Source of the DNA: Patescibacteria group bacterium
Lineage (GTDB): Bacteria; Patescibacteriota; Patescibacteriia; Patescibacteriales; UBA12465
Direction: 5' to 3'
Length of the DNA stretch: 64,000 bases
NCBI GenBank assembly: GCA_050943055.1
Contig: JBMNOL010000002.1
Span: 2,855 to 66,854 of the forward strand
The notes beneath the pieces are model-generated. The model saw nothing but the letters and a program-made list of their open reading frames with translations. It had not been told where the DNA came from and did not search any database. Positions 1-64,000 of this stretch are shown in pieces. A program made the translations under genes and the position numbers. How positions within the stretch are numbered: the first letter of the stretch is position 1; every line of letters begins with the position of its first letter.

Positions 1-198
1 TCTTTGACCCCTCTTGGGAAATCTGCTAGAATACCATATGTAGTAGTTTTGTATCAGTATTAGACTCAACATATAGTTATTTTTCTTTAGGTTGTCTGGC
101 AGTCTCAAGAAGAAAAAGTGCTTATTTAATTAGCTTTTTCTAGTGCTTTTTAATTACTATCCCCTCCTGGCTATTTATTTTTTATTTTTATAAACCCT

Positions 199-2496
199 AT
201 GCCTCAAAATTTGCCCGCAATCACAAAAATCCGGAAACGGAGTGGTGAGATTGTCAGATTTGACATCGATCGCATTGAAAATGCGATTACCAAAGCTTTT
301 TTAGAAGTCGGCCAAGAAACCGATGGCTTCGCTAAAAAAATTAGTGCCCAAGTGGAGCTTCATCTGAAGCGCATGAAAAAGTTTTCTGATGAAAAAAATT
401 TTATTCCTCATGTCGAGATGATCCAAGACTTAGTGGAAGAGGAATTGATGCGCAATGATTTTCCGAAAGTGGCTAAGGCTTATATTTTATACCGTCAGAA
501 ACGAGCTGATGTGAGAAAGCGCAACCTTGAAATTCCGGAGCATGTTCAGAAATTAACTCAAGAGAGTAAAAAATATTTTAGAAACCCTTTATCAGAATTT
601 ATTTTTTACCGGAGCTATTCGCGCTGGATTGACGAGGAGCAACGTCGCGAGACTTGGATTGAAACCGTTGACCGCTACTTAAGTTACATGAAAAAGAATC
701 TTAAAGATGCGCTCACGGACAAAGAATACAGCGAATTGCGCGAGGCGATTTTAAATCAAGAAATTATGCCTTCGATGCGGCTGATGCAATTTTCGGGTAA
801 GGCCGCTGATCGCACCAACGCTTGTGCTTATAATTGTTCTTATATTGCGCCGGAAAATTTTCAAGACATTGCCGAGATTATGTATGTTTCCATGTGCGGC
901 ACTGGTGTCGGCTGGTCCGTGGAAAGCCAGAATGTCGAAAAATTCCCTCAGATTTTAAATCAAAGCGGCAAAAAGCCCAGCACTTTTGTGGTTCCTGATA
1001 GCAAAGAAGGTTGGGCCGATGCTTTGGCTTTAGGGATGAAAACTTGGGCCGCTGGTGAAGATATTATTTTTGATTATTCACAGTTACGTCCGGCCGGTGC
1101 GCGGTTGATGACCATGGGCGGAAAAAGCTCCGGTCCCGAACCGCTTCGCCAACTCTTGGATTTTACCCGCAAGAAGATGCTCAATCGCCAAGGACGCCGG
1201 CTGCGCAATATTGATTTGCACGATATTATTTGCATGATTGGTTACTGCGTTGTTTCTGGAGGTGTTCGTCGCAGCGCCATGATTTCACTATCGGATTTAG
1301 ATGATGACGATATTCGCGATGCTAAAAAAGGCCAATTCTATCTAACCGAATCGCAACGCAGCTTGGCTAATAATTCCGCTGTTTACCTCAAAAAACCGAC
1401 CAACGAAGAGTTTATGGATGAGTGGATTGCTCTGATGAAATCGGGTTCTGGTGAACGCGGAATTTTCAATCGCGGTTCACTTGTTAAAACTTTGCCTAAA
1501 CGCCGTCTAGATCTTTTGCGCAAGCAGTCCGGATTTTTTGATGCCCATGGCAACATGGTTGGCCAAATGGGCACTAACCCTTGCGGCGAAATCATCCTCC
1601 AGTCCAAACAATTCTGTAATTTAACTGAAGTGGTTGCTCGCCATAATGACACTGAAGAGTCATTACTAAGAAAGATTCGCTTAGCGACGATTTTAGGAAC
1701 CTATCAGTCCACCCTCACTTATTTTCCTTACCTTTCTAAGGCTTGGAAAAAGAACTGCGAGTCTGAGCGCCTACTCGGTGTTTCGGTGACCGGTCAATGG
1801 GATTCTAAAGTTAGCCGCCAAGCCGAAGTTTTAGAAAAACTTAAGAAAGAGGTGATTAAAGTTAATAAAGATTACGCCAAACGTTTCGGCATTCAAGCCT
1901 CTTCCGCCGTTACTTGCGTAAAACCTTCCGGCACCGTTTCCCAGTTGGTTGATTGCGCTTCCGGTATGCACGCACGTTACGCTCCTTACTATATCCGCCG
2001 CATTCGCATCTCATCTACTGATTCGCTCTTTAAGATGTTGCGCGACCAGGGAGTTCCGTATAAGCCGGAAGTCGGACAATCCTATGAAGATGCCAGCACT
2101 TTTGTCTTTGAGTTCCCGGTTAAAGCTCCGAAAGGTTCTATCTTTAGTGACGATCTAAATGCTTTAGAGCAATTGGAGCATTGGAAGAAAGTTAAATTAA
2201 ACTTTACTGAACATAACCCCTCAGTGACCATTACTGTTGGTGACGAGGAATGGATTGGCGTCGCTAATTGGGTTTATGAGAATTGGGATATTATTGGCGG
2301 CCTTTCTTTCTTACCACGCACTAATCATGTTTACGAGTTAGCACCTTACGAAGCGATTGATGAAAAGAAGTATGAAGAGCTTTTAGAGAAATTCCGGAAT
2401 ATGGATTTTGCCCAAATTATCAGTTATGAAAAACAGGATGAAACCGAGGTTAAAAAAGAATTAGCTTGTGCCGGTGGTGCCTGTGAGCTAAATTAA
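199..2496 (+). CDS. nrdJ: Ribonucleotide reductase, class II (adenosylcobalamin-dependent type) with N-terminal ATP-cone
   Basis: 765-aa ORF. It has an ATP-cone-like N-terminus (VRFDIDRIENAITKAF), the active-site motif TNPCGEI typical of class II RNR, and a C-terminal redox Cys pair (CAGGAC). Confidence 0.85.
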   Translation: MPQNLPAITKIRKRSGEIVRFDIDRIENAITKAFLEVGQETDGFAKKISAQVELHLKRMKKFSDEKNFIPHVEMIQDLVEEELMRNDFPKVAKAYILYRQKRADVRKRNLEIPEHVQKLTQESKKYFRNPLSEFIFYRSYSRWIDEEQRRETWIETVDRYLSYMKKNLKDALTDKEYSELREAILNQEIMPSMRLMQFSGKAADRTNACAYNCSYIAPENFQDIAEIMYVSMCGTGVGWSVESQNVEKFPQILNQSGKKPSTFVVPDSKEGWADALALGMKTWAAGEDIIFDYSQLRPAGARLMTMGGKSSGPEPLRQLLDFTRKKMLNRQGRRLRNIDLHDIICMIGYCVVSGGVRRSAMISLSDLDDDDIRDAKKGQFYLTESQRSLANNSAVYLKKPTNEEFMDEWIALMKSGSGERGIFNRGSLVKTLPKRRLDLLRKQSGFFDAHGNMVGQMGTNPCGEIILQSKQFCNLTEVVARHNDTEESLLRKIRLATILGTYQSTLTYFPYLSKAWKKNCESERLLGVSVTGQWDSKVSRQAEVLEKLKKEVIKVNKDYAKRFGIQASSAVTCVKPSGTVSQLVDCASGMHARYAPYYIRRIRISSTDSLFKMLRDQGVPYKPEVGQSYEDASTFVFEFPVKAPKGSIFSDDLNALEQLEHWKKVKLNFTEHNPSVTITVGDEEWIGVANWVYENWDIIGGLSFLPRTNHVYELAPYEAIDEKKYEELLEKFRNMDFAQIISYEKQDETEVKKELACAGGACELN

Positions 2497-2520
2497 TTAA
2501 TAAATAAAAGGAAAAAAAGG

Positions 2521-2548
2521 GCGGCTCTGTCAAAAGGGCCGCTTTTTT
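2521..2548 (+). terminator. Putative intrinsic terminator after nrdJ
   Basis: GCGGC (2521-2525) pairs with GCCGC (2538-2542) and is followed by TTTTTT. The stem is short, so the call is moderate. Confidence 0.5.
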
Positions 2549-2564
2549 GTTGTTTGGCTATTAT

Positions 2565-2593
2565 TTGACATTTTATTATAAATATGATAGAAT
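2565..2593 (+). promoter_or_regulatory. Sigma70-type promoter for the orphan gene at 2632
   Basis: TTGACA (2565-2570), a 17-nt spacer, then TAGAAT (2588-2593) preceded by TGA, which forms an extended -10 (TGn). Confidence 0.6.
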
Positions 2594-2631
2594 GCCGGTA
2601 CAATAAAACAGTAACTTAAAAATTAAATAAA

Positions 2632-3849
2632 ATGAAGAAAAAAGGAATTTTTGAGACCTTGGATTGGCTCAACAAATACTCGGAGCAAAATTACTCCAAG
2701 AATCCAAGTTTTTGGTTAAGAATTTTTATCTTTTCCTCTGATTACAAGGCGCGAGAGTATGCGTGGGAAAAAGTAAAAGAATTCAGTCCGGAAGAGATTA
2801 TAAATGATTTGGATATAATCATCAGATTGGCGCCTATTTGCCAGGTGGCTGAAGAAAAGGTGATTGAGCTGATAAAAAGTCTTCCCCCAGAAGCTTTTGA
2901 AGCTAAGATGAAAAATATTTTTTCTTTAGTTAACGACCCAGAGACGGCTGAGGTGGCGGCAATTATCCTTCGGGATTTGCCAGTTTTTTATCTGAGTCAC
3001 TATTTTTTAGTGATTATAAATTTACTTAATAACAGCCATTTAATGAGTACGCGTAAGCTGATGCGTGAGCTTTTGGCCAAAATTATTGGCTCGTGGAGTC
3101 TTGATGAGAAGAGAAGAAATTTTCAGCTAATTCTTGATTTTGAAGAATCAAGTAATCATAATCTCTCCACAGCTGCCAACTTGGCACACCTGGAAGTAAT
3201 TAAGTCTGGGCCGGTTGAAGATTTAGAAAAAAATCTTGATTATCTGGTCAAAATGACTACCTATCCGGATTCAAAGATTTCTATCTTAGCTGCCGAATTA
3301 GCTTTTACTTTTTTTTCTGAATATTCCAATCAAGAAATTAAAGAGAGTTATTTGGAATACTGTAAAAGTTTTAGTGGTTGGGGGCGGAAAGAGCTTCGTC
3401 GAGGTTTTCGTTTCCTAGCTTTAAAAACAATCCTTGATAGTCAAGGAATTGATCCCGCTAAACATGTAGGTTTCTTAATTGGCTGTTTAGACAGCCATGA
3501 CCGTCATGAGCGCTCAATAGCCATTTCTCTTTTAAGGAAAATTAAGGCTAGTGACTTGCCTTTAAATTTGTTGCTTCAGGCCCAGTATTCAACACTTAGC
3601 CGCGTCCGACGTCAGACTAGGATTTTAGCAAATAAAATTAGCTCGGACCAATTGGCTGAGAATCTTGAGCTTCTCTTAAAAGCTCAAGAATCTCTTAACC
3701 ATAACTATAGCGATTTAGCCGCTGATTTGGCTCTAAAAATTCCGAAAGAAAAGATTCTTGAAAAAAAAGAATTGCTTGATCGGTATTTAGAGTCATCTAA
3801 TTTGCGGGTCAAACTTATCGCCAGAATGTTGACAACTTTAAATTTTTAA
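2632..3849 (+). CDS. Hypothetical all-helical (HEAT/ARM-like repeat?) protein, orphan
   Basis: 405-aa ORF with no TM segment or signal peptide and no motif I recognise. It is visibly more AT-rich than its neighbours and has its own promoter and flanking terminators. Confidence 0.6.
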   Translation: MKKKGIFETLDWLNKYSEQNYSKNPSFWLRIFIFSSDYKAREYAWEKVKEFSPEEIINDLDIIIRLAPICQVAEEKVIELIKSLPPEAFEAKMKNIFSLVNDPETAEVAAIILRDLPVFYLSHYFLVIINLLNNSHLMSTRKLMRELLAKIIGSWSLDEKRRNFQLILDFEESSNHNLSTAANLAHLEVIKSGPVEDLEKNLDYLVKMTTYPDSKISILAAELAFTFFSEYSNQEIKESYLEYCKSFSGWGRKELRRGFRFLALKTILDSQGIDPAKHVGFLIGCLDSHDRHERSIAISLLRKIKASDLPLNLLLQAQYSTLSRVRRQTRILANKISSDQLAENLELLLKAQESLNHNYSDLAADLALKIPKEKILEKKELLDRYLESSNLRVKLIARMLTTLNF

Positions 3850-3863
3850 AACTAAGATCGTTT

Positions 3864-3894
3864 AAGGAGGAGCCGGATGACTTCTCCTTTTTTT
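3864..3894 (+). terminator. Putative intrinsic terminator after the orphan gene
   Basis: AAGGAG(GA) at 3864-3871 pairs with (TT)CTCCTT at 3882-3889 and is followed by a T-run. Confidence 0.55.
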
Positions 3895-3938
3895 ATTGTG
3901 AAAATGCTAAACTAAAAAGATAAAAAGAAGTTTGATTT

Positions 3939-5237
3939 ATGTTTTTAAACTGGCAGCGCGTTTTACGCTTGATCCCGTCGTCTTATCAACCCTGGTTAAA
4001 CCATGAAGGTTTCAAAAAATATTTTAGAAATACCGGCTGGATGTTTCTCGGGCAGTTTTTTTCTTTGGTTACCTCTTTTTTTGTGGGCGCCGCCGTCGCT
4101 CGTTATCTTGGTCCGGCTAATTATGGCCTTTATAATTACGCCTTATCTTTTGTTGGACTTTTTTCTTTTATCGCCCCTTTAGGAGTAGATGCGATTTTGT
4201 ATCGGGAGTTAATTTCTCACCCCGAGAAGCGCGATGAATTGTTAGGTACTACTTTTCGCTTAAAATTAATTGGGGGCACGATTGCTTTTTTTGCGGCTTC
4301 GCTGGCAGCCTACTTTTTAGAAAGCAGCTATTTAGTTAAGCTGATTGTTTTGATTTTTTCCAGCAGTTTTATTTTCCAAGCTTTTAATGTTTCCAATACT
4401 TTTTTTAATTCTCGGGTGGAGTCGGTTAAAAATGTCAAAGTCCAAACGCTGGGAATTTTATTAGCCGCTGTTTTAAAAATTGTGGTCATTGTCACCCACC
4501 GCGGCGTTATATGGTTAGCGGTGGCCGCTTTAATTGAATCAGTGGTCATTTCTATTGGAGCTATTTATTTTTATCGCCAATCGGGACGGTCCTTATCAAC
4601 CTGGAGTTTTAGCCCGACTTTGGCGAAGAGAATTTTAAGTGTTTCCTGGTTGTTACTTTTATCATCAGCGGCCGCTTTTATTTATCAGAAAGTTGATCAG
4701 GTAATGATTGGTCGCTTTTTAGGCAACGCCGCGGTTGGCTTGTATGCTGTGGCCGCCAAACTCTCCGAGATTTGGTATTTTATTCCCGGCATTATTTGTG
4801 GCTCCTTATTTCCGGCGATTGTTAATGCGAAAAAAACCAGTTGGGCGCTCTACCAAAATCGTTTGGGCAAATTATATTGGTTGATGTTTTTTTTAGCCTT
4901 AGGGGTTACTTTGCCGCTGACTATTTTTAGTCAGCCGGTCACAATCTTTATTTTTGGCCCGGAATATGCGGCGGCAGCGCCGGTTCTAAGGATTTACGCT
5001 TGGTCCAGTATTGGTCTTTTTTTGGTTACCGCCATTAATCAAGCGCTTACCTCCGAAAATCGTCTACGGCTTATTTTCTTTCTTAACTTAATAATGATGG
5101 TGGCCAATGTCGGTTTAAATTATTTATTCATTCCTCGTTTTGGTTTAGTGGGCGCTGCTTGGGCAACGACAATTTCTTATTTACTGGGTCCTCTTTGTAT
5201 TTTTATTTATCAGCGCTGGCGGCGGGTGCGCTCCTAA
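3939..5237 (+). CDS. Oligosaccharide/polysaccharide flippase (Wzx-like, MOP superfamily)
   Basis: 432-aa polytopic membrane protein with about 12 hydrophobic segments. Its length and layout are typical of polysaccharide biosynthesis flippases, and it sits convergent to a sugar transferase. Confidence 0.7.
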   Translation: MFLNWQRVLRLIPSSYQPWLNHEGFKKYFRNTGWMFLGQFFSLVTSFFVGAAVARYLGPANYGLYNYALSFVGLFSFIAPLGVDAILYRELISHPEKRDELLGTTFRLKLIGGTIAFFAASLAAYFLESSYLVKLIVLIFSSSFIFQAFNVSNTFFNSRVESVKNVKVQTLGILLAAVLKIVVIVTHRGVIWLAVAALIESVVISIGAIYFYRQSGRSLSTWSFSPTLAKRILSVSWLLLLSSAAAFIYQKVDQVMIGRFLGNAAVGLYAVAAKLSEIWYFIPGIICGSLFPAIVNAKKTSWALYQNRLGKLYWLMFFLALGVTLPLTIFSQPVTIFIFGPEYAAAAPVLRIYAWSSIGLFLVTAINQALTSENRLRLIFFLNLIMMVANVGLNYLFIPRFGLVGAAWATTISYLLGPLCIFIYQRWRRVRS

Positions 5238-5245
5238 AAATCAAC

Positions 5246-5275
5246 AAAAAAGCGACCTTTAGGATCGCTTTTTTT
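5246..5275. terminator. Bidirectional intrinsic terminator between convergent genes
   Basis: The hairpin AGCGACC/GGATCGCT (5251-5269) is flanked by an A-run upstream and a T-run downstream. It could therefore terminate transcription on both strands. Confidence 0.6.
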
Positions 5276-5290
5276 AAAGACTAATCTAAA

Positions 5291-6610
5291 TTAACGACCG
5301 GCCCGGCCCAACATCGTGGCGATAGTTTTTAGAGCAATACTTAAATCTAAATAAATAGAACGATGCTTGAGGTAAAAAAGGTCATACTCCAACTTGGCTT
5401 GGGTGTCTTCAAGAGAAGGGGAGTGATAAACGCCGGAAACTTGATCCCAGCCGCTAATTCCCGGCTTGATTAACAAGCGAGTTTTATAGAAAGGTATTTT
5501 TTGCGCTAACTCGGCAACATATTCCGGCCGTTCGGGACGCGGGCCGATAAAGCTCATTTCCCCTCGGAAAATATTGATAATTTGCGGAATTTCATCTAAG
5601 CGACTCACTCGCAGGAAGCGACCAATTCGCGTAATCCGCTTGTCTTGGGGGCCAGTCATTGAACCGTCATTACCCTTTGTTTTCATGGTTCTAAATTTAA
5701 GCATCGTAAAGACGTGTTCATTTTTTCCCACGCGTTGTTGACGAAAAAGAACGGGACCGCGACTATCGATTTTTATCAGTAGTGCCAATAAAGGGAAAAA
5801 GGGGAGAGTAATGAGTAGCAGCAAGCCGGCCCCGACTAAGTCGGCCACTCGTTTAGCTAAATCAAAATAACGGCGACTACCCTGGTTAACATTATCAATA
5901 AACCAAGCTTGGTTAATGGAGCTTAGGGGCACGCGACCATAAACCAATTCGTAAAAATCACTGAGGTTGTAAACATTAATGTTTAAAGATAGACAGCTAA
6001 ACAGTAAGCTTATCAAGTCAGGATTATCAGCAAATTCTGGAGCGACAATCACAGTATTGATATTTCGTTCCTTAATTAGGGTCGGCAGTGCCTTGGCGTC
6101 TTTTAGATTCTTAAAAACTAAAGCCGTATTAAAGCCTTGGTGTGGTTGCTTGGCTAAACTAACTAAAAGATCACGACTCACGGAGTCGTTGCCGATAATG
6201 GCTAAATTGTTGACCGGTAAAAATGAGCGAATCACTAAACTGGCCAGTGAGCGCCAGAGGAAAAAAAGCAAGAAAAAAACGCCTAAGAAAATTATCAAAA
6301 TAGTTTTTGGCGAGACTGGTGATTGAATTAAGTAGAAATAGATAATAGAAATCAGCCCCGCTCCTAAAGTGGCCGAGACCGCGTTTTGTAGGAAGCGGCG
6401 AAAATTATAAACCAAGTTTAATCTATAGGCGCCGTTAATATAGAGAACTACTAACCACAGCAAGAATAAGGGGCGGAAGTAGGGAATATTCTCTAACCAC
6501 ATTGCTTGCCAATTGGACCCGAAGCGTAACAGCAAAGAGAAGGCAAGTGCCAAAAAAAGCACTCCCAAATCACCTAAGATTAGGCAGACTTGTTTGAAAC
6601 GTTTACTCAT
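5291..6610 (-). CDS. Polyprenyl-phosphate glycosyl-1-phosphate transferase (WbaP/bacterial sugar transferase family)
   Basis: 439 aa. The N-terminus has TM helices and the C-terminus is a sugar-transferase domain (LFRQQRVGKNEHVFTMLKFRTM, DEIPQIINIFRGEMSFIGPRPERPEY). Confidence 0.85.
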   Translation of the reverse strand: MSKRFKQVCLILGDLGVLFLALAFSLLLRFGSNWQAMWLENIPYFRPLFLLWLVVLYINGAYRLNLVYNFRRFLQNAVSATLGAGLISIIYFYLIQSPVSPKTILIIFLGVFFLLFFLWRSLASLVIRSFLPVNNLAIIGNDSVSRDLLVSLAKQPHQGFNTALVFKNLKDAKALPTLIKERNINTVIVAPEFADNPDLISLLFSCLSLNINVYNLSDFYELVYGRVPLSSINQAWFIDNVNQGSRRYFDLAKRVADLVGAGLLLLITLPFFPLLALLIKIDSRGPVLFRQQRVGKNEHVFTMLKFRTMKTKGNDGSMTGPQDKRITRIGRFLRVSRLDEIPQIINIFRGEMSFIGPRPERPEYVAELAQKIPFYKTRLLIKPGISGWDQVSGVYHSPSLEDTQAKLEYDLFYLKHRSIYLDLSIALKTIATMLGRAGR

Positions 6611-6684
6611 ATATTTATAGGTTTACTATAGCAAGAGACCCTGCTAAAATCAATTGAAACCTGTTTCGCGACTTCGGGCAGCTG

Positions 6685-6693
6685 TGATATAAT
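6685..6693 (+). promoter_or_regulatory. Extended -10 promoter element directly upstream of holB (leaderless geometry)
   Basis: TGATATAAT, with TATAAT at 6688-6693 and exactly 6 nt to the ATG at 6700. No good -35 element is present at 17-nt spacing. Confidence 0.4.
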
Positions 6694-6699
6694 TAAAAC

Positions 6700-7683
6700 A
6701 TGGTAAACTCTAATTTTTACTACCAAAGACACTATGATTGGCCTCCTTTGGGCAATAACAAGGTGGCCGATTTTCTTGATCATTCCTTAAGTTCGGGGCA
6801 ATTGGCGCAAACTTATATTTTTGTTGGCGCTGATGGTTTAGGAAAAAGCACCCTCGCTCAGGCCTTTGCCAATAACTTACTTTTATCTGACGGGCAAGAA
6901 AAGCTCTCAGGCGCTAACAGTGATCTTTATATTTTAGAGCGTCCCGCCGGGAAAAAAGATATTCCTGTTGATCTCACTCGTGATTTTATTAAAATGTTGT
7001 CTTTAAGTTCTTTTTTAGGGTCTTATAAAATTGGGATTATTAAAGAAGCGGAAACCTTAAATGCTAATAGCGCTAATTCTTTATTAAAAACTTTGGAGGA
7101 GCCGCGCGAAAAAGTGATCATTATTTTACTAACTAATTCTTTGGCCGCTTTGCCTCCCACTTTAGTTTCTCGGGCCCAGGTTCTTTATTTTACTCCCGTG
7201 CCTTACGAAATTATTTATGATTATCTTTTAGAAGAGAAAAAAGTTGACCGGGCGAGCGCGAAAAACTTAGCCGCTCTGGCGGCCGGCCGCCCACTAGAGG
7301 CGGTTCGTTTACTGGAAAAACCGGAATATTATGAAGCGCAGTTAGATTCGGCCCGTTCTTTTCTTAGTTTTTTCTCTCAGTCCTTAATTGAGCGCAGCGC
7401 CGCCTTAAAAAAGATGGGGCCACTAGACAAAGATCGGGTGGATAATTTAATTTCTTCTTGGCAGCGAGTCTGGCGCGACCTGCTACTCTTACGTCTTAAT
7501 CAGCCCGAACTTATCCAACACGCCGCCCTAAAAGAGGAGCTGGCCATCGTTAATTCGCAACTGGCCGAGCAGGATTGGTTTTACTATTATCAACTAGCAG
7601 ACACTCTCCTGATCGCCCAAAAATATTTGGCAGCAAATGTTAGTCCTGCTACAGTATTAGAACAAGTTATTTTTAATCTTTAA
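6700..7683 (+). CDS. holB: DNA polymerase III subunit delta-prime
   Basis: 327 aa. It has the AAA+ clamp-loader motifs GADGLGKSTLA (P-loop-like) and NSLLKTLEEP. Confidence 0.85.
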   Translation: MVNSNFYYQRHYDWPPLGNNKVADFLDHSLSSGQLAQTYIFVGADGLGKSTLAQAFANNLLLSDGQEKLSGANSDLYILERPAGKKDIPVDLTRDFIKMLSLSSFLGSYKIGIIKEAETLNANSANSLLKTLEEPREKVIIILLTNSLAALPPTLVSRAQVLYFTPVPYEIIYDYLLEEKKVDRASAKNLAALAAGRPLEAVRLLEKPEYYEAQLDSARSFLSFFSQSLIERSAALKKMGPLDKDRVDNLISSWQRVWRDLLLLRLNQPELIQHAALKEELAIVNSQLAEQDWFYYYQLADTLLIAQKYLAANVSPATVLEQVIFNL

Positions 7684-7685
7684 AT

Positions 7686-8816
7686 ATGACTCACTCACGA
7701 TTTTGGCGCTTAGCGCTCATCCTTCTCATTGTTCCTTTGCTTCTTTCCGCTTGTACTTTCGGCGGCAAGGAGGATTTGGCCGATTTGGGAGCGGTTTTTG
7801 TTTCGACAGATGGTGGCATTCGTTTTAGCCACCAGCCCTATATTCCAACGATTACTAGTAAACCGGGTAGTATTGCTAATGTTAATGTGCGTAGTTTAAC
7901 CATTGACCCCAGTGATAATTTGTGGGTTTATCTGGGGACTTATGGTAATGGCCTTTATTTTACCCCCAATATTTCTGAAGGGTGGCAGAAAATAAAATCT
8001 TTCCCCGGGGATGTAACTGTTAATGAGGTGGTTGTTAACCCCCAAGACAAGTGTGAAGTCTTTGCTATTTTTGGCAATCAGTTGCTGCGCTCTTCTGACT
8101 GCACCCGCACTTGGAACCAGCTTTACTTAGATGCCGATCGGGAAGCCATCTTTAATACCTTAGCCATTGATCCGCGCAATCCGGACAATTTGTATTTAGG
8201 AACATCTAATGGCGATATTCTAAAAAGTATTGATAGCGGATCATCTTGGCGCGTCTTGCGACGTCTAGATAAAGGGGTGGCAAAAATTGTTTTGTTACCG
8301 AGTGATAGCCGCCAAGTTTTTGTCGCCGATGTTTCGGCCGGCCTCTACTCCTTTATTACTAACAGTGATACCGATCCGCGCCGCTCGGGTGATGTCAATG
8401 CTAACTTTGCTGTTAACAACTGGCTTGATTTTAGAGAAGTTTTAGCGGATTTGGGTGTTACTGACTCTTTCCAGTCTTTAGCTATCGGCGCCAGCGATGG
8501 TTTAATTATGCTGGCCACTAAGAATATTGTTGTCAAATCTCCCGATCGCGGCGTTAGTTGGCAAAAGCTCACTATTTTGCCTTCAGAAAATCAAGATTTA
8601 GTAACCGCGGTGGCCATTGATCCGCAAAATTCCAATAATCTCTACTACGGCACCGGTCTCACTTTTGCTCGTTCTACTGATGGCGGGGTGACTTGGTCTA
8701 ATATTAAATTACCGACAAAACGCGCCGTTTCGCAAATCTTAATTGACTATCGTTATCCGAATAATATTTATCTTGGTGTTAACAGTGGTCCGGGCACCGG
8801 CTTAATCTTTAAATAA
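7686..8816 (+). CDS. Lipoprotein with BNR/Asp-box repeats (beta-propeller)
   Basis: Signal peptide with a lipobox (LLLSAC). There are five SxDxGxxW-type Asp-boxes: STDGGIRF, SSDCTRTW, SIDSGSSW, SPDRGVSW and STDGGVTW. Confidence 0.75.
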   Translation: MTHSRFWRLALILLIVPLLLSACTFGGKEDLADLGAVFVSTDGGIRFSHQPYIPTITSKPGSIANVNVRSLTIDPSDNLWVYLGTYGNGLYFTPNISEGWQKIKSFPGDVTVNEVVVNPQDKCEVFAIFGNQLLRSSDCTRTWNQLYLDADREAIFNTLAIDPRNPDNLYLGTSNGDILKSIDSGSSWRVLRRLDKGVAKIVLLPSDSRQVFVADVSAGLYSFITNSDTDPRRSGDVNANFAVNNWLDFREVLADLGVTDSFQSLAIGASDGLIMLATKNIVVKSPDRGVSWQKLTILPSENQDLVTAVAIDPQNSNNLYYGTGLTFARSTDGGVTWSNIKLPTKRAVSQILIDYRYPNNIYLGVNSGPGTGLIFK

Positions 8817-8831
8817 ATAATTAAAAATTAT

Positions 8832-9386
8832 ATGTCTAATCTTGTCCAAGAAAAAGAAGCTGAATTTAATAATGTCATTAATTTTTTTAAGCGTGACATC
8901 GCCAGTCTACGTACCGGGCGGGCAAACTTAGCGATGTTAGACGGCATCCAAGTGGAAGCCTATGGGGTGCTTACCCCTCTAAATGGCGTCGCTAACATTT
9001 CGATTTCCGATTCGCGCAGTTTTCTCGTTACCCCTTGGGATAAAAATGTTGTTAAGGCGATTGAAAAAGCTTTAATAGAGGCGGATTTGGGTTTTGGTCT
9101 GATGAATGAGGGCGATAAAATTCGTCTCACTATTCCGGCTTTAACTGAAGAAAATCGCCGCGATTTGGTGAAAAAGCTAAACGAACGTTTAGAAAAAGCC
9201 CGAATTTCGCTGCGTCAGGTTCGCGAGGAAGTAAAGACGAAAATTGATGAGGCTTTTAGCGCCAAAGAGTTGTCTGAAGACGAGAAGTTTCGTCAGGAAA
9301 AAGAGTTGGATGATTTAATTACTAAGAAAAATGAGGCCCTAAAGGAAATCCGTGATCAAAAAGAGGCGGATATTATGGCTATTTAA
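8832..9386 (+). CDS. frr: Ribosome recycling factor
   Basis: 184 aa. The sequence is full-length RRF-like (RTGRANLAMLDGIQVEAYG, ...IPALTEENRRDLVK). Confidence 0.93.
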   Translation: MSNLVQEKEAEFNNVINFFKRDIASLRTGRANLAMLDGIQVEAYGVLTPLNGVANISISDSRSFLVTPWDKNVVKAIEKALIEADLGFGLMNEGDKIRLTIPALTEENRRDLVKKLNERLEKARISLRQVREEVKTKIDEAFSAKELSEDEKFRQEKELDDLITKKNEALKEIRDQKEADIMAI

Positions 9387-9395
9387 TTTACCTAC

Positions 9396-10502
9396 ATGTT
9401 AACTGTGATAATTTTTTTAGCGGTTTTATCCGCTTTAGTCCTGGTTCACGAACTCGGTCATTTTTGGGCCGCTCGCTACTTCAAGGTTGGCGCTGAAGAA
9501 TTTGGCTTGGGGATGCCGCCCCGCCTTTTCGGTTTTTATCAGGGGGTAGATAATAAATGGCATTTTTTTTGGGGGACGCGCGATTTGGAACGTTTGGTGC
9601 CGTCCTTTAAAAAAACGGTTTATTCTTTAAACTGGTTGCCTTTAGGAGGGTTTGTACGCATTAAAGGCGAAAATGGTGATTCACTGGACGGTGATAGTTT
9701 TACTAGTAAAAAAATCTGGCAACGTTTCATTATTTTGGCAGCCGGTGTCACGATGAATATTTTATTCGCCGCTCTTCTTTTTAGCGTCAGCATGATGATT
9801 GGCGCGCCGCAATCGGTTACCGAAGGCGGCGAAGTAAGAGTTGTTGAAGTTGTGGCTGACTCGCCGGCAGAAGTGGCCGGCTTTGAGACTGGTGACATCT
9901 TAAAAGCTATTAACAATGAGACTTTAACCGACGTGACTGCTTTTCAAGAGGCTATCGGCGCGGCTTCCGGTCAAGAATTATTGATTACTGTTGACCGCTC
10001 CGGGCAAGAGCAGCAGTTAAGCGTCACGCCTCAGGATAAGGAAGGCCAAGTTTTAATCGGTGTTGGCTTAGATCAAGTAGAAATTGTTCGTTATCCATTT
10101 TTTAAGGCGATTTATGAAGGTTTTAAGTATACTTTAGAAATGCTCTGGTTGATTATTATTGCCTTCTTTAAATTAATTAGAGATCTCTTCGTTGGCACTC
10201 CGATTGGCGATTCGGTCGGCGGTCCGGTGATGATTGCGCAAATGACTGGCCAGGTAGCTCGTTTTGGGATTACCAATTTAATGAACTTTACCGCGCTATT
10301 GTCTTTAAACTTAGCGGTTCTTAATTTTTTCCCTTTTCCCGCCCTTGATGGCGGACGGGCCTTCCTCTTAATAGTGGAAAAATTGCGCGGCAAGCCGCTT
10401 AAAAAAGAGGTAGAAGCCTGGCTTAATAATGCCGGTTTCTTCCTGTTGATGGCTTTAATTATTTTTGTCACCTACAAAGACATCTTGCGACTCTTTAACT
10501 AA
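9396..10502 (+). CDS. rseP: RIP metalloprotease RseP (site-2 protease, M50) with PDZ domain
   Basis: HELGHF zinc motif at the N-terminus, a central PDZ-like segment and a C-terminal NFFPFPALDGG motif. Confidence 0.88.
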   Translation: MLTVIIFLAVLSALVLVHELGHFWAARYFKVGAEEFGLGMPPRLFGFYQGVDNKWHFFWGTRDLERLVPSFKKTVYSLNWLPLGGFVRIKGENGDSLDGDSFTSKKIWQRFIILAAGVTMNILFAALLFSVSMMIGAPQSVTEGGEVRVVEVVADSPAEVAGFETGDILKAINNETLTDVTAFQEAIGAASGQELLITVDRSGQEQQLSVTPQDKEGQVLIGVGLDQVEIVRYPFFKAIYEGFKYTLEMLWLIIIAFFKLIRDLFVGTPIGDSVGGPVMIAQMTGQVARFGITNLMNFTALLSLNLAVLNFFPFPALDGGRAFLLIVEKLRGKPLKKEVEAWLNNAGFFLLMALIIFVTYKDILRLFN

Positions 10503-10522
10503 TTTATAATTAAATTAACTAT

Positions 10523-10840
10523 ATGAAAATTAACTTACTAGCCACAAAAATTACACTTACTCCGGCGATTTCTCAATATGTTCAAACCAAAATGGATATG
10601 TTAGAAAAATTTCTTGGTAATACGCCGGTCATTAACTGCGATGTGGAGGTTTCCAAAGTTGGTGGCGAGCAGGCTAAGGGGGATATTTTTAAAACGGAAG
10701 TTAATCTGTCTATTCCTGGAACTTTGCTGCGCGTAGAAAAAAAAGCCTCTGATCTCTATAAGTCTATTGATAAGGTAAAGGATCATTTAGCCGAAGTGAT
10801 TGTTCAGCACCGCGAGAAAAAGCGCGATCAGAAACGCTAA
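10523..10840 (+). CDS. hpf: Ribosome hibernation/ribosome-associated inhibitor (short HPF/RaiA family)
   Basis: 105 aa. Its length and N-terminus are RaiA/HPF-like (ITLTPAISQYVQTKMDMLEKF), and it has no C-terminal dimerisation domain. Confidence 0.8.
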   Translation: MKINLLATKITLTPAISQYVQTKMDMLEKFLGNTPVINCDVEVSKVGGEQAKGDIFKTEVNLSIPGTLLRVEKKASDLYKSIDKVKDHLAEVIVQHREKKRDQKR

Positions 10841-10902
10841 AAAATAAATTGACGCCCCTCTTTAATTGAGTTAGGCTGTTTCTTTGAGATAAGATAAAAA
10901 AT

Positions 10903-13629
10903 ATGGGTTTATTAGACAAGTTATTAGGCGATCCTAATGAAAAAATTATTCGGGGGATTAAGCCGCTGGTGGCTAAAATTAACGACCTCGAGCCAGAGTT
11001 AGAAAAACTGACTCTAGACGAGTTGAAAGCTAAAACCGGCGTTTTTAAAGAACGTTTAGCATCTTCAGAAACTCTTGATGACCTACTGCCCGAAGCTTTT
11101 GCCGTGGTTAGAGAAGTTTCTAAGCGATTGTTAGGCAAGCGCCATTATGATGTTCAATTAATTGGTGGCGTCGTTTTGCATCGCGGTCAGATTGCCGAAA
11201 TGAAAACCGGCGAAGGGAAAACTTTAGTGGCCACTTTACCCTTGTATCTGAATGCTTTGACGGGCCAAGGGGTTCATTTAATTACCGTTAATGATTACCT
11301 GGCGCGTGTTGGTGCTGGTTGGATGGCGCCGGTTTTTTATGCCTTAGGCTTATCAACCAGTGTAATTATTCACGATGCCGCTTTTATTTATGATCCTGAA
11401 TATACCGACGACACTCAATATGATGAACGTTTACAGCATTTTAAGCCGATTTCCCGCCGGGAAGCTTATTATTGTGATATCACTTATGGCACTAATAACG
11501 AATTTGGTTTTGATTATTTGCGCGATAATATGGTTAGCAGTTTGGCCCAAACCGTCCAAAGAGATTTGCATTACGCCATCGTTGATGAAATTGACTCTAT
11601 TTTAATTGATGAGGCGAGAACTCCTTTAATTATTAGCGCTCCAGCCGAGGAATCAACTGACCGCTATTTTAAATTTGCTCAATTAGTACAGCGCTTAGAG
11701 GAAAATGAAGATTATAATTTAGATGAAAAGCAGCGCGCTGTTACCTTGACGGAGAATGGTATGAATAAAATGGAAAAACTGCTCGGCGTTGATAATATTT
11801 ATGTGAGCGGCGGTATTAAGGATGTACACAACATTGAACAGGCCTTGAAAGCCCATGTACTATTGAAGCGCGACAAAGATTATGTCGTCAAAGACGGTGA
11901 AATTATTATTGTGGATGAGTTTACCGGCCGTTTAATGCCGGGTCGTCGCTATAATGAAGGTTTGCATCAGGCAGTTGAAGCTAAAGAAGGGGTAAAGGTC
12001 CAAAGAGAATCGCAAACCATGGCCTCAATTACCTTCCAAAACCTATTCCGCATGTACAAAAAATTATCCGGTATGACCGGAACAGCGGTGACTGAGGCGG
12101 AGGAATTTTATAAAATTTATAAATTGGAAACAATTGTTATTCCGACCAATAAACCGAATATCAGAAAAGATTACAATGACTTGATTTATCGCACCGAAAA
12201 AGGGAAGTATGAAGCGGTCATTCGTGATGTTAAAGAAAGAAATGCTAAGGGGCAACCGATTTTAATTGGTACGATTTCTATTGAAAAGAATGAAATTTTG
12301 ACCGAGATGATGGAACGCGAAGGTTTGCACCCGGCGATGTTAAACGCTAAGAACCACCAACGGGAAGCGGAAACGATTGCTCAAGCCGGTCGCAAAGGAG
12401 CGATTACTTTGGCTACCAATATGGCTGGTCGTGGCGTTGATATTATCTTAGGCGGTACTCCTGATAACAACGACCCTGAAGATGTGGCTCGGGCTCGGGC
12501 CGAACAAGAAGAGGTTATTGCCTTGGGCGGCCTTCATGTTATTGGCACCGAGCGTCACGAATCACGCCGTATTGATAACCAGTTACGCGGCCGCGCCGGT
12601 CGCCAAGGTGATCCTGGTTCTTCTCGTTTTTATGTTTCTACCGAAGATGACTTGATGCGCATTTTTGGTGGCGATCGCATGAAAAATGCGATGAAGATGC
12701 TTAAAGTGCCTGAAGATATGCCGATTGAAAGCAGTATGATTTCAAAGTCGGTGGAATCGGCTCAGAAACGGGTGGAGGGTAATAACTTTGATACTCGTAA
12801 ACACTTGGTGGAATATGATGATGTAATTAATAAACATCGTGAAGCAATTTATCAGCGTCGTCGCGAAATTTTAGAAATTGCCGAGGGGGTCGGCGATCAT
12901 GGCGAGAGAAAATTGGGCGATATTGTTAAAGAAATTATTATAGAAGAATTAAATCAAATTGTTTCTTTTAATTGTGTCGGCGATGTTAAGGATTGGAATT
13001 TAAAGGAAGTGATCGAATCGGTGACTGCTATTTTCACCTTACAAAGTGAAGAGAAGGAAAAAATATTAGCCTACAAAGACAATACTAACCCCCAAGCTCT
13101 TACTGAACTTTTAGCCGAGCTACAAGAGTGGGCGGCGAAAAGATATGAAAAATTGGAAACTTCTTTAGAGAGCGCGGGTATTAGTTTTGTGGAAGTGGAG
13201 AAAGGAATTTTACTGCGCTCCATTGATCAGTTGTGGGTAGAGCATCTAGAAACCATGGACTATCTGCGCGGCTCGATTGGTTTGCGCGGTTATGGCCAGC
13301 GTGATCCTTTAGTCGAATACAAAAAAGAAGCCTACCGTCTGTACCGCGAGTTAAATGATTTAATTCGTCGTCAGGTCGTGTATTCAATTTATAAAACTGG
13401 CGATGCGCTTGATTTGGCCCCACAATTAGTTGCTACTTTAAAGCAGCAAACAGAGCGGCAAAATTTAAAGTTTTCTGGCGCCGCTAAAACTTCGACCGAT
13501 CATCAGCCGGGAGAAACCATTGATTTGGTGCGGGAAAAAGTCAAAGATGAGTTCGGAAAAGTTGTTGGCCGCAATGATCCTTGTCCTTGTGGTAGTGGAA
13601 AGAAATACAAGAAGTGTCACGGCGCGTAA
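10903..13629 (+). CDS. secA: Preprotein translocase ATPase SecA
   Basis: 908 aa. It has Walker [12 protein letters not shown], the DEAD-like [18 protein letters not shown] and a C-terminal zinc motif [14 protein letters not shown]. Confidence 0.97.
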
Positions 13630-13679
13630 AATTGCGCCACCCGTCTTAGGCCCCCGTAGGTTCATAGCAGTTATAACAA

Positions 13680-13922
13680 GTGTTCTGTAAAATAACTAAA
13701 TCTGTGAACATCAAAAAATTTTTAAAGCCGGATAAAAACCTGGTGATTAAAATTAATGGGGTTGAATATTTAGTCGATGATCAGGCGGTAGTAACAATTG
13801 AGCGCGGCGATGAAGAGATTGATTTAATTCAGTTATACGACCAAAATCATTATTTATTTAATCGCTCAGTTATTAAAGATGCTATCAATCAAGATGGGAT
13901 AATTGGTTATTTGGATAAATAA
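13680..13922 (+). CDS. Hypothetical small protein
   Basis: 80-codon ORF with a GTG start. It is AT-rich, has no recognisable motif, and is followed by a strong terminator. Confidence 0.4.
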   Translation: MFCKITKSVNIKKFLKPDKNLVIKINGVEYLVDDQAVVTIERGDEEIDLIQLYDQNHYLFNRSVIKDAINQDGIIGYLDK

Positions 13923-13967
13923 AGGGGTAAAAAAGTTGCCGCCGCCATTCTTTTAAATTGAATTTAG

Positions 13968-13993
13968 AAAACCCGAAAAGCTTCGGGTTTTTG
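13968..13993 (+). terminator. Intrinsic terminator
   Basis: ACCCGAA (13971-13977), loop AAGC, TTCGGGT (13982-13988), then a T-run. An A-run lies upstream. Confidence 0.75.
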
Positions 13994-14019
13994 TATTATT
14001 GGTGATAATTAGTTATATT
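13991..14019 (+). promoter_or_regulatory. Putative promoter with leaderless geometry
   Basis: TTGTAT (13991-13996), a 17-nt spacer, TATATT (14014-14019), then exactly 6 nt to the ATG at 14026. Confidence 0.4.
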
Positions 14020-14025
14020 ATAAAT

Positions 14026-14190
14026 ATGAAAATATCTTATATTCACAGCAGTAAAAAAGTTAAAACGGGCGCTGACTATATTAATAGTTTAATTGTGGCC
14101 TCACTTCGTCGTCAAGGAGCGAAAGTTAAGGACTTCTACCCAAGGTTTTCTCTTAGCGATACCCCGGAGGAAATAATAAGTAAAAAATAG
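14026..14190 (+). pseudogene. Possible remnant of a GT-B glycosyltransferase N-terminus (54 codons)
   Basis: MKISYIHSSKKVKTGADYINSLIVASLRRQGAKVKDFYP follows the MKI...G(A/G)...L...L...G..V pattern of GT4 N-termini, including the two GT4 genes in this window. The ORF stops after 54 codons. Confidence 0.3.
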
Positions 14191-14271
14191 TTTTTTCCTA
14201 TTTTAGCTAATTTTTATCCTTGATTTTTCAAGGATTATGTGTTAATTTAGGCAAGTTAAGACCTTAAAATT

Positions 14272-14514
14272 ATGTTTGAAAAAAAGTTCGATCCGTTGGC
14301 GGCCGGGCATAAGGCCGCCGATAAAATTTTGGCCCGGCGTGAACAGAAAGCTTTGGAAAAAGAAGCAGACTTAGTCGCCGCCCACGAAATAAAACAAAAA
14401 GAAGTGCAGCAGGAACAGGCCCGTCGCGATTTTGAGGAACGTCAAGCCGAATTAAATGATCTCTATAAAGATGATCCGATGAGCGATATTGATCCTTCGC
14501 GCCGACTTTATTAA
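14272..14514 (+). CDS. Hypothetical small charged helical protein
   Basis: 80-aa Lys/Glu/Ala-rich ORF ending 7 nt before the ileS ATG. The opposite strand is also open here, so coding status is uncertain. Confidence 0.4.
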   Translation: MFEKKFDPLAAGHKAADKILARREQKALEKEADLVAAHEIKQKEVQQEQARRDFEERQAELNDLYKDDPMSDIDPSRRLY

Positions 14515-14521
14515 ATATAAT

Positions 14522-17437
14522 ATGAGTGATGATAAGCAAGTTAATTTAAATAATCCGGTTTCCGGTTCTGAGGGGCGCGTTCAGCAATTTTGGCAGAGTG
14601 CTAAAATTTTTGAACAGTCCGTCGCTAAAGAAGCGCCGCGCGGTCGCTTTGTTTTTTATGACGGTCCGCCTTTTGCGACCGGCTTACCTCATTACGGTCA
14701 CTTAGTGGGCAGTATTATTAAAGATGTTATCCCGCGCTATCAAACGATGCGCGGTTATTCAGTGGAGCGCCGCTGGGGTTGGGATTGTCATGGCTTGCCA
14801 ATTGAAAATATTGTTGAAAAAGAATTAGGTGTCAAAAGTAAAAAAGAAATTATTGCTTTGGGGGTAGAGAAGTTTAACAATCTTTGTCGCGAGCGCGTTT
14901 CTACTTACGCCAATGAGTGGCGCACCACCATTTACCGCCTCGGTCGTTGGGTGGATATGGATAATCCTTATCGAACCATGGATTTAGATTACATGGAATC
15001 GGTTTGGTGGTTAATGAAACAGCTTTGGGATAAAGACTTAATTTATCAAGACCATCGCTCCATGCATATTTGCCCGCATTGTGAAACCACCGTTTCGCAA
15101 TCCGAGGTAGCGGAGGGTTATCAGATGATTAAAGATTTATCGGCGACGGTGAAATTTGAATTAGTTTCTGAGCCGGGCACTTTTGTTCTCGCTTGGACCA
15201 CGACGCCTTGGACTTTAATTGGCAATGTGGCTTTGGCGGTTAATAAGACAATTGATTATCTTAAAATAAAAATTGCTGAAGATTTTTATATTCTTGCTAA
15301 GGAACGGGCCGCGGAAGTTTTGATCGGAAAAGAATATGAGGTCGTAGCTACTTTTAAGGGGGCGGATTTAATTGGTCAGGCTTATCAACCTTTATTTTCT
15401 GATTATGCCAGTGATCAAGATTTAGCTAATCGGGAAAAGGGTTGGCAAATTTATGGCGCGGATTTTGTTAACACTGAAGAGGGAACTGGCATCGTCCACA
15501 TTGCCCCGGCTTTTGGTGAAGATGATTTAGTTTTAGGCCAGAAGGAAAATTTACCCTTTGTTCAACATGTTAATTTTGACGGTACGATTAAGGCGGAAGT
15601 CACTGATTTTGCCGGCTTAAATGTTAAGCCCGCCGGCGATCACCAGGCTACCGATATTGAAATTATTAAAAACTTGGCGCACCGCAATTTACTCTTTTCT
15701 AAAGCGAAATACGAACATAGTTATCCGCATTGTTGGCGCTGTGATACGCCCTTATTAAATTATGCCACCTCTTCCTGGTTTGTTAATATCACCAAAATTA
15801 AGCCGCAGTTGCTGGCCGAAGCTAAAAAAATAAATTGGTCGCCGGCTCATATTAAAGAAGGTCGTTTCGGCAATTGGTTAGAGGGGGCGCGCGATTGGTC
15901 TATTTCCAGGCAACGCTTTTGGGCCAGTGCAATTCCGATTTGGCAGTGTCCTAACGGTCACCGGCATTTAGTTGGCTCGGTGGCGGAATTAGAAGAACTA
16001 ACCGGTATCAGACCGATTACCGATATTCATAAAGATAAAGTTGACCCTCTGACTTTCCCTTGTCCGGAATGTTCGGAAACAATGACAAGAATTCCTGATG
16101 TTTTAGATTGCTGGTTTGAGTCGGGCTCGATGCCTTACGCGCAAGAGCATTATCCTTTTACTAACCAAGAGAAATTTGAAGCTAATTTTCCGGCGCAGTT
16201 TATTGCCGAAGGCGTTGACCAGACCCGTGCTTGGTTTTATTACACCCATGTTTTAGGAGTGGCCGTTAAAGGAACGCGCGCTTTTGATCAGGTCGTTGTT
16301 AATGGTATTGTTTTAGCTGAGGATGGCAAAAAGATGTCCAAACGTTTAAAAAATTACCCTGATCCGCTGCTACTAATGGATAAATATGGCGCCGATGCCC
16401 TGCGGGCTTATCTCTTAGCCGCGCCGGTGATGCAAGCGGAGAATTTTAATTTTTCCGAAAAGGGGGTTGCGGACGCCTTGCGCAAAAATATTATAATTCT
16501 CAATAATGTTTATAAGTTTTACGAGATGTATGCCGAAGGCGAGCAGCCGACTTTAGCACGACCGGAGGCAACTGGAGTTTTAGATGTTTGGATTTTGGCG
16601 AAATTAGCTCAACTGGAAACCGAAGTGACGGCCGCTCTTGAGGCTTATAATTTACCGAAAGCGATGCGCCCGATTACTGAATTTATTGATGAGCTCTCCA
16701 CTTGGTATTTGCGTCGCTCTCGTGATCGCTTTAAAGAGGAGGGCACCGATAAAGATTTAGTCTTGGCGGTTTTACGTTATGTCTTAGTGGAGCTAGCCAA
16801 AGTGATGGCCCCATTTTTACCTTTCAATGCCGAAAACTTATGGCAAGAAACAACTGCTTTTAATTTTTCTGATTCTTCTCGATCGGTTCACTTAGAGTCT
16901 TGGCCTATTCCCTCGCCCTTAACAGCTAAGGATAAAACGGTGTTAGCGAATATGTCTTTAGCCCGTCGCGCTGTAGAGCTCGGCTTGGCCCAACGTGATG
17001 CCTCCGGTATTAAAGTTCGTCAGGCACTAGCTTCGGCAACCATTAGCGGGCCCAATCCAAGCTTACCCGAAGAATATGAAAATTTAATTAAAGAAGAATT
17101 AAATGTTAAAAAATTATTCTGGGAAACGGCTGAGGTTATGGCCGTAAAACTGGATACGGTTATTACTCCGGAATTGGAGCGGGAAGGCTGGACCCGAGAA
17201 TTCATTCGCCTGATTAACAAGAACCGGAAGGATTTAAATCTTAATTTGGCCGATCGCACTAAAGTTATTATTGGTGGTGCCGACAAGGATATTCTTGAAT
17301 TTATTGAGGCGAAAAAAGAGGAGATTAAAATTGCCACTTTAAGCATTGATTGTGAATTAGTGCCTACAGCCAGCGAGAATTTGGTTAAGCTGGGCGAGCA
17401 TGAGTTCTCCCTAAATTTAGAAGTTTTAAATAAATAA
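14522..17437 (+). CDS. ileS: Isoleucyl-tRNA synthetase, type 2 (eukaryote-like)
   Basis: HIGH-type motif PHYGH and the KMSKS-type motif KMSKRLKNYPDP, which is typical of IleRS2. WCISRQ-like WSISRQRFW is also present. The start was moved to the ATG at 14522, because the ORF track begins at an upstream in-frame ATG (14489) inside the preceding ORF. Confidence 0.93.
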   Translation: MSDDKQVNLNNPVSGSEGRVQQFWQSAKIFEQSVAKEAPRGRFVFYDGPPFATGLPHYGHLVGSIIKDVIPRYQTMRGYSVERRWGWDCHGLPIENIVEKELGVKSKKEIIALGVEKFNNLCRERVSTYANEWRTTIYRLGRWVDMDNPYRTMDLDYMESVWWLMKQLWDKDLIYQDHRSMHICPHCETTVSQSEVAEGYQMIKDLSATVKFELVSEPGTFVLAWTTTPWTLIGNVALAVNKTIDYLKIKIAEDFYILAKERAAEVLIGKEYEVVATFKGADLIGQAYQPLFSDYASDQDLANREKGWQIYGADFVNTEEGTGIVHIAPAFGEDDLVLGQKENLPFVQHVNFDGTIKAEVTDFAGLNVKPAGDHQATDIEIIKNLAHRNLLFSKAKYEHSYPHCWRCDTPLLNYATSSWFVNITKIKPQLLAEAKKINWSPAHIKEGRFGNWLEGARDWSISRQRFWASAIPIWQCPNGHRHLVGSVAELEELTGIRPITDIHKDKVDPLTFPCPECSETMTRIPDVLDCWFESGSMPYAQEHYPFTNQEKFEANFPAQFIAEGVDQTRAWFYYTHVLGVAVKGTRAFDQVVVNGIVLAEDGKKMSKRLKNYPDPLLLMDKYGADALRAYLLAAPVMQAENFNFSEKGVADALRKNIIILNNVYKFYEMYAEGEQPTLARPEATGVLDVWILAKLAQLETEVTAALEAYNLPKAMRPITEFIDELSTWYLRRSRDRFKEEGTDKDLVLAVLRYVLVELAKVMAPFLPFNAENLWQETTAFNFSDSSRSVHLESWPIPSPLTAKDKTVLANMSLARRAVELGLAQRDASGIKVRQALASATISGPNPSLPEEYENLIKEELNVKKLFWETAEVMAVKLDTVITPELEREGWTREFIRLINKNRKDLNLNLADRTKVIIGGADKDILEFIEAKKEEIKIATLSIDCELVPTASENLVKLGEHEFSLNLEVLNK

Positions 17438-17456
17438 TAAACTAATTAAAAAATTT

Positions 17457-18014
17457 ATGATTACTTGGATCATTTTGGCGGTAGCGGTGATTTTAATCTT
17501 CGCTATCATTGGTCTCTATAATAGTTTGGTTACCGGCAAAAACCGAGTGGAAGAAGCGCTATCTGATATGGATGTGCAACTTAAACGACGTTACGACTTG
17601 ATTCCTAATTTGGTGGAAACGGTCAAAGGTTATGCCGCTCATGAGGAGGGAACTTTGGCAAAAGTGATCGCCGCTCGTAATTCGGCGATGGAAGTGCCGA
17701 GTACCGATCCCCAGAAAAAAATGGTGGTGGAAAATCAATTGTCTTCCACGCTTCGATCCATCTTTGCTTTAGCGGAAAATTATCCGGATCTAAAAGCCAA
17801 TCAAAACTTTTTAGAGCTGCAACGTGAGCTCACCGATACCGAAGATAAAATCATGGCTTCCCGCCGCTTTTACAACGGCAATGTTCGTGACTTTAACACT
17901 AAGTTACAAGTCTTTCCGACTAACTTAATCAACAAAATGTTAAAGTTTGAAGAATATAAATTTTATGAATTGGCTGATGCTGCTCAAAAAGAAAATGTTA
18001 CTGTTAAATTTTAA
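17457..18014 (+). CDS. lemA: LemA family membrane protein
   Basis: 185 aa. It has an N-terminal TM segment followed by YNSLV...VEEALSDMDVQLKRRYDLIPNLVETVKGYA, which is typical of LemA. Confidence 0.85.
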   Translation: MITWIILAVAVILIFAIIGLYNSLVTGKNRVEEALSDMDVQLKRRYDLIPNLVETVKGYAAHEEGTLAKVIAARNSAMEVPSTDPQKKMVVENQLSSTLRSIFALAENYPDLKANQNFLELQRELTDTEDKIMASRRFYNGNVRDFNTKLQVFPTNLINKMLKFEEYKFYELADAAQKENVTVKF

Positions 18015-18036
18015 TTAACTATTAGCAAAAAAACCT

Positions 18037-18789
18037 ATGTTTTGGACAATCGCTGGGGTTTTGGTAATTTTAGTTTTATCTTGCCTTAAGCAAGTTAACC
18101 AATGGGAAAGAGGAGTTGTTTTTACCATGGGGCGTTATTCTTACACCATGGAACCGGGTTGGAGGTTATTACTGCCAGTCTTTCAAACTTTTAAAAAAGT
18201 AGATATTCGTATTAAAGCGGTTGATGTGCCTGATCAAAAAGCAATTACTCGTGATAACGTTTCGGTGACCGTTAATGCCGTTATTTATTATAAAGTAGCT
18301 GATGCCCCCAAGGCGGTTATTGAGGTAGAAAATTTTTACTATGCCGTTTCTCAGTATGCGCAAACAACGATGAGAAATATTGTTGGTGAAGTGACTTTAG
18401 ATGAGCTATTAGGACAACGTGATAAGATTGCTGAGAGAATTAAAGAAATTGTTGATAAAGAAACTGATGAGTGGGGCATTAAAGTAAACAATGTTGAACT
18501 TAAAGACGTTTCTCTTCCTGAATCAATGGAGAGAACTATTGCTAAGCAAGCCGAAGCGGAGCGTGAGAAACGAGCGGTAATAATTAATTCTGAAGGTGAA
18601 TTGGCCGCGGCCACTAATATCGCTCAGGCCGCTAGTATCTTAAATACTTCCGATGGCGCCCTGCATTTACGGACCCTCCAATCAATTAATGATCTTTCTA
18701 GCGACCAATCAAATACCGTGGTTGTGATGACGCCGGTAGAAATACTGCGCGCCTTTGAGGGCGGGTTTAAAAAGAAAGAAAATAAATAA
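18037..18789 (+). CDS. SPFH/Band-7 (stomatin-like) protein
   Basis: 250 aa. It has an N-terminal TM segment, an SPFH core (ITRDNVSVTVNAVIYYKV...) and a coiled AEAEREKRA segment. Confidence 0.85.
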   Translation: MFWTIAGVLVILVLSCLKQVNQWERGVVFTMGRYSYTMEPGWRLLLPVFQTFKKVDIRIKAVDVPDQKAITRDNVSVTVNAVIYYKVADAPKAVIEVENFYYAVSQYAQTTMRNIVGEVTLDELLGQRDKIAERIKEIVDKETDEWGIKVNNVELKDVSLPESMERTIAKQAEAEREKRAVIINSEGELAAATNIAQAASILNTSDGALHLRTLQSINDLSSDQSNTVVVMTPVEILRAFEGGFKKKENK

Positions 18790-18797
18790 TAATTAAC

Positions 18798-19709
18798 ATG
18801 ACTCTATATCAACATCAAGCGGATAACAAAAGGCGCACTTGGTTGCTAATGGCAATCTTTTTTGGTCTGGTTATTGGCGTTGGTTATGCCATTTCCTGGT
18901 ATTTTGATAGCCCGGTGATTTTGATTGCGGCCGCCATCTTTAGTATCATCTCCAGTTTCGTTAGTTATTGGTGGAGCGATAAAATTGTTTTATCTATGGC
19001 TGGCGCGCGTTTAGTGGACCCGAATTCCGATAAAGAGATTTACCGCTTGGTAGAAAATCTTTGTATCACCGCCGGTCTGCCGGTACCCAAGATATATGTT
19101 ATTGAGGATGACGCGCCTAATGCCTTTGCTACTGGCCGCGACCCTGAACACGCAGCGCTTGCTTTTACAACCGGTTTGCTCCGGCGCTTAGATAAGGTGG
19201 AAGTAGAGGGAGTGGCTGCTCACGAACTATCGCATATCGGTAATTATGATATTTTAATTTCCACGATTGCCACCGTTTTGGTGGGTGTGGTTATTGTCAT
19301 TATTGATTGGTCGGCGCGTGGTTTGGTTTGGGGCGGCGGTCATCGTAGCGACGACAGCAAAGGTTCTAATCCTTTAGGCGTTATTTTAGTCGTCCTACTT
19401 TTAATTATTGCGCCCCTGGCGGCTCAGCTGATGCAGTTGGCTATTTCGCGCAAGCGAGAGTATTTAGCTGATAGCAGTGCTGGTTTACTAACTCGTTATC
19501 CTGAAGGTTTGGCACGAGCTTTAGAAAAAATTAGTGTCGCGCCGCAGAATTTAAAAAAGGCGAATGCGGCCACAGCCCACATGTATATTGTGGCGCCGCT
19601 TCAAAGTAATGAGAAGAAAAATAAAACCTCGATCTTTAGTAAGCTCCTAATGACTCATCCTCCGGTTGAAGAACGGGTTGCTCGTTTAAGAAGCCTCGAT
19701 ATTAATTAA
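18798..19709 (+). CDS. htpX: M48 zinc metalloprotease HtpX homologue
   Basis: HELSHI zinc motif, four hydrophobic segments and a C-terminal THPPVEERV motif. Confidence 0.88.
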   Translation: MTLYQHQADNKRRTWLLMAIFFGLVIGVGYAISWYFDSPVILIAAAIFSIISSFVSYWWSDKIVLSMAGARLVDPNSDKEIYRLVENLCITAGLPVPKIYVIEDDAPNAFATGRDPEHAALAFTTGLLRRLDKVEVEGVAAHELSHIGNYDILISTIATVLVGVVIVIIDWSARGLVWGGGHRSDDSKGSNPLGVILVVLLLIIAPLAAQLMQLAISRKREYLADSSAGLLTRYPEGLARALEKISVAPQNLKKANAATAHMYIVAPLQSNEKKNKTSIFSKLLMTHPPVEERVARLRSLDIN

Positions 19710-19715
19710 TTACTC

Positions 19716-20996
19716 ATGTCTAAAAAATTAGAATTATTGGCTCCGGCCGGAAACTTATTAAAACTTCAAACTGGTCTAGCCTTTGGGGCTCAGGCAGTTT
19801 ATTTAGGAGTGCCGGATTTTTCCTTGCGGGCCCGCGCGAATAATTTTGATTTAAACAGTCTGGCGGCGGGGATAAATTATGCTCATGATAAGGGGGCGCT
19901 GGCCTATGTGACTTTAAATATCTTCGCCCACGAAGAGCATTTGGAGCGACTCCCGGAGTTTTTAAAAAAACTGCGTGCTCTTGGGCCCGATGCCTTGATT
20001 GTCGCTGATCCGGGTATTATTGCTTTGGTAAAAAAAGCCTGGCCGGAAGCGGTTATTCATTTATCAACTCAGGCCAATTGCACTAATAGTGCCGCCGCTA
20101 AGTTTTGGTTTGAAGCTGGAGTGAGTCGGGTGATTTTGGCACGGGAGGTTACTTTAGAAGGGATTAAGGCCATTTCTCAGGCCGTGCCGGGTTTAGAATT
20201 GGAATATTTTGTTCACGGGGCGATGTGTATGGCTTATTCCGGTCGCTGCTTTTTATCTAAAGAGTTAACCGGTCGTTCCGCTAATTTAGGCGATTGCGCT
20301 CAGCCTTGTCGCTGGCAATACCAATTAAAACCGGTCGGTCATGATCAAGAATTTGAAGTTATTCAAGAACCGGAAGGATCCTATTTTTTAAATTCTCAAG
20401 ATCTTTGCTTAATTGAATTTTTGCCGGAACTAATTGAGGCCGGCGTTACTTCCTTTAAAATTGAGGGGCGCGCTAAGAGCGTTTATTACGAAGCGGTGGT
20501 GACCGGTATTTATGCTCAGGCCTTAGCTTATTGTCAGGCTGATTTAGCGCCGGTCGAGCTGCAAGAAAAATTAAAGAATTTGAAAACTGAGTTAGTGGAA
20601 AAATTAACCCACCGCGGTTATACCAACGGATTTTTATTAGGCGAGAAAGCCGGGCAAACTTCAGATCGCACGCGTTTAGATTGTGATTGGGAGTTTTGCG
20701 GTCAAGCGCTCGCGTCGCGGCCGGAATATTTTAGACCGGAGTTAAAGCTTGGCCAAAGCGTTGCTTATTTTAAAGTTCATAACACTTGGTTGGTAACTGA
20801 CAAGGTTGAAATTATCTCTCCTTTTTATGAGGTTTTAAGACCAGAAATTACTATTTTCTATGATGCCTTTAGCGGGGAAGCCTTAACGGAAGTTCATGGC
20901 GGCGGTGGCAGCCGCGAAATCGCGGTTGTTTTAGACCAGGCGGTTCCCGAGCTGGCGGTGGTTCGGCGCCAGTTAAAACTGGTCGTTAAAGATTAA
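19716..20996 (+). CDS. Peptidase U32 family protein
   Basis: Matches the U32 signature ExFxxG[SA][LIVM]CxxxxGxCx[LIVM]S as EYFVHGAMCMAYSGRCFLS. Confidence 0.85.
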   Translation: MSKKLELLAPAGNLLKLQTGLAFGAQAVYLGVPDFSLRARANNFDLNSLAAGINYAHDKGALAYVTLNIFAHEEHLERLPEFLKKLRALGPDALIVADPGIIALVKKAWPEAVIHLSTQANCTNSAAAKFWFEAGVSRVILAREVTLEGIKAISQAVPGLELEYFVHGAMCMAYSGRCFLSKELTGRSANLGDCAQPCRWQYQLKPVGHDQEFEVIQEPEGSYFLNSQDLCLIEFLPELIEAGVTSFKIEGRAKSVYYEAVVTGIYAQALAYCQADLAPVELQEKLKNLKTELVEKLTHRGYTNGFLLGEKAGQTSDRTRLDCDWEFCGQALASRPEYFRPELKLGQSVAYFKVHNTWLVTDKVEIISPFYEVLRPEITIFYDAFSGEALTEVHGGGGSREIAVVLDQAVPELAVVRRQLKLVVKD

Positions 20997-21007
20997 TTAT
21001 TTTTTCT

Positions 21008-21583
21008 ATGATTGCTTATTTAGAGGGGCGAGTAATCGCGAAAACCGAAAGCTATTTTATTTTAGAAACCGGTGGTGTCGGCTATCAAGTTTTTGCCGGC
21101 GAAAGATTTTTAGCCACGATCAAAAACGGACAAAATCAAGTTGCTTATATTTATCATCAGGTTCGTGAAGAAGTGAATGATCTTTACGGGTTTGCCGATT
21201 TGGCCGATTTAGAATTATTTGGACTCCTTATTTCTGTTTCTGGTGTTGGTCCCAAGTCTGCTTTAGCGGTGTTGTCTTTAGCCTCCGCCGACGATGTCAA
21301 AATCGCGATTATTCATGGCGATGCTTCGCTTTTGACTAAGGTTTCCGGAATTGGTAAAAAAACGGCAGATCGTCTAATTTTAGAATTGAAGAATAAGATT
21401 TTAAAGCTAGCTCCGAGTAGCGACACTAGCCCTGATTTTACCGGTCTTAGTGACGAGCTGGACGCTTTGGTGAGCTTAGGTTATTCTGTAAATGATGCTC
21501 GTTTAGCCTTAAATCAAGTGGGTTCCGAGCAGACCAGTACGTCCGCCCGTCTCAAAGCGGCTTTGCGCTATTTATCTCACTAA
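21008..21583 (+). CDS. ruvA: Holliday junction branch-migration complex subunit RuvA
   Basis: 191 aa. It has an OB-like N-terminus (GVGYQV) and two helix-hairpin-helix motifs (VSGVGPKSALAVL and VSGIGKKTADRLILEL). Confidence 0.9.
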   Translation: MIAYLEGRVIAKTESYFILETGGVGYQVFAGERFLATIKNGQNQVAYIYHQVREEVNDLYGFADLADLELFGLLISVSGVGPKSALAVLSLASADDVKIAIIHGDASLLTKVSGIGKKTADRLILELKNKILKLAPSSDTSPDFTGLSDELDALVSLGYSVNDARLALNQVGSEQTSTSARLKAALRYLSH

Positions 21584-21630
21584 CTGTTCGGCGGCTAGCT
21601 TTTAATAATAAAATATTAAAATAAAGTTCT

Positions 21631-22677
21631 ATGTTGTTTGGAAAATTACGCGGCAAAATGAGCCATGATTTAGGCATTGATTTGGGGACAAAAAATACCC
21701 TTGTTTTTCTTAATGGAAAAGGGGTGGTTGTTAACGAACCTTCGGTCGTGGCCATTAATAAACGGACTAATGAAATTTTAGAAGTTGGCGAGGCGGCTAG
21801 CTTAATGGTGGGCAAAACACCGAGTCATATTGAGGCAGTTAAACCTTTAGTTGATGGAGTGATTTCTGATTTTGAAGTCACCGAAAAAATGCTTAAGTAT
21901 TTTATTTCTCGGGTTCACCAGCAGAACTTTGCTTTAGTGCCGCGACCACGAGTGGTAGTGGGTATCCCTTTGGACTTGACTGAGGTGGAGCGAAAAGCCG
22001 TTGAAGATGCCACGAAATCGGCTGGAGCGCGCAAAGTTTATTTAATTGAGGAGGCGATGGCGGCGGCAATTGGTGCCGGTTTGCCGGTAATAGATGCGAC
22101 GGCGACCATGGTGGTTGATATTGGTGGCGGCTCAACGGAAATTGCCGTTATCTCTTTAGGGGGTGTGGTGACTTGGAAATCTTTGCGTTTGGCAGGCAAT
22201 GAATTTGACCAAAACATTATTGAGTATATTCGCGAGGAGTTTAACATTTTAATTGGTGAGCAAGTGGCGGAGAACATTAAAGTGACGATTGGTTCCGCTA
22301 TCCCGCTTGATGAACCACAAGAAATTGAAGTCCGGGGACGAGATTTAATTACCGGATTGCCCCGAGCTATTATTATTAGCGATGCTCAGGTTCGGGAGGC
22401 TTTAAGCCGAACGCTTAACAAAATTATTGAGAGTATAAAAACTATTTTAGAAACGACGCCGCCAGAGCTCGTGGCGGATATTTACGAACGGGGAATTTTT
22501 CTTTCTGGGGGCGGCGCTTTGTTGCGCGGCGTGGATAGGGCAATTTCCTTAGCCTCTAAAATCCCGGTTAAGATTGTTAATGACCCTTTGACTTGCGTGG
22601 CTCGGGGGACGGGGATGCTTTTGAAAGACAAGGAACTCTTAGAAAAAGTCGTTTTGCCGAGCACCGACAGTAAATAA
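21631..22677 (+). CDS. mreB: Rod-shape-determining actin homologue MreB (copy 1)
   Basis: Actin-fold phosphate motifs GIDLGT and VVDIGGGSTE, and LSGGGALL. It is followed by mreC and mreD. Confidence 0.93.
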   Translation: MLFGKLRGKMSHDLGIDLGTKNTLVFLNGKGVVVNEPSVVAINKRTNEILEVGEAASLMVGKTPSHIEAVKPLVDGVISDFEVTEKMLKYFISRVHQQNFALVPRPRVVVGIPLDLTEVERKAVEDATKSAGARKVYLIEEAMAAAIGAGLPVIDATATMVVDIGGGSTEIAVISLGGVVTWKSLRLAGNEFDQNIIEYIREEFNILIGEQVAENIKVTIGSAIPLDEPQEIEVRGRDLITGLPRAIIISDAQVREALSRTLNKIIESIKTILETTPPELVADIYERGIFLSGGGALLRGVDRAISLASKIPVKIVNDPLTCVARGTGMLLKDKELLEKVVLPSTDSK

Positions 22678-22685
22678 TTAGGCCT

Positions 22686-23501
22686 ATGGCGCGGTCAAAA
22701 AATAAAGCTCGAATTTGGCGGTGGGCGGTGATCATTATTATTTTGATCGTCTTCCATTTTCTTGGCTGGCTGGCTCCTTTAGAGCAAGCCGCTGTTTGGG
22801 TCGCTAAACCGGTGGCTAATTTTTTTTATAACTCCAGTGCCAACCTTCGTCATTTTTATGAGCGCCGCGAGGAGTTTAATAATTTTTCTGATCGTGTTGA
22901 TATTTTAGAAGAGCAGGTTGTTAGACTTACCGTCGCGAATGCCGATTTAAAGGAATTGGAACAAGAAAATATTAAGTTGCGCGCTCAATTAGATTTCGCG
23001 GCGAGCACGGATGCCCCCAGTTTGTTGGCCAATGTTATTTCGCAAAATTTAGTTTTTGACATCAAACAGGATGATCAAGATATTGTTATTGACCGTGGCG
23101 CCAATGACGGGGTTACCGTCGGCGCCGGAGTTATTGATGAAAACGGAGTTATTATCGGCAAGGTCGCCGAAGTACGTCCGACTTTAGCGCGTGTTTGTTT
23201 AACGACTAGTCGCAATTGTCAGTTGCCGGCCACGATTCAAAATGATACGCGCACGATTGGCTTAACGGAAGGCGATAAGGGGTTGACGATTAAAATGACT
23301 TATATTCCTCAGTCAGAAACGATTGTCCCCGGCGATACCGTTATTACTTCCGGCTTGGGCGGAGAGATTCCTCGCGGCTTATTGATTGGCGAGGTTAGTC
23401 AAGTAAATAAGTTGAATAATGATATTTGGCAGAATGTTAACATTGAACCTTTATTCAATCGTAATTCTTTAACGATTGTTAATGTTCTCTTAGTGGTATG
23501 A
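22686..23501 (+). CDS. mreC: Rod-shape-determining protein MreC
   Basis: N-terminal TM segment, a coiled coil (LKELEQENIKLRAQL) and a beta-rich C-terminus. Position is downstream of mreB, and its stop overlaps the next start (ATGA). Confidence 0.85.
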   Translation: MARSKNKARIWRWAVIIIILIVFHFLGWLAPLEQAAVWVAKPVANFFYNSSANLRHFYERREEFNNFSDRVDILEEQVVRLTVANADLKELEQENIKLRAQLDFAASTDAPSLLANVISQNLVFDIKQDDQDIVIDRGANDGVTVGAGVIDENGVIIGKVAEVRPTLARVCLTTSRNCQLPATIQNDTRTIGLTEGDKGLTIKMTYIPQSETIVPGDTVITSGLGGEIPRGLLIGEVSQVNKLNNDIWQNVNIEPLFNRNSLTIVNVLLVV

Positions 23502-24040
23502 TTTTAAAAAAATCTTGGTTTAAATGGTTTTTTTGGGCTTTACTTTTTTCTCTAATTGCCATTTTTCAAGTGGCTTTTATTTCTCCCTTGCCGCTCTCCG
23601 TCTCGGCGCTGAGCCTGCCGCTGGCGGTCTTGATTTTTTGTTTGCTCTTTATGCCGCCGAGTGCTTTTTTACCCCTAGCGATAATTATGGGTTTTTGGTT
23701 GGATGTTTTAAATTTTGAATTTTTTGGTCTCCATTTAATCAGTTTGCCCCTCACCGTTTTTTTCTTGTATTTACTGCTTACCAATGTTGTGACGAACCGC
23801 TCGCTTTATTCTTTTTTACTCTTGGCGCTCAGCGGTCCGATTTTTTACAATTTTTTTCTCTATACTTTTCTGTTGTTAGTTCCGGGTGGTTTAGCGCCGG
23901 GCTTCTTTTTGGGAAACGCTTCTTTTTGGCGCTATCTCGGAATACAAATTATTTGGAATGTCGGTTTGATGCTCTTACTTTTTAACCTGGTTAGCGGCTT
24001 ATCAAAAAAATTACAGCCGGTTTTTTTAGAAAAAAAATAA
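23498..24040 (+). CDS. mreD: Rod-shape-determining protein MreD (polytopic membrane)
   Basis: 180-aa, highly hydrophobic protein with 5 TM segments. The call rests on its position after mreBC, as there is no diagnostic motif. Confidence 0.65.
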   Translation: MILKKSWFKWFFWALLFSLIAIFQVAFISPLPLSVSALSLPLAVLIFCLLFMPPSAFLPLAIIMGFWLDVLNFEFFGLHLISLPLTVFFLYLLLTNVVTNRSLYSFLLLALSGPIFYNFFLYTFLLLVPGGLAPGFFLGNASFWRYLGIQIIWNVGLMLLLFNLVSGLSKKLQPVFLEKK

Positions 24041-24072
24041 GCCTCTTTTTTCTTTGGGAAAAAAGAGGCTTT
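24041..24072 (+). terminator. Hairpin/terminator after mreD
   Basis: An 11-bp perfect stem, GCCTCTTTTTT (24041-24051) with AAAAAAGAGGC (24059-24069), followed by TTT. Confidence 0.6.
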
Positions 24073-24089
24073 ATGCTAAGATAGCAAAT

Positions 24090-25076
24090 ATGGCTTACGA
24101 TTTTATTACCATCGGTGGGGCGACTAAAGATTTATCTTTATTTACCGCCGAAGGCTTCTTAATTGATAACCCTTCTGATCCGCTCCGTCAGCAATTAGTT
24201 GCCTTTGAACAAGGTGCTAAAATTGGCGTCTCCCAAGTCTGGGAATCTTTTGGAGGCGGGGCCGCCAACACGGCGGTTAATTTGGCCACCTTAGGTTTTA
24301 AGGTTTCCGCTATTTGTGATTTAGGTCGCGATTCGGTCGGTCAGGAAATTATTCGCAATTTAAAAAAAAGAGGCGTTAATACTAGTTTAGTTGCGAGTTG
24401 GCCGCAAGAGGCTTCGGGGATGTCGCTCATTTTAATTGCCCCCAATGGCGAGCGGGTTATTTTTGCCGCGCGGGGCGCCAACCGGCGCTTGGATTTTAAT
24501 CCGGCTCGACGCCGGGCGCTTGGCCAGGCTAAAAATATTTATTTAAGTTCTTTATCGGGAGCCTGGAAACAAGATTTGCGAGAAATTTTTCGTTACGCCT
24601 CGGGAAGAATTTTTTGGAATCCCGGTGCTCAACAATTAAAAGCCGGCGTTAAATTTCTAAAACCTTTTTTAAAGAAAACCACCGTCTTGATTGTTAATCG
24701 CGATGAGGCCCTAGAAATTGTTTTAAGCGATCCGCGCTACGCCAGTCAAGATCTTAAGACTTTAAATAAAGCGGCTTTTTTATTGAAGACCTTGCGTTCT
24801 TACGGACCGGAAGCGGTATTGTTAACGGACGGCCGGGCCGGCTCTTATTGCGCCGCTGCTAATAAAACTCATCACCAAGCGATAGTGGGGCGGCAAAAAG
24901 CTGTGGATGCTACCGGCGTCGGCGATGTCTTTGGTTCTACCTGGGCGGCGGCCTGGCTGCTTTTTGAAGGGGATTTAAAACAAGCTTCTTTGCTGGCCAG
25001 TCGTCAAGCCGCCGGAAAAGTTGCTCAACATGGCGCCCAAAACGGACTCAAAACTTTAAAAGAATTAAGTAAATAA
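24090..25076 (+). CDS. PfkB-family carbohydrate kinase
   Basis: GGGAANTAVNLA and the PfkB signature DATGVGDVFGS. The start was moved to the ATG at 24090, because the track's TTG start lies inside the terminator hairpin. Confidence 0.8.
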   Translation: MAYDFITIGGATKDLSLFTAEGFLIDNPSDPLRQQLVAFEQGAKIGVSQVWESFGGGAANTAVNLATLGFKVSAICDLGRDSVGQEIIRNLKKRGVNTSLVASWPQEASGMSLILIAPNGERVIFAARGANRRLDFNPARRRALGQAKNIYLSSLSGAWKQDLREIFRYASGRIFWNPGAQQLKAGVKFLKPFLKKTTVLIVNRDEALEIVLSDPRYASQDLKTLNKAAFLLKTLRSYGPEAVLLTDGRAGSYCAAANKTHHQAIVGRQKAVDATGVGDVFGSTWAAAWLLFEGDLKQASLLASRQAAGKVAQHGAQNGLKTLKELSK

Positions 25077-25080
25077 TTTT

Positions 25081-25533
25081 ATGATTACTGGCGTGATTAT
25101 TAAAGAGTTAACCAAGAATGAAGATGACCGCGGTTATTTGGTGGAAGTTTATCGTCATGATGAGCTTGATTATCAAGTCGCGATGTCTTATTTAAGTTGG
25201 ACTAAGCCGGGCGTGGTTCGGGGGCCGCATGAGCATACCTACCAAAGTGATTATTTTATTTTCCCCGGACCGGGAACTTTTCGACTTTATCTTTGGGATC
25301 GTCGTCCTTTGTCGCCGACAGTTGGTGAAAAAATTACTTTAGATGTTGGGGTCGATAACCCGACGGTGGTGATTGTGCCGCCCGGAGTAGTTCATGGCTA
25401 TCAAGCGATCTCAGCTGAACCGGCTCTTTCTATTAATTTCCCCGATAAACTTTATCGCGGAATTTTAAAGAACGACGAGGTTGATGAAATTCGCTGGGAA
25501 AAGGACCCTAATAGTCCTTATCAAATCCCTTAA
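25081..25533 (+). CDS. RmlC-like cupin (dTDP-4-dehydrorhamnose 3,5-epimerase family, short form)
   Basis: 150 aa. It has DDRGYLVEVY, RGPHEH and PPGVVHGY, which correspond to the RmlC motifs DxRGxF, RGxHxQ and GxxHGF. Confidence 0.65.
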   Translation: MITGVIIKELTKNEDDRGYLVEVYRHDELDYQVAMSYLSWTKPGVVRGPHEHTYQSDYFIFPGPGTFRLYLWDRRPLSPTVGEKITLDVGVDNPTVVIVPPGVVHGYQAISAEPALSINFPDKLYRGILKNDEVDEIRWEKDPNSPYQIP

Positions 25534-25548
25534 ATTAAAAAATTGCTT

Positions 25549-25944
25549 ATGTGTATTTTTTGCCGCCTTGTTTCCGGTGATCTGCCGGCCGCTAAAATTT
25601 TAGAGACAGAAGAGGTATTAGTTTTTTTGAATAACGCTCCGGTTAACCCCGGTCATCTTTTAGTTATTCCTAAAAAACATGTGGCTACCTTAGAAGAGAT
25701 TGACGAGGCTACTTTAGCCGCCGTGATAATTAAGGTTAAAGAAGGCGGCGCCTTACTAAAAAATAAGCTGGGTTATAAGGGTTATAATGTTGTTTTAAAT
25801 AACGATCCTGTGGCTGGCCAAGAAATTCCGCATCTTCATTGGCATCTTATCCCGCGCCTTCCTAATGATACGCCGCTGCGCTTTCCGGAAAAAAAATATG
25901 GTCCGGGCGAAATGGCCGCGGTCGCTCTTAAATTAACTTCTTAA
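25549..25944 (+). CDS. HIT-family (histidine triad) nucleotide hydrolase/transferase
   Basis: N-terminal CIFC and the histidine triad HLHWHLIPR. The start was taken at the ATG at 25549. Confidence 0.85.
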   Translation: MCIFCRLVSGDLPAAKILETEEVLVFLNNAPVNPGHLLVIPKKHVATLEEIDEATLAAVIIKVKEGGALLKNKLGYKGYNVVLNNDPVAGQEIPHLHWHLIPRLPNDTPLRFPEKKYGPGEMAAVALKLTS

Positions 25945-25948
25945 AACC

Positions 25949-26914
25949 ATGAAAATTTTAGTGACCGGCGGGGCCGGGTTCATCGGCTCTAACTTTATTC
26001 ACTATTGGCTTCGTGAGCATCCAGACGACGAGATCGTTAATTTGGATGCGCTAACCTACGCCGCTAATTTAGAGAGCCTGGCCGATGTGGAAAATCATCC
26101 TCATTATCAATTTGTCAAAGGCGACATTACTGATGCTGCCCTGGTGGACGGCTTGGTGGCTGCTTGCGATTTGATTGTTCATTTTGCTGCCGAGAGCCAT
26201 GTTGATCGCTCCATCGCTGACAGCGCGGCGTTTATTAAAACCAATGTTGAAGGCACCCGCGTTCTTTTAGAGGCCGCGAGACGCCAGGGCTTAAAACGCT
26301 TTCACCATGTTTCGACCGATGAAGTTTTTGGCGCGCTAGATTTTGACTCACCGAAGTTTTCCGAAAAGACGCCTTACGATCCGCGCTCCCCTTATAGTGC
26401 CTCAAAAGCCGCCTCTGATCATTTAGTCCGTAGTTATTATCATACTTACGGTCTGCCGATTACCATTTCTAATTGTTCCAATAATTATGGCCCCTATCAA
26501 CATCCAGAGAAATTAATTCCTCATTTTGTGACCAATCTTTTAAAGGGGGAGCCGGTAACTGTTTATGGTGATGGTAAAAATATTCGGGATTGGATTTATG
26601 TGGATGATCATAATCGCGGCTTGGACTTAATTATTAATAAGGGAAGAATTGGTGAAACTTATTGTTTAGGTGGTAACAGTGAATGTGATAATCTTTCATT
26701 AACTAAAGATATTTTACGTTTAATGGGCCAGGGGGAAGACAAAATTGAATATGTGACCGATCGTTTGGGCCACGATTTTCGTTATGCGATTGATTTTTCC
26801 AAAGCGGCGACCGAACTGGGTTTTGCGCCGCAAGTTACTTTAGCGGAGGGTTTAGCGCAAACGATTAAATGGTATCAAAACCATCCTTCTTGGTGGCGCC
26901 GTTTACGTTCTTAA
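25949..26914 (+). CDS. rfbB: dTDP-glucose 4,6-dehydratase
   Basis: GGAGFIGSNF Rossmann motif, the catalytic YSASKAASDH (YxxxK), and typical RmlB length and C-terminus. Confidence 0.9.
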   Translation: MKILVTGGAGFIGSNFIHYWLREHPDDEIVNLDALTYAANLESLADVENHPHYQFVKGDITDAALVDGLVAACDLIVHFAAESHVDRSIADSAAFIKTNVEGTRVLLEAARRQGLKRFHHVSTDEVFGALDFDSPKFSEKTPYDPRSPYSASKAASDHLVRSYYHTYGLPITISNCSNNYGPYQHPEKLIPHFVTNLLKGEPVTVYGDGKNIRDWIYVDDHNRGLDLIINKGRIGETYCLGGNSECDNLSLTKDILRLMGQGEDKIEYVTDRLGHDFRYAIDFSKAATELGFAPQVTLAEGLAQTIKWYQNHPSWWRRLRS

Positions 26915-26924
26915 TTTTAATTTT

Positions 26925-27371
26925 ATGGGGAAAAAACTTTTTATCATTGAAGATGATGCCAACATTCTTTACAGCCTAGAGGCTAATTTTAGTGCTGATG
27001 GCTTAACTGTGGAAACTCATGAGGGGGAAGAGGAATTAGAAGAAATTATTGATGACATTAGTGATTTCCGTCCGGATTATTTAATCTTAGATGTGATTCT
27101 GCCTAATTTAGATGGTTTTGAAATTATCAAGCGCGTGAAGAATGATGCGGAATTAGCGGACTTGCCCATCTTTATTTTTTCCGATATTTCTGATGAAGAT
27201 AGTCGAGCTCGGAGTTTGGAGATTGGCGCTGATTATTTTTTCCCCAAAGAAGAGTTTGATACTTATGAGTTTGCCGAAAAAGTAAAGAAAATCATGGCCA
27301 ACTCGGAACGTTTAGGAGAAGATACCGACAGCAATTGGAATGATGGTGAAGAAGTGATGACAATTGACTAA
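26925..27371 (+). CDS. Stand-alone response-regulator receiver (CheY-like) protein
   Basis: 148 aa. It has the acidic pair EDD, the phospho-acceptor context LILDVILP, and a conserved S/T and K (FSD, FPK). There is no output domain, only an acidic tail. Confidence 0.8.
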   Translation: MGKKLFIIEDDANILYSLEANFSADGLTVETHEGEEELEEIIDDISDFRPDYLILDVILPNLDGFEIIKRVKNDAELADLPIFIFSDISDEDSRARSLEIGADYFFPKEEFDTYEFAEKVKKIMANSERLGEDTDSNWNDGEEVMTID

Positions 27372-27457
27372 TTATAGTTTTTCCGTTATAAATTAGGGGC
27401 CAAGCGTTAATCTTTTAAGGGCTTGGTTCAGGATTTTTTTACTGATATTAGAAAAAT

Positions 27458-28465
27458 ATGTTTATAAAACGCATTGGCATCGATCTTGGGACAACTTATA
27501 CTTTAGTTTATCTGCCGAAAAGAGGAATTGTGATTAACGAACCGTCAGTGGTGGCAATTTCTATCGATGACAATAAAATTTTAGCGGTTGGCAATGAAGC
27601 CAAAGATATGTTGGGACGCACTCCCGACACGATTCGAGCAATTCAGCCTTTAAAGGAAGGGGTTATTGCTGACTACCGCACTACGGAGGCGATGATTCGC
27701 TATTTTATTAATAAAACTATCGGCGGGATGCGTTTTTTCCGTCCGGAGGTAATGATTTCGGTGCCGGCTGGGATTTCTTCAACCGAGCGCCGAGCAGTAA
27801 TTGAAGCCGCGACTTCCGCGGGCGCTAAGGCTACCTACATTATTAAGGAGCCGGTGGCTGCCGCGATTGGGGCTGATATTCCGATTGGTTCAGCAACGGG
27901 CCATATGGTTATTGATATTGGCGGCGGCACGGCAGAAATGGCCGTTATTTCTTTAGGTGGTGTTGTTTCCTCCACTTCAGTCCGAGTGGGGGGTAATAAG
28001 TTTGATGAGGCGATCTTGGAGTTTGTCCGTAAAAAATATAATTTAGCCATTGGCGATCGAACAGCTGAAGAAATTAAAATTAACATCGGTTCGGCATTAT
28101 ATATGGAAGACAAGCTGTATATGGAAATTCGGGGTCGAGATATTGTTACCGGCTTACCACGCAGCATCACAGTATCTAGTGATGATGTTACCGAAGCGAT
28201 TCAGAATGAGTTAGAAGCCATTGTCGCGGCGGCCAAGAAAGTTTTAAATACGACGCCACCGGAATTAGCGGCTGATATTATGGATAAAGGGATTGTGTTG
28301 ACCGGCGGTAGCGCTTTGCTGCGCAACATGGATCAGCTAATTGCGCGCACGACCGGTGTGCCCGCTTATGTCGCTGATGACGCACTTTTGTGTGTCGTTA
28401 AAGGAACTGGAATTGCCTTAGATAACCTAGACTCCTATAAACGGAGCATTTTGGCGACTAAGTAA
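27458..28465 (+). CDS. mreB: MreB-like actin homologue (copy 2)
   Basis: GIDLGT, VIDIGGGTAE and LTGGSALL. By eye it is roughly half identical to copy 1, and no mreCD follows it. Confidence 0.9.
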   Translation: MFIKRIGIDLGTTYTLVYLPKRGIVINEPSVVAISIDDNKILAVGNEAKDMLGRTPDTIRAIQPLKEGVIADYRTTEAMIRYFINKTIGGMRFFRPEVMISVPAGISSTERRAVIEAATSAGAKATYIIKEPVAAAIGADIPIGSATGHMVIDIGGGTAEMAVISLGGVVSSTSVRVGGNKFDEAILEFVRKKYNLAIGDRTAEEIKINIGSALYMEDKLYMEIRGRDIVTGLPRSITVSSDDVTEAIQNELEAIVAAAKKVLNTTPPELAADIMDKGIVLTGGSALLRNMDQLIARTTGVPAYVADDALLCVVKGTGIALDNLDSYKRSILATK

Positions 28466-28489
28466 GTCGCCTTTTTATTTTTGTGCTTT

Positions 28490-29707
28490 ATGTTGATTGG
28501 TATTGACGCTTCACGCGCCAACAGACAAAAAAAGACGGGCACGGAGTGGTATTCCTTCTATTTGATAAAGGAACTTGCCCGCCTTGATCGCCATAATCGC
28601 TATCGTCTTTATTTGGATCAGGCTCCGATCGCAGAGTTAAAGGCGGTGATCGCTGAGGCGCCTAATTTTGAGTTTCGAATTTTGTCTTGGCCACTAACTT
28701 CGTTCTGGACTTTGGGGCGCCTGTCTTTGGAAATGCTGTTTCGTCGCCCTGATGTTTTGTTTGTTCCCGCTCATGGGATCCCCTTAATTCATCCGCGCCG
28801 AACTATTAACACTATTCATGATATTGCTTTTGCTCGTGAAGAGGCGGTCTATCGTCCGGAGGCGCCGAAAGCGCGCAGCGCCAAGCGCCGTAATTTTATT
28901 AAGTTTTTGATTAAAGTTTTTAGCGGTGGCCGTTATCAAGGTACAAGTTTGGATTATCTTTTTTGGTCCACGACTTTTTCTTTGCGCCACTCGGAAACAA
29001 TTATTACTGTTTCTGATTTTACTAAGCAAGAAATTTTAGAATGTTTCCCTTTTGCTGACCCGGGAAAAATTAAAGTCATTCATAACGGCTTTGCTTCGGA
29101 GTTATATGAACTCAGTAGCGGCCCGAGCTCTGAAGCCGATCGTTGCCTGGATCGTTACGGCATTACTCGTCCCTATTTTTTATATGTCGGCCGCTTGGAA
29201 AAAAAGAAGAATACGGTGGCCTTAGTTGAGGCCCTCGCCTTTTTAAGGGAAGAGTATCCGGAAATTAAAGAAAAATTAGTTTTAATTGGTAATGCTAGTT
29301 ACGGTTACGATGAAGTTAAATATGCCATTGAGGAATTTGATTTAGAGCGCGATGTGATTATGCCGGGCTGGGTTGAGGAAAACGAGTTGCCGCTAATTTT
29401 TCAACAGGCTACCGCCTTTATCTTTCCCACTAAACACGAAGGTTTTGGTATCCCGGTTTTACAAGCTTTGGCCTCAGGGGTGCCGACGGCCGTTTCCGAT
29501 ATCCCGGTTTTAAGGGAGGTCGCTGGCGAGGCGGTTCGTTATTTTAATCACCTTGATTATACCGAGATTGCCGAGGCGATGGCGGAGCTGGTTTTAAATA
29601 AAGAATTACGGGCGGAGCTAGAAGAACGTGGCTTCCGCCAAGCTAAAAAATTTAGTTGGTATCGCTGTGCGACCGAAACTTTAGCCCTTCTCGAAAATAA
29701 AAAATAG
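28490..29707 (+). CDS. Glycosyltransferase family 4 (GT-B)
   Basis: C-terminal EGFGIPVLQALASGVP motif (EX7E-type). The start was taken at the ATG at 28490. Confidence 0.85.
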   Translation: MLIGIDASRANRQKKTGTEWYSFYLIKELARLDRHNRYRLYLDQAPIAELKAVIAEAPNFEFRILSWPLTSFWTLGRLSLEMLFRRPDVLFVPAHGIPLIHPRRTINTIHDIAFAREEAVYRPEAPKARSAKRRNFIKFLIKVFSGGRYQGTSLDYLFWSTTFSLRHSETIITVSDFTKQEILECFPFADPGKIKVIHNGFASELYELSSGPSSEADRCLDRYGITRPYFLYVGRLEKKKNTVALVEALAFLREEYPEIKEKLVLIGNASYGYDEVKYAIEEFDLERDVIMPGWVEENELPLIFQQATAFIFPTKHEGFGIPVLQALASGVPTAVSDIPVLREVAGEAVRYFNHLDYTEIAEAMAELVLNKELRAELEERGFRQAKKFSWYRCATETLALLENKK

Positions 29708-29724
29708 TGTGGTATGATAAGTTT

Positions 29725-31752
29725 ATGCGCCTCTCCAAAATAATCCCTCTATTTTTAATAATTACTTTTCTTTTTCCGCTTGAAACTTCAGCGCGACTAT
29801 TACCTGATGATCCTTTTTATTCGCGGCAATGGTATTTGGCAAAAGTGAAAGCCGATGAGGCCTGGACCATTGTTTCCGGCACTCCCGATATTACCGTCGC
29901 CGTTATTGATGCCGGTGTTGATATTAATCATCCTGATCTCAAAGGAAACATTTGGATTAATGAGCGTGAGATTCCTGATAATAATCTTGATGATGACGGT
30001 AATGGTTTTATTGATGATGTCTATGGTTGGGATTTTGTAAATGACTTACCTGACCCCTCGCCGAAGTTTGAACCCGGTTGGACGGAGGCCGGTGTTTCTC
30101 ATGGCACCATCATTGCCGGTATTATTGGCGCTCGTGGTAATAATAATCAGGGCGTTACCGGTTTAGCTTGGCGAGCCAACATTATGCCTTTACGGGTTTT
30201 AAATGATCGCGGTGAAGGGCGCGTGAGCGCGGTCGTTCGTGCGATTGATTATGCGATTAGAAATGGCGCCGATATTATTAATTTAAGTTTTGTTACTTAT
30301 AACTATAATGATTCTTTAGCGGCTGCGATTGAGCGTGCTTACGAGGCCGGAATTATTGTGGTCGCGGCCGCGGGTAACGATCAGGCCGCTGGCGATGGTC
30401 GTAACACCGCTAAAAATCCGATTTATCCGGCTTGTATGGATGGTAGTCGCTGGAAAAATATGGTAGTTGGGGTCGCTGCTACTGATGCTCTTGATCAGAA
30501 GACGCTTTTTTCCGGTTATGGTGAAGATTGTATTGATATTACGGCCCCGGGTATTAGTTTTTTTAGCACGATCACTCCCGGGAGCAATCCTGAAGCCGCT
30601 AACCCCTACTATGATGGTTACTGGTCGGGAACAAGTATGGCCACCGCCGTTGTTTCCGGTGTCATGGCTTTAACGGCTCAAGCTAATCCTAACTTGAGTC
30701 GCGCCGATGTGGTCGGTCTGGTTTTAGGTTCGGCCGATTCGGTCGCTTTATTAAATCCGGATTATCCCGGGCAGTTAGGGTTTGGTCGCGTTAATGCGGC
30801 GGCGGCGGTAATGGCGGCCCGACAATTAATGTACGATCACGTTAATCTTTTATTACTAACACCTTATAGCGGCCAGGAGGAAATTTTGGTGGCCAGTTTA
30901 GACGGCGCGACCAGCACTCCTTTTCAGGCTCCGGCCGCTCAAGGTCTAAGTGCGGCCACTGGCGATCTTTTTGGTGATGGTAAAATTAAAGTGGTTACCG
31001 CCAATGGCCTCGGGGCGGAGCCCTGGGTGCGCGTTTATGATCAAAAAGGCAAACTCTTAAAAGAGTTTTTGGCTTATAACCAAAACTTTAAGGGTGGTGT
31101 GCGTCTGGCAGTTGGTGATTATGATCTTGACGGTAAAGCGGAGATTATTACTGTTCCTGGTCCGGGCGGCGGTCCCCATGTGCGGGTCTTTGACGGTTTC
31201 GGTCAGGTGGAGCGGCAATTTTTCGCCGATAGTCTTTTCGATCGTGGCGGTTTAAGCGTTGCCTTAGGTGATGTGGATGGTAATAATCGTCCGGAATTAA
31301 TTATTGGTTTAGGAGAGGGCCGAGAGCCAATTGTTAAAATTTTTAATAATCAGACTAAGTTGGAGGCAGCTTTTTATGTTTATTCTCCTGATTATCGTGG
31401 CGGCGTTAATGTTGCCGCGGCTTCACTTTACGGTCGCCAAAATGGCCAACGTGATAGTATTATTGTGGCTCCGGCCGGCAGCTATCAGCCTCAGGTGAGA
31501 ATTTTTGATAACTATGGTCGCTTACAACAACAATTTCTCGCTTATAATCCCAATTGGCGCGGCGGTGTGAGTTTAGCCGCTGGTGATGTTTCTAATGATG
31601 GTATTGCTGAGATTATTACCGGCGCTCAGTCGGGAGGGGCGGCGCATGCTCGAGTTTTTGATCGGACGGGCAGCTTAGTGTCCTCTTTCTACGCTTATCC
31701 AGAAAGTTTTACTGGTGGTGTTAATGTGAACTTAATTCGTTTTAATAATTAA
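29725..31752 (+). CDS. Secreted subtilisin-like serine protease (S8) fused to FG-GAP/VCBS-type beta-propeller repeats
   Basis: Signal peptide (IPLFLIITFLFPLETSA). The catalytic triad contexts are VIDAGVD (Asp), SHGT (His) and GTSMAT (Ser). The C-terminal half has about six repeats of the form VRVFD..G....F.AY...F.GGV..A.GD.D.DG..EII. Confidence 0.85.
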   Translation: MRLSKIIPLFLIITFLFPLETSARLLPDDPFYSRQWYLAKVKADEAWTIVSGTPDITVAVIDAGVDINHPDLKGNIWINEREIPDNNLDDDGNGFIDDVYGWDFVNDLPDPSPKFEPGWTEAGVSHGTIIAGIIGARGNNNQGVTGLAWRANIMPLRVLNDRGEGRVSAVVRAIDYAIRNGADIINLSFVTYNYNDSLAAAIERAYEAGIIVVAAAGNDQAAGDGRNTAKNPIYPACMDGSRWKNMVVGVAATDALDQKTLFSGYGEDCIDITAPGISFFSTITPGSNPEAANPYYDGYWSGTSMATAVVSGVMALTAQANPNLSRADVVGLVLGSADSVALLNPDYPGQLGFGRVNAAAAVMAARQLMYDHVNLLLLTPYSGQEEILVASLDGATSTPFQAPAAQGLSAATGDLFGDGKIKVVTANGLGAEPWVRVYDQKGKLLKEFLAYNQNFKGGVRLAVGDYDLDGKAEIITVPGPGGGPHVRVFDGFGQVERQFFADSLFDRGGLSVALGDVDGNNRPELIIGLGEGREPIVKIFNNQTKLEAAFYVYSPDYRGGVNVAAASLYGRQNGQRDSIIVAPAGSYQPQVRIFDNYGRLQQQFLAYNPNWRGGVSLAAGDVSNDGIAEIITGAQSGGAAHARVFDRTGSLVSSFYAYPESFTGGVNVNLIRFNN

Positions 31753-31758
31753 AAATAT

Positions 31759-32781
31759 ATGTCCAAACAGGTTATCTTTGATAAAAAAAATGTTTTGGTG
31801 GCTGGTGGCGCCGGTTTTATCGGCTCGCATCTTTGCGACGAACTGGTGAAGACCTGTAAAGTTATTTGTGTTGATAATTTTATTTCTGGCCAGCAAAAAA
31901 ACATTGATCACCTCCTCGCGAATCCAGATTTTATTTTTATTAATCATGATCTCGCGGAGCCTTTAAATCTAGCAGAGATTAAAATTTTAGAACGCTTCAA
32001 GATAAAATTTCAGGGTCTTCAAGAAATTTATAATTTAGCTTGTCCGCTGTCGCCGCGCAATTTTTTAGAAAATCGTTTGGAAATTTTGAAAGCTAATTCT
32101 TTGGTTGTCTATAATTTATTAGAATTAGCGGTTGCCAATAGAGCTAAGTTTATCCAATTTTCCTCTTCGGTTGTCTATGGCGGTCGGGATCTTAATAATA
32201 TTGGACGCAAGGTGCGCGAAACTGAGTTGGGTGTTATCAATCAGTTATCGCCGCGGGCGGCCTATGATGAAGGGAAGCGCTTTGCCGAAACAATGGTTGA
32301 TTCCTATCGCGAGATACATAATTTAGACACCAAAATTGTTCGCCTCTTTAGAATCTATGGTCCGCGCATGACTTTAGACGACGACCAACTAATTCCGGAT
32401 TTGGTTTATTCGGCTATTCAAAATAAACCCTTAGTAATTTTTGGTGATGAAAATTTTTCCTCCTCTTTTTGTTACGTTGATGATGCTATTGATGCTGTTA
32501 TGAAAATGGCCGCTTCTAATTTGAACGGACCAATAAATATTGGTTCCGATGTTGATGTTAATGTCACCGACTTAGCGCAGCTGATTATTAAAGAAACCGA
32601 GTCAGAATCCCCGATTGTCTATTCGGAAAGTAAACTATTTTTAACCGAGTTATTGTTGCCTGATATTTATCAAGCGCGTAATAATCTCGCTTGGATGCCG
32701 GTCGTTACTTTGGAAAATGGAATTAAAAAAACCATCATCTCTTTGCAGTCCGCGAGCCGAACGCAAGGATTTGAGGGTTAG
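31759..32781 (+). CDS. NAD-dependent sugar-nucleotide decarboxylase/epimerase (UDP-glucuronate decarboxylase-like)
   Basis: GGAGFIGSHLCDEL and the YDEGKRFAE catalytic motif characteristic of UXS-type SDR enzymes. Confidence 0.8.
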   Translation: MSKQVIFDKKNVLVAGGAGFIGSHLCDELVKTCKVICVDNFISGQQKNIDHLLANPDFIFINHDLAEPLNLAEIKILERFKIKFQGLQEIYNLACPLSPRNFLENRLEILKANSLVVYNLLELAVANRAKFIQFSSSVVYGGRDLNNIGRKVRETELGVINQLSPRAAYDEGKRFAETMVDSYREIHNLDTKIVRLFRIYGPRMTLDDDQLIPDLVYSAIQNKPLVIFGDENFSSSFCYVDDAIDAVMKMAASNLNGPINIGSDVDVNVTDLAQLIIKETESESPIVYSESKLFLTELLLPDIYQARNNLAWMPVVTLENGIKKTIISLQSASRTQGFEG

Positions 32782-32783
32782 TT

Positions 32784-33881
32784 TTAATCAACTAAATTTA
32801 AAATTTGTTCGCCGTAAGCTGGTGGTGGCGGGGTCGTCTGAGAAGGCGCCCCGTTTTTAATAAAATCATTTAGGGTTGCTATTAAGCTCTCAAGATTGTC
32901 GGGTTCAAAAAGGAGGCCGCCCCAACGTTCAATCAGTTCAGGAATACCGCCTAAGGCGGCGGCGATCACCGGCGTCTTGGTCTGGTGGGCCTCATAAATA
33001 ACCGTCGGTGAATTTTCATAACAACGCGATGGCACAATTAAGGCTAGGCTTTGGGCTAACTCCAAATTCACAGTCGCCCGGTTTTGCCGCCCTAAAAATT
33101 TAACATTGCTGGCCGCCTGGCTGTTTTCGTGTTCACCGATGATAACAAAATTATAATCCGGAAATTTTTCGGCGGCGCCTAGAAATAAATCTAAACCTTT
33201 ATGGTAACCGGCCTGACCAATGAATAAAAATTGTTTCTTTCTCTCTGGAGTTGGAGTAAAACTTTTTACCAAGGGGTTGGGGATGACGAAACAGTTATGG
33301 TTTTTAAAAAATCCTTGTTGTCGGTAAAGATCGAGAAGCCACTTTGACGGGGCGACCACACGCATATCTTGGGGGCCGCGTTCTAATAATTGGCGACCCA
33401 GTCTTTGATAAATTTTTGCCGGCTGGCGGTTAATAATTTTTTCTTGCCCCCAATAAAGTAAACCTGAGGGGTGGAGCCACTGAATGTCGTGAAGGGTTAA
33501 AATAAATTTGGCTCCTTCTTTTTTAACTAAGCCTGGCGTTAGCCCGCCTAAACCCATTAAATTGTGGGCAATCACTAAATCAGGTTTTTCTTGTTTAATA
33601 ATTTTCTTTAAGCGTTTCCTCTGAATGCCGTTAAATAAATTTCCGAACTGCCAAAATAACCGGTAAATAAAGTTTTTTTCACTCAAGTGGTAATAATTTG
33701 AAGGTAAATAAAAAACATCCGGCATTTCTTCCGCCGGGCGGCGCGCTTTTTTCGGGTAGGTGCAAACAATTTTTACCGTGTGGCCGGCGGCTCTAAATTC
33801 TTGAGCGCTTAGGTCAACAATTCGCTCGGCCCCGCCGCGCTCGTAAGGCGTAAATAAATTATTGAGTAATAAAATTTTCAT
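32784..33881 (-). CDS. Glycosyltransferase family 4
   Basis: 365 aa with GT-B architecture and the C-terminal ENSPTVIYEAHQTKTPVIA motif. Its start overlaps the upstream gene's stop (ATGA). Confidence 0.85.
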   Translation of the reverse strand: MKILLLNNLFTPYERGGAERIVDLSAQEFRAAGHTVKIVCTYPKKARRPAEEMPDVFYLPSNYYHLSEKNFIYRLFWQFGNLFNGIQRKRLKKIIKQEKPDLVIAHNLMGLGGLTPGLVKKEGAKFILTLHDIQWLHPSGLLYWGQEKIINRQPAKIYQRLGRQLLERGPQDMRVVAPSKWLLDLYRQQGFFKNHNCFVIPNPLVKSFTPTPERKKQFLFIGQAGYHKGLDLFLGAAEKFPDYNFVIIGEHENSQAASNVKFLGRQNRATVNLELAQSLALIVPSRCYENSPTVIYEAHQTKTPVIAAALGGIPELIERWGGLLFEPDNLESLIATLNDFIKNGAPSQTTPPPPAYGEQILNLVD

Positions 33882-35041
33882 GAAAACATTTTTTTTAAAA
33901 GACGCTTGGTCGTTTCTAGGGAATAGTTATCAAGAGCATAGGCTCGTGCCGCCTGGCCATAAGCGCGCCGTCGCGGTTCATTGCCGATTAAAGCCGCTAT
34001 CTTAGCCGCGAGGTCGTCACGGTCGCGAGGTTTTACTAGTAGGCCGTCAATTTCCGGACGGAAAACAGTGCGTACTCCCGGTAGGTCGGAAGCAATGACG
34101 GGGACCCCGCAGGCCATTGCTTCGGTTAAAACTAAACCGAAGGCCTCATGACTATTGATTGAAGGGAGAATAAATAAATCACTGTCTTGATAAGTACGAA
34201 TTAATTCTTCTTCCGGTAAGCGCCCCACGAATTTTAAGTGCCGACTTAAATTTAGCTCGGCGCCTTGCTTTTCGTAATCGACGCGTCGGTCACCGTCACC
34301 GACAATAGTTAATTGCCAATTCTTTAAACGGAGCTTGGTAAGTGCCGACAATAAAATGTTTAGTCCTTTAAAATAGTGAGCGCTATCTAGGCCGCCGACA
34401 AACAGTAAATTAACACGACCGCGTTTAATAAAATTATGATTAACAAAATCCACAATCTCTTTGCCCTTAGCCGTTAATTCATCATTTTCATCCGGCAGTT
34501 TGGGGCGATAAGCTTCAGTGTCTAAGCCAAAAGGGAGGGTGATAAATTTTTCCGGCCAGCGTTTTAGTAAGGGCGCGATTTGGCTGTGACTTAAATAATC
34601 AAGACTAGCGGCAGAGATTTTAGTGGCGCGAGCGAATAATTTTTTTCGGCTCAGGCGGCTAGGCCAAGATAAAAACTTAAAACGAAAATCTAAGTTTCCG
34701 GTATCCATGTGGTAATGGATAAATAATTTTTTCTTGGGGTTAACCAATAAAAATAAATAAATAATTAAATCGGCGCCGAAAAAAGGATAATGTAAAAAAA
34801 TCGCTTCATATTTTCGGAGACGCCAGAGTAGGGAAATCGTCAAGCCGCCATGACCGGCTCTAATTTTAGGATTTAAGTAAACCAAATTAGGCTCCTCATT
34901 ATTTTTGGGGCCAGATAAAGGGGTGAGGGTAAAAGTTGTTAGATCGTGGTCGGCGGCGAGTAGTTTTCCAAAGCGGGCGGCGACTTGGCCAATCCCGCCG
35001 GGGTAAGGGGGGTAAGCGCAAACCACTTGCGCAATTTTCAT
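33878..35041 (-). CDS. Glycosyltransferase family 4
   Basis: 387 aa with the EAFGLVLTEAMACGVPVIAS motif. Confidence 0.85.
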   Translation of the reverse strand: MKIAQVVCAYPPYPGGIGQVAARFGKLLAADHDLTTFTLTPLSGPKNNEEPNLVYLNPKIRAGHGGLTISLLWRLRKYEAIFLHYPFFGADLIIYLFLLVNPKKKLFIHYHMDTGNLDFRFKFLSWPSRLSRKKLFARATKISAASLDYLSHSQIAPLLKRWPEKFITLPFGLDTEAYRPKLPDENDELTAKGKEIVDFVNHNFIKRGRVNLLFVGGLDSAHYFKGLNILLSALTKLRLKNWQLTIVGDGDRRVDYEKQGAELNLSRHLKFVGRLPEEELIRTYQDSDLFILPSINSHEAFGLVLTEAMACGVPVIASDLPGVRTVFRPEIDGLLVKPRDRDDLAAKIAALIGNEPRRRAYGQAARAYALDNYSLETTKRLLKKMFS

Positions 35042-35046
35042 AAGAA

Positions 35047-35424
35047 TTATTTTGAATCAGAATCTTTAGGCGTTGTTTTGTTTACCTGAGAGCGCGCCCC
35101 ACGTAAAGCCTCACGGCGCGCTAAAACTGTTAAATCCTGTTCTAATCTAACTAAATGTAGACGCATTTTAAAGACTAAGTAGAAGAGAGTTAAAGTCGCG
35201 AGATAAAATAAGAGGTTAATGCCACTAGCGCTTAAGCCGAGGGTGGCAGTTAAACGGTCAAGCGGTTTTAAAAAAATAATTGCCAGACCAGAAAGGCCCC
35301 AAAAAATTAGCCAGAGGACGAATTCGCTACCATTGATTATTTTACGACTTTTTTGTTTGAAGAGTTGGGTCGTGAAAAAAATAATAATGATTAAAGCGAT
35401 CAATTGTTGCCAGGAAAAAAACAT
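35047..35424 (-). CDS. Small membrane protein, DUF2304-like
   Basis: 125 aa with about four TM segments and a C-terminal amphipathic helix (RLEQDLTVLARREAL). Layout and adjacency to a GT2 gene match my recollection of DUF2304. Confidence 0.55.
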   Translation of the reverse strand: MFFSWQQLIALIIIIFFTTQLFKQKSRKIINGSEFVLWLIFWGLSGLAIIFLKPLDRLTATLGLSASGINLLFYLATLTLFYLVFKMRLHLVRLEQDLTVLARREALRGARSQVNKTTPKDSDSK

Positions 35425-35430
35425 ATAATT

Positions 35431-36087
35431 TTAGTTAGAAAATTTTTGTAAGAGCAGATCTTTAATAATTCTAAAACCCCCGCCAATTTTTTGACCAAAG
35501 TGATGATAGGTAACATGAATCGGCACTTCTTTTAGACGGCAGCCGGTTTTAACGGTTTTAAAAAGAATTTCGGTGCAATGTGCCATTCCTCGGTTAGTAA
35601 TTGTTATCTGTTCCCAAACCTCTCTTTTAAGGGCGCGAAAACCGCTCTGGGGATCCGTTGTCCGTACTCCGAGCCAGCGGTTCAGTTGGCGGGCCAGTGG
35701 CATAATTAAATAACGTTTTAGGGGTGGAAAATTAGCGTGTCCTAAAAAACGAGAACCAAAAACGGCGTCCGCTTCATCATTTAACAGCGGCGCTAAAACT
35801 ACCGGTATTTCTTCACTCTTAAATTGATCATCGGCGTCAAAATGAACAATGATGTCGGCGCCATTTTTTAGGGCGTATTCGTTGCCGGTTTGTAGAGCCG
35901 CTCCTTGACCACGGTTAATTGGATGGCGGATGACCGTCACTGGATAATTTAGAGAAATGGCGCTGGTTTGGTCGCGTGAGCAGTCGTCAACCACAACTAC
36001 CTCGTCAACTAAGGGGTAGACTTTTTCTAAAACGGCCGCGATATTTTTCGCCTCGTTATAGGCGGGGATGATACAAGCAATTTTCAT
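35431..36087 (-). CDS. Glycosyltransferase family 2 (polyprenyl-phosphate sugar synthase-like)
   Basis: CIIPAYNE, VVVVDDCSRD and FDADDQ (DxD) motifs. At 218 aa it is a soluble GT-A domain only. Confidence 0.85.
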   Translation of the reverse strand: MKIACIIPAYNEAKNIAAVLEKVYPLVDEVVVVDDCSRDQTSAISLNYPVTVIRHPINRGQGAALQTGNEYALKNGADIIVHFDADDQFKSEEIPVVLAPLLNDEADAVFGSRFLGHANFPPLKRYLIMPLARQLNRWLGVRTTDPQSGFRALKREVWEQITITNRGMAHCTEILFKTVKTGCRLKEVPIHVTYHHFGQKIGGGFRIIKDLLLQKFSN

Positions 36088-37124
36088 AGTTCAGTTTCAG
36101 GAGCGATCAAAGCATTGGCCGCCTTAATAATTAAATCAGTACTTAAAGCGGCGCTCCATTTTGTCTTTCCCCCGCTTGATTCTTCAAGGGCAAAAACGGC
36201 AGTTCGGCCGCTAATCGCGGAGTGCTGGCAATAGGAGCAGCCGCGACTGTGAAAAAATTTATTGGGCCGATAACTTTTTTCCGGTGGCCAATAACGATCT
36301 AGTAATCCTTGGTAGTGCTGGGCCGGACGAGCCACTAAACAATGAGGGCAATTTTTATCTTTAAGTTCTTGATAAATTATCATTAAGGCTAAATCAGCGG
36401 GAGCTGTCTTTTTTAATTGCGTGGCGGTTTGAGCGGGCTGATTAGAGTGGCTAGCGGCTAAGACTAAACGCCCTTCGGCCGCGGCTGTGATCGCCGCTGC
36501 CAATAACTCCGTGTCCGCATCGTCGATTGCCAGCCAGTCGTAATCTTGTTTCTTAATTTTTTCTAAACTTTGTTTCCGCTTGTTTTGCTCGCGAATAATA
36601 TTCACTCGATCAATTTTTGTTTCCGGATATTTTTCTAAAATCGCGCCGGCACTTTTATCGTTAATCAGTTCACGGACGAGCGCTTGTAAGGTAGTTGTCT
36701 TGCCTTGATGATGATCGGCGAGAATGACGACTAAGCCTCGGCGACGCTTCAGGAATTCTTTAATCTTTATCCGAGACTCTCTTACCAAGCCGAGCCGACT
36801 TAAACGAGTAGGGCCAGCCGGATCGTTAATAAATTGGAGAATAATTTTTTCGCCTCCTGCCTCGGGAATAATTGACAGGCGCATGGCTCCAAAATCATCT
36901 TTTAAATAGGCATTGCTAACTAAATCGTCGGGTGCCAGATCGAGCAGGCGCCGGTAAGCTGTGCCTAAATCATTAGCAAAATTAGGTTCAATCACTAAGC
37001 GATAAGGGCGCTGATTATTTTCGCCGCGCAAAACTTGGCGGCCACCCTCGGGTGCAATCGCGACCGCCGTTAATTGGTGCTGGCGCGCGTAACGGCTAAT
37101 TTTTTTTAAGCTCTTATTAGTCAT
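36084..37124 (-). CDS. Divergent, shortened GspE/PilB-family secretion-ATPase-like protein
   Basis: 346 aa. It has an N2-like segment (RLSIIPEAGGEKIILQFI), Walker A as ADHHQGKTTTL, a His-box-like GRLVLAASHSN and a tetracysteine CPHC...CSYC. The Asp-box and Walker B positions are altered to EKYPE and LAIDDAD. Confidence 0.65.
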   Translation of the reverse strand: MTNKSLKKISRYARQHQLTAVAIAPEGGRQVLRGENNQRPYRLVIEPNFANDLGTAYRRLLDLAPDDLVSNAYLKDDFGAMRLSIIPEAGGEKIILQFINDPAGPTRLSRLGLVRESRIKIKEFLKRRRGLVVILADHHQGKTTTLQALVRELINDKSAGAILEKYPETKIDRVNIIREQNKRKQSLEKIKKQDYDWLAIDDADTELLAAAITAAAEGRLVLAASHSNQPAQTATQLKKTAPADLALMIIYQELKDKNCPHCLVARPAQHYQGLLDRYWPPEKSYRPNKFFHSRGCSYCQHSAISGRTAVFALEESSGGKTKWSAALSTDLIIKAANALIAPETEL

Positions 37125-37211
37125 GAGCTTATTATACCATTATTTATCTTATTATTAAAATATGCTAAACTGGTAAAGTAAATTGTATTTACCCTAATTT
37201 TAGCTAGTATT

Positions 37212-37625
37212 ATGTCGTACTCGCAATTTTATGGTCGACTGCAAAATTGGCGTCTGCAGACGACTGGAACGATCAAGGATTTGTTTGGTTTGACTGCTAA
37301 TCGCTGGTATTTATTGGCGATTTTAGTCATTCAAGCAGTTTCCTGGTGGCTAGCCTCTTACATATATCAAGAAATTGCTGGCAGTCTGCTGATTTTGCAC
37401 TATAATATTGACTTCGGAATTGACCAAATTGGCGCTCCTAACCTAATTTTTAATTTTCCTCTTTTTGGAGCTCTTTTGCTTTTATTAACCATAATTTTCT
37501 TGGTAATTTTGGGAAGTGGCCGCCATTTTAAAATTCAGAGTCATTTTTTAATGGGGGCAGCGACAGTTAGTAACTTAGGAATCTTAGTGGTGCTTATTTT
37601 AATATATTTAATGAACTTCCGTTAA
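37212..37625 (+). CDS. Hypothetical membrane protein
   Basis: 137 aa with 3 hydrophobic segments. It ends 6 nt upstream of mraY. Confidence 0.55.
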   Translation: MSYSQFYGRLQNWRLQTTGTIKDLFGLTANRWYLLAILVIQAVSWWLASYIYQEIAGSLLILHYNIDFGIDQIGAPNLIFNFPLFGALLLLLTIIFLVILGSGRHFKIQSHFLMGAATVSNLGILVVLILIYLMNFR

Positions 37626-37631
37626 AAATAT

Positions 37632-38684
37632 ATGGAGTATTTTTACATCATTAAAATTCTGCTTCTCGCTATGGCCGCCTTTGTGTTTGCCGGCTTTATG
37701 ACGCCCTTACTGACAAATTTTTTATACAAACACAAACTGGGAAAAAAGATTCGCAATTCCGGCGAGACGCCAATTTTTTCTAAACTTCATGCCGCCAAAG
37801 AAGGAACACCAACGATGGGTGGTATTTTAATTTGGGGAACGGTTTTAATTTTTGCGTTGGGGCTTTATTTAATCGCTCACATTTTTGACTGGGAGTTCGC
37901 TCGCAATCTAAATTTTTTAACTCGTTCAGAAACTTTACTGCCTTTAGGCGCTCTAGTCGCTTCCGCTCTTATCGGCTTAGTAGACGACTGGCTAGATGTT
38001 CGTGGTAAAGGGGTTTTAGGTGGTGGCGGTTTAAAAATGCGCCATCGTCTTTTGGTTTATACGGCCATCGCTTTAATTGGCGCGCTCTGGTTTTATTTTA
38101 AATTGGACTGGACTGTTTTTCATGTTCCCTTTGTCGGTAATATTGAAATTTCCTGGTGGTATATTCCGGTCTTTGTCTTTATTGTGGTTGCCACCGCTTT
38201 TTCCGTTAATGAAACTGACGGTTTAGATGGTTTAGCGGGGGGTACTTTACTGGTGGCTTTTTCCGCCTACGCCGTTATTGCTTTTATTCTTGGTCGTTAT
38301 GAGTTAGCGACTTTTTGCGCGGTGATTATCGGAGCCCTGATGGCTTTTTTATGGTACAACATTCCGCCGGCTCGTTTTTATATGGGCGATACCGGGTCGA
38401 TGAGTTTAGGAATTACCCTGGCGATTATTGCTTTACTAACCAATAGCGCCTTACTCTTGGTTTTTATTGGCTTTATTTTTTTAGTGGAATCTCTATCGGT
38501 TATTATTCAACTAACCTCTAAAAAATTGCGTCGGGGTAAAAAAGTCTTCCTGTCCACCCCGATTCATCATCATTTTCAAGCCATCGGCTGGCCGGAGAGT
38601 AAGATTGTTATGCGTTTTTGGTTGGTGGCCGGCGCGCTGGCCATTATTGGCGTTATTATTTTCTTAGTTGATCGCGGTTTTTAG
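37632..38684 (+). CDS. mraY: Phospho-N-acetylmuramoyl-pentapeptide transferase
   Basis: Polytopic protein with the conserved motifs VDDWLD, NETDGLDGLA and MGDTGS. Confidence 0.93.
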   Translation: MEYFYIIKILLLAMAAFVFAGFMTPLLTNFLYKHKLGKKIRNSGETPIFSKLHAAKEGTPTMGGILIWGTVLIFALGLYLIAHIFDWEFARNLNFLTRSETLLPLGALVASALIGLVDDWLDVRGKGVLGGGGLKMRHRLLVYTAIALIGALWFYFKLDWTVFHVPFVGNIEISWWYIPVFVFIVVATAFSVNETDGLDGLAGGTLLVAFSAYAVIAFILGRYELATFCAVIIGALMAFLWYNIPPARFYMGDTGSMSLGITLAIIALLTNSALLLVFIGFIFLVESLSVIIQLTSKKLRRGKKVFLSTPIHHHFQAIGWPESKIVMRFWLVAGALAIIGVIIFLVDRGF

Positions 38685-38707
38685 ACCGAGACAATTATTT
38701 TAAAATC

Positions 38708-39868
38708 ATGAATCTTAAAGGAGTAATTACTAAAATAAAGCCCGTTGACAGACCGCATGAGCCGGATAAAAAAATGTTAATTGCTCTAGGTTTGATTTTA
38801 TTTATTGGCTTAGCGATGCTTTTTACTGCTTCTGCGGTCGTTTCTTTTAATAAGTTCGGTAATCAATATCATTATCTTTTAAGACAACTACCGCCTTTAG
38901 CTCTAGGTTTACTGGCCTTTTTTGTCGCGCAAAAGGTTAATTTTCGTTTTTGGAAAAAATACGCCTTCGCCTTTTTGCTAATCTCAATTGGCCTTTTACT
39001 TTTAGTTTTTATTCCCGGCTTGCAATCGGATTATGGTACTTCTCGGAGCTGGATTAACTTATTCGGCTTTTCTTTTCAGCCCTCCGAACTAGTTAAGGTA
39101 ACCTTTTTGATTTATTTGGCGACTTGGCTGGAGGCAAGGCAGAAGGATTTATCGTCTTTTGGTGCCGGCACTTTTCCGTTTTATGTTATTTTGGCGGTAA
39201 TTTCTTTGTTAATGATGCTTCAGCCGGATTTTGGCAGCTTGGTAATTATTATTATTATGGCCCTAGGTGTTTTTTTTGTCGGCGGCGGCAAACTGAAGCA
39301 CTTAATCCTTACCGCTCTGCTGGGCATAATTGTTCTTTTTTCCTCCCCCCTGTTTAGAGGCGACGGCGGCTATTCTTATCAGGATAATCGTTTTCGCTGT
39401 TTTCAAGACCCTTCTTTTGATACCCAGGGTGTTTGTTTTCATATTAACCAATCCCTTATTGCTGTTGGTTCGGGAGGAATTTTTGGCCGTGGCTTGGGGC
39501 AGAGCCGGCAGAAGTTTATGTATTTACCGGAGGTTTGGGGGGATTCAATTTTTCCGATTATCGCCGAAGAGATTGGTTTTATCTTAACTACTTTATTTAT
39601 TATTCTTTTGTTTTATTTATTTTACCGAATTTTTTTGGTGGCGAGATTTGCTCCTGATCGCTATGGTCGTAATTTGGCGACCGGTGTCGGCCTCTGGTTG
39701 TCGATCCAAACTTTTTTTAATATCGGCGGCCAATTAAATTTAATTCCGATGACCGGGGTGCCGCTGCCTTTTGTTTCCGCCGGTGGCTCCTCCATTTTAT
39801 CTTCATTAATTGCCGTTGGCTTGGTGGTGAACATTAGTAAATACACAAAAGAACCATCGCGACGCTAA
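38708..39868 (+). CDS. ftsW: SEDS-family peptidoglycan polymerase (FtsW by dcw context)
   Basis: Polytopic protein with QPDFGS, SEL(V)K and PLPFVSAGGSS motifs. It lies between mraY and murG. Confidence 0.88.
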   Translation: MNLKGVITKIKPVDRPHEPDKKMLIALGLILFIGLAMLFTASAVVSFNKFGNQYHYLLRQLPPLALGLLAFFVAQKVNFRFWKKYAFAFLLISIGLLLLVFIPGLQSDYGTSRSWINLFGFSFQPSELVKVTFLIYLATWLEARQKDLSSFGAGTFPFYVILAVISLLMMLQPDFGSLVIIIIMALGVFFVGGGKLKHLILTALLGIIVLFSSPLFRGDGGYSYQDNRFRCFQDPSFDTQGVCFHINQSLIAVGSGGIFGRGLGQSRQKFMYLPEVWGDSIFPIIAEEIGFILTTLFIILLFYLFYRIFLVARFAPDRYGRNLATGVGLWLSIQTFFNIGGQLNLIPMTGVPLPFVSAGGSSILSSLIAVGLVVNISKYTKEPSRR

Positions 39869-39872
39869 TTTT

Positions 39873-40964
39873 ATGGATAACAAGCAGACAATCATCTTAT
39901 TTTCGGGCGGCGGTACCGGTGGCAGCGTGACGCCTTTACTTGCAGTAGCCAAAGAAGTGTTTCGGCTTCGCCCGGATTGGAGCTTTTCTTTTGTCGGCAC
40001 TAAATCGGGGCCGGAAAAACTTTTAGTGGCTGAGGCCGCCAAAGAATTGCCTATTTCTTTTAGTGTTTTACCGGCGGGTAAGTGGCGCCGTTACTTTTCT
40101 TGGCAAAATTTTCTAGATATTTTTGTTATTATTTGGGCCTTTTTTCGCTCATTCCTGCTGTTAGGGCGTTTAAAACCGGCGGTGGTGGTAAGTGCCGGTT
40201 CTTTTGTTAGTGTACCTTTAGTTTGGGCGGCGCGAATTCTAAGAATCCCCGTTCTGATTCATCAGCAAGATTTACAAGCTGGCCTGGCTAATAAATTAAT
40301 GGCCCCGGCGGCTCGGCAGATTACGGTTACTTTTGCTGACTCTATTAAAGACTATGGTTCGCGGGCTCTTTTAGTTGGCAATCCTTATTCCATCCCTCCT
40401 TTGGAAAAAAAAGAAATTGTTTTTGCTCGTTATAATTTTAGTCTTGATCGGCCTTTAATTTTAGTTTTTGGTGGTGGTACTGGCGCCGCCGCGATCAATG
40501 AAGTGGTGGTGGCTAAATTGCCGGAGCTTTTAGCGGAAGGGCAATTAATTCATTTAACCGGTCACGGCAAGACGATTACTCAACAAGCGCCGGGTTATTA
40601 CCAGCAAGAATTTGTTAGTCATCAAGAGCTCTGGTCTCTACTGGCAGCCGCCGACTTAGTGATTGCTCGTCCAGGTCTAGGAACTTTAACGGAGCTCGCC
40701 GCTTTAAAAAAGGTTAGCTTACTAATTCCGATGCCCAAAACCCATCAAGAAAAAAATGCCGAAGAGGCGCGGGTGGCCGGAGCGGCCTGGGTGTTAAGTC
40801 AAGAAAATTTAGCTGAATCTTTAGTGCCAACAGTTCGGCGTTTATTAACTCAAGATGAAGCTCGGGCGGCCTTGTCTCGAGAAATGGGTGAATTTATTAA
40901 GCCGGGAGCGGCGGTGGCACTGGCCGAAATTATTTTAACTTGGGAACAAGAGAATCAAAATTAA
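39873..40964 (+). CDS. murG: UDP-GlcNAc:lipid I N-acetylglucosaminyltransferase
   Basis: G-loop SGGGTGGSVTP with GT28 layout, and a C-terminal QEKNAEE motif. Confidence 0.9.
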   Translation: MDNKQTIILFSGGGTGGSVTPLLAVAKEVFRLRPDWSFSFVGTKSGPEKLLVAEAAKELPISFSVLPAGKWRRYFSWQNFLDIFVIIWAFFRSFLLLGRLKPAVVVSAGSFVSVPLVWAARILRIPVLIHQQDLQAGLANKLMAPAARQITVTFADSIKDYGSRALLVGNPYSIPPLEKKEIVFARYNFSLDRPLILVFGGGTGAAAINEVVVAKLPELLAEGQLIHLTGHGKTITQQAPGYYQQEFVSHQELWSLLAAADLVIARPGLGTLTELAALKKVSLLIPMPKTHQEKNAEEARVAGAAWVLSQENLAESLVPTVRRLLTQDEARAALSREMGEFIKPGAAVALAEIILTWEQENQN

Positions 40965-40976
40965 TTTAAAGATCAT

Positions 40977-42419
40977 ATGTTTAAACTACCGGCGAAATAT
41001 AAAAATGTTTATTTAATTGGTATCAAGGGGGTGGGAATGACGATGCTGGCGCAATTTTTACAAGCTTCGGGGGCGAAAGTGTCTGGTTCGGATGTTGTCG
41101 AAACTTTTTTGACCGACAAGGTTTTGCGCCAGGCAAAAATTAAAGTTCACGCCGGTTTTGATCCAAAAAATATTCCCAGCCCGAATACAACCATTATTTA
41201 TTCGTCGGCCTACACGCCGGAGAATAATATTGAGTTAGCTTTTCTGGAGAAAAAACATGATTGGAAACTACTTTCTTACGCCACGGCTTTAGGAGAAATT
41301 TTTAGTGCGCATCACGGCGTGGCGGTTATCGGTAGTCATGGCAAAACTACGACCTCAGCTTGGTTAGGTTATGTTTTGGATAAGGCCGGCTTAGAGCCTA
41401 GTATCTTAGTGGGTTCCAGTGTGCCGCAATTGGGCGGGAGCGCGAAGTTAGGGAAGAGTGATTTATTTATTGCCGAAGTTGATGAGTATCAAAATAAATT
41501 ACAATACTTTCAGCCGGTAGGCGCGGTGCTTAATAATATTGATTACGACCACCCTGATTTTTTTCCGACTAAATCTTCTTATTTCCAGGCCTTTGCTAAT
41601 TTCGTCGCTAAAATTCCGACGCGCGGGTTTTTGGTTACCAATGATAACGATTCGGCGGTTCGCCGAACTTACCCTTATTTAAAGGGAAAATTGGTGAATT
41701 ATAATTTATTCGTTGATGAGGCCTCGGCCAAGGCGGCGGCAAAACGGGTGCGGCTAGCCGCTTATGATTATCGTTTGGATAACGGATGGCAGTATTTTAA
41801 AGTTTATGGTCAGGGTGAGTTTAAAACTAAACTGTTAGGTCGGCACAATGTTTTTAATGCGCTCGCGGTCATTGGCGCTGCTTTAGAATTAGAGGTTCCT
41901 TTAGAGGTAATTAAAAAACATCTAACTACTTTTAAAGGTACGACCAGACGAGCGCAACTCTTGGGTAAATATCAAGGCGTTCCGATTTTTGATGATTACG
42001 CTCATCACCCGACCGAAATTAAAGCCACTCTTAGCACTTTTGCTGCCGCTTATAAGGGCAGGCGCTTAGTGGCGGTTTTTCATCCTCACACTTTTTCGCG
42101 CACCAAGGCCTTGTTTAAGGATTTTGCGCGCAGTTTTGCCGTCGCTGATTTATTGGTGGTTTTAGATATTTACGGTTCGGCGCGCGAGGAGCAGGGTGGC
42201 GTTTCTAGTTCGGAGCTCATTGAAGCGATTAAAGAAGTTAATAAAACTGCCGGCCGTCGCCAAACTGTTATTTACCAACCCGACCTGGAAGCGACCGAAA
42301 AATATTTGCGCGCTAATCTCAAGCCTAATGATTTAGTTGTTCTTTTAGGGGCCGGCGATATTTTCCGCGTCGGCCAGAATTTAGTGAAAAAAACTCGAAC
42401 GGCGACCAAGAAAAAATAA
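40977..42419 (+). CDS. murC: UDP-N-acetylmuramate--L-alanine ligase
   Basis: GIKGVGMTMLA, the ATP P-loop GSHGKTTTSA, and DDYAHHPTEI. Confidence 0.92.
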   Translation: MFKLPAKYKNVYLIGIKGVGMTMLAQFLQASGAKVSGSDVVETFLTDKVLRQAKIKVHAGFDPKNIPSPNTTIIYSSAYTPENNIELAFLEKKHDWKLLSYATALGEIFSAHHGVAVIGSHGKTTTSAWLGYVLDKAGLEPSILVGSSVPQLGGSAKLGKSDLFIAEVDEYQNKLQYFQPVGAVLNNIDYDHPDFFPTKSSYFQAFANFVAKIPTRGFLVTNDNDSAVRRTYPYLKGKLVNYNLFVDEASAKAAAKRVRLAAYDYRLDNGWQYFKVYGQGEFKTKLLGRHNVFNALAVIGAALELEVPLEVIKKHLTTFKGTTRRAQLLGKYQGVPIFDDYAHHPTEIKATLSTFAAAYKGRRLVAVFHPHTFSRTKALFKDFARSFAVADLLVVLDIYGSAREEQGGVSSSELIEAIKEVNKTAGRRQTVIYQPDLEATEKYLRANLKPNDLVVLLGAGDIFRVGQNLVKKTRTATKKK

Positions 42420-42467
42420 GGACTTTAAGGTTTACACTTCGTCCCTCTTTTGGTTTAATTCTCTTAT

Positions 42468-43751
42468 ATGAAACAAAAAATAAAAACAAGCGCCGTTTCT
42501 GGTTTCCCGGAATATTTACCAGCTGATCAGCTTTTGCTTGATCAGTTAAAACAAACTATTACTGAGACCTACCGCTCTTTTGGTTTTATCCCTTTAGATA
42601 CTCCGGTTTTAGAGCGCCGTGAAGTCTTGTTGGCTAAAGCCGGCGGAGAAACTGAACATCAGCTTTATTTTTTAGAAAATAATAGTGATGATTTAGCCTT
42701 ACGTTTTGATCTTACCGTTCCCCTCGCGCGCTATATTAGTGAGTATAGCGGGGCGCTGACTTTCCCTTTTAAACGTTATCAAGTAGCTAAAGTTTATCGA
42801 GGCGAGCGTCCGCAGAAAGGCCGCTATCGCGAATTCTATCAAGCCGATATTGATATTATTGCTGAGGGCGTTTTGCCGCTTAGTGCCGAAGCGGAAATTA
42901 TTAAAGTGGTCGCCACTGTTTTTGAGAAGTTAGCGATCGGGTCTTTTACGATTAAAATTAGTAATCGCAAGTTGTTGTCGGGTTTACTGGCAGCTTTAAA
43001 TTTAAGCGCGGCGGCAACCGAAATTTTACGAATTCTAGATAAATTGCCAAAAATTGGAGCTGAAGCTTGTCAGGCCGAATTAAAAAAGTTAGATGTCGAC
43101 TCTTTGGCTAGTTCGCAAATTCTCGCTTTTGCTTCTCTTAAAGGCGATGTTTTAGCGGGTTTGAAAGAATTAGATATTAAGCATCCGGATTTTGTGGTTG
43201 GTTTGGACGAACTTCAAGAGCTAGCGCAATGTTTAAGTGATTACGGCGTTTCCGCCTCTAATTATTCTTTTGATCTCTCAATTGCCCGCGGCTTAGATTA
43301 TTATACCGGTACCGTTTGGGAAACATTTTTAGATGATTACCCCGAACTCGGGTCTATTTGTTCGGGCGGCCGCTATGAAAACTTAGTGGCTGGTTTCTCT
43401 AATCATTCTTTTCCCGGAGTCGGGGCTTCGATTGGTTTATCGCGTCTTTTTTATCAATTAAAAATCGCTGGACTTTTACCGAACACCACCCCGCCGGTGG
43501 CTGATGCTTTAGTAATTAGTGATGATTGTAAGCGTGGCGAGCAGTTAGCCGACAGTTTGCGTCGTCGCGGTTTAAGTGTGGCTGGCGCCTATGGGCCGGA
43601 AAAATTAAAAAAGAAATTAGCGCTGGCGAATCGGTGGTCGGTCAAAACAGTTTATCTCTTAGGGGAGGAAGAATTGGCGGCCGGGGAAGTCTCGGTCAAA
43701 AATATGACTAGTGGCGAGCAAAAGCGCCAAGCCCTTAATGATTTTATATGA
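42468..43751 (+). CDS. hisS: Histidyl-tRNA synthetase
   Basis: Class II motif 2 (YRGERPQKGRYREFYQ) and motif 3 (CSGGRYENL), plus a C-terminal anticodon-binding domain. Confidence 0.92.
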   Translation: MKQKIKTSAVSGFPEYLPADQLLLDQLKQTITETYRSFGFIPLDTPVLERREVLLAKAGGETEHQLYFLENNSDDLALRFDLTVPLARYISEYSGALTFPFKRYQVAKVYRGERPQKGRYREFYQADIDIIAEGVLPLSAEAEIIKVVATVFEKLAIGSFTIKISNRKLLSGLLAALNLSAAATEILRILDKLPKIGAEACQAELKKLDVDSLASSQILAFASLKGDVLAGLKELDIKHPDFVVGLDELQELAQCLSDYGVSASNYSFDLSIARGLDYYTGTVWETFLDDYPELGSICSGGRYENLVAGFSNHSFPGVGASIGLSRLFYQLKIAGLLPNTTPPVADALVISDDCKRGEQLADSLRRRGLSVAGAYGPEKLKKKLALANRWSVKTVYLLGEEELAAGEVSVKNMTSGEQKRQALNDFI

Positions 43752-44788
43752 TTAAAATTCAGCAGCGAGTGCCCCTCGCTCCTTACACCACTTTAAAAAT
43801 TGGTGGCCCGGCTCGCTTCTTTGTGGTGGTAAAAAGTTTAGAAGACTTTAAAGAAGCTTTGACTTGGGCTAAAGAAAGAAAAGAAAAAATCTTTATTTTA
43901 GGGGGTGGTTCTAACGTTTTAATTGCCAGGCCTTTCTCCGGCTTAGTAATCAAAAATGAAATTAGCGGCTCCGAGGTTGTTAAAGAAAGCGCTAAATCGG
44001 TTTGGTTCGCGGGTTACAGCGGTGAAAATTGGCAAAAATTTGTTGACACGGCTGTTTCTCATGATTGGTCTGGTTTAGAGAATCTCGCTTCTATTTATGG
44101 CACGGTCGGCGCCGCTCCAGTACAAAATATCGGTGCTTACGGTCAAGAATTAAAAGATATTTTTCATTCTTTAGAAGCGATCAATTTAAGAACTGGGCAA
44201 CTTAAAGTTTTTAAGGGTGCTGATTGTCAGTTTGGCTACCGTGACAGTATCTTTAAAAAATCTTTAAAAGGAAAATATTTTATTTATCGCGTCACGGTTA
44301 AGTTAAGTAAAAAGCCGCGCTTTAATTTAGATTACGGCGGTCTTAAAGAAATTCTGGCGGCTAAAAGAATAAAGACGCCCACGGCGCGGCAGGTGGCGAG
44401 AGCAGTAACGGAGCTGCGGGCAACTAAGTTGCCGGCGCCGGCGCTTTTGCCTAATGCCGGCTCCTTTTTTAAAAATCCCGAAGTCACCACTAGCAAATTT
44501 AAAAAAATTCAAAAGCGGTGGCCGGAAATTAAATATTTTCCCGGTTCCAAACCAGGCACGATTAAAATTCCGGCCGGCTGGCTGATTGAACAAGCTGGTT
44601 TCAAAGGGAAGCGTTATGGTGCTGTTGGGATGTATGAAAAGCAAGCTTTAATTTTAGTTAATTATGGCGGGGCCAGTGCCGCTCAAGTTTTGGCACAGGT
44701 AAAACGAGTCATAAAAGGAGTTCGGGATCGTTTTGACTTGACCTTAGAGCCGGAAGTTAATATTATTCCTCCGCTCCCTAAGAAATAA
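43748..44788 (+). CDS. murB: UDP-N-acetylenolpyruvoylglucosamine reductase
   Basis: An FAD-binding N-terminus (TLKIGGPARFF, LGGGSNVL). Its ATG overlaps the hisS stop (ATGA). Confidence 0.9.
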   Translation: MIKIQQRVPLAPYTTLKIGGPARFFVVVKSLEDFKEALTWAKERKEKIFILGGGSNVLIARPFSGLVIKNEISGSEVVKESAKSVWFAGYSGENWQKFVDTAVSHDWSGLENLASIYGTVGAAPVQNIGAYGQELKDIFHSLEAINLRTGQLKVFKGADCQFGYRDSIFKKSLKGKYFIYRVTVKLSKKPRFNLDYGGLKEILAAKRIKTPTARQVARAVTELRATKLPAPALLPNAGSFFKNPEVTTSKFKKIQKRWPEIKYFPGSKPGTIKIPAGWLIEQAGFKGKRYGAVGMYEKQALILVNYGGASAAQVLAQVKRVIKGVRDRFDLTLEPEVNIIPPLPKK

Positions 44789-44795
44789 TTTTTTT

Positions 44796-46646
44796 ATGAC
44801 AGCTAACGATATTCGTCAAAAATATTTAGATTTTTTTAGCGCTCACGGCCACGCAGTGTTGCCGAGTGCTTCCTTGTTGCCAGAAAATGACTCTACTTTA
44901 CTCTTTACCAATTCGGGAATGTTCCCGTTGGTTTCTTATTTAGCGGGCACGCCCCATCCGGCCGGCCAACGCTTAACCAATAGCCAGAAATGTTTTCGCA
45001 GCGAAGATATTAATGAGGTTGGTGATCATCGTCACAATACCTTTTTTGAGATGTTGGGCAATTGGTCTTTGGGTGATTATTTTAAAAAAGAGCAGTTAAA
45101 CTGGTGGTTTGATTTTTTAATTACCGAGCTACGCCTTGATCCCAAGCGTCTTTATCAAACCGTTTATGTCGGTAGTGCTGATGGTCAGATTCCGCGCGAT
45201 CAAGAATCAGTCGCAATTCTTCAGGAGATTTTTGCGCGTTTCAATATTGAAGCCGAACTTGGTCCCGATACTTTAGGACGCGGTGAAGATGGCCCGGGAG
45301 TTGAATTAGATTTTTCTAAACAAAGAATTTTTGCTTATCGTGATAAGAATTTTTGGCGCCGCGGTGATGCCGTTGGTGAATTAGGTGGCCCCGATAGTGA
45401 AACTTTTTATGATACCGGCTACCCCCACGATCCCGCCTTTGGTCCTTTCTGTCACCCAAACTGTGATTGTGGCCGTTTCTTGGAGATTGGTAATTCAGTG
45501 TTTATGCAATATCGCCAGACCCAAACTGGCTGGGAAGAATTAGCCCATAAAAATGTGGATTTTGGCGGCGGTTTGGAACGTTTAGCAATGGTGGTTGGCG
45601 GCCACGAAAGTGTTTTTGAAACGGATTTATTTACCTCAATTATTGCTAAAATCAGCGCGCTCTCCGGACTGAATTATCAAACTGGTGGTAATGCTCGGGC
45701 TTTTGAAATTATTGCCGATCATGTTAAAGCGGCGACTTTTATTGTTGGTGATGATCGTGGCCTCGTCCCGGCTAATACCGATCAGGGCTATATAGTGAGA
45801 CGTTTATTAAGACGGGCGATTCGCTATGGTCGCCAATTAAACATTACTCAAGATAATTGGCTGGCTTTACTTGCTGCCACGGTAATCGCTTACTATGGTG
45901 ATGTTTATCCTGAATTAGGTCGCAATCAAGATTTTATTAAAGAAACATTTAATCAAGAAGAAGCGAAGTTTAAACGCACTTTAGAAAAAGGCTTGGTGGA
46001 GTTTAATAAAATAAAAACTCCGGAAATCTCCGGGAAGATGGCCTTCAATCTTTATCAAAGTTACGGTTTTCCTTTAGAAATTACTGAAGAGCTGGCGGCG
46101 GAGAAGGGCTTAAAAGTTGATAAAGTTGGTTTCACTGCCGAGTTTGCCAAGCATCAAGAACTATCCCGAACCGCTTCGGCTGGTAAGTTTAAGGGTGGTT
46201 TAGCTGACAGCAGTGAGGCTACGACCCGTTTACATACTGCCGCCCATTTACTCCTTGAAGCCTTGCGGCGTGTTTTAGGGGCGGAGGTTTTTCAAAAAGG
46301 CAGCAATATCACCGCTGAACGTTTACGCTTTGATTTTTCTCATCCTGTTAAAATGACTCCAGAGGAGATTACTAAAGTTGAGGAACTTGTTAACCAAGCT
46401 ATTGTTCAAGAGCTGCCGGTTACTTATTCGGAGATGACTTTAGAAGAAGCTCGAGAGCAGGGAGCGATGGGGGTTTTTGATTCCAAATATGACAAGAGGG
46501 TGCGAGTTTATCAAGTCGCAGATTTTTCTAAAGAAATTTGTGGCGGTCCTCATGTTAAGAATACTAAAGAATTAGGTCACTTTAGAATTATTAAAGAAGA
46601 ATCTTCCAGTGCGGGGGTGCGCCGAATTAAAGCAATTTTAGAGTAA
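44796..46646 (+). CDS. alaS: Alanyl-tRNA synthetase, short form lacking the C-Ala domain
   Basis: N-terminus FTNSGMFPL and RFLEIGNSVFMQY, with editing-domain motifs HTAAHLL and CGGPHV. The ORF ends right after GVRRIKAILE at 616 aa. Confidence 0.9.
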   Translation: MTANDIRQKYLDFFSAHGHAVLPSASLLPENDSTLLFTNSGMFPLVSYLAGTPHPAGQRLTNSQKCFRSEDINEVGDHRHNTFFEMLGNWSLGDYFKKEQLNWWFDFLITELRLDPKRLYQTVYVGSADGQIPRDQESVAILQEIFARFNIEAELGPDTLGRGEDGPGVELDFSKQRIFAYRDKNFWRRGDAVGELGGPDSETFYDTGYPHDPAFGPFCHPNCDCGRFLEIGNSVFMQYRQTQTGWEELAHKNVDFGGGLERLAMVVGGHESVFETDLFTSIIAKISALSGLNYQTGGNARAFEIIADHVKAATFIVGDDRGLVPANTDQGYIVRRLLRRAIRYGRQLNITQDNWLALLAATVIAYYGDVYPELGRNQDFIKETFNQEEAKFKRTLEKGLVEFNKIKTPEISGKMAFNLYQSYGFPLEITEELAAEKGLKVDKVGFTAEFAKHQELSRTASAGKFKGGLADSSEATTRLHTAAHLLLEALRRVLGAEVFQKGSNITAERLRFDFSHPVKMTPEEITKVEELVNQAIVQELPVTYSEMTLEEAREQGAMGVFDSKYDKRVRVYQVADFSKEICGGPHVKNTKELGHFRIIKEESSSAGVRRIKAILE

Positions 46647-46689
46647 AATTACTATTTTTAGCTTATTTTTTTCCAAAAAATATTTTCTA

Positions 46690-46718
46690 TTGACAAGAAT
46701 AGAACTTATCTCTATAAT
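46690..46718 (+). promoter_or_regulatory. Consensus sigma70-type promoter
   Basis: Perfect TTGACA (46690-46695), a 17-nt spacer, then a perfect TATAAT (46713-46718). Confidence 0.7.
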
Positions 46719-46761
46719 AACTCCATATTAACCTGTCAAATAAATAAGTTAATATGAAGAA

Positions 46762-46798
46762 TTGATGAGACTGACATCAGTCTAATCAAATTTTTTTT
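46762..46798 (+). terminator. Strong intrinsic-terminator-like hairpin in the infA leader
   Basis: TTGAT-G-AGACTG (46762-46773), loop ACAT, CAGTCT-A-ATCAA (46778-46789). That gives 11 bp with one mismatch. After a single A (46790) comes a run of eight T (46791-46798). Confidence 0.65.
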
Positions 46799-46804
46799 GT
46801 CTTA

Positions 46805-47065
46805 ATGTCAAAACGTACCAAAGATCAATCTCAGAGCGGGACCGAGACCATGAATGCCAAAGACTTCATTGAGCTGCAAGGCGAGGTGGAGGAATTAATG
46901 CCGGCAGCGACTTTTAAGGTGCTGTTGGAAAATGGTCACGAAATCTTAGCCCATCTGTCCGGAAAGATGCGAATGCACCGCATTCGTTTATTACCGGGCG
47001 ACAAGGTTAGGGTTCAGATTAGCCCTTATGACTTAACTAAGGGGCGCATTGTCTACCGACTCTAG
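46805..47065 (+). CDS. infA: Translation initiation factor IF-1
   Basis: S1-like OB fold ([45 protein letters not shown]). An alternative start at 46850 (MNAKD...) would give the canonical length of about 72 aa. Confidence 0.9.
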
Positions 47066-47090
47066 ATTTTTAAAACATCAATAAAGATAT

Positions 47091-47204
47091 ATGAAAGTGA
47101 GAGCAAGTGCCAAAAAAATCTGCAAAGACTGCAAGGTTGTCCGTCGAGATGGCCGGGTTCATGTTATCTGTAAAAACCCTAAACATAAACAGAGACAAGG
47201 TTAA
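47091..47204 (+). CDS. rpmJ: 50S ribosomal protein L36
   Basis: Not in the ORF track because it is too short. My translation is [37 protein letters not shown] (37 aa), which has the L36 zinc-ribbon pattern and the expected position after infA. Confidence 0.92.
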
Positions 47205-47241
47205 ACGCTTAAGTAGCGCTTAGAAATTTTTTTATTATTTT

Positions 47242-47634
47242 ATGGCTATTAGAATCGCAGGGGTAAACATTCCCATGGAAAAAAAGATTAAAATATCTTT
47301 AACTTATATTTACGGCATTGGCAATACCCGCGCCCAAAAGATTTTAGCAGACGCTAAGGTTGATCCGGAATTAAGAGCGAATGAATTAACTGAAGATCAG
47401 GTTAATGATTTACGCGAACGGGTGGAAAAGAAGTTTGTCGTTGAAGGCGATTTGCGCCGCGAAACCCAAAGCAATATCAAGCGTTTAAAAGAAATTAATT
47501 CTTATCGCGGCAGTCGTCATGCTAAGCACTTGCCATTGCGAGGGCAGCGTACAAAAACCAACAGTCGGACCGTGCGGGGCAATAAACGCATGACCACCGT
47601 TTCCGGAAAAGTTAAAGCTGGTCTTAAGACTTAA
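47242..47634 (+). CDS. rpsM: 30S ribosomal protein S13
   Basis: [11 protein letters not shown]...IYGIG...INSYRGSRH, a canonical S13 sequence. Confidence 0.95.
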
Positions 47635-47674
47635 ACTTTAAATTATCTCCTTTTAAAGAAAAAAATTGTTAATT

Positions 47675-48289
47675 ATGTCTGACGAAAAAAACACAAATGC
47701 TGCTGATAATGAAGCAGCGGCAGAAGAAGAAAAAGATATCAGCGCCGTTTCGGCCATTGAAGAGGAAAGCGCGATTTTAACCGATAAAGAGGAAAGGGAA
47801 GAATTTTCTTCTAATTTTTCTATGGATAGTGGCTCGGAAGAACTGCCGGAAGAAATTAAACAGAAGCTAGAAAAAAATAAGCAGGCTCGAGCGAAGAAAA
47901 AATTAGTTAAAAAGCGCAAAAAGAAGAGCACAATTGATTCGGTTAAGGTCGGCCGCGCTTATATCAATGCCACTTACAACAACACCATGGTTTCTTTAAC
48001 TGACACCAACGGCAATGTTATTTCCTGGGCGAGCGCGGGGGTGGCCGGTTTTAAAGGTGCTAAAAAAGCGACTCCTTACGCCGCTTCAATTATTACAAAA
48101 ATTGCTTGTCAAAAAGCAAAAGAAGAATACGGTTTAGAAGAAGTGTCCGTCTTTGTTTCCGGTGTGGGCACCGGTCGCGAGTCCGCGATTCGCGCCTTAA
48201 ATGCCAATGGTTTAAATGTCACCGCAATTAAAGATACGACGCCGGTACCGCATAATGGTTGCCGTCCAAAAAAGCCGCGTCGCGTTTAA
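47675..48289 (+). CDS. rpsK: 30S ribosomal protein S11 with about 75-aa N-terminal acidic/basic extension
   Basis: The S11 core starts near [18 protein letters not shown] and runs to the C-terminal [16 protein letters not shown]. The N-terminus is low-complexity (E/A/S-rich, then [11 protein letters not shown]). Confidence 0.92.
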
Positions 48290-48313
48290 TAATTAAAATG
48301 ATCTTGATTTAAT

Positions 48314-48946
48314 ATGGCTACAAACCTTGATGCTCAATGCAAACAATGCCGTCGTGCCGGCGAAAAACTTTTCTTAAAAGGCGAACGCTGCTCATCTCCT
48401 AAATGTGCAATGGTTAAGCGCGCGACCCCGCCCGGATTTCACGGTGCCAATACTAAACATCCCCGTCATTTATCCGATTACGGACAGCAATTGGCGGAAA
48501 AACAGAAAGTGCGCCGCTATTATAATATAATGGAAAAGCAATTCCGAATTACTTTTGATCGGGCCAAGAAAAAGACTGGTGATGCCGGAAAGAATTTTTT
48601 AAAGATGTTAGAGATGCGCCTGGATAATACTGTTTATCGTTTAGGTTTTGCCGTCTCTCGTTTTGAAGCTCGCCAACTGGTTAGTCATGGGCACTTATTA
48701 GTTAATGGGAAAAAAGTTGATATTCCTTCTTATCAAGTTAAGGAGGGGGATGTGATTTCTATCCGTCAGCGCAGCTTAAAGAATGCTTTTTTCAAAAAAG
48801 CGCTCGAACGTAAAATTGATTCACGCCCGAGTTGGTTAAACTGGAATGAGGCTGAGAAAACGGCGAAGGTTCTACACGAACCAGCGGATACTGATTTACC
48901 GGCTAATTTCAATGTTCAGGTTATTATTGAATATTATTCTAAATAA
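48314..48946 (+). CDS. rpsD: 30S ribosomal protein S4
   Basis: N-terminal Cys cluster CKQCRR...CSSPKC and an S4 RNA-binding domain (RLDNTVYRLGFA.SR.EARQLV.HGH). Confidence 0.95.
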   Translation: MATNLDAQCKQCRRAGEKLFLKGERCSSPKCAMVKRATPPGFHGANTKHPRHLSDYGQQLAEKQKVRRYYNIMEKQFRITFDRAKKKTGDAGKNFLKMLEMRLDNTVYRLGFAVSRFEARQLVSHGHLLVNGKKVDIPSYQVKEGDVISIRQRSLKNAFFKKALERKIDSRPSWLNWNEAEKTAKVLHEPADTDLPANFNVQVIIEYYSK

Positions 48947-49002
48947 TTTAGTGTCGTCAGGAGATCCGCTGCTTAGCGGTTTGACTGCGGCCTCAAGCAT
49001 CT

Positions 49003-49827
49003 ATGCAAAAAATCGCTTTGCCTAAAAAGATAGAATTTAAAGCGGGCGAAGACGCCGGTGAGGGGCAGATTATTATTGAACCGTTATACTCCGGATATGG
49101 CATGACCCTTGGCAATCCTCTCCGTCGCGTTTTGCTTTCCTCTTTAACGGGCGCCGCCGTTATTGGTGTTAAAATTAAGGGTGTTAGTCACGAATTCATG
49201 GCCTTACCGGGAGTTAAGGAGGATATTTTAGAAATTATTTTAAATCTCAAGCAATTACGCCTTAAAATGATGGGTGAGGAAGAAGAGGGAACATTGGTTT
49301 TAAAAGCGAAAGGTAAAGGGAAAATCACTGCCGCCGATATTACTAAAAATGCGGATATCGTCATTGTTAACCCGGACTTGTTATTAGCTGAGTTAACTGA
49401 TGATAATGCGAGTTTAGAGATGGAAATTTTTGTTAAAGAAGGTCGCGGCTATAAGATGTCTGAGGGCGGTAAGCGCGATAACGAAATCGGTTATATTGAA
49501 ATCGATTCCATTTTTTCACCGGTCTTGTCGGTTAGTATTGATGTTGAAAACGCCCGCGTTGGAAAAATGACTAACTGGGATAAACTAATTTTAAATATTA
49601 AGACGGACAAAACCATTACGCCTCAAGAAGCCTTTGAACAGTCCGTGCAAATTTTAGTTGATCAATTCTCCTCCTTAATAGTTAAAGAAGAGCTTTCTGA
49701 TAAAGCCCCGAAAGAAGAAGCTGCTTCTGAAGAAGACAATTCAGCCGTAGCCGATGTGGCGGAGGAAGAAGTTGAGCCGGTGACTGAAAAAAAGAGTGCC
49801 GCTCCTAAAAAAACTAAGAAAAAGTAA
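49003..49827 (+). CDS. rpoA: DNA-directed RNA polymerase subunit alpha, N-terminal domain only plus low-complexity tail
   Basis: The alpha-NTD is present (EPLYSGYGMTLGNPLRRVLLSSL...). After about residue 228 there is only an E/A/K-rich tail, with no helix-hairpin-helix alpha-CTD. Total length is 274 aa. Confidence 0.9.
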   Translation: MQKIALPKKIEFKAGEDAGEGQIIIEPLYSGYGMTLGNPLRRVLLSSLTGAAVIGVKIKGVSHEFMALPGVKEDILEIILNLKQLRLKMMGEEEEGTLVLKAKGKGKITAADITKNADIVIVNPDLLLAELTDDNASLEMEIFVKEGRGYKMSEGGKRDNEIGYIEIDSIFSPVLSVSIDVENARVGKMTNWDKLILNIKTDKTITPQEAFEQSVQILVDQFSSLIVKEELSDKAPKEEAASEEDNSAVADVAEEEVEPVTEKKSAAPKKTKKK

Positions 49828-49853
49828 CTTAAAGATATTTTGTTTCTAAAAGT

Positions 49854-50204
49854 ATGAGACACCGTAATAAGAATAAAATTTTAGATCGCAAGCGCGGACC
49901 GCGTCAGTTGATGTTGCGTAATCTGGCTTCTAGTTTGATTATGTACGAAAAGGTGCAAACTACTAAAGCGAAAGCGGTGGCGGTTCGGCCTTTAGTTGAA
50001 AAAATGATTACCGTTTCTAAAGCTCAAGACTTAACGGCCCGGCGCACTTTAGCGTCTTTTTTGCTTCACGAAAAAGCGGTTTTAAAAACTTTAGAAGTTT
50101 TAGCGCCGCGATATGCGGAGCGGGCTGGTGGTTATACGAGAATGGTTAAATTAGGCAACCGTCAAGGAGATGGCGCTGAAATGGTCCAATTAGAATTAGT
50201 TTAG
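49854..50204 (+). CDS. rplQ: 50S ribosomal protein L17
   Basis: MRHRNK...LGR....R..LLRNLA..L......I.TT..KA pattern, and the expected position after rpoA. Confidence 0.95.
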   Translation: MRHRNKNKILDRKRGPRQLMLRNLASSLIMYEKVQTTKAKAVAVRPLVEKMITVSKAQDLTARRTLASFLLHEKAVLKTLEVLAPRYAERAGGYTRMVKLGNRQGDGAEMVQLELV

Positions 50205-50224
50205 TCATAAACTGTTTATATTTT

Positions 50225-50581
50225 ATGAAAAATATTGAAAGAAAAGTTCATCGTTTAGATGCTTCTGGGCAAGCCGTCGGCCGTCTGGCGAGTGAAATTG
50301 CGATTTTATTGCGCGGTAAAAATAAGCCAGAATACCAACCGCACTTGGATCTTGGTGATATTGTTGAAGTCGTGAATGCCGATCAAGTTAAATTTACTGG
50401 TCGTAAATTTGAACAAAAAAATTATTTTTCGGTTACTGGCTATATTGGTGGATTAAAAACTCGCAAACTGTCTGAAGTTTTTGCTAAGGACCCGGGCGAG
50501 GTTTTACGGCGCGCCGTTAAACAAATGCTTCCTAATAACCGCTTACGTGATGATATGATGAAACGTTTAATCATCAAATAA
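50225..50581 (+). CDS. rplM: 50S ribosomal protein L13 (short, 118 aa)
   Basis: LDASGQAVGRLASEIAILLRGKNKPEYQPH..GD.V.V.NA motif. It lacks the C-terminal 20 aa or so of the E. coli protein. Confidence 0.92.
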   Translation: MKNIERKVHRLDASGQAVGRLASEIAILLRGKNKPEYQPHLDLGDIVEVVNADQVKFTGRKFEQKNYFSVTGYIGGLKTRKLSEVFAKDPGEVLRRAVKQMLPNNRLRDDMMKRLIIK

Positions 50582-50607
50582 TTTTTCTATCAAAGTATTA
50601 TAATTTT

Positions 50608-51102
50608 ATGTCCGATAAAAAAACCGTAGCTCCAAAAACTAAGACCATCCCCGCGGCGGTGGCGGAAAAAAAGACCACCAAAAAAGTTGAGACCACTCCA
50701 ACCGTCTTTTCCGGAAAATATTTTAAAGGTTTAGGCCGCCGCAAAACGGCCGTCGCCCAAGTTCGTTTGTATACGGAAATGCCGGCTACCGAAGCCGTCG
50801 TTAATGGTAAAAACATTAAAGATTATTTTGGTGCTGATTTGGCCGCTTCTGCTCTGCAACCCTTGGAGGTTACCGGTCACACTAAGGACGTTGCTATTTC
50901 CATAATCGTTAAAGGGGGTGGCCCTATTGGTCAGGTAGCCGCGGTTCGCCATGGTGTGGCGCGCGCGATCTTGACGCTTGATCCGGAAACCCACACCGCT
51001 TTAAAGACTGATAACTTTTTGACTCGCGATGAGCGGGTAAAAGAAAGAAAGAAACCGGGGTTTAAAAAAGCTCGTAAGCGTCCCCAGTGGAGCAAACGTT
51101 AA
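50608..51102 (+). CDS. rpsI: 30S ribosomal protein S9 with about 35-aa N-terminal extension
   Basis: The S9 core runs from GLGRRKTAVAQVRL to the C-terminal KKARKRPQWSKR. The N-terminus is K/T/A/P-rich. Confidence 0.93.
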   Translation: MSDKKTVAPKTKTIPAAVAEKKTTKKVETTPTVFSGKYFKGLGRRKTAVAQVRLYTEMPATEAVVNGKNIKDYFGADLAASALQPLEVTGHTKDVAISIIVKGGGPIGQVAAVRHGVARAILTLDPETHTALKTDNFLTRDERVKERKKPGFKKARKRPQWSKR

Positions 51103-51115
51103 TTTACACCCTTTT

Positions 51116-51140
51116 AAAAACCTCCTTCCGGAGGTTTTTT
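51116..51140 (+). terminator. Intrinsic terminator after rpsI
   Basis: AAAAA-CCTCC, loop TTCC, GGAGG-TTTTTT. Confidence 0.75.
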
Positions 51141-51167
51141 GTTAGCTCTTTATGCTATAATTCACTT

Positions 51168-52280
51168 ATGAATAATTTGTTAGCACAACTAGAAGACTTA
51201 CAAGCCAAAACTAAATCCTTGGCGAGTTTATTGAATTTGGAGGCCAAAAAAGAAGAAGTTATTAAACTGCAAGCTGAGATATCAGCACCCGATTTTTGGC
51301 AAGACCAAGAGCAGGCGGTTAAAGTGGGACAGGCTTTAGAAAAATTGCAAAAACAAATTAAACCCTTTGAAGATTTAGCTCAAGATTTACAGGAAAATAT
51401 AGAGTTCGCTAATTTGGTGGCGCTTGAAGAAACTCAAGCGGAGTTGCAGAAAGAATTAGAAAAAAAAGTGATCGGCCTAGAAAAGATTTATCAAGGCTTG
51501 GAATTTTATTCTCTAATGTCCGGTCCTTATGATGAGGCTGATGCCTATATCTCTATTCATGCCGGTACCGGCGGTGTTGATGCTCAAGATTTTGCTTTAA
51601 TGTTGGAGCGAATGTATTTGCGTTTTTGTGAAATCGCTGGTTTTAAGGTGGAATTAGTGGATCGCTCAATGGCTAATGAGGCTGGAATAAAAAGCGCTTT
51701 GTATAAAATTAGCGGTCCTTATGTCTACGGTTATTTACGGAGCGAACATGGCGTTCATCGGCTCGTGCGGATTTCTCCCTTTGATGGCGAATCTTTACGA
51801 CAGACTTCTTTTGCCTTAGTGGAGGTGACTCCAGAATTACCGACAGAAAGTTTACCGCCACTTAAAGATGAAGATTTAAAAATTGATTTGTTTCGAGCCA
51901 GTGGTCCTGGTGGCCAGAATGTTAACAAAACCGAGTCCGCGGTCCGGATTACGCATTTACCGACCGGCTTAGTGGTCGCTTGCCAGAACGAACGCTCTCA
52001 GCACCAAAATAAAGCTACGGCCCTTCGTATTTTACAAGCCAAGCTGCATCAGTTAAGTCTTTCGGAACGGGCGGAAGAGCTGGAAGAAATTAAAGGCGGC
52101 GTCATGACGGCTTCTTGGGGCCGGCAAATTCGTTCTTATGTTTTGCAGCCCTATCAAATGGTTAAAGATCACCGGAGTAATTATAGTACTAGCGATGTGA
52201 ATGCTGTTTTTGATGGTGAGCTAAAACCATTTATGGAGGCTTATCTTCGTTTTAGTGCCAACCAAAGTGACGCCAATTAA
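51168..52280 (+). CDS. prfB: Peptide chain release factor 2, encoded in a single frame
   Basis: SPF tripeptide (RISPFD) and the GGQ motif (SGPGGQNVNK). The start was set to the ATG at 51168, because the track's 5-prime extension overlaps rpsI and the terminator. Confidence 0.92.
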   Translation: MNNLLAQLEDLQAKTKSLASLLNLEAKKEEVIKLQAEISAPDFWQDQEQAVKVGQALEKLQKQIKPFEDLAQDLQENIEFANLVALEETQAELQKELEKKVIGLEKIYQGLEFYSLMSGPYDEADAYISIHAGTGGVDAQDFALMLERMYLRFCEIAGFKVELVDRSMANEAGIKSALYKISGPYVYGYLRSEHGVHRLVRISPFDGESLRQTSFALVEVTPELPTESLPPLKDEDLKIDLFRASGPGGQNVNKTESAVRITHLPTGLVVACQNERSQHQNKATALRILQAKLHQLSLSERAEELEEIKGGVMTASWGRQIRSYVLQPYQMVKDHRSNYSTSDVNAVFDGELKPFMEAYLRFSANQSDAN

Positions 52281-52337
52281 ATTTTTTTTGAAAAATAATT
52301 GAGATAAAATTAATCAGACTTTCTTTACAATGAGCTC

Positions 52338-53792
52338 ATGCGACGCTCATTTTTTCTTTATTTGGCGGCCGTTTTTATTATCGGTCTGTTTGTGGCGGCC
52401 AGCGGTCAGCCCTTATTTTTATTGGCGGGTTTAGTCTTTGTCTTTTGGCGGCGACCGCCGTGGTGGTGGCTGATAGGGATAATTTTACTTTTTGGGGCAA
52501 TCTTTTATCATCAAGAATTTGCTTCTCGGGCAGCCACTTCTAAGCTGCGGGCCCAAGTGGGTCAGACCGCCAGTGGCCGGGCTTTAATTAGCGAAGATAT
52601 TGATCCCGGCGGTAATTATCAAAAGGTGGTGGCGATTCATTTAACGGCCGACGGGAAGTTTGGAGAAAGATTTTTAATAAGGTTACCGGCTTATCCTCGT
52701 TACCAGGCCGGCGAGATTATTAGTTTTTCTGGCACTTGGGAAGCGCCAGAAAACTGGTCGGCTTTTCGCTATGACCGTTATCTGGCTCGGCAAGAAATTT
52801 ATGTTTTGTTAGATTTTCCGAAAGTCGAAAAGATTGGTGTCGCTAAAGGATTTTTATTTTCTTTGTGGCGTTTTAAGGCTCGCTTATATCAAAAAATTAT
52901 CGCTCATTTGCCCGAGCCGGAAGCAGGGTTGGCGGCCGCTTTAATGTTGGGGTATCGGCAAACAATTAATGCTTATGATAAAACCGTTTTCTCAGAAACG
53001 GGACTTAGTCATTTAATTGCTATTTCTGGATCGCACTTAAGCCTGTTAGCCGGAATGTTTTTTCTTTTTTTAAAACGTTTAAAAATAAAAGAGCGCGCGG
53101 CGGTACCCCTGGTTATAATTTTTCTCTGGTTTTACGTGGCTTTAACCGGTTTTTCTGCTTCCGCTTTACGCTCGGTGTTAATGTCCACTTTCGTTTTAAG
53201 TGGAGTAGGGAAGCGTTGGCAGCTTACTAGTGGTTCACTTTTATTAATTTGCGCTGCCCTAATGCTTCTAAAAAATCCTTTACTGCTGCGTGATGACTTA
53301 AGTTTTCAATTATCTTATTTGGCGCTACTCGCTCTTATCTATGGTCAGCCGTTAGCGGAAGCTAAATTTGGCCAGGGTCCGATTCGTAGCCTGCTGATTC
53401 TCACTACTCTTGTCCAACTGGTGACCTGGCCGGTTTCGGCTCTTAATTTCGGTCGCGTTTCTTTGCTGGCGCCCTTGGCTAATTTATTGGTAACCGGTCT
53501 GTTTACTTGGCTTTTGCCGCTTTTAATTGTTAATGTAATTTTTTCTTTTGCTATTTCGGGGGCGTTTTTCTGGGCCGGGACTTATCTTTTGTTACGAACT
53601 ATTTTTTTAATTAGTCGATTTTTAGCATCTTTACCGGGGGCGGCCGTTTCGCTAACTATTAGTGATGGCTTTGTCTATACCTATTATTTAGTTCTTTTTA
53701 TCCTTTATAGGCGCTTAAAGAAAACTACTCGCTTCAAAAAAAGCCCCCAACTTGAGGACTTTTTAAACCAATTTAAAAATTACCGAAACTAA
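52338..53792 (+). CDS. comEC: ComEC/Rec2-family DNA-uptake channel protein (no metallo-beta-lactamase domain)
   Basis: 484-aa polytopic protein with an OB-like DUF4131 N-terminal segment and a competence-domain motif (LSHLIAISGSHLSLLAG). The ORF ends before any HxHxDH nuclease domain. Confidence 0.8.
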   Translation: MRRSFFLYLAAVFIIGLFVAASGQPLFLLAGLVFVFWRRPPWWWLIGIILLFGAIFYHQEFASRAATSKLRAQVGQTASGRALISEDIDPGGNYQKVVAIHLTADGKFGERFLIRLPAYPRYQAGEIISFSGTWEAPENWSAFRYDRYLARQEIYVLLDFPKVEKIGVAKGFLFSLWRFKARLYQKIIAHLPEPEAGLAAALMLGYRQTINAYDKTVFSETGLSHLIAISGSHLSLLAGMFFLFLKRLKIKERAAVPLVIIFLWFYVALTGFSASALRSVLMSTFVLSGVGKRWQLTSGSLLLICAALMLLKNPLLLRDDLSFQLSYLALLALIYGQPLAEAKFGQGPIRSLLILTTLVQLVTWPVSALNFGRVSLLAPLANLLVTGLFTWLLPLLIVNVIFSFAISGAFFWAGTYLLLRTIFLISRFLASLPGAAVSLTISDGFVYTYYLVLFILYRRLKKTTRFKKSPQLEDFLNQFKNYRN

Positions 53793-53796
53793 GTCT

Positions 53797-53976
53797 TTAT
53801 TTAGCGGCATTTTTAGCGACCGTGCGTAAGCAGGCGGTGCAAATCTTAACTTTTACTCCTTCAATATTTCTATTTTGGAGGTTAATTTCCTGTCGTTTTA
53901 AAGTTTTAATTTTGGAGTGTGAGCGAATAGCACCTTTGGTTGCTCCGCGGCCACAGAGATCGCAAGTTTTTCCCAT
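53797..53976 (-). CDS. rpmB: 50S ribosomal protein L28
   Basis: MGKTCDLCGRGATKGAIRSHSKIKTLKRQEINLQ matches the L28 pattern. The ATG with the AAAAATATG context was preferred over the upstream TTG at 53988. Confidence 0.88.
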   Translation of the reverse strand: MGKTCDLCGRGATKGAIRSHSKIKTLKRQEINLQNRNIEGVKVKICTACLRTVAKNAAK

Positions 53977-54109
53977 ATTTTTTCCCAAACAACTAACCGG
54001 GCTACTAATGGCGCCGGCGTTTATTCTTAGATTAATTTCGAGCCAATCTTAACAAGGTTTTAAAAAATAATCAAGCTGTGTTAGAATTAAGTAATCTTAA
54101 GCTTTTTTT

Positions 54110-54715
54110 ATGATTGAAATTTTTTCGCTCCTCACTTTAATTCTCTCTATTACTTTTCATGAATTTTTTCATGGCTTGGCCGCTTATCGTTTAGGCGATA
54201 ATACGGCTAAAAATGCCGGCCGCCTAACGCTTAACCCTATTAAGCATTTAGATCCGGTGGGTTCTTTTTTACTACCGCTTACTCTTTATTTGGTGAATTC
54301 GCCATTTTTGTTTGGCTGGGCTAAGCCCGTGCCTTATAATCCTAATAATCTTCGCGATAAAAGATTTGGTGATGCTAAAGTCGCAACTGCTGGCCCTTTA
54401 GCAAATTTAGGGTTAGCAATTTTTGCTGCTTTATTGTTCCGTCTTCTGGGGCCCGCTTCGGCACTCACCTATTTTTTACTGCAAGCGATTATTATTAATG
54501 TGCTATTAGCCCTCTTTAATTTAATTCCGCTGCCGCCCTTAGACGGATCAAAAATTTTAGCGGTTTTTCTGCCGGCGCGCTTACGCTTCCGTTTACTGCA
54601 GGCTAATCAGTGGTGGGGGTTCTTATTTTTATTCCTTTTTTTATTTATTGGCTTTGACTACCTCATTCCGCTGGTTTTTAAAATTTCTTGGGGGCTAGCC
54701 GGTCTGCCTCTTTAA
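54110..54715 (+). CDS. Site-2 protease family (M50) membrane metalloprotease, small form
   Basis: HEFFHG zinc motif, NLIPLPPLDGS, and 5-6 TM segments. Confidence 0.85.
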   Translation: MIEIFSLLTLILSITFHEFFHGLAAYRLGDNTAKNAGRLTLNPIKHLDPVGSFLLPLTLYLVNSPFLFGWAKPVPYNPNNLRDKRFGDAKVATAGPLANLGLAIFAALLFRLLGPASALTYFLLQAIIINVLLALFNLIPLPPLDGSKILAVFLPARLRFRLLQANQWWGFLFLFLFLFIGFDYLIPLVFKISWGLAGLPL

Positions 54716-54776
54716 GAATGAAGGGCAGATTAGGATTATTAAAAAAATTTTTTCTTGATTAGAGAACTTTAATGTC

Positions 54777-54805
54777 TTGACTTTAGCTCTTTCTTTTGTT
54801 AAATT
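54777..54805 (+). promoter_or_regulatory. Putative promoter of the str operon
   Basis: TTGACT (54777-54782), a 17-nt spacer, then TAAATT (54800-54805). Confidence 0.45.
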
Positions 54806-54828
54806 TATCTGGCAATTTAAAAAATGCT

Positions 54829-54857
54829 GTCCTGACAGTTCAGGACTGTTTTGTTGT
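54829..54857 (+). terminator. Leader hairpin with U-rich tail upstream of rpsL (attenuator- or terminator-like)
   Basis: GTCCTGA (54829-54835), loop CAGT, TCAGGAC (54840-54846), then TGTTTTGTTGTT. Confidence 0.4.
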
Positions 54858-54892
54858 TAAAAGCTTTAATCAACAGCTGATAAGAAAAAGTT

Positions 54893-55318
54893 ATGCCTAC
54901 AATTAACCAGTTGGTTCGTAAGGGTCGCAAATCTAAATCAAAGCGTCAGCACTCACTTGCTTTGCATGTGAATCTGGATACTTTGCACCGCAAGCGCAAA
55001 GAAGTCGTTAAAGGAGCTCCTTTTAAACAGGGGGTTTGTTTAAAGGTAACCACGACCACGCCTAAGAAACCGAACTCGGCTTTACGAAAAATTTGCCGTG
55101 TCCGCTTATCTAATGGTATGGAAGTGACGGCTTATATTCCGGGCATGGGGCACAATCTACAGGAACACTCCATCGTTTTAGTGAAGGGTGGAAAAACTAA
55201 AGATTTACCTGGTGTTCGCTATAAGGTTATTCGTGGTGTCTATGATGCCTCCGGTGTTGAAGCGCGACGGAAGAGTCGCAGTGCTTACGGTGCTAAAAAA
55301 CCGAAAGCGGCTAAATAA
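54893..55318 (+). CDS. rpsL: 30S ribosomal protein S12
   Basis: [24 protein letters not shown] and [17 protein letters not shown]. It carries an insertion of about 15 aa after residue 22 or so. Confidence 0.95.
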
Positions 55319-55377
55319 TTTATTTATAAGAGTTGCGTTAATACGCAGTCGCTATAGCTAACGACTGTTCTAAAATT

Positions 55378-55845
55378 ATGAGAGGGAAGCCAGCCTCAAA
55401 AAGAGACATCGCCGGCGATGTCAAATATAATGATGTTACAATTGCCAAATTTATTAATTATGTAATGGAAGATGGCAAGAAGTCACGAGCGGAAAAAATT
55501 GTTTATTTTGCTTTTGAAACAATCAAGGATAAGACTAAACAAGATCCGCGCCATGTTTTTAATAAAGCCATTAAAAAGGTTTCTCCTTTAGTGGAAGTGC
55601 GCGGTAAGCGCGTTGGTGGTGCTAACTATCAAGTGCCTTTTCAAGTTCGTGGTGAGCGTCGCTATTATTTGGGTTGCAACTGGTTGATTAAAGCGGCTCA
55701 AGATCGTCGCGGTCGTTCCATGGCGGAAAAGTTAGCCGCCGAAATTATTGATGCTGCCAATGGTGAAGGCGCTGCCGTGCGTAAGCGTGAGGCCGTCCAT
55801 AAGATGGCGGAAGCCAACAAGGCTTTTGCCCATTTTTCTCGTTAA
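55378..55845 (+). CDS. rpsG: 30S ribosomal protein S7
   Basis: GKKS.AE.IVY.A, VEVR..RVGGANYQVP, and the expected position after rpsL. Confidence 0.95.
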   Translation: MRGKPASKRDIAGDVKYNDVTIAKFINYVMEDGKKSRAEKIVYFAFETIKDKTKQDPRHVFNKAIKKVSPLVEVRGKRVGGANYQVPFQVRGERRYYLGCNWLIKAAQDRRGRSMAEKLAAEIIDAANGEGAAVRKREAVHKMAEANKAFAHFSR

Positions 55846-55866
55846 GCTTTAAAATTTACTAACTCT

Positions 55867-57951
55867 ATGGCTCGTGATTATAGTTTAGATAAAATTAGAA
55901 ACATTGGCATCATGGCCCACATTGATGCCGGCAAAACCACTTTTACCGAGCGGGTTTTGTTCTATACCGGTAAAAAACATAAAATTGGTGAAACTCATGA
56001 TGGGTCTGCGGAAATGGACTGGATGGAACAAGAGAAAGAGCGAGGGATCACAATTACCTCCGCGGCCACGACTTGTTTTTGGAAAGGTAATAAAATTAAT
56101 ATTATTGATACTCCCGGGCACGTGGATTTTACCGTAGAAGTGGAGCGCTCTTTGCGCGTTTTAGATGGAGCTATCGCTCTTTTTGATGGTCAGGCCGGGG
56201 TTGAACCGCAATCGGAAACTGTTTGGCGCCAAGCTGATAAATATCATGTTCCCCGTCTTTGCTTTGTTAATAAGATGGATAAGATCGGAGCTGATTTTTA
56301 TGCCAGCTTACAATCGATCCGCGATCGTCTTAACCCTAAAGCCGTGGCTATCCAATTACCAATTGGTGCCGAGTCGGATTTAGTCGGCGTTATCGATTTA
56401 TTAGAAAAGAAAGCCTACAAATTTGAAGGCCAGAATGGTGAAATCTTAACCGAGATTCCGATTCCTGCCGATATGACTGAAAAGGTTGATCAATATTATA
56501 ATGAATTAATTGAAAGAGCGGTGGAATGTGATGAAGCCGCTATGGAAAAATATTTAGCCGGTGAACAATTTAGTTTATCGGAAATAAAAGTAGCGATTAG
56601 AAAAGGGGTAATTACCAATGAACTTTATCCGGTTTTATGCGGCACTGCTCTTCAAAATATTGGTGTTCAATTAGCTTTGGATGCCGTTAATGATTATTTA
56701 CCATCACCTTTAGAAGTACCGGAAATTGTAGCCACCGATATTGATAATCCGGAAAAGACTTATAAGATTAGTGCTGATGATAGCGAGCCATTTGCCGCTT
56801 TAGCTTTTAAAATCGCCACCGATCCTTTTGTTGGTAAATTATGTTTCGTTCGTGTCTATAGTGGTATTTTACAGGCCGGTTCTTATATTGTTAATACTAG
56901 CACTGGCAATAAAGAGAGAGTTGGTCGTATCGTCCGCATGTATGCTAACCATCGTGAAGAGATTAAGGAAATTTATGCCGGCGATATTGCCGCCGTTATT
57001 GGTTTAAAGAATACCACTACCGGAAATACTCTTTGCGCTGAATCACGTCAGATTCACTTAGAAAATATCTCTTTCCCCGAACCGGTTATTAAGATTGCCG
57101 TTGAACCGAAGACTAAGGCGGACCAAGAGAAGATGGGTGTTGCTTTGCAGCGTTTGGCGGAAGAAGACCCAACTTTCAGAGTAGAAACCGATGAAGAAAC
57201 TAATCAGGTTTTAATCTCCGGCATGGGCGAGCTTCATTTGGATATTATCGTTGATCGTATGCGCCGCGAATTTGGCGTTGAAGCTAACGTCGGCAACCCC
57301 CAAGTTTCTTATCGTGAAACAATTACTAAAGAAGCGGTAGCCGAGTATAAATATGCCAAACAGTCGGGTGGCCGCGGTCAGTATGGTCATTGTACTTTAC
57401 GGGTTGTGCCTCAGGATGATCCGGAAAAAGGCTTTGAATTTATTGACGAGGTGAAAGGCGGCGTCATTCCTAAAGAATATATTCCGGCGATTGAAAAGGG
57501 TGTTAAGGAGGCTTTAAATTCTGGCGGCGTGGCCGGTTATCCGATGGTTAATATCAAAGTGGCCGTTACTGACGGTTCTTACCATGAAGTTGACTCTTCG
57601 GAAATCGCCTTTAAAATGGCCGCTATCTTTGCCTTCCGCGAAGCTTGTGAAAAAGCTGGCCCGATTCTTTTAGAGCCGATTATGAAAGTTGAGGTAACGA
57701 CTCCGGAAGAGTATATGGGTGGGGCGATTGGCGACTTGAATGCCAAACGTGGTCAGATCGGCGAAATGATTGACAGACCAAACAATATTAAAGCGGTGAG
57801 AGCTAAAGTGCCACTGGCGGAAATGTTCGGTTATTCCACGACTCTGCGCTCCATGTCCCAAGGCCGAGCCAGTTATGTTATGGAGTTCTCCAATTACGCT
57901 GAAGTTCCTCGCAATATCTTAGAGCAGATAAAGATTAAAAATAGTCGCTAA
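55867..57951 (+). CDS. fusA: Elongation factor G
   Basis: G1 [10 protein letters not shown]3 DTPGHVDF and G4 NKMD, with a full five-domain length of 694 aa. Confidence 0.97.
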
Positions 57952-57989
57952 TAGCTTTTCTTTATTGATTAAAAATTAACTTCATTTAT

Positions 57990-58322
57990 ATGTTTTCCGA
58001 ACCCTTGAAAAAGATACTAGCTTTAACGGAGCAGACAGGGGGCAGCCTCGTTGTTTATAATGAGTCTGAGCCGGAAAAAGCCCAGGTGATTCTTAGCTTG
58101 AAAAAATACGAAGAATTGGTAAACGGGTCAAAACTCAAAAAAGAGCTAAACCCCGACCAAAAAAACGATTTGACAAGTGAAGAACTAACTGATAGAATAA
58201 ATGGCGATATTTCCACTTGGAAAAATCAAGAAAAGGCTCAGTTTTTAGCCGAAGAAAGTAAAAATCATAACCCTTGGGCCATCCCGCCACAGGTCAAGAA
58301 AGGTGCCGAGGAAGTAAAGTAA
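57990..58322 (+). CDS. Hypothetical protein; N-terminal Phd/YefM-antitoxin-like segment
   Basis: 110 aa. GGSLVVYNESEPEKAQVILSLKKYEEL resembles the strand-turn-strand SxxEYExL core of Phd/YefM, and the rest is charged and low-complexity. It lies between fusA and tuf. Confidence 0.55.
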   Translation: MFSEPLKKILALTEQTGGSLVVYNESEPEKAQVILSLKKYEELVNGSKLKKELNPDQKNDLTSEELTDRINGDISTWKNQEKAQFLAEESKNHNPWAIPPQVKKGAEEVK

Positions 58323-58342
58323 AGGCGGGAATTATTAGCTTG

Positions 58343-58382
58343 TTATAAATTATTTATAAATTATTAATTAATTAATTAATTA
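58343..58382. repeat. 40-nt pure A/T tract with tandem repeats
   Basis: TTATAAATTA occurs twice with 11-nt periodicity (58343-58352 and 58354-58363). It is followed by (TTAA)x4 plus TTA (58364-58382). Confidence 0.9.
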
Positions 58383-58435
58383 CGGCTGGTCTCTTAAGAG
58401 AAAAACCCCATTTGGGGGTCGTAAATCAAAGAAGT

Positions 58436-59623
58436 ATGGCAGAAAAATTTGATCGTTCCAAGCCACACGTCAACATTGGTACTATTGGCCACGTTGATCA
58501 TGGCAAGACTACTTTAACCGCAGCAATGTTGGCGGTGTTTGGAGCGCACGGCTTAAGTGCCTCCAAGAAAGATGTCAAAGAAATTGATTCGGCGCCCGAA
58601 GAAAAAGAGCGCGGTATCACTATTTCCACTACTCACGTTGAGTATGAATCAGCTACTCGTCACTATGCGCACGTTGACTGTCCTGGTCACGCCGATTATG
58701 TAAAAAACATGATTACCGGTGCGGCACAAATGGATGGTGCTATTTTAGTAGTGTCCGCCACTGATGGCCCTATGCCTCAGACCCGCGAGCACATCTTATT
58801 GGCTCGTCAGGTTGGCGTTCCTTATATCATTGTTTTCTTAAACAAATGCGACATGGTGGAAGATAAGGAATTAATTGATTTGGTTGAAGAGGAAGTTCGC
58901 GACTTATTAAATAAGTATGAATTCCCTGGTGCAGAAACTCCAATCATCCGTGGTTCCGCTTTAAAAGCTTTAGAGAACCCAACCGGTCCGGATTCTGAAC
59001 CAATCATGAAGCTCATGGAAGCTATTGATTCCTACATCCCAACACCAACTCGTGATGTTGAGCACCCTTTCTTAATGCCGATTGAAGATATCTTTTCAAT
59101 TGAAGGTCGCGGTACTGTTGTTACCGGTCGTATTGAGCGCGGCGTTGTTAAGGTTGGTGATGAAGTAGAAATTGTCGGCTTAATGGATACTAAGAAAACC
59201 ACCGTTACCGGAATTGAAATGTTTAACAAGTCTTTGGACCAAGGACAAGCTGGTGATAATGCCGGTTTATTGCTCCGTGGTACTAAAAAAGATGAAGTTG
59301 AACGTGGTCAGGTTTTATGTAAACCTGGTTCTATCACTCCTCATTCTGAATTTGAAGCTCAAGTCTTCGTCTTATCCAAAGAAGAAGGCGGACGCCACAA
59401 ACCATTCTTTAACGGCTACAAGCCTCAATTCTACATCCGCACTACCGATGTTACCGGTGAAGTAGAATTACCGGCTGGTACCGATATGGTTATGCCTGGT
59501 GATACCGTTTCTTTCAAGGTAAAATTGATCTCTCCGGTTGCTCTTGAAGAGAAGCAAAAGTTCGCTATCCGCGAAGGTGGCCGCACTGTTGGCGCCGGCG
59601 TGGTAACCAAGATTATTAAGTAA
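58436..59623 (+). CDS. tuf: Elongation factor Tu
   Basis: [18 protein letters not shown] and NKCD. The start was taken at the ATG at 58436 ([11 protein letters not shown]...). Confidence 0.97.
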
Positions 59624-59631
59624 TCACTGAG

Positions 59632-59655
59632 ACCCGCTCTATTTATAGGGCGGGT
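59632..59655 (+). terminator. Possible terminator after tuf
   Basis: ACCCGC (59632-59637) pairs with GCGGGT (59650-59655), with additional inner pairs. The downstream U-tract is weak. Confidence 0.4.
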
Positions 59656-59733
59656 TGACTGTGTTTATTTAAAAACCATCTTCTGTTTTAGTCTTCAAAG
59701 AATTTACTTTTGACTAAAGGGGAAGTCCCAATT

Positions 59734-60069
59734 ATGTCTGATAACAAAAAAAAGGAAGAATTCAAGCAAAGAATTCGTATCAAAATTAAAGCATTTGATC
59801 ACAAAATCGTTGATCAATCCACAAAGACAATCGTTAACACGATTGAGCGAAGTGATGCTAATTTTTTTGGTCCGATCCCTTTGCCAACTGAAAAAAGGAA
59901 GTACACCGTTAACCGCGCCACCTTTGTTCACAAAGATGCCCGGGATCAATATGAAATGCGTATCCACAAACGTATTATTGATATTGTTGAACCCAGCGCC
60001 AAGACGATTGAAGATCTCACCAGCCTGAATCTGCCGGCCGGTGTTGACGTGGAAATTAAAATGCAGTAA
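59734..60069 (+). CDS. rpsJ: 30S ribosomal protein S10
   Basis: IRIKIKAFDHKIVDQS...GPIPLPT...TV.R..FV.K.ARDQYEMR.HKR.IDI. The start was taken at the ATG at 59734. Confidence 0.95.
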   Translation: MSDNKKKEEFKQRIRIKIKAFDHKIVDQSTKTIVNTIERSDANFFGPIPLPTEKRKYTVNRATFVHKDARDQYEMRIHKRIIDIVEPSAKTIEDLTSLNLPAGVDVEIKMQ

Positions 60070-60231
60070 AATACAGCAGTAATTTTATACAAAAAAATCG
60101 GACTAAAAATCGGTTTGGATAACTCTCATTTTGAGAAAGCACCCGAGCAGAATTTAGTCTAATCTTAGGAGGTAATCAGTCAAATTAAGAAAATTTCAAC
60201 AAAGATCCTTTTGGTGGATGAAATTTTTTTG

Positions 60232-60256
60232 ACTGGTTTTCACACCAGTTTTTTTG
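60232..60256 (+). terminator. Intrinsic-terminator-like hairpin 12 nt upstream of rplC
   Basis: ACTGGT (60232-60237), loop TTTCAC, ACCAGT (60244-60249), then TTTTTTGTTT. Confidence 0.55.
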
Positions 60257-60267
60257 TTTAAAGAAAT

Positions 60268-61071
60268 ATGAAATTTATCCTCGGAACCAAAAAACAAATG
60301 ACTCAGTTATGGGTCAACGACAAGGTCGTAGCCGTTACCCCGGTGTTGGCTGGACCTTGCACCGTTACACAAATCAAAACCGAAAGCACTGACGCTTACG
60401 AAGCGGTTCAGGTTTCTTTTGGTAAACGCCGGGAAAAGAATATTAACAAGCCGCAACGCGGCCACTTCAAAAAAGCTGATGTTTTGCCGAAGGTCGCTCG
60501 TGAATTTAGAACTTCCGGAGCGAATTTAAAAATTGGTGATATTATTACTGTTGGCACTTTTGCAGCTGGTGATGTTATTGATGTTAGCGGCATCTCCAAA
60601 GGTAAAGGCTTCCAAGGTGTGGTCAAGCGCCATAGTTTTGCCGGTGGCCGAAAATCACACGGTAACAAAGATCAATTACGTATGCCTGGTTCGGTTGGTT
60701 CAAAAGGACCAGCGCGTATTTTTAAAGGCGTTCGCATGGCTGGCCGAATGGGCAACGAAGCGGTCACGGTTAAAAATCTCGCCGTTGTTGCTATTGATGA
60801 AGAGCAGAATTTAATTTATGTTAAAGGCGCGATTCCCGGAGCAATCAATTCTTTGGTAGCAATTAAAGGTGCTGGCGACTTAAAAGTTAATTTAGTTAAA
60901 GAGGAAGAAGTAAAAGAAGAAGTAAAAGAAGAAGTAAAAGAAGAGACCCCAGCAGAAGAAGCTCCTAAAGAGGAGGCTCCAGTAGAGGAGGCTAAAGAAG
61001 AAGCTGCAGTTAGTGAAGAGAAGACTGAAGAAAAAGTTGAGGCCGCTGAGGCTCCAGCTGACGCTAAATAA
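60268..61071 (+). CDS. rplC: 50S ribosomal protein L3 with about 55-aa C-terminal E/K/A/P-rich extension
   Basis: The L3 core is present (GTKKQMTQLW..., GKGFQGVVKRH.F.GG..SHG). The tail is KEEEVKEEVKEEVKEE TPAEEAPKEEAPVEEAKEE... Confidence 0.95.
   Translation: MKFILGTKKQMTQLWVNDKVVAVTPVLAGPCTVTQIKTESTDAYEAVQVSFGKRREKNINKPQRGHFKKADVLPKVAREFRTSGANLKIGDIITVGTFAAGDVIDVSGISKGKGFQGVVKRHSFAGGRKSHGNKDQLRMPGSVGSKGPARIFKGVRMAGRMGNEAVTVKNLAVVAIDEEQNLIYVKGAIPGAINSLVAIKGAGDLKVNLVKEEEVKEEVKEEVKEETPAEEAPKEEAPVEEAKEEAAVSEEKTEEKVEAAEAPADAK
60904..60939 (+). repeat. Perfect 3 x 12-bp tandem repeat inside the rplC tail
   Basis: GAAGAAGTAAAA is repeated three times and encodes (EEVK)3. Confidence 0.9.
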
Positions 61072-61094
61072 GGATAAGGATATTTTCTAAAAGT

Positions 61095-61739
61095 ATGAAC
61101 ATAAAAGTTTATAGTCAAAAAGCGGAACCCTTACACGATCTGGATTTATCCGAGAAAGTTTTTGGTTTAACCGTTAATCAAGATTTGATTCATCAAGCGC
61201 TCCTGGCGCAACAGGGGAATGAGCGCCAGAATTTGGCTGATACTAAAGATCGCAGCGAGGTTTCCGGTGGCGGTAAAAAGCCTTGGAAACAAAAAGGTAC
61301 TGGTCGCGCTCGTGTCGGTTCATCTCGTTCACCGATTTGGATTGGCGGTGGCGTTACTTTTGGTCCGACTTCTGATCGTAATTTTTCCAAAAAAATAAAT
61401 AAAAAGATGCGGCAAAAGGCTTTGGCCATGGTGCTTTCCGATAAAGTAGCCAACAATGCTTTAGTGGTTTTAGATAATCTTGAAGTCGCCGAATTTAAAA
61501 CCAAAAATTTTGAGGCTATTTTGAAAGCGATTGAAACTAAAATCCTTAAAGATGAGCGCCGTGATGTTTTAGTGATGAGCGAAAGTAAAAATGAAAAGTT
61601 AAAATACTCGGCGCGTAATTTACCCGGTGTGACGATGATTAATTTAGAAAATATTAATATTGTGGATCTCTTAAAATCTCGCTATTTATTAACTACCGAA
61701 GCAGCGATTAAAAATTTAGAGACTCAATATAGCAAATAG
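61095..61739 (+). CDS. rplD: 50S ribosomal protein L4
   Basis: SGGGKKPWKQKGTGRAR.GS.RSP.W.GGG..FGP motif. Confidence 0.95.
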   Translation: MNIKVYSQKAEPLHDLDLSEKVFGLTVNQDLIHQALLAQQGNERQNLADTKDRSEVSGGGKKPWKQKGTGRARVGSSRSPIWIGGGVTFGPTSDRNFSKKINKKMRQKALAMVLSDKVANNALVVLDNLEVAEFKTKNFEAILKAIETKILKDERRDVLVMSESKNEKLKYSARNLPGVTMINLENINIVDLLKSRYLLTTEAAIKNLETQYSK

Positions 61740-61743
61740 ATAT

Positions 61744-62253
61744 ATGGGAATTTTAGGAAAGAAAAAAGATAAAGACGAAGTTAAGGAGAAAGCAGTTACT
61801 CCGGCTAAAAAGGTAGTCAAGGAAAAAGCCGCACCGAAGGCTAAGGCGACTAAAAAAGACGCGCCTGAGACTGCTGCCCAAGCTCCGACTATGGCTGATT
61901 TATACGCTGATAATGAGGACTTTAAGAAAAGTAAAAGTGCTTCCGGGGCCAAAGCTAAAACCGCTTTTGCTGAAGCTTATAAAGTTTTAGCTCATCCTTT
62001 GATTACTGAGAAAGCCGCTACCGCCAGCTCTTTGAATAAATATGTTTTTGTGGTTAGTGGAAAGGCTAATAAATTAAGTGTCGCTCAGGCTATTTACGCC
62101 GTTTATGGCGTGAAGCCAGTTAAGGTTAACATTGTTTGCCAAGACGGAAAGGCCGTTACCCGTGGTCGAATTAAGGGACGCCGCCGTGATTTGAAAAAAG
62201 CCATTGTAACTTTAAAGAAGGGTGATTCTATCCAAGTTTACGAAGGTGTCTAA
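61744..62253 (+). CDS. rplW: 50S ribosomal protein L23 with about 70-aa N-terminal K/A/P-rich extension
   Basis: The L23 core starts near YKVLAHPLITEKA and runs to KKAIVTLKKGDSI. The N-terminus is KKDKDEVKEKAVTPAKKVVKEKAAPKAKATKK. Confidence 0.92.
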   Translation: MGILGKKKDKDEVKEKAVTPAKKVVKEKAAPKAKATKKDAPETAAQAPTMADLYADNEDFKKSKSASGAKAKTAFAEAYKVLAHPLITEKAATASSLNKYVFVVSGKANKLSVAQAIYAVYGVKPVKVNIVCQDGKAVTRGRIKGRRRDLKKAIVTLKKGDSIQVYEGV

Positions 62254-62278
62254 TTCTTAGATATTTTGTTTAGATTAT

Positions 62279-63115
62279 ATGGGTATTAAAAAAGTAAAAC
62301 CAACAACTCCCGGACGACGTCAAGCCTCTTTTGATGATTTTAAAGATATCACCAAGAAGACTCCGGAAAAAGCTTTGATTGTTATTAAAAAACGCCAAGG
62401 TGGTCGTAATAATAAAGGTAAAATTACTGTGCGTCATCGCGGCGGCGGTGCTAAACGTTATATTCGTTTAGTTGATTTTAAGCGTGATAAGTTTGATATT
62501 CCTGCCAAAGTTGCCGCGATTGAATATGATCCGGGTCGTGGGGCCAGATTAGCGCTCTTAAATTATGCTGATGGTGAAAAGCGCTATATTATTGCTCCTT
62601 TAGATCTTCAGGTGGGTGATACCGTTTTAAGTTCACAAAAATTAATTGAGATAAAAACCGGCAACGCCATGCCTTTAGAGTACATTCCGGCCGGAATGGC
62701 AATTCATAACTTGGAGTTAATTGCTGGTTTGGGCGCCAAGGTTGTTCGGGGCGCGGGCAATGCCGCTTTCGTAATGGGTGTAGAAGGAAAGTATGCCCAA
62801 GTAAAATTGCCTTCCGGAGAAATTCGCTTAATCAAGAAAAATTGTTTGTGTACGGTTGGCCGGGTAAGCAATCCCGATAAACGTCATTTGGTTTTAGGTA
62901 AAGCGGGTCGTTCTCGTTACTTAGGCATTCGTCCGACCGTTCGCGGTTCGGCGATGAACCCTAACGATCACCCTCATGGTGGTGGTGAAGGTAATCAATC
63001 GATTGGTCTAAAAAATCCGAAAACTAAATGGGGTAAACCGGCCTTGGGAGTTAAGACCCGTCGCCGCCAATCCAGCGATCGCCTGATTGTCAAGCGACGC
63101 GCTAAACGGAAATAA
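62279..63115 (+). CDS. rplB: 50S ribosomal protein L2
   Basis: Canonical L2 motifs TPGRR, GGG.KR.YR..DF.R and [12 protein letters not shown]. Confidence 0.97.
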
Positions 63116-63127
63116 TCATTGAATAAT

Positions 63128-63415
63128 ATGTCTAGAAGTTTAAAAAAAGGTCCTTACGTTAATCCGCGAATTTTGAAAAAAGTTCAAGCTTTACGTCCTG
63201 GCGATAAAACAGTGATTAAGGTTTGGGATCGCGCTTGTGTCATTACTCCAGAAATGGTTGGCCTGACAATTGGTGTCCATAATGGCAAGACCCATTTTCC
63301 GGTTTATATCGTGGAAAATATGGTCGGCCACGCTTTAGGAGAATTTGCGCCTACGCGTAAGTTTATTTCCCATGGTGGTAAGGCGGCTAAAGCACAAGCA
63401 GCGGTTAAGAAATAA
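63128..63415 (+). CDS. rpsS: 30S ribosomal protein S19
   Basis: [11 protein letters not shown]...VHNGK....V.I.E.MVGH.LGEF.PTR. The start was taken at the ATG at 63128. Confidence 0.95.
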
Positions 63416-63435
63416 TCCTTGATAAGTTTAAAAAT

Positions 63436-63969
63436 ATGGAAGTGAAAGCTAATTTAAATAATTTACGAATGTCCCCGCGCAAGGTCCGCTTACTAGCTGA
63501 TTTAGTTCGTGGTCTGCCGGTTGATAAAGCTTTGGCGCAATTAAAGTTTGCTAACAAGCGCGCCGCTGAACCTTTAGCTAAATTAATTGAGTCGGCGGTA
63601 GCTAATGGTGAAAACACCTATGATTTAAAAAGAGATAATCTTTTTATTAAAGAGGTGCGTGCCGATGAAGGTTTTGCCTTAAAGCGCTGGATGCCTAAAG
63701 CTCATGGTCGCGCCACCGTAATTAGAAAGCGCTCGACCAAATTATCTTTAGTTTTGGGAGAATTAGTTGATTCCGGAAAAAAGACTAAAAAGACCGTTGC
63801 GGCCGAAGCGCCAGTCAAATTAGCCGATTTGGCTAAGGAGGCCGAGAAGTCTACCAAGAAAGAAGAGACGAAAAAGGCCGTTACTAAAGGCGATAAAAAA
63901 GTTGAGAAAATTGCGGGTTCTGAGAAGGGTTTTGCTAAAACTACTTTTCGCCGCAAAGTCGGTAAATAG
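63436..63969 (+). CDS. rplV: 50S ribosomal protein L22 with about 65-aa C-terminal K/E/A-rich extension
   Basis: The L22 core is present (RMSPRKVRLLADLVRG..V..AL..L.F..K.AA). The tail is KKTKKTVAAEAP...KKEETKKAVTKGDKK. Confidence 0.93.
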   Translation: MEVKANLNNLRMSPRKVRLLADLVRGLPVDKALAQLKFANKRAAEPLAKLIESAVANGENTYDLKRDNLFIKEVRADEGFALKRWMPKAHGRATVIRKRSTKLSLVLGELVDSGKKTKKTVAAEAPVKLADLAKEAEKSTKKEETKKAVTKGDKKVEKIAGSEKGFAKTTFRRKVGK

Positions 63970-63993
63970 TTTTTAAAGTAATAAAGTCATCTT

Positions 63994-64000
63994 ATGGGCA
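63994..64000 (+). CDS. rpsC: Probable start of 30S ribosomal protein S3 (truncated by window end)
   Basis: ATGGGCA (M-G-...) lies 24 nt after rplV, where rpsC normally follows. Only 7 nt are visible. Confidence 0.4.

Follow-up and report, generated by a model that had tools for sequence, protein, structure and literature searches.

A recurrent operon of PilB-like, GT2, DUF2304 and GT4 genes in Patescibacteria

Organization of the operon and its flanks

The window, a 64,000-nucleotide stretch of a Parcubacteria-group genome, carries five minus-strand genes from 37124 to 32784 in the order PilB-like, GT2, DUF2304, GT4a and GT4b. All five open reading frames lie where the first-pass annotation had placed them, and Pfam confirmed its family calls of a PilB-like ATPase, a GT2, a DUF2304 and two GT4 proteins. 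The first gene (36084..37124) encodes a PilB/GspE-derived ATPase-like protein of 346 aa (T2SSE, 2e-20). It is followed by a soluble GT2 (GT-A) glycosyltransferase of 218 aa (35431..36087; PF00535 Glycos_transf_2, 1.9e-28), a small DUF2304 membrane protein of 125 aa (35047..35424; PF10066, 1.3e-14) and two GT4 (GT-B) glycosyltransferases, GT4a of 387 aa (33878..35041; Glycos_transf_1, 1.7e-40) and GT4b of 365 aa (32784..33881; Glycos_transf_1, 2.3e-22; Glyco_transf_4, 8.6e-17). The NCBIfam matches of GT4a, to EpsE, BshA and MshA, are all sub-threshold.

The junction sequences agree with the earlier reading. An ATGA overlap at 36084-36087, reading GAACTATGAAAA, joins the stop of the PilB-like gene with the start of GT2, and a second at 33878-33881, reading TTTTCATGAAAA, joins GT4a with GT4b, while the remaining two junctions have gaps of 6 nt and 5 nt. 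A promoter-like site at 37131..37158 on the minus strand, composed of TTAATA, a 16-nt spacer and the extended -10 TGGTATAAT, gave the top score of the promoter scan, with 10/12 matches and the TG extension present. The -10 ends 6 nt ahead of the ATG of the PilB-like gene, implying a leaderless or near-leaderless first cistron, and 12 of 17 related loci, distant ones such as L019, L022 and L025 among them, have TATAAT starting at -12 from the ATG. With such close or overlapping junctions, and with a conserved TGnTATAAT promoter immediately ahead of the first ATG, the five genes appear to be transcribed as a unit, in support of the single operon proposed before.

On the distal side, GT4b ends at 32784, with 2 nt between it and the end (32781) of a convergent SDR gene (31759..32781, plus strand) encoding an NAD-dependent sugar-nucleotide epimerase/dehydratase (Pfam Epimerase, 3.6e-38). 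As had been claimed, no convincing terminator was found between the two, the region holding 8 terminator-like sites against 7.6 expected from shuffles. In 16 related loci the SDR gene instead shares the strand of GT2 and immediately precedes it, an arrangement we call collinear. On the promoter side, a divergently transcribed gene (37212..37625, plus strand) encodes TM137, a 137-aa membrane protein with three hydrophobic segments and no match in Pfam or NCBIfam. Its gene opens the MraY-FtsW-MurG-MurC cluster and, wherever the contig of a related locus extends there, is the opposite-strand neighbour of the PilB-like gene.

The best NCBIfam match of GT2 is PpgS, at 146.7 bits, below the equivalog cut-off of 370. 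The solved structures closest to GT2, the dolichol-P-mannose synthase 5mlz and ArnC, are of polyprenyl-phosphate glycosyltransferases; its DxD motif and VVDD are invariant across 12 orthologues, and no hydrophobic segments are predicted. The DUF2304 protein scored 54.7 bits with PF10066 (cut-off 25.5), and its hydropathy revealed three hydrophobic segments, not the four transmembrane segments annotated at first, in agreement with GacJ, for which three transmembrane helices are reported (10.1101/180810). In GacI/GacJ of Streptococcus pyogenes and PpgS/Rv3632 of Mycobacterium tuberculosis, a polyprenyl-phosphate HexNAc synthase is paired with a DUF2304 activator, and there, as here, the gene order places a three-helix DUF2304 protein of about 110-125 aa right after a soluble GT2 of about 220 aa (10.1101/180810). 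Judged by sequence, GT2 and DUF2304 thus resemble a polyprenyl-phosphate-sugar synthase pair of this type. The window operon also differs from GacI/GacJ: no GT-C acceptor transferase was found adjoining it, and the description by Rush et al. contains no PilB-like component (10.1101/180810).

Linkage across relatives

The linkage of PilB-like, GT2, DUF2304 and GT4 genes is not unique to the window genome but recurs across a deep clade of Patescibacteria. The clade carrying the operon is a large group of ultra-small Patescibacteria. From the ATPase side, nine sequence clusters of the short PilB-like family were examined, the most distant at about 24% identity. All nine have TM137-MraY on one side on the opposite strand, and GT2 lies directly downstream wherever the contig extends, usually with a 4-nt overlap. 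From the GT2 side, 74 informative GT2-centred metagenome loci were surveyed. A PilB-family gene is directly upstream of GT2 in 50 of them, and the remaining 24 carry the GT2-DUF2304-GT4-GT4 module without it, so any role of that gene would be accessory. When the loci were divided by configuration, the PilB-family gene was present in 50 of the 58 with the glycosyltransferase block back-to-back to TM137-MraY and in 0 of the 16 collinear ones.

This distribution bears on the possibility that the adjacency is inherited gene order, with no functional tie to the glycosyltransferases, and that the degenerate PilB works elsewhere, either as a regulator or inhibitor of the canonical type IV pilus machine or as a partner of the TM137-MraY-FtsW cell-wall genes. 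Synteny across the clade extends over the entire region of about 17 kb and includes the block from MreB to AlaRS, so that a generally static gene order could explain part of the conserved adjacency. Since the PilB-family gene occurs only in the back-to-back configuration, it is linked to the cell-wall (dcw) side as tightly as to the glycosyltransferase side, and the module is independent of it in the 24 loci. The PilB-like gene also diverges much faster than its neighbours, with 35-40% identity against 65% for GT2 and 80% for MraY. However, the PilB-like gene and GT2 have strand and promoter in common, and many lineages with other rearrangements have preserved the 4-nt overlap of their stop and start codons. 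Insertions were seen between GT2 and DUF2304 (L019, L023) and after GT4b (L004-L009, L021), but none between the short PilB-like gene and GT2 in the loci surveyed, and no locus was found with the short form but without GT2 downstream. Weighing both sides, we consider mere inherited order a possible but rather doubtful account.

Degeneration and conservation of the PilB-like protein

By sequence profile and by fold, the best match of the PilB-like protein is to the PilB/GspE extension ATPases of type IV pili and type II secretion (PF00437). Profile comparison ranked EpsE first (E = 3e-31), and Foldseek with the AlphaFold2 model (pLDDT 76.6) returned PilF 5oiu, PilB 5tsg and GspE 4pht/1p9r as top matches (E ~1e-20), which have the same N2 and C-terminal ATPase fold. 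The protein consists of these two domains only; it also carries a Cys4 zinc motif, as is typical for the PilB/GspE branch, and a P-loop remnant, GKT. Pfam T2SSE reached 73 bits over residues 65-313 only, and the NCBIfam GspE/PilB models about 70 bits against cut-offs of 617-850. Unlike PilB/GspE, the protein has no N1/MshEN domain, the Walker B Gly-Glu is replaced by Asp-Asp, and both His-box histidines and most canonical arginines, including the GEIRD Arg, are gone. No pilus or secretion partner genes lie near the gene, which is instead the first cistron of a glycosyltransferase operon. With N1 absent and the Walker B, His box and arginines degenerate, a normal secretion ATPase was rejected.

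Across the family, 80 columns at least 90% conserved in 91 canonical PilB/GspE sequences were compared with 52 short-family members. Only 10 of the 80 columns are kept in at least 80% of the members, and 70 are not maintained. Retention is 2% and 10% for the Walker B Gly and Glu, 2% for the GEIRD Arg, and 4% and 2% for the His-box histidines, whereas the Walker A Lys is retained in 79%. Some members have GRT, GLS, GAS, GVS or GSS where GK[ST] is expected, and sister clades with the same gene order have lost the Walker A Lys, so the conserved function cannot require that residue. In the window clade (16-17 sequences), the Walker A GKT, the Asp-box residues E164 and E168, and D201/D202 are all invariant, as is the Cys4 motif. 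Given the invariant GKT and Asp-box glutamates, the protein of this clade may still bind nucleotide, and with the invariant Asp-Asp at Walker B it might even hydrolyse ATP slowly.

The PilB-like gene is under strong purifying selection. Comparison with a 98%-identical strain (dS 0.14) yielded a dN/dS of 0.068, neighbouring genes ranging from 0.02 to 0.16, and the gene is thus not a decaying pseudogene. In six loci the same operon position is occupied by a full-length PilB of 578-605 aa with MshEN and T2SSE (448 bits) and all motifs intact. Neighbour-joining trees recovered the short family as monophyletic in 60/60 bootstraps, with the operon-linked long PilBs as its sister group in 44/60, and the same held when 211 canonical PilBs were included, the partly eroded long forms P0161 and P0212 joining the sister group. 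Since the sequences closest to it are full-length, intact PilBs that occupy the same position in other lineages, the PilB-like gene probably degenerated in place.

The six intact PilBs, the invariant GKT, E164, E168, D201/D202 and Cys4 residues of the window clade, the PilB-type N2 and C-terminal fold of the predicted model, and the translational coupling to GT2 all speak for an active, divergent hexameric ATPase that energises a glycoconjugate step, for example by flipping or extracting a polyprenyl-phosphate sugar via DUF2304 or by exporting the GT4 product. We regard such an enzyme as unlikely. The losses in Walker B, GEIRD, His box and arginines, the sister clades without the Walker A Lys, and the absence of N1 and of a nearby PilC/GspF-type platform protein argue against it, as do the 24 loci with a complete module lacking the gene and the GacI/GacJ systems, which Rush et al. 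describe without such an ATPase (10.1101/180810). The first-pass interpretation is supported by the tight operon, the recurrent linkage and the lack of pseudogene decay, and is weakened for the ATPase as an energy source of export or assembly, the distribution fitting an accessory role and not a core supply of energy.

Proposed role of the operon

Intact PilBs in the same operon also invite the idea of a pilin or surface-protein glycosylation module, in which the PilB relative would couple the provision of lipid-linked sugar to the assembly of type IV pili. Patescibacteria reportedly show good conservation of type IV pili (10.1101/2024.11.25.624915), and in Pseudomonas aeruginosa group IV strains pilins are arabinosylated by TfpW, a dedicated membrane glycosyltransferase (10.1101/2020.04.19.049825). 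In addition, L022 has a prepilin-like protein in its adjoining dcw cluster. However, the TfpW system is linked through its pilin substrate, whereas the window operon would be linked through an ATPase homologue. No pilin, PilC, PilM, prepilin peptidase or GT-C transferase was found among the scanned window genes, which covered the operon neighbourhood from 27.4 to 46.6 kb, and only one T2SSE-like ORF is present in the window. The constant neighbours are peptidoglycan and cell-shape genes, and no pilus gene accompanies the module in its collinear form. A pilin glycosylation module is accordingly quite improbable.

The best explanation, which we hold with moderate confidence, is one operon whose first gene encodes a PilB-derived pseudo-ATPase accessory to envelope glycan synthesis. 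In the mechanism that we infer, the operon would be expressed from the conserved extended -10 promoter abutting the first start codon. GT2 would be the soluble catalytic subunit and DUF2304 the three-helix membrane partner of a GacI/GacJ- or PpgS/Rv3632-type enzyme that attaches a sugar to polyprenyl phosphate on the cytoplasmic side; the lipid-linked product would serve as donor when an envelope polymer is decorated outside the membrane. GT4a and GT4b, both presumably cytoplasmic, would use nucleotide sugars to make or lengthen a glycolipid or a lipid-linked glycan. The PilB-like protein, putatively descended from a catalytically intact PilB still found at this position in some lineages, would be translationally coupled to GT2 without being a working secretion motor, and would regulate or scaffold the GT2/DUF2304 synthase or the entire envelope-glycan pathway. 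The analysis itself shows the anatomy of the operon, the conserved linkage, the lost motifs, the purifying selection and the nearest relatives, while we infer a physical or regulatory tie of the PilB-like protein to GT2/DUF2304, its binding of nucleotide without acting as a motor, and which glycan is made.

By analogy, the closest precedent for the proposed pseudo-ATPase role would be the PilB of Myxococcus xanthus, which affects exopolysaccharide production independently of ATP hydrolysis and pilus assembly (PMC5544727). That PilB is the true pilus motor with its catalytic function intact, works through the Dif pathway (PMC5544727) and is encoded outside glycosyltransferase operons, whereas the window protein is a dedicated, truncated and degenerate paralogue translationally coupled to GT2. 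The ATPase machinery of the PilB-like protein has mostly been lost, yet the gene is strictly conserved, and it therefore probably serves as a regulator or scaffold and not as an export motor.

Organization of the operon and its surroundings

The ORF list of the region reproduced exactly the five minus-strand genes of the first-pass annotation, namely the PilB-like ATPase gene (36084-37124 (-), 346 aa, Pfam T2SSE), GT2 (35431-36087 (-), 218 aa, Pfam Glycos_transf_2), the DUF2304 protein gene (35047-35424 (-), 125 aa, Pfam DUF2304), GT4a (33878-35041 (-), 387 aa, Pfam Glycos_transf_1) and GT4b (32784-33881 (-), 365 aa, Pfam Glycos_transf_1). The two ATGA stop/start overlaps and the gaps of 6 nt and 5 nt were also seen in the sequence, and 2 nt separate the end of the last operon gene from the convergent gene of a sugar-nucleotide epimerase/dehydratase (SDR, 31759-32781 (+)), whose own end is at 32781. 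The proposed absence of a terminator at this convergent end agrees with the number of terminator-like sites in the region, 8 versus 7.6 in shuffled sequence. The small protein had been assigned four transmembrane helices, which has to be corrected, as hydropathy revealed three hydrophobic segments in the DUF2304 protein.

The operon block is one of only two minus-strand islands in the 64-kb window, nearly all of which is coding on the plus strand. The top promoter-like site of the region, found within 37125-37160 (-), consists of TTAATA, a 16-nt spacer and TGGTATAAT (37158-37131 (-)), with the -10 element ending 6 nt ahead of the ATG of the PilB-like gene. The hexamer TATAAT begins at -12 from this ATG in 12 of 17 related loci, very distant ones included, and the extended -10 consensus TGnTATAAT is found 6 nt before the start of the first gene in 12/17 loci (the window and its equivalents in L001-L027). 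Inspection of the sequence upstream of the five operon genes showed no obvious Shine-Dalgarno motif. The conserved TATAAT abutting the ATG suggests that the first cistron may be leaderless and that the PilB-like gene is probably the true head of the transcription unit. At the sequence level, the block has the features of a single operon, with one strand, minimal or overlapping junctions, one conserved promoter and no internal terminator.

On the opposite strand beyond the operon start lies TM137, a gene for a 137-aa membrane protein (37212-37625 (+)), followed by MraY, FtsW, MurG, MurC, HisRS, MurB and AlaRS. On the other flank, MreB, GT4, an S8 peptidase with FG-GAP repeats and the SDR enzyme run on the plus strand toward the operon. 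The TM137 protein contains three hydrophobic segments and matched neither Pfam nor NCBIfam, and its gene is always the first of the MraY-FtsW-MurG-MurC (dcw) cluster in related Patescibacteria loci, with 27-93% identity; it may be an unnamed component of cell division or the cell wall. A PilC-like platform role for TM137 was considered and found no support, as it matches neither T2SSF nor any other family and remains with MraY where the PilB-like gene is absent.

Further features were noted in the window. Two MreB paralogues are encoded (21631-23501 and 27458-28465), one beside MreC and the other at the head of the convergent group of GT4, S8 peptidase/FG-GAP and SDR genes. A Wzx-type polysaccharide flippase (3939-5237 (+)), about 28 kb from the operon, and a Bac_transf priming phosphoglycosyltransferase (5291-6610 (-)), the only minus-strand gene outside the operon, both lie within 27-30 kb of it; the GT4 enzymes may work together with these two in a lipid-linked glycan pathway. 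No tRNA genes or Rfam families were detected across the 64-kb window, and the 860 nt between SecA and a class I tRNA synthetase gene (13630-14488) contain no ORF of at least 100 aa.

Fold, motifs and selection of the PilB-like protein

The T2SSE profile (PF00437) matched the PilB-like protein with 73.1 bits versus a gathering cut-off of 24.9, over residues 65-313 only, and the NCBIfam models of GspE (TIGR02533, NF007755) and PilB (TIGR02538) gave 69-72 bits, below their cut-offs of 617-676. An AlphaFold2 model calculated with 16 orthologues has a pLDDT of 76.6, and a Foldseek search with this model retrieved the cores of PilF, PilB and GspE with E values of 3e-21 to 1e-18 over about 380 columns. 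The matched part corresponds to the N2 plus C-terminal-domain cores, and the fold of N2 and the C-terminal ATPase domain is thus predicted to be present. The family profile also matches Vibrio EpsE at 3e-31, and a Cys4 motif (C259, C262, C296 and C299) is invariant. The start of the protein coincides exactly with the start of the N2 domain in canonical PilB; no PF05157 match to the N1/MshEN (GSPII) domain was found in it, whereas MshEN is present in the long relatives at the same locus.

Comparison with EpsE revealed that the Walker A motif GPTGSGKS reads ADHHQGKT in the window protein, the Asp box EDPIE reads EKYPE, the Walker B motif VGEIRD reads IDDAD, and the His box GHLV...LHTN reads GRLV followed by a non-conserved position. 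Within the window clade the GKT of Walker A is invariant, the first Gly varies among A, G, S and T, and the loop is acidic. The Walker B motif with the catalytic Glu (hhhhGEIRD) is absent, the window protein reading LAIDDAD, and so is the two-histidine His box; H226 of the window protein is not conserved within its own clade.

An exhaustive profile search yielded about 45 cluster representatives, 280-400 aa long and with the family N-terminus in common, which form about eight clusters. A second word-indexed search with a broad alignment, A2, was dominated by canonical PilBs and added one family member, P0270. In several clusters the Walker A lysine is itself replaced (GRT, GLS, GAS, GVS or GSS). 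The motifs of 52 family members were compared with those of 91 canonical PilB/GspE proteins, and of the 80 columns conserved to at least 90% in the canonical set, only 10 persist in 80% or more of the family members. The family retains the Gly and Glu of Walker B in 2% and 10% of its members, the Arg of GEIRD in 2%, the two histidines of the His box in 4% and 2%, and the N2-domain arginines in 0-29%. The Walker A Lys is kept in 79% of the family and in 100% of the window clade. Therefore, with the catalytic residues lost, canonical ATP hydrolysis cannot be needed for a function common to the whole short family. Nucleotide binding is plausible for the window protein itself.

These results bear on the earlier proposal of a secretion ATPase that energises the neighbouring pathway. 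The linkage part of this proposal is borne out by gene order, whereas its motor part is weakened by the loss of catalytic motifs across the family; an active-motor role, with which the predicted ATPase fold and the invariant GKT of the window clade would be compatible, is less likely.

The gene is not a decaying pseudogene, a possibility that the first-pass annotation had raised for relatives. Comparison with a strain of 98% protein identity (dS 0.14, unsaturated) gave a dN/dS of 0.068, which lies within the housekeeping range of 0.02 to 0.16 found for 16 neighbouring genes. Comparisons at or below 82% identity were left out, as synonymous sites are saturated. An apparent truncation in locus L016 was dismissed, since the missing part is masked by a run of N and both start codon and N-terminus are intact. 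At deeper divergence the PilB-like protein is among the fastest-evolving of the block, with 35-40% identity versus 65% for GT2, 80% for MraY and 73% for SDR.

Linkage to the glycosyltransferase module and origin of the gene

GT2 matches PF00535 at 1.9e-28, the DxD residues D84 and D86 are invariant, and hydropathy revealed no hydrophobic segment that could form a transmembrane helix. Its best matches are PpgS, AglJ, DPM synthase and ArnC, and the nearest solved relatives are dolichol-phosphate-mannose synthase and ArnC. The top curated-family match is the polyprenyl-phospho-GalNAc synthase PpgS with 146.7 bits, below the cut-off of 370 and short of the equivalog level that defines the sugar. 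The DUF2304 protein matches PF10066 with 54.7 bits versus a cut-off of 25.5, and its gene follows GT2 in nearly all related loci that reach beyond GT2, with 1-3 genes intervening in L019 and L023. In the GacI/GacJ system, a small membrane protein, GacJ, complexes with the synthase and strongly stimulates it, and GacJ is likewise reported to have three transmembrane segments (10.1101/180810). At the level of gene order, GT2 with the adjoining DUF2304 gene reproduces the arrangement of GacI/GacJ and PpgS/Rv3632. GT4a and GT4b gave only sub-threshold matches, to many retaining GT-B enzymes, and no GT-C transferase was found near the operon. A defence-system reading was set aside, as the match of GT4a to 'GT4-conflict' is generic GT4 similarity and the operon lies inside conserved housekeeping synteny.

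The conserved linkage of the PilB-like, GT2, DUF2304 and GT4 genes was confirmed from the ATPase side in nine sequence clusters, whose identity to the window protein spans 98% to about 24%, with the same order in all loci as far as the contigs reach. The relatives bear the labels Patescibacteria group, Candidatus Falkowbacteria and Candidatus Parcubacteria. On one strand the order is MurC, MurG, FtsW, MraY and TM137; on the other, leading away from TM137, it is PilB-like, GT2, DUF2304, GT4 and GT4; beyond the GT block, SDR, S8 peptidase, GT4 and MreB run back toward the operon. In most loci the PilB-like gene overlaps GT2 by 4 nt. Inserted genes separate GT2 from DUF2304 in L019 and L023 and follow the last GT4 in L004-L009 and L021.

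The linkage was also surveyed from the GT2 side. Alignment A2 lacked a conserved stretch for the metagenome scan, and an alignment of GT2 orthologues was used, which doubled as an ATPase-free control of the GT module. The best 80 of 420 matches were taken as loci (51-94% GT2 identity) and annotated against the window proteins and the family HMM; six had too little upstream sequence, leaving 74 informative, and the counts are descriptive. Among these 74, from the best 80 of 420, a short PilB-like gene lies directly upstream of GT2 in 44 and a full-length PilB of 578-605 aa in 6, so that 68% carry a PilB-family gene upstream of the module. In 8 others TM137 is upstream on the opposite strand with no ATPase gene, at 45-101 nt from GT2 in the six loci measured, and in the remaining 16, which are collinear, SDR or S8 peptidase is upstream on the same strand with neither an ATPase gene nor adjacent dcw genes. 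This collinear one-strand form, MreB-GT4-S8 peptidase-SDR-GT2-DUF2304-GT4-GT4, was observed in L064, L082, L084, L089, L091-L093, L096-L100, L104, L106 and L107. The existence of such loci suggests that an inversion of the GT block beside the dcw cluster gave rise to the window arrangement.

The main rival explanation treats the adjacency as inherited gene order, with the PilB-like protein acting on a pilus machine or on the adjoining cell-wall operon. In keeping with it, the PilB-family gene is limited to the configuration abutting TM137-MraY among the informative loci from the best 80 of 420. On the other side, about 100% of PilB-like genes have GT2 downstream, and no insertion between the short PilB-like gene and GT2 was seen in the ATPase-side loci. 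No PilC/GspF, PilM/GspL or pilin partner was found in about 100 related loci (5-10 kb flanks) or among the scanned window genes, these genes included no pilus component, and the PilB-like gene is the sole T2SSE-like ORF of the window. A role in pilin glycosylation, which the joining of a PilB relative to glycosyltransferases might bring to mind, is less likely and meets the same lack of pilin genes.

Lineage-specific insertions of surface-protein genes were also observed. L004-L009 (e.g. L004:12317-15131) carry a sortase, an Ice_binding/SpaA-like protein and an HTH regulator directly after the last GT4, and L022 encodes a 607-aa prepilin-like (N_methyl) BNR protein between MurG and MurC (L022:2363-4186).

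Six long proteins at the PilB-like position have MshEN plus T2SSE (448 bits) with every catalytic motif intact. In BLASTP comparisons with 13 diverse short-family members, these long forms outscored all 157 canonical PilBs, those ranked best by database searches, for 9 of them. Neighbour-joining analysis recovered a monophyletic short family in 60/60 bootstraps, with the long forms as sister group in 44/60. A tree with 211 canonical PilBs yielded the same sister relation, with two further proteins, P0161 and P0212, joining the sister group and the group with Wolfebacteria PilB placed two nodes further out. The BLASTP ranking and the sister grouping support a putative degeneration in place of a Patescibacteria PilB paralogue, on distance-based trees with few Patescibacteria PilBs from ordinary pilus loci as controls.

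The long forms of L065, L074, L076, L079, L101 and L105 (e.g. L105:3229-4965) are flanked by TM137 and GT2, without further pilus genes in the vicinity, and an extra ORF of 260-368 aa without a family match stands beside the long PilB in L074, L076 and L101. P0161 (543 aa) and P0212 (572 aa) are long PilBs with partly eroded motifs (GPAASGKTT, GEIPD and no His box) and probably represent evolutionary intermediates. The search for family representatives also gave proteins of about 1000 aa with two tandem PilB ATPase units (P0128-P0134 and similar), which outscore ordinary PilBs against the family profile; Walker A is intact in both halves, and GEIRD and the His box are present in both halves in most of the six checked.

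Possible role and significance

The reading that fits best is that the protein is a PilB-derived pseudo-ATPase retained in an accessory role, as regulator or scaffold, for the GT2/DUF2304 synthase or the envelope-glycan pathway. In Myxococcus, exopolysaccharide production is still regulated by ATPase-deficient PilB, and PilB free of nucleotide is thought to be the signalling state (PMC5544727), which provides a precedent for a pseudo-ATPase regulator. A more specific and, in our judgement, rather doubtful proposal is that this Patescibacteria family was co-opted as a dedicated subunit of a GacI/GacJ-type synthase, coupling envelope glycan decoration to cell-wall growth or pilus status. Such a subunit could, for example, be a ring-shaped scaffold or a nucleotide sensor that would gate the synthesis or translocation of lipid-linked sugars. 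If true, it would be a class of glycosyltransferase regulators not described before and one of few documented examples of a secretion motor that became a pseudoenzyme, and it would bring an unknown component into the otherwise well-defined GacI/GacJ and PpgS/Rv3632 pathway.

Full-text literature searches found no description of the PilB-like/GT2/DUF2304 combination or of a PilB-type pseudo-ATPase family; the component families are known, and what is new is their combination and the graded loss of motor features. To our knowledge, PilB/GspE-type ATPases are regarded as obligate pilus or secretion-system motors. A catalytically stripped family that is large, under strong selection and placed in a glycosyltransferase operon would be a clear exaptation from motor to pseudoenzyme. 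In addition, the automatic label 'type II secretory ATPase / PilB-like' makes pilus motors seem more numerous in Patescibacteria genomes than they are. Intact long PilBs, long eroded forms, short GKT forms and, finally, short forms devoid of the lysine make up a graded series, with the genomic context known for every stage except the eroded P0161 and P0212, and it offers a natural experiment on which residues serve which function.
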